NCBI GenBank assembly: GCA_016840405.1
Contig: JAEOSK010000047.1
Span: 1 to 15,013 of the forward strand
Reading direction: 5' to 3'
Length of the DNA: 15,013 nucleotides
From: Candidatus Hermodarchaeum yapensis
GTDB taxonomy: Archaea; Asgardarchaeota; Hermodarchaeia; Hermodarchaeales; Hermodarchaeaceae
The notes beneath the pieces were generated by a model. That model worked only from the letters and a program-made list of their open reading frames with translations, ran no database searches and was not told the origin of the DNA. Positions 1 through 15,013 of the stretch are shown piece by piece. Both the position numbers and the translations under genes were made by a program. Position 1 is the first letter of the stretch. Each line of letters opens with the position of its first letter.

Positions 1-298
1 CACGGACGATGTCTTTTTCAATTTCCATGCTGAGACGAAATAGAGGGATGGCCGAAATTAGGATGACAGAGATGAAGAGATAGCTCATCAGTTCGGGAAA
101 CGAAAAGCCACCAATGACTGTGGTTCCGTCGAATAGCCAAGCTTGGGTATAGATGATTGAATAGACGATGTAGAGAGCAAGTAATTTCGCAGGGAAGTAG
201 ACGAAGGATGTTAGAAATTCTATTGTGTACTGACGCATGTTTCGAAACGAAATTTGTGACACACCGAAATAGCTGCGAAGCCGTGATCTCTCAGTCAT
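1..298 (-). CDS. ABC-2 family transporter permease (DUF990/COG4587-like), N-terminal part; C-terminus runs off the window
   Basis: Not in the ORF track. Manual translation from ATG at 298 gives MTERSRLRSYFGVSQISFRNMRQYTIEFLTSFVYFPAKLLALYIVYSIIYTQAWLFDGTTVIGGFSFPELMSYLFISVILISAIPLFRLSMEIEKDIVR..., open to the edge. It is hydrophobic and has the 'IGGFS..EL.SY' and 'IEKDI' patterns typical of this family. GGAGG lies upstream, and the gene starts 4 nt after the preceding permease. Confidence 0.85.
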   Translation of the reverse strand, partial: MTERSRLRSYFGVSQISFRNMRQYTIEFLTSFVYFPAKLLALYIVYSIIYTQAWLFDGTTVIGGFSFPELMSYLFISVILISAIPLFRLSMEIEKDIVR

Positions 299-302
299 TG
301 CT

Positions 303-1133
303 TTAGCCTCCTACAGGTTGATAGCGTTTGAGTCCACGTGCCCAAAGGTATCGGAAAACCACAATCCAGAGGAGGGCTAGCCCTCCTGCAATCCCTATGT
401 AGAATAGGCTAGACTGGAGGGAGAGGTAACCGAGAATGATCATGGTTGGTACGGTGGAGATGAATATCACTGGAAACACAAAGGTTAGGAAGTATTGAAC
501 TCCGAAGGGCATGATGTCAATGGGCATGCGAGCAAAGTTCATTTCTACTGCATCAGAGACTTCGAGTAGTCCTTCATTGCGACCAATCCAAAAGGCTAGG
601 CAACACAGACAAGCCCAGAGAATGTAAAGAGCCGCTTGCCCAAGAAAGAGAGCTAGAGCACCCAATAGAACGTTAATTGGCACAATGACGAGCCCAAAGG
701 TCAATGCCGACAACCATAACATCACAATGCCAATAGCGACTTGCAGTAGACCACCTGCCCAAAATTGTTGCGCTATCATTTGGAAGATTGAACTTGCAGG
801 TCTAACACGAAACTGCTCTAAACCTAATTCTGTTATGTGCCAGTGAATCTCCCACACCCCCATCCAAAAGAATGCACCAAAACCCCATGCACTTTCAGTG
901 ACACCAATGAGGAATGTCAGTTCGGCACGCCCCCACGTCACCCATCCGACTCCCGTGAGCACAGGCATCTGGTACGTGATTACATTCCAAAAGAATACGT
1001 ACATGCCAATACCTATAATGGAGGTGGCAAAGGCACCCCAGAGTTGAATTTTATCCTCGGCGATTCGAAGTAATGATAGACGTATGTAACCAGGTAGGAG
1101 ACTGAGTTGACGAAAGACATTACTTTTTACCAT
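303..1133 (-). CDS. ABC-2 family transporter permease (ABC2_membrane_6/DUF990, COG3694-like)
   Basis: 276 aa with about 6 hydrophobic segments. Motifs 'GLEQFRVRPAS', 'FARMPIDI', 'LTFVFPVIFISTVP' and 'W.RGLKRY..VGG'. Its ATG abuts the ATPase stop (TAAATG), with a GGAGG SD. Confidence 0.88.
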   Translation of the reverse strand: MVKSNVFRQLSLLPGYIRLSLLRIAEDKIQLWGAFATSIIGIGMYVFFWNVITYQMPVLTGVGWVTWGRAELTFLIGVTESAWGFGAFFWMGVWEIHWHITELGLEQFRVRPASSIFQMIAQQFWAGGLLQVAIGIVMLWLSALTFGLVIVPINVLLGALALFLGQAALYILWACLCCLAFWIGRNEGLLEVSDAVEMNFARMPIDIMPFGVQYFLTFVFPVIFISTVPTMIILGYLSLQSSLFYIGIAGGLALLWIVVFRYLWARGLKRYQPVGG

Positions 1134-2183
1134 TTAGTTTGCCTCCATTTGTAGATTGTTCACTCTTTCTTCGTCACCGAAGATTTCACGAATAATATCT
1201 TCGAGATTAGGTTCCGTCACTTGAATATCATCAACAACAAGTAGTTCCATGATGTCCTTGAGTAGATCCCCAATGGCGAGTTGGTCTTGATCAATTCGTA
1301 AATCTGCTTGACCATTTTGTGTGGTCAATTCAAGAACTCCTTGTTGTTCTTCCAATTCTGTTTGCCAATTAGCCTTGTTGACTTTCTTGTAAAGAACACG
1401 GATTTTACGTTCGTTGCTCCATCTTCGTTTGAGTTGTCGTTTTGGTCCGTCGAATTTGATGTTACCCTTTGAAATGAGGATGATGCGATCTGTGAGTTCC
1501 TCAACATCGCGCATGCTATGACTACAGAGGAATACTGTGACCTTTTCTTCTCGGTTGATCCGACGAATGAAGTCTCGGATCTTTTTCTTCGCTACAACAT
1601 CGAGGCCTACGGTTGGTTCGTCGAGGAAAATGACTTCGGGCTGATGCAGCAGGGCGGCAATGATTTCACACCGCATTCTTTCTCCCAAAGAGAGCCGTCG
1701 AGGAGCTGTAGGAAGATGTTTTTCAATATCCAAGATTTCTGTGAATTCTTTCAGTCGCTCATCAAAGATCGGTTTTGGTACATTGTACATCTTTTGATAT
1801 AGTTTCAAGCTCTCTTTGACTGGTACATGGGTCCAAAGGAGGCTCCGCTGACCAAACACCACTCCATAGCGCATGGCACAGTCAATCCGGTTATGATAAG
1901 GATCCTGATCAAATATTCGGACTTGACCTGACGTAGGATGGAGAATGCCACTAAGTAATTTCACAGTTGTAGATTTCCCAGCGCCGTTAGGGCCAAGAAG
2001 CGCGACACATTCACCTGGATGTATTTTGAAACTGACACCATCTAGGGCACGAATGGTCTGCTTTTCCCGTTTGAGGAACCCGACAAATCGTCGGTGGGCA
2101 CCTTTTCGGGGTTTGACCAGTGGTTTCGTGTAGATTCGAACGACATTGTTGATTTCGGCGATTGGTTCTTGATTTAGGGGCAT
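1134..2183 (-). CDS. ABC transporter ATP-binding subunit (COG4586-like, ABC-2 exporter)
   Basis: Walker A GPNGAGKST, Q-loop VVFGQRS, signature LSLGERMR, Walker B IFLDEPT, H-loop CSH. ATG 2183 is preferred over GTG 2219 because GGAGG precedes it. Confidence 0.95.
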   Translation of the reverse strand: MPLNQEPIAEINNVVRIYTKPLVKPRKGAHRRFVGFLKREKQTIRALDGVSFKIHPGECVALLGPNGAGKSTTVKLLSGILHPTSGQVRIFDQDPYHNRIDCAMRYGVVFGQRSLLWTHVPVKESLKLYQKMYNVPKPIFDERLKEFTEILDIEKHLPTAPRRLSLGERMRCEIIAALLHQPEVIFLDEPTVGLDVVAKKKIRDFIRRINREEKVTVFLCSHSMRDVEELTDRIILISKGNIKFDGPKRQLKRRWSNERKIRVLYKKVNKANWQTELEEQQGVLELTTQNGQADLRIDQDQLAIGDLLKDIMELLVVDDIQVTEPNLEDIIREIFGDEERVNNLQMEAN

Positions 2184-2220
2184 GGCTACGCCTCCGTTGT
2201 TGTGGGTGAGGCTAGCCACC

Positions 2221-2270
2221 CTTATTTTAAATATTTATCTATAAGTTATACATAATAATTAATATAAAGT
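2221..2270 (-). promoter_or_regulatory. AT-rich putative promoter of the ABC-2 operon
   Basis: The minus strand reads CTTTATATTAATTATTATGTATAACTTATAGATAAATATTTAAAATAAG. It contains several TATA-like hexamers about 40-85 nt upstream of ATG 2183. Confidence 0.5.
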
Positions 2271-2519
2271 AGACTACCCCAATCGCCTTCGGATGCGACG
2301 ATCCTTCCCTTCTTATCCATCATAATCTCCAACAAACAATGGATCCTGAAAAACTAATTCTGCTAAACGTAATATCCACACTTTAGCAGCACAGGCCAGC
2401 TAACTCTGAATAATCAGTTCCATAGCTTCACGCCTCAACCGCGTGATAAATCTCATCAATTAAAAATATTTCTATCAAAACTAAGTCACATTTCTTTGAG
2501 GAATATTTCTTCATGGGTT

Positions 2520-3299
2520 TTATTTGATTCGTTGGCATACTCCAATAGCAAAAGTCGCCTGATGGGTAAAACCTATTCGTTGGTAGATACGGATGGCGTT
2601 GAAGTTGTCTGATTCAACCATCAAAGTGACATACTGATAGTTTTGGAACAAAGCATTAGTCACCGCACATAATACGCTGGTTCCGAACCCGCGTTTTTGG
2701 TGGTGTGGTAACGTGGCTAGGTTTCCAATGACTGCGACACCCGGACTAGGTTTGTAGACACCAATGGTGCCACAGACCGAGACTAGGACACCGTCTTGAC
2801 GGATGCCATAGAATGGTCCAAGATCGAGCTGCCTTGGATTCCAAGCCCCAGCAGGCGTAACTTGATAGAATTGATCAACTTCCTCCAAATTGTCAGCAAA
2901 TAATCTCTCAGTTGGGAGAATTTCTGGCGGATTGTACTGTTCCGGCTCCACTTTCATAAGCAGAAATCTCCCCTGTGTCAAGAACTGATACTGTTTCTCA
3001 ACAATGGGAACATGATTCTCAGGAATGATAGCGAACACAGAAGGGTATGAAAGTTGGGCAACCAATTGATGAACTGCGTCCTGAGTTCCTCGAGTGAAGA
3101 AGCTTCCCATACCTCGACCCCCTTTATAGATTATTAAACAGCCTTGTATCGCGTTCTCTTTTTTGGCGATAAACCAGTCAGTAATGTCCCATGCCAAGGT
3201 AAGATCATATAATGGTAGTCCATTGAGGATGATGTCTGTGCGAAGAAAGTCTTCGATATCGTTGGTTGGTTCAGTAAGTCGTTGGATGGTAAGTGTCAT
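2520..3299 (-). CDS. GNAT family N-acetyltransferase (FR47-like C-terminal domain)
   Basis: Acetyl-CoA motif A 'IGNLATLPHHQKRGFGTSV' and motif B 'LMVESDNFNAIRIYQRIGF'. Confidence 0.9.
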   Translation of the reverse strand: MTLTIQRLTEPTNDIEDFLRTDIILNGLPLYDLTLAWDITDWFIAKKENAIQGCLIIYKGGRGMGSFFTRGTQDAVHQLVAQLSYPSVFAIIPENHVPIVEKQYQFLTQGRFLLMKVEPEQYNPPEILPTERLFADNLEEVDQFYQVTPAGAWNPRQLDLGPFYGIRQDGVLVSVCGTIGVYKPSPGVAVIGNLATLPHHQKRGFGTSVLCAVTNALFQNYQYVTLMVESDNFNAIRIYQRIGFTHQATFAIGVCQRIK

Positions 3300-3368
3300 T
3301 CTATTATTCCCTCACTCAACGAATTGACTAGCTTATACTGGATTTCGTTATCAATTCATACTGGCAAG

Positions 3369-4025
3369 TTACGGGACTTCGTATTCCCCATCTTTGGTTA
3401 GAACGACGACTTTTACATTAGAGTTGGATTCAACCTTGTTCTTAAACCCCGAAGTATCCTTATCCCATGTATGCATAGGGATAGCAACTTTGGGATTAAT
3501 GGTGATAGCGGCATCTGCCCCATCCTCATTTTCCATTGTGTATGTGCCTCCCACGGGGAGTAGTGCAACATCAATGTCACCAAGCTCTTTCATTTCGGAA
3601 ATGAAATCCGTGTCTCCTGCATGATAGATAGTTTTTCCCTCTATGGTGATGACATATCCCACACCAAAGCCTTTAGGATGAAATGGCTGACCGGGAGCCC
3701 GGAACCTGGTCTCATTATACGCATGAACCGCCCGGATCTTCACATCATCGACAGTGGTTTCCTCGCCTGGTTTCAACGAGTGGACTTTACCACCAATTTT
3801 TTCATGACAATCTGCTGGTGCAATGATCACTGTTTTGTCACCACGAACCTGATTGATTTTTTCAGGATCACAGTGATCAAAGTGCGAATGTGTAGCTAGA
3901 ATAATGTCGGCTTCTTCCTTTGGATTAGCGGCCTTTTCGAGGTCAATGTAAATGTTCTTTGATTGAGTTTTAATTTGGAAGCTAGCATGGGCTAACCATT
4001 TAATCGTTACAGTCAATTTGACCAC
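3369..4025 (-). CDS. Metallo-beta-lactamase-fold hydrolase (UPF0173/Lactamase_B_3-like)
   Basis: Motifs 'WLAHASF', THSHFDH (HxHxDH), 'IYHAGDT', 'LPVGGTYTM' and 'AIPMH'. The start could be GTG 4025 or a TTG a few codons downstream. Confidence 0.93.
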   Translation of the reverse strand: MVKLTVTIKWLAHASFQIKTQSKNIYIDLEKAANPKEEADIILATHSHFDHCDPEKINQVRGDKTVIIAPADCHEKIGGKVHSLKPGEETTVDDVKIRAVHAYNETRFRAPGQPFHPKGFGVGYVITIEGKTIYHAGDTDFISEMKELGDIDVALLPVGGTYTMENEDGADAAITINPKVAIPMHTWDKDTSGFKNKVESNSNVKVVVLTKDGEYEVP

Positions 4026-4153
4026 TCAAAGATATGCAAGGGAAGTTGGGCTATTAAAATCCTAAGTAAACCCTTTACCCTACAGACCTTTGGAATTCTC
4101 GATTCATTCCGCCTAGTAAGTGGTATGTTTTTTTATTATACAACACCCCACAA

Positions 4154-4186
4154 TGGCTCAGAAATTGGTTCATTTCTAATGAGCCA
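4154..4186. repeat. Imperfect inverted repeat between the divergent MBL hydrolase and flavin reductase genes
   Basis: TGGCTC-AGAAAT-tggttc-ATTTCT-aat-GAGCCA, just downstream of the TATA-like TTTTATTATA at 4131-4140. Confidence 0.55.
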
Positions 4187-4211
4187 AGAAACGTTTAGGA
4201 TGTCGATTTGA

Positions 4212-4778
4212 ATGCCTGAAGGTCCTCCAAAAATAACTCTTCCCCTGAATCAATCACTTCACCTGCTTCACCCCTATAACGCAACCCTGGTAAGTACCAA
4301 AACACCCGATGGACAAAACAACGTCATGACCATCGCCTGGATCATCCCTACTAGTGTCGATCCACCTCTGATAACCATGAGTGTTCGAAAAAGCCGGTTC
4401 TCCTACAAAGCCATTCAAGAAACCGGAGAATTTGTGGTTAATATTCCAACCTTTGACATGGCGGAAAAAGTGCTACGTGCAGGCCGCACTAGTGGAAAAA
4501 ACATAGACAAATTCGCTGAACTTCCATTCATAGCGAGGAAGGCAAAAATGGTTAAAGCACCATTAATTGAAGAGTGCGTTGCACACCTCGAATGTAAATT
4601 ATGGAAAACCTTTGAAGCGGGAGACCACGATCTTATTATCGGCGAAATTATCGCTGCAACTGTAATTGAAGGTTACTTCACAAAAACCTGGGATATTACT
4701 AAATTCCGTCCCGTACAACATACCGGTCAGGAATTCTTCACAACCTGTAGCCTCGAAACCGTAGAAATCAAATTCTAG
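4212..4778 (+). CDS. Flavin reductase family protein (flavoredoxin/DIM6-NTAB type)
   Basis: Motifs 'NVMTIAW', 'S.DPP', 'TGEFVVNIP', 'G..SGK..DKF', 'APLIEEC.AHLECK' and 'GDHDLIIGEI'. Confidence 0.93.
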   Translation: MPEGPPKITLPLNQSLHLLHPYNATLVSTKTPDGQNNVMTIAWIIPTSVDPPLITMSVRKSRFSYKAIQETGEFVVNIPTFDMAEKVLRAGRTSGKNIDKFAELPFIARKAKMVKAPLIEECVAHLECKLWKTFEAGDHDLIIGEIIAATVIEGYFTKTWDITKFRPVQHTGQEFFTTCSLETVEIKF

Positions 4779-4947
4779 CCACCCCACACAAAACTAGAAT
4801 AAGTCCTGAAATCCTCTCCTTTAGTCGAATGCATACGTATCTAAATGCGAAATAATACACTCCCTAATACACATATTACCGTTCTAATTGGAAAAAGCCT
4901 TGAGATTTTGGACTTAGATTGAACAAGAAGCTCGAGCTGAATAAACC

Positions 4948-5169
4948 ATGTCAGAGAAGAAAGAACCAAAACCCATCAGTCGAAGAACACGTGCCTACGT
5001 GAGCCTAACCTTCCTTTTTCTCATTCTTCCGACATTCCTAATCTGGACGATATTCATCAATCCATACTTCCCATCCGACCAAGCTATCAACGTATTAATC
5101 CTATTCACTCTGGTCCTTCTAGGGCTAGCCGGAATTCCTTGGTTACCAGTCTTGTTTCCCAGAGAATAA
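4948..5169 (+). CDS. Small hypothetical membrane protein (2 TM helices)
   Basis: 73 aa with an ATG start, a basic N-terminus and two hydrophobic segments. It fills the gap between same-strand genes. Confidence 0.65.
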   Translation: MSEKKEPKPISRRTRAYVSLTFLFLILPTFLIWTIFINPYFPSDQAINVLILFTLVLLGLAGIPWLPVLFPRE

Positions 5170-5228
5170 GTAATGGCTTTAAACATTCATTGAAGACTAA
5201 TAAGTTCACTAGCCCAAATGGGATAATC

Positions 5229-6440
5229 ATGCGAAGAATTTCATTAGCAGACGCACGACGACTCGTCATCTCCTCTCAGCATCTAGCGGACCCAAGAGTC
5301 GGCACAAACAAAGAAGGAATATTGCAAATCATCCGAGATCTTGGATGTGTTCAAATCGACCCGATTAACATAGTCGCACCAAGCCATCAAATTGTGCTTT
5401 GGAGTCGATTAGGACAATATGACTTAGCAGATTTCAAGCAGCTAATGTGGGAAGAACACAAGCTGTTGGAGGACTGGGGACACTGCACTTCCATAGTTCC
5501 CACCACAGATTATCCCATCTTCAAAACGCTCAAACGCGAATGGAAACCACCACCAAAAGTTCAACAATGGCTCACCAACAATCAAACACTCCGCCGCTAC
5601 ATCCTATCAGAAATACGAAGACACGGTCCACTCCCCACAGCACATTTCAAAGACAAGGCAGATGTCGACTGGACCTCAACAGGATGGACAGCAGGGCGGA
5701 ACATCAATCAAATGCTCACATACCTCTGGGTCACCGGAAAAATCATGGTTGCACACCGCGAAGGCAACAACAAATATTGGAACCTGACACAACGAATACT
5801 CCCGAAATGGACACCAACAGAACGGTTAACTAGCCAACAAGTACGTAAACGCATCGCAGAAAGAGCCCTCCAAGCCTTGGGTTTAGCCCAACCAAATCAC
5901 ATCCGGTACTACTACATTCGGGGAATACCAGAAAATATCACCCCAATTCTCTCAAAGCTTACATCTCAGGAACAAATCGAACAGATCCAAATCATTAATC
6001 CAAGCACTCAACAACCTGTTCAAGGAACATGGTATATTCATACAACGACTCTCCCATTGCTAGATAAAATCGAGAATGAGAAATGGAGAGGAAGAATTAC
6101 ACTCCTCTCACCATTTGATAATCTCATCTATGAAAGAAATCGAATCGAACAACTCTTCAATTTCAGATATCGTCTTGAAATCTACGTTCCCAAGGAAAAT
6201 CGTCAATATGGACCCTACGCACTCCCCATCCTATTTGGCGACCAGTTCATCGGTCGTATCGATGCCAAGCTGAATCGGGAAACCAATCAACTTGAAATCA
6301 GAACCATCCACTCTGAACCCAACGCCCCGCTCACCAAAGAAATAGGGGAAAAAATTCAATCAGTCTTGAACCAGTTTGGTACATTCTTAAAAGCAGAAAA
6401 CATCCAATACTCCAAAAAGATCCCAAAGGAATGGAAATAA
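5229..6440 (+). CDS. ycaQ: YcaQ-like winged-helix (HTH_42) DNA glycosylase for crosslink/alkylation repair
   Basis: 'ISLADARRL...Q.L', catalytic QxD motif 'VQIDPINIVAPSH..VLWSRLG', and 'LLSPFDNLI..R.R..LFNFRYRLEIYVP...RQYG.Y.LPIL.GD.FIGRID.K'. ATG 5229 is preferred: the 5139 start overlaps the upstream gene, and TTTAAACA at 5178-5185 is TATA-like. Confidence 0.92.
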   Translation: MRRISLADARRLVISSQHLADPRVGTNKEGILQIIRDLGCVQIDPINIVAPSHQIVLWSRLGQYDLADFKQLMWEEHKLLEDWGHCTSIVPTTDYPIFKTLKREWKPPPKVQQWLTNNQTLRRYILSEIRRHGPLPTAHFKDKADVDWTSTGWTAGRNINQMLTYLWVTGKIMVAHREGNNKYWNLTQRILPKWTPTERLTSQQVRKRIAERALQALGLAQPNHIRYYYIRGIPENITPILSKLTSQEQIEQIQIINPSTQQPVQGTWYIHTTTLPLLDKIENEKWRGRITLLSPFDNLIYERNRIEQLFNFRYRLEIYVPKENRQYGPYALPILFGDQFIGRIDAKLNRETNQLEIRTIHSEPNAPLTKEIGEKIQSVLNQFGTFLKAENIQYSKKIPKEWK

Positions 6441-6464
6441 ACTCTCAATAAAGCGTGAACAAAA

Positions 6465-7169
6465 ATGACCAAAATCTTTGCAATTAATGGGAGTCCCCGA
6501 ATGGAAAAAGGAAACACAAACAAAATCCTCACCCCATTTCTAGAAGGTTTAAAAAACGCCGGAGCCAGCGTTGACCTCGTTTATGCACGACGCCTAAAGA
6601 TCAACCCCTGTATTGGAGACTTCCAATGCTGGTTTGAAAAAATCGGTGACTGCATCCATAAGGATGACATGCAAAGCCTTTACACCAAAATGCGAGAAGC
6701 GGATATCATTGTTCTTGCAACTCCAGTTTATATTCCCTTACCGGGAGAGATGCAAAATTTCATTAACCGTCTGTGCCCGATTGTCGAACCTATCTTAGAA
6801 TTTCGAGAAGGAAGAACCCGAGCCAGATTACCAAAGACCGCAAAGATATCGAAGTTCGTATTAGTATCATCAAGTGGTTGGTGGGAAATCGATAACTTTA
6901 ACACCGTTATTCGAATAGTGGAGGAAATTGCACTCAATACGAGCACAGAATTCGCTGGTGCACTTCTTCGCCCACACGCGGGTCAACTAGGGAAATTTCC
7001 CGAAAAAGCTGAAGAAATCTTTGCTGCAGCAAGAGCCGCCGGCATTGAATTAATTTCTAATGGAATAATGTCTGAGAAAACACTCAAAATTATCAGCCAA
7101 CCCCTCATAAAAGAAGAAGAACTTCGAAATGCTCAAACGCAAGCACATTTGAATGCGAAAGAAAAATAG
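6465..7169 (+). CDS. Flavodoxin-like NADPH-dependent FMN reductase / iron-sulfur flavoprotein (ISF) family protein
   Basis: FMN-binding loop 'INGSPR..GNT', cluster motif 'CIGDFQCW.....C..KDDM', and 'ADIIVLATPVY...MQNFINRL'. Confidence 0.9.
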   Translation: MTKIFAINGSPRMEKGNTNKILTPFLEGLKNAGASVDLVYARRLKINPCIGDFQCWFEKIGDCIHKDDMQSLYTKMREADIIVLATPVYIPLPGEMQNFINRLCPIVEPILEFREGRTRARLPKTAKISKFVLVSSSGWWEIDNFNTVIRIVEEIALNTSTEFAGALLRPHAGQLGKFPEKAEEIFAAARAAGIELISNGIMSEKTLKIISQPLIKEEELRNAQTQAHLNAKEK

Positions 7170-7188
7170 CAGTTCTCGCATTTTGTTT

Positions 7189-7653
7189 CTAAATTTTCGC
7201 GAGTTCCTTTTCGATATCTTCAAGAACAGCTTTCATCTGATCACGAAATTTGATGAGGAGATCCTTTCGATCCTTTGGCGGTAAATGTTCAAGGATTAAT
7301 CGTGGGAAACGTCCGATTGTACGCCCTTCAAAAGAGGACATCATCCGTGAAATCATTTGGGCTAGGTGAGTCACTTCCTCCTCGAGCTTCACATTCCCTT
7401 TATTGGTGATTGAGTAGACAGTTCGTTCAACCTCACCTTTGTAATCCTTTTTACTCGTGATAAAGCCCTGCTCTTCAAGTTGGCTTAAAGTGTTGTAAAG
7501 CAATGAATGGGAAGGGGACCAATGACCCTCAGTATCTTCTTCGATGCATTTCATGATTTCATATCCGTGTAAGGGTTTGTCCCTGATTATCCGTAGGATT
7601 GAAATACGCAGAAGCGCACCCTTCGGGCGTTGAAAGAAGGGAGGAAATGCCAT
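7189..7653 (-). CDS. PadR family transcriptional regulator
   Basis: wHTH pattern 'IL..IRDKPLHGYEIMK.IEE...W.PS...LY..L..LEE.GFI', 'R.VYSIT.KG', followed by a helical C-terminus. Confidence 0.93.
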   Translation of the reverse strand: MAFPPFFQRPKGALLRISILRIIRDKPLHGYEIMKCIEEDTEGHWSPSHSLLYNTLSQLEEQGFITSKKDYKGEVERTVYSITNKGNVKLEEEVTHLAQMISRMMSSFEGRTIGRFPRLILEHLPPKDRKDLLIKFRDQMKAVLEDIEKELAKI

Positions 7654-7668
7654 ACTAGGTGATTATTT

Positions 7669-7714
7669 CCGAAAGCTTATATATGTTTGTTAAATTCATG
7701 TCTTTTAGAGGCAT
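7669..7714. promoter_or_regulatory. Divergent promoter: BRE/TATA (CCGAAAGCTTATATATG) plus a candidate PadR operator (ATGTCTTTTAGAGGCAT, 7698-7714)
   Basis: TTATATAT reads as a TATA box on both strands. On the minus strand it lies 23 nt from the padR ATG. An imperfect palindrome overlaps the expected plus-strand TSS. Confidence 0.6.
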
Positions 7715-7756
7715 AAAATTACCGAGAAGGCTCTCCACATCCTTTGGTGAAAGTTA

Positions 7757-8533
7757 ATGACAGAACAAAAACCCGTGCAAACCACTGACCCATTAAAAGC
7801 ACTATATGACTATCAATCACACACTTCAGATTACATCATTGAAACAACCAACCTCTGCAAAACGTATGAAATGGGACCGGTACAGGTACACGCCGTACAG
7901 GGAGTAAACCTTCAAGTTCGCCGTGGAGAGTTCCTAGTAATTTTAGGTGTATCAGGGAGTGGTAAATCAACCCTGCTTCACCTTTTAGGAGCCTTAGATC
8001 AACCCACTCAAGGCAAAGTGTATGTCGAGGGGCTTGACTTGTCCACCCTCGACCATAACAAGCTGGCTGATGTCCGCTTACGACGAGTGGGCTTTGTATT
8101 TCAGTTCTTCAATTTAATGCCCCAACTAACAGCTCAAGGCAACGTAGAACTCCCCTTGAAATTTGCAGAAGTGCCAACAGCAAGTGCGAGGGGTCGTGCC
8201 CGAGAATTACTCACACGCGTTGGATTAGGGGAACGTCGAGAACACATTCCCTCTGAACTGAGTGGGGGAGAACAGCAACGTGTTGCCATTGCACGGTCCT
8301 TGGCAAATAATCCCCGGATTATTCTTGCAGATGAGCCCACCGGTAACTTGGACACCAAGACTGGGGCTGAAATTATTCACTTGCTCCGTGAGCTGAATCA
8401 AACACAAGGGCTTACCTTTGTCGTAGTTGGCCATGATCAACGATTAACCACGGTAGCAGATCGTGTCATAGAGATGCAAGACGGCGCATTTGTGAGCGAA
8501 CGCAAAGGCGGAGGCGAGGTGACCGTTCAATGA
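7757..8533 (+). CDS. ABC transporter ATP-binding protein (LolD/MacB/SalX type)
   Basis: Walker [10 protein letters not shown], 'GFVFQFFNL', signature [13 protein letters not shown], Walker [13 protein letters not shown]-loop GHD. GGTGA SD upstream. Confidence 0.96.
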
Positions 8534-9804
8534 AATTTAGAAACATCCTCGGATTATCCTGGGCCAACATGCGTCGCCGAAAAACCCGAACCGCCCTAAC
8601 AACCTTAGGCATCGTGGTTGGCATCATGGCGGTCGTATCCATTGCAGCACTGAGCGGCGGATTTGAAGCTCAGATTACTGATCAGCTCATGCAAGGTCTT
8701 GACATGGATATTCTAACTGTCATGCCTGGTGGCGGAATTCTTGGCGGAGGCGGATTGACATCTCTTAATTTGAATGATACTGCTCTTATTCAAAACGTCA
8801 CTGGCGTTGAAGCAACCCTACCCTATTCACAAACCGGAACCAGTGTTTACAACGAAACCGGAGGAACCCTTGATACTCGGCTCGTTGGACTCAACTTCAC
8901 AGATCTTGAAGCAGTCTATGGGCATAAACTCCAATTTGCAGAAGGCGAGTATCCCGGTATAGGAGTCAATGACTCTTGCATGATTGGTTATCTTGATGAT
9001 CCCATTGCTGACGTCGGTGACAATATCACCACTGAAATCCTTGTGCGAGTGGGGATGAGCTTCAGCTTTGTGAATGTCTCATTCATTGTTAGTGGCGTGC
9101 TAGATGAAGCTGGTCAATCGGGAATGTTGCCACTAGATCGGTCTGTCTTCGTTCCTCTCGATACTTATCAAGATCTCTTTAATTCTGAAAATATTGACAT
9201 GATTCTCGCGAAAATCGACGATCCTACTCAAGCGGATGCTATTGCTGATGAAATTAGAGATGCCTTTGAAGATCAAGTACTTGTCATTGTACCCAGTTCG
9301 ATTATAGACACTGTTATGTCTGTGTTCGATATTATGGAAATTTTCTTATTAGCCATCGCGTCCATCGCTTTGCTTGTAGCCGGAATTTCAATTCTCAACA
9401 TCATGTTAGTGTCCGTTATGGAACGCACTCGAGAAATCGGAATCATGAAGGCAGTCGGAGCAAAAGATCGTACAATCCTGAGCCAATTCCTTTCTGAAGC
9501 TGTCCTTCTTGGGGTCATTGGAGGAGCCATCGGCATCATAACTGGATGGGGACTTGCCTACGGCATGGGCTTGATGCTACCATTGCTATTCAGCGGAAAT
9601 TTCGCAAGTGGATTCACTGGCAGTGACGGAGGAGGATTTGGAGGTTTTAGTGGCAGTAGTTCTTTCACACTCACGCCCGTGCTTCCGATAGAAACCATCT
9701 TTATTGCGATCGGGTTTGCCATCCTCATTAGTGTCATCTTTGCTTTGTATCCAGCACGGAAAGCAGCTAAACTAGATCCTGTCAAAGCTTTGCGCTACGA
9801 GTAA
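8530..9804 (+). CDS. MacB/FtsX-like ABC transporter permease
   Basis: 'RRKTRTALTTLGIVVG', a large extracytoplasmic domain, 'NIMLVSVMERTREIGIMKAVGA' and 'YPARKAAKLDPVKALRYE'. ATGA overlap with the ATPase gene and a GAGGTGA SD. Confidence 0.96.
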   Translation: MKFRNILGLSWANMRRRKTRTALTTLGIVVGIMAVVSIAALSGGFEAQITDQLMQGLDMDILTVMPGGGILGGGGLTSLNLNDTALIQNVTGVEATLPYSQTGTSVYNETGGTLDTRLVGLNFTDLEAVYGHKLQFAEGEYPGIGVNDSCMIGYLDDPIADVGDNITTEILVRVGMSFSFVNVSFIVSGVLDEAGQSGMLPLDRSVFVPLDTYQDLFNSENIDMILAKIDDPTQADAIADEIRDAFEDQVLVIVPSSIIDTVMSVFDIMEIFLLAIASIALLVAGISILNIMLVSVMERTREIGIMKAVGAKDRTILSQFLSEAVLLGVIGGAIGIITGWGLAYGMGLMLPLLFSGNFASGFTGSDGGGFGGFSGSSSFTLTPVLPIETIFIAIGFAILISVIFALYPARKAAKLDPVKALRYE

Positions 9805-9813
9805 ACTAACTCT

Positions 9814-9943
9814 TTGAATATATCAATTCGCGCGGTGAAGTACTTCACTCATTATGAAATATTTCACGTATTTTGATTTAAAATCAGTTTTAACAATCAA
9901 TTATAGTCACTATATTTAGTATATAATGATTTAAATACATTAT
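9814..9943. promoter_or_regulatory. Array of palindromic candidate operators plus a TATA box (TTTAAATA, 9930-9937) upstream of the HTH regulator
   Basis: TTGAATATATCAA 9814-9826, GTGAAGTACTTCAC 9835-9848, TGAAATATTTCA 9855-9866, TGATTTAAAATCA 9874-9886, TATAGTCACTATA 9902-9914, and ATAATG-N9-CATTAT 9923-9943. Confidence 0.65.
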
Positions 9944-9972
9944 TCGAACCAGGAGCTGCAAGGTTCAGCGCT

Positions 9973-10635
9973 GTGACATCAGAGAGCAAACTCGCATCCA
10001 CTATCAGCGGAACCCGTAGGATAATCTTAGAAGTCCTACTGGTTACTGATGCCAATGCGGTAACGCTAGCAAAACAGCTTGGAATTCACATCAGCGCGAT
10101 ACGAAACCATCTTGATGTCTTAGAAGCCGCTGGACTGGTATCATCTCGCCACGAACATGCAAAACGTGGTCGCCCAAAACGCACCTACTTCCTTACCGAT
10201 TCTGCACACACTCTCTTTCCCAAACAATCAGCGCGTGCCTTTTCTCTTCTGTTGCAGGCAGTCGCCACATCTCTTGGTGTGAAAACATCGACCTCTCTGA
10301 TACGACAGCTAGTTACGAATTTATGGGAACAGATTCTTTCCGAGAAACCCAGTGGTACGCTCAAAGATCGGCTCAGTCGAGTAGTACACGCTCTGGACAC
10401 TTTTGGTTTCTATGCTTCATTAGAACAACTCGAAGACCAATTTGTGATTGTGCTTCGAAATGATGTGTTTGACGAAGCATTCAGCGAAGTCCCCAAGGAT
10501 TTAGCAGACCAATTTTACCAAGAATTTTGGAATTATCTTGCCCGAATTCTCGAGCGTGTGCAAATTCAGCGAAGGGAAGTATCTGAACCGGGTGAACACG
10601 GGTATCAGTTGTATGTTGTGGAGAGAAGGGAGTAG
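9973..10635 (+). CDS. ArsR-like wHTH transcriptional regulator (COG2345/SufR-like architecture)
   Basis: 'TRRIILE.L......LAKQLGI..SAIRNHL..LE.AGLV.......RGRPKR.Y.LT....LFP' and downstream 'L...GF' typical of the family. GTG start. Confidence 0.87.
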   Translation: MTSESKLASTISGTRRIILEVLLVTDANAVTLAKQLGIHISAIRNHLDVLEAAGLVSSRHEHAKRGRPKRTYFLTDSAHTLFPKQSARAFSLLLQAVATSLGVKTSTSLIRQLVTNLWEQILSEKPSGTLKDRLSRVVHALDTFGFYASLEQLEDQFVIVLRNDVFDEAFSEVPKDLADQFYQEFWNYLARILERVQIQRREVSEPGEHGYQLYVVERRE

Positions 10636-10641
10636 TGAACC

Positions 10642-11010
10642 ATGTCCGCAAGTAAAGTAAAGAAATCGCTAACGCCGAGTGAAAGAATCGGTGACCGCCT
10701 TCTCGAAATCGGGAAGGACTACATTGCAGGACACACACTGTTAGCGTTGACCGAATTATCACGGGTGGGACCCGTGGATTACACCGATGCCTTCTATGTC
10801 ATCGACAAGCTAGGCCCCTTTCTAACGCGCAGTGAGCAACGTGTCCTCTTGGACCTGTTGACCGAAATTGTTGTCCTCAGCAATTCGAAAGTTGGAATAG
10901 ACAAGAACTTGATGCAAGACTACCTCAAAAAACGAATTCGTAACAGTAGTAATTTCGGTGAATTTGTCTACCACATCATCGAACAAATCGATGGCATGTA
11001 TAACACATAG
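10642..11010 (+). CDS. Hypothetical protein, probably co-transcribed with the regulator
   Basis: 122 aa with an ATG 6 nt after the regulator stop and GGAG upstream. Protein-like composition, but no family recognised. Confidence 0.75.
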   Translation: MSASKVKKSLTPSERIGDRLLEIGKDYIAGHTLLALTELSRVGPVDYTDAFYVIDKLGPFLTRSEQRVLLDLLTEIVVLSNSKVGIDKNLMQDYLKKRIRNSSNFGEFVYHIIEQIDGMYNT

Positions 11011-11034
11011 AAAGACACACTCGTGAATTGACCA

Positions 11035-11053
11035 GAGGACTGATCAGTTCCTC
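11035..11053. terminator. Imperfect inverted repeat between convergent genes; possible terminator or 3'-end structure
   Basis: GAGGA-CTGATCAG-T-TCCTC lies between the stops at 11010 and 11052. A T-rich tract (GTTGTTTTT) follows on the plus strand. Confidence 0.3.
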
Positions 11054-11981
11054 AGAGTTGTTTTTCTATGTCTTTCAAAATCCATGCCATTTTATCCAGG
11101 GGATCATCCTTGAAGTGGTGTGTAGTCGGAGGGAGTTGCATTAGCTGTTCTAATTGAGGTTGGAGGGATTTGGGGTCACGGATTCTTTTCAGTGGATATT
11201 TCCGTTCGATGAGATACTCGAACTTAGGAAAATAGTTCGGATAAAAACTTACGGCTGGGATTTGGGTGAGAACGGCTTCGATAGCCATGGATGATCCACC
11301 GGTTACAACAAGAACAGCCTTTGAGAAGATTTCTTCGGGAGGAACGAATCGGTGAGACGTGTACCGGGCTAGCTCAAGGAGTTCAAAACCATAATCTTTG
11401 CAGAATCTTTTGATTTGCTTTCGGATGTCTATGGGAGTCACCCCTTCGGCGTATGAGGCATGGTGCTCAAATTCCCGGAGGACGACCAGGTTGGAATTTT
11501 TTCTTTTTACGGTCTTTGTGTAGAAATGTTCTTGGCAAGCATCCATATAGACTGGAATCTCGGGTTCATATTCCCAGATCCCTTTAGTGAGTTCTTCTCG
11601 AAGGTGGTAGGTGGCACTTGGGATAATCTGGCGGTTCAAGTATTTCCGTTTAGTTGCATCGGTGAGGACAACGACTGGTTTCCCTAATCCCACTCCCATA
11701 TGGACGGTTTCAATCGCGGCCTGAGTAATTATAGCATCAACGTCTGAAAAATTATCGACTAAGAAATGCAGTCGTTCAATCCGTGACACGAACTTCTTTT
11801 GTGTGTCACTGAAATATTCGCCAGAACTAGTGAAGGGCACCTGGTAATGGGTCAAAACATCGTTGGTCTCTGCGTATTCACGTGAGGCGATATGGATTTC
11901 ATGGTCTTTGGAAAATCGCTTCCATGTAGCTACTGCCATTCGCGCTTGCTTCGGTGTAATAACGTCGAAAAGGATTTTCAC
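11052..11981 (-). CDS. DUF354 family protein (COG1817, predicted GT-B-fold glycosyltransferase-like)
   Basis: Motifs 'KILFDVITPKQ', 'SREYAET..VL', 'LREFEHHASY' and 'TGGSSMAIEA....IPAVSFYP'. GTG 11981 is preferred because GGAGG precedes it. Confidence 0.8.
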   Translation of the reverse strand: MKILFDVITPKQARMAVATWKRFSKDHEIHIASREYAETNDVLTHYQVPFTSSGEYFSDTQKKFVSRIERLHFLVDNFSDVDAIITQAAIETVHMGVGLGKPVVVLTDATKRKYLNRQIIPSATYHLREELTKGIWEYEPEIPVYMDACQEHFYTKTVKRKNSNLVVLREFEHHASYAEGVTPIDIRKQIKRFCKDYGFELLELARYTSHRFVPPEEIFSKAVLVVTGGSSMAIEAVLTQIPAVSFYPNYFPKFEYLIERKYPLKRIRDPKSLQPQLEQLMQLPPTTHHFKDDPLDKMAWILKDIEKQL

Positions 11982-12134
11982 CGTGGTTCCTCCACAAGAG
12001 TACTCGTCATGGCTACACACGAATTAAGTCCTTATTAGATATTAGGTAGGCACTGAATTATGAAAGAGAAGTAAGAACGTAAGGTTAATGTTCCCTCACT
12101 AAAAGCAATACATGTTACTTGACGTGAGTTCGAG

Positions 12135-13388
12135 ATGCGATACGAGACCATTCAAGCGAAGACATTGTTATCCAAACCCATCTATGGTGACAGCTGGTTT
12201 CACAGCAATCGCTCCATGAACGCTTATCGAGGTTGTGAACATGGATGCGTCTACTGTGATGGTCATTGCCAATACTATCGCATTGACAACTTTTACACCC
12301 ATATCCGGGTCAAAGAAAATGCTCCAAAAATTCTGCGGCGAGAATTGGAACGCATGAAATACCGGTCACAGAGTAAGCTGCAAACGAGTTCATTGGTCCG
12401 ATTTTTAGACAAAGACGATGCGTCACGAGTGATTGATCAAAGCCCTAGGAAGATTATCATTGGGATATCTGGCGGGGTTTCTGATGCCTATCAACCTGCC
12501 GAGGGGCAATACGAGATTTCTCGACAAGTCCTTGAAACGGTTCTCGATTTTCGGATGCCTGTCTTTGTGTTGACAAAGTCAGATCTAGTTCTACGAGATT
12601 TGGACCTGCTAAAGGAAATTCATAAACATGCCTTTGCCAATGTCTGTTTCAGTATCACCTTACACGATGAGGAAACTAAAGCGATTTTTGAACCGAAATC
12701 CTCGACGACATGGGAACGTTTTGAAGCTCTGAAGCAGATTCGGAAAGCGGGACTCTTTGGTGGTATTCAGGCAGTTCCGATCATTCCAGGGATTGGTGAT
12801 TCTGTTGAGAACATGCAGGGGCTAGCCAAGGACGCTAAGAAAGCGCGTGCTGAGTATATTTTGTTCGCTGGGATGACACTGAAGCCAGGACGGCAGAAAG
12901 AATATTTCTTCAACGTCGTTCACCACCAGATGTCCGAAGCCTATGACCTCTTACAGGACATCTATGCCAACAATCACACCTATGGACATCCGATCTTTGA
13001 ACGGTTACCAGTGAACGTGATGGTTCAAGGCTACAAGATTTGCAAACAGGTGGGCATTTCAGATCGATCGATTCGCCACATGATGCCCACTGAACCCGAA
13101 GCAAATGTCCAAGTCCTCAACGCCCTTTTGGACCTAGTCTTTTATCGTTCCATGACCCTTGGCAAACCTCGTCAATCCTGGAAACCTTATCATGAATTAG
13201 CCATTCAAATTGAAAAAGGCGTACTAAATCTTGCTGAGTTATACAAACAAGGATTACTCGAAAAACAACTCGGCATGAGTCCCAAGATGACACACGTCAT
13301 CGAAGAGATACTTCAGACGGGAACCTGTCAAGCTTTAGCGAATGCCCAAAGGGAACTTGCTCAACGAGCCGAGAAAATCAATGTTTAA
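12135..13388 (+). CDS. Radical SAM protein, spore photoproduct lyase-like (COG1533), with a C-terminal helix-hairpin-helix domain
   Basis: 'MNAYRGCEHGCVYCD' (CxxxCxxC), 'VKENAP..LRREL', 'SDAYQPAE', 'LTKSDLVLRDLDLL', 'FEP...ERF', 'PIIPGIGDS'. The C-terminus resembles the PolX 8-kDa domain. Confidence 0.92.
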   Translation: MRYETIQAKTLLSKPIYGDSWFHSNRSMNAYRGCEHGCVYCDGHCQYYRIDNFYTHIRVKENAPKILRRELERMKYRSQSKLQTSSLVRFLDKDDASRVIDQSPRKIIIGISGGVSDAYQPAEGQYEISRQVLETVLDFRMPVFVLTKSDLVLRDLDLLKEIHKHAFANVCFSITLHDEETKAIFEPKSSTTWERFEALKQIRKAGLFGGIQAVPIIPGIGDSVENMQGLAKDAKKARAEYILFAGMTLKPGRQKEYFFNVVHHQMSEAYDLLQDIYANNHTYGHPIFERLPVNVMVQGYKICKQVGISDRSIRHMMPTEPEANVQVLNALLDLVFYRSMTLGKPRQSWKPYHELAIQIEKGVLNLAELYKQGLLEKQLGMSPKMTHVIEEILQTGTCQALANAQRELAQRAEKINV

Positions 13389-13849
13389 TCGAGCCCAAGT
13401 CCCTCGTCCGGCATCCATTCAGGCCAACCATCATACCAATTTGGCACCCGAACGTTTTGAACGCGATCACAGACCGGAATATAGCCTTTCAAGTCAAGCA
13501 CAGGTGACCCATCAAAGGCGTCAATTTTTGCCAGCCCTACCGTCCCTTGCTCTTCATCTACTGCTAGCACTTTGCACACTGTCAAGGCAATCGGATTGGG
13601 GCGATACTCTGCACGACATGCAAACACACCTGCTGTGGTGCCGGGAGCATAGGGAAGTTCGGTTTGCATAATCGTTCGCGATTTCTGGTTATCATGTTTA
13701 TCTGCCCACCAGATTACCATCACATGGCTATACAAATCCAGATGCTTCAAACCGGGTGCAAAGGATTTCATCAGCTTAATAGTGACCTCACCATTACCTT
13801 GACGAACGTACCCAATCGGGTGGATTTTGTAAACTTCTTCGTTCGACAT
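13385..13849 (-). CDS. tsaA: TsaA/TrmO-like SAM-binding protein (tRNA m6t6A37 methyltransferase family, short form)
   Basis: Motifs 'PIGYV', 'GL..L..YSH..VIWW', 'GVFACRAEYRPNPIALT' and 'IDAFDGSPVLDLKGY'. AGGTG SD upstream. Confidence 0.88.
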   Translation of the reverse strand: MSNEEVYKIHPIGYVRQGNGEVTIKLMKSFAPGLKHLDLYSHVMVIWWADKHDNQKSRTIMQTELPYAPGTTAGVFACRAEYRPNPIALTVCKVLAVDEEQGTVGLAKIDAFDGSPVLDLKGYIPVCDRVQNVRVPNWYDGWPEWMPDEGLGLD

Positions 13850-13878
13850 AATTCATACACCTAAGGCGAAAACCTGGA

Positions 13879-13910
13879 TGACAAAATGGAGAATCATCTC
13901 ACATTTGTCA
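13879..13910. repeat. Long imperfect inverted repeat upstream of tsaA
   Basis: TGACAAAATG-GAGA-atca-TCTC-a-CATTTGTCA. Confidence 0.6.
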
Positions 13911-13986
13911 GCTAGATAAGGTTCTATTACAATGACGTTTTTAGGTCAGTGTATAATAGATTTTCCGCCCACAAAAACTACCGAGT

Positions 13987-14000
13987 AATCATCGATGATT
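13987..14000. promoter_or_regulatory. Perfect 14-bp palindrome (candidate operator) upstream of the methyltransferase
   Basis: AATCATCGATGATT, ending 26 nt before ATG 14027. Confidence 0.4.
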
Positions 14001-14026
14001 GAATCGAACGTGGAAAGGTGAAATTT

Positions 14027-14815
14027 ATGACCAAACAAGAGGAACCCCAGTACGAGCATGGAGCGATTCGACCCCTTGCGATAATGGGTATGCTGGGGAT
14101 TCTTGGTCTCACTGTAATAGTGCTCGCTTTTTGGTTTTCACCACCGATGAATTGGATTCTCTGGATGATTGGCATCCCACTAGCCCTCATCGGCATCTGG
14201 CTAGGCATCACCTATGTAGCCGTATATCACAAAGTAATCAGACCTGACTATATCGGTCTCCTGGGAAGTACGGTTACAGGTTTCTGTGATTCACTTCATG
14301 GCGATGAACACATTCTTGTTGTTGGCTGTGGATCAGGACATGTCGCTATCGGGCTAGCCAAACTCCTCACTACAGGACATGTCACTGGCATCGATATTTC
14401 CGAAAAAGTAAGCCAAGACACCCCCACCAGCCCCTTTGAGAATGCTCGCATTGAAGGCGTTAAGGACCAGGTCAAATTTCAATACGGTGATCCTACGGAG
14501 ATTCCCTTTGAGGATGCCACCTTCGATATACTCACCATGGATAACGTGCTCCATGAAATTGAAGAGCAAGACCTGAAAATCCAAACATTGAATGAAGCGT
14601 ACCGCGTGTTAAAACCCGGTGGCAGGTTAGTCATGCTCGAATGGATTCGCAATCGGAAGATGAGCACAAGGTTACTCTTCTTTGCATTCGTGTTCAAATC
14701 CCTCGATTATTGGAACACACTGTTAGCCGCATTTACAGACTTTCAAGTCGATCACCCTCATCTCATCAAAGGGCCCATCGACATCGTTGTATACACCATG
14801 AAAAAGCCAGACTAA
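14027..14815 (+). CDS. Membrane-anchored class I SAM-dependent methyltransferase (UbiE/Methyltransf_11-like)
   Basis: Two N-terminal TM segments, then 'ILVVGCGSG', 'VTGIDI', 'ENARIEGV', 'GD...IPFEDATFD', 'VLHE' and 'E..RVLKPGG'. An AGGTGA SD supports ATG 14027. Confidence 0.9.
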   Translation: MTKQEEPQYEHGAIRPLAIMGMLGILGLTVIVLAFWFSPPMNWILWMIGIPLALIGIWLGITYVAVYHKVIRPDYIGLLGSTVTGFCDSLHGDEHILVVGCGSGHVAIGLAKLLTTGHVTGIDISEKVSQDTPTSPFENARIEGVKDQVKFQYGDPTEIPFEDATFDILTMDNVLHEIEEQDLKIQTLNEAYRVLKPGGRLVMLEWIRNRKMSTRLLFFAFVFKSLDYWNTLLAAFTDFQVDHPHLIKGPIDIVVYTMKKPD

Positions 14816-14917
14816 ATCACATTCGCGAAACCTAGCACTCGAGGTTCTCCCAAAGAGGTCAATTTTTAACACGCTAGCAATTATACTCGCTTCACTAGGA
14901 ATCGTAGATGTGGTGTC

Positions 14918-15013
14918 GTGGAACAACTAGATATTCCCCTCATCCGAGCCGCCTTCACCATCCGACAAGGACTAGACGACACACCACCTTGGAAAACCGT
15001 CCCAGAAGCCGTA
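14918..15013 (+). CDS. N-terminus of a truncated CDS, possibly an AlkZ/YcaQ (HTH_42) family protein
   Basis: GTG-initiated frame (M)EQLDIPLIRAAFTIRQGLDDTPPWKTVPEAV, open to the edge, with GGTG just upstream. The 'R.....RQGL......V.EAV' pattern recalls HTH_42 N-termini, but only 32 codons are visible. Confidence 0.45.
   Translation, partial: MEQLDIPLIRAAFTIRQGLDDTPPWKTVPEAV

Follow-up and report, generated by a model that had tools for sequence, protein, structure and literature searches.

What does an archaeal enzyme gain from carrying, at its C-terminus, a domain otherwise known from DNA repair polymerases? The question is raised by a gene in the window analysed here, a stretch of 15,013 nucleotides from the Asgard archaeon Candidatus Hermodarchaeum yapensis. 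A preliminary description, made from the sequence alone, presented its product as a radical SAM enzyme resembling spore photoproduct lyase (SPL), fused to a helix-hairpin-helix (HhH) domain of the type that forms the N-terminal 8-kDa region of DNA polymerase beta (Pol beta) and of the other family-X polymerases (PolX). A search of the literature on the radical SAM + HHH_8 fusion, COG1533, Rv2578c and SplB retrieved no characterisation of such a fusion. The identity of the core, the origin of the tail, the distribution of the fusion and the state of the DNA-contacting positions are considered in turn below, in order to evaluate whether the enzyme is likely to act on nucleic acid.

Gene and annotation

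The reading frame and the translation quoted in the preliminary description proved to be exact (Table 1). The N-terminus is shared, starting from M1, by all the homologs aligned (20 and 61 sequences). The copy in a public collection (P0005, 344 aa) corresponds exactly to residues 74-417, the gene call beginning at M74, and consequently misses the cysteines of the Fe-S cluster. Among homologs of the 417-aa protein, the nearest (87-91% identity) bear the names Hermodarchaeota or Promethearchaeota and the remoter ones Hodarchaeota and Thorarchaeota; these source names confirm an Asgard archaeon as host and agree with the earlier presumption that the organism does not sporulate. Annotation of the gene is thus problematic in two respects, since the start at M74 omits the Fe-S motif and Pfam overlooks the tail in the Asgard clade.

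Table 1. Features of the radical SAM gene and its product, with their positions in the window
Feature	Residues	Window positions	Strand	Basis or remark
Whole gene (radical SAM core, linker, PolX-like tail)	417 aa plus stop	12135..13388	+	ORF list, translation
Radical SAM core	29-223	12219..12803	+	Pfam PF04055, NCBIfam, Foldseek
CxxxCxxC [4Fe-4S] motif	C34-E-H-G-C38-V-Y-C41	12234..12257	+	Read from sequence
Clade-specific insert, ~40 residues	63-105	12321..12449	+	Long Asgard clade only
Linker	295-320	13017..13094	+	Conservation in alignments A3, A6
PolX 8-kDa (HHH_8)-like domain	324-411	13104..13367	+	hhalign, AlphaFold2, Foldseek, VIA, PDB profiles
Remnant helix-hairpin-helix	375-395	13257..13319	+	Alignments A4, A7
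Val388, at the position of the Pol beta K72 dRP-lyase nucleophile	388	13296..13298	+	Ungapped HMMER register

Radical SAM core

The sole Pfam domain found in the 417-aa protein is Radical_SAM (PF04055), with 35.9 bits for a cut-off of 29.5. In alignment A1 the cysteines C34, C38 and C41 are invariant, and in alignment A3 their conservation reaches 90% or more. The nearest curated models for the core are two NCBIfam families, both uncharacterised like the focal protein: PA0069 (NF033668; E 3.8e-45, 154.4 bits, below the cut-off of 360) and Rv2578c (NF038135; E 1.1e-39, 136.4 bits, below the cut-off of 430). Judged from these profiles, the focal protein is a radical SAM enzyme of the COG1533 group that is a relative of PA0069 and Rv2578c and a member of neither. 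The proteins of these two families are tail-less and end ~30 residues past a 'CK..G' helix. The same helix, with a near-invariant Cys303 (ICK..G), forms the first part of the linker of the focal protein, where it is followed by the clade motif D310-R-S-x-R314-H. Since the helix is also found close to the C-terminus in most tail-less bacterial PA0069-type relatives, the tail can be considered to begin downstream of it.

The full-length AlphaFold2 model (pLDDT 92.2, pTM 0.91) was compared to known structures using Foldseek. SPL (SplB; PDB 4FHC-4FHG), a DNA-directed radical enzyme with a radical SAM partial TIM barrel, is the nearest structural neighbour and is ranked above generic radical SAM enzymes: entry 4fhg comes first (E 7e-6, TMt 0.50, 263 columns), followed by 4fhc, 4k9r, 4fhe and 4rh0, the E values of the SPL entries 4fhg/4fhc ranging from 7e-6 to 2e-5. 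No sequence match to SPL could be detected, however. The Pfam SPL family (PF20903) was not matched by the 417-aa protein at E values up to 10, and its NCBIfam matches include no SPL model. In the PDB, no SPL chain was retrieved by phmmer with the single sequence, a search that gave no useful match for the whole protein, or with the A3 profile, and none was present in the best 60 of the 76 matches of the A7 profile. The term 'SPL-like' chosen in the preliminary description is therefore right for the fold and the COG and does not extend to the family.

These results also bear on the possibility that the protein is an SPL orthologue reversing 5-thyminyl-5,6-dihydrothymine. The first rank of SPL among the structural matches would suit such an orthologue, as would the label 'DNA repair photolyase' attached to relatives in databases, a name given at JGI to proteins with the PF04055+PF14716 architecture. 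The failure of every sequence search to find SPL, together with a host that is a non-sporulating sediment archaeon, nevertheless renders this identity very improbable, all the more as SPL, whose setting is spores and UV, has no PolX-like domain. A UV photoproduct is in addition an unlikely substrate in view of a dark, anoxic lifestyle.

Origin of the tail

The Pfam HHH_8 family (PF14716) was not matched at E values up to 10, either by the whole protein or by residues 300-417. Pfam being blind to this tail, the by-eye assignment of the preliminary description exceeded what standard annotation delivers. A phmmer search of 1.8 billion representatives with residues 290-417 returned 26 matches which were, with few exceptions, fragments or proteins belonging to the same clade; a single sequence is thus unable to bridge the distance to PolX and profiles are required. 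Two alignments were used for this purpose, A2 containing residues 300-417 of 78 clade members and A5 containing 20 Asgard PolX N-domains. Where the Pfam model failed, the comparison of A2 to A5 by hhalign succeeded, with a probability of 98% and an E value of 2.3e-13 over 86 aligned columns. The A2 profile also matches the N-termini of PolX frames of 573-600 aa in Asgard genomes, with per-genome E values of 1e-10 to 1e-6. In the PDB it retrieved two designed repeat proteins first and then almost exclusively PolX 8-kDa domains, at marginal E values (0.07 for residues 8-88 of Thermus PolX and 0.1-0.35 for residues 31-92 of Pol beta). The whole-family A7 profile matched the same proteins at E 2.6e-7 (Thermus PolX, residues 2-87) and about 2e-5 (Pol beta, residues 12-90).

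Residues 300-417 were also modelled separately with AlphaFold2 (pLDDT 93.6). With a probability of 0.99, a TMq of 0.60 and an rmsd of 2.3 Å over 86 columns, the 8-kDa domains of Thermus PolX and Pol beta are the first structures returned by Foldseek. When 48,161 chains were searched exhaustively with VIA, the same domains came out on top: Thermus PolX (3au2) is placed at Z 10.8, followed by Deinococcus PolX (2w9m, 8.9), TdT (8.2), Pol beta (8.0), Pol mu (8.0) and Pol lambda (7.7), then by the Mus81 N-terminal HhH (6.2), unrelated folds being found at Z 5.8 or lower.

The gap between the focal tail and PolX is bridged by relatives in which the domain is readily recognized. Bathyarchaeota radical SAM proteins of ~377 aa match HHH_8 with 40-53 bits (cut-off 30), display an intact GVG hairpin and have tails that also match the NCBIfam PolX model. 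Within Asgard, the 413-aa protein L039:508-1746 shows 40% identity to the focal protein over its whole length, and its tail reaches 42 bits with HHH_8. More generally, radical SAM + HHH_8 proteins of ~375 aa from Bathyarchaeota, Chitinivibrionales, Dehalococcoidia and other groups are collinear with the focal protein and share its layout of a COG1533-type core, a linker helix with a conserved Cys and a PolX-like tail, at a full-length identity of 32-40%. The lyase lysine is gone in nearly all of them as well. They keep the G-h-G hairpin (h standing for a hydrophobic residue) and pass the HHH_8 cut-off, whereas the focal clade does neither. This clade further differs from the ~375-aa proteins by the extra insert of ~40 residues that follows the cluster loop; in alignment A7 it is missing from the short Asgard forms as well as from the bacterial and Bathyarchaeota ones, and it is modelled with lower confidence (pLDDT 66-79).

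Four independent lines, namely profile searches of the PDB, profile-profile comparison, structure and bridging relatives, support the homology to PolX. The identification of the tail as a homolog of the PolX N-terminal 8-kDa domain (HHH_8, PF14716) is near certain, and the Pol beta-like domain announced in the preliminary description is upheld. The tail, a five-helix domain at the C-terminus, has its origin in the 8-kDa domain found at the N-terminus of family-X DNA polymerases. The five-helix fold and sequence homology are common to the tail and to the domains of Pol beta, Pol lambda and the bacterial and archaeal PolX, and conservation in both extends to the helix N-cap Asn, to the Tyr39 position and to the 'E-[IF]-L-x-T-G' helix. 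The tail differs from its PolX counterparts in that it is C-terminal on another enzyme, with no polymerase domains after it, and in that K72, the hairpin glycines and the 5'-phosphate pocket are not conserved.

Distribution and genomic context

In the survey, the fusion was not unusual and emerged as a large family that can be seen in Pfam as an architecture of its own (PF04055+PF14716). Among 81 Asgard genomes, the tail profile retrieved frames of radical SAM size (357-476 aa) from many families, usually as one tailed copy per genome whose type is set by the lineage. The present genome contains a single tailed gene; another of its contigs carries a COG1533 paralog that is shorter and lacks the tail. 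The retention of the tail across the phylum, mostly as one tailed copy per genome, argues for a nucleic-acid substrate. Outside Asgard, the fusion is abundant in Bathyarchaeota and in bacteria, where it forms a large set spread over several phyla; an ESM Atlas look-up is consistent with this occurrence. A Chitinivibrionales protein with an intact GVG hairpin (L044, 382 aa) has at least 120 relatives at ~50% identity, and the corresponding search yielded 1,211 proteins at E ≤0.001, most of which, including those of Dehalococcoidia, carry PF04055+PF14716. A full-length search of GTDB contigs with A3 returned mostly tail-less bacterial PA0069-type genes among the matches listed. Present in Asgard, Bathyarchaeota and several bacterial phyla, the radical SAM + HHH_8 fusion is widespread as well as old, and the focal gene represents a divergent Asgard offshoot of a large family that is visible in databases and uncharacterised.

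A quick maximum-likelihood tree was rooted on tail-less PA0069-type proteins; it is to be read qualitatively, since tail columns were used and several branches are long. The tailed proteins cluster apart from the tail-less PA0069-type proteins (SH-aLRT 90), with the intact-hairpin forms in basal position. The focal protein belongs to a clade of 16 supported at 99%, in which the hairpins are degenerate; the sole 'GhG' label in this clade (P0094) probably results from a regular expression match at another site of the tail. A second clade with degenerate hairpins is sister to the canonical L039. The basal position of the intact forms and the existence of two degenerate clades suggest, at the qualitative level of this tree, that hairpin decay is derived and occurred more than once.

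The focal gene is flanked by a divergent DUF354-like gene and a convergent TrmO-like gene. No functional partner common to the Thorarchaeota and Hodarchaeota loci was found, and no conserved repair-gene neighbourhood is present in the Asgard loci. The two AlkD-like genes of this genome are located on other contigs, and no such gene adjoins the radical SAM gene in five other Asgard genomes. This absence of repair genes, AlkD-like or other, argues against a nucleic-acid substrate. In Bathyarchaeota loci, a conserved downstream gene was considered for a repair role and rejected, as it encodes a weak ECF-S-like membrane protein.

The genomic context is also relevant to a different kind of DNA chemistry, in which a base modification would be made or remodelled and no damage repaired, as with the isomerase gp53 of phage M6. 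This enzyme provides a radical SAM precedent (PMC8989533), and a DNA-directed tail deprived of lyase chemistry would suit modification as well as repair. On the other hand, no kinase, glycosylase-like transferase or PLP enzyme is conserved beside the gene, which occurs across lineages in single copy on the chromosome, outside mobile or defence islands, and the bacterial relatives are damage-inducible (PMC8565304). A role restricted to DNA modification therefore appears distinctly unlikely.

Lyase lysine and hairpin

The preliminary description based its comparison to Pol beta on the string LGMSPKMTHVIEEILQTG, which is found exactly as quoted at residues 379-396 (L379-G396; window positions 13269-13322). 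In the ungapped register obtained from the HMMER ranges and alignment, K68 of Pol beta corresponds to Lys384 and K72 to Val388, in agreement with the replacement of the lyase nucleophile by Val read earlier. A Lys occupies the K72 position in none of the 78 clade members, against 18 of the 20 Asgard PolX; the residues found instead are I, T, V, E, D, M or A, and Arg is equally absent. From these alignments, the loss of the lyase lysine in the clade is real and systematic, and dRP-lyase (Schiff-base) chemistry would not be expected without it. The relatives with canonical tails (GVG or GIG) mostly also lack K72, which is replaced by I, T, V, Q or L, and one Asgard member (L132) keeps both lysine equivalents. 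The statement that the K68 equivalent is kept holds for this protein and does not extend to the clade, in which Lys is present in 19/78 members; Asgard PolX have Ser or Ala at this position.

The Gly-x-Gly hairpin of HhH domains is the part that touches the DNA phosphates. It reads G380-M381-S382 in the focal protein, where intact relatives (GVG/GIG) have G-h-G. Among the clade members, Gly is found at the G64 position in 18/78 and at the G66 position in 5/78, and both glycines are present in 3/78. The G66 position is mostly occupied by D, S, N or T, with Asp in 22/78, for which repulsion of the phosphate would be expected. The equivalents of K35, R40 and K41 of the Pol beta 5'-phosphate pocket are not basic in the clade. 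The loss of the hairpin glycines and of a conserved pocket (K35, R40, K41, K68, K72) argues against a nucleic-acid substrate, and the 'DNA-binding module' of the preliminary description was an overstatement: with the hairpin decayed, DNA binding by this tail is extrapolated from the relatives in which it is intact. The pI and net charge were also calculated for the tail as an indicator of DNA binding and discarded as uninformative, since the 8-kDa domains of Asgard PolX are equally acidic (median net charge -2.5 against -2).

The same observations can be accounted for by a tail that is vestigial or repurposed, serving as a cap, in dimerisation or in partner docking, on an enzyme whose substrate is not DNA (RNA or tRNA, a protein or a small molecule). 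The rarity of the paired glycines and the lack of conservation of the basic residues with which Pol beta contacts DNA fit such a tail. The conserved polar residues N324, D333 and E360 do so too, as they are likewise conserved in PolX and therefore look like fold determinants and not ligand contacts. The pTM of the full model suggests that the tail may be packed at a fixed position on the core, and the Asgard loci lack conserved repair genes. Against this, a single tailed copy per genome, typed by lineage, fits one function shared with the relatives that have an intact hairpin. To our knowledge, all the characterised roles of the 8-kDa/HhH fold, in PolX and in the Mus81 N-terminal HhH, involve DNA. 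The bacterial relatives of the core are moreover SOS-regulated (PMC8565304, PMC3381160). A tail converted to such other uses is accordingly considered rather unlikely.

Proposed function

The reading preferred here, with a probability of roughly 0.55, is that of a radical SAM enzyme acting on a nucleic-acid substrate, likely a DNA lesion or modification, the tail being a non-catalytic positioning module whose classical phosphate-binding features have decayed in the clade. A link to DNA damage that exists for bacterial relatives speaks in its favour: Rv2578c is located at a LexA ChIP peak (PMC3381160) and bacterial COG1533 or SplB-like genes belong to SOS regulons (PMC8565304, PMC3765255). The proposed mechanism can be briefly summarized as follows. 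The reduced cluster would split SAM to generate a 5'-deoxyadenosyl radical, which would take a hydrogen atom from a substrate borne by nucleic acid, with a DNA lesion or modification as the likeliest candidate. The PolX-like tail would help to hold or select the nucleic acid without performing Schiff-base (dRP-lyase) chemistry. In the Asgard clade, the role of the tail may have moved to a structural or partner-binding one, with the function of the ancestral enzyme retained.

SPL was the sole radical SAM enzyme associated with DNA before gp53 of phage M6, and as of 2021 DNA was a known target of these two alone (PMC8989533). A more specific proposal, which is possible and is put forward tentatively, would place the family beside SPL and gp53 as a third class of DNA-directed radical SAM enzyme, devoted to the direct, light-independent reversal of a non-UV lesion by radical chemistry, with a tail that recognises a particular DNA structure. 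Such lesions in anoxic sediment microbes could be, for instance, saturated bases or crosslinks arising from radicals or alkylation.

The PolX 8-kDa domain has, as far as we know, no other role than that of gripping DNA at gaps and lesions. With an SPL-like core joined to a DNA-gripping domain, the family is a candidate source of new chemistry in anaerobes, either direct repair or DNA modification. The occurrence on the same scaffold of canonical tails, in Bathyarchaeota and bacteria, and of hairpin-decayed tails, in the Asgard clade, constitutes in addition a natural experiment on the role of the tail.

Gene start and neighbourhood of the radical SAM gene

The public-collection copy of the focal radical SAM protein (P0005, 344 aa) begins at the residue corresponding to M74 of the latter, so that the CxxxCxxC cluster motif is missing from it (window 12135-12356). 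The full-length ORF, which starts at window position 12135, is conserved. At its other end, the radical SAM gene converges with the TrmO-like gene, their 3' ends overlapping by 4 nt, and the 109-aa ORF found in this area is probably not a gene. Elsewhere in the window, the AlkZ-like glycosylase gene is flanked by a Flavin_Reduct gene on one side and an FMN_red gene on the other. It looks like a lineage-specific insertion, because these two flanking genes are direct neighbours in the syntenic Hodarchaeota locus L006.

Coordinates of the genes and proteins compared
Feature	Location	Strand	Details
AlkZ-like DNA glycosylase gene	window 5139-6440	+	PF06224, E 1.2e-50
109-aa ORF	window 13342-13671	+	antisense to TrmO-like gene
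TrmO-like gene	window 13385-13849	-	PF01980
Second, shorter COG1533-like radical SAM paralog	G000:C42:107352-107954 (L123, L124)		278-aa frame
Stand-alone HHH_8 protein	L001:1501-2073 (G000:C29:21852-22076)		190 aa
Conserved gene 3' of radical SAM + HHH_8 gene	L007:7142-7885, L008:2661-3389, L009:7156-7920		~245-254 aa
Asgard radical SAM + HHH_8 protein	L132 (G023:C1:2189100-2190900)	-	379 aa

Related proteins and loci

The second radical SAM paralog of the source genome (33% identity over residues 113-255) is devoid of the PolX-like tail. The sole strong HHH_8 protein of this genome is the stand-alone one, in which the GVG hairpin is intact, the K72 position is occupied by Lys and the HHH_8 part is followed by an unrelated C-terminal half; a CitG gene comes next. 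The short form is also present in the same-genus genome G043, a third genome, G052, displays a frame of 146 aa, and several genomes of the genus have full PolX frames of 580-594 aa instead.

In the Bathyarchaeota loci examined, the conserved downstream gene lies 8-22 nt from the radical SAM + HHH_8 gene and weakly matches an ECF-transporter S-component. A convergent ATP-grasp gene is located beyond it, and in two of these loci a small CxxCxxCC protein is encoded upstream.

The 393-aa ORF L042, from a Polyangiaceae MAG, encodes a bacterial relative that shares 34% identity across residues 2-286. Its C-terminal end reads '...LCEIDGITSDALEELRKLG' and appears to be an HhH-like tail of another, shorter kind. 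The tail of the Asgard protein L132, KGIGEKLAKKIEELL, displays both the K68 and K72 equivalents and, since both lysines are kept, could conceivably be lyase-competent in this lineage.
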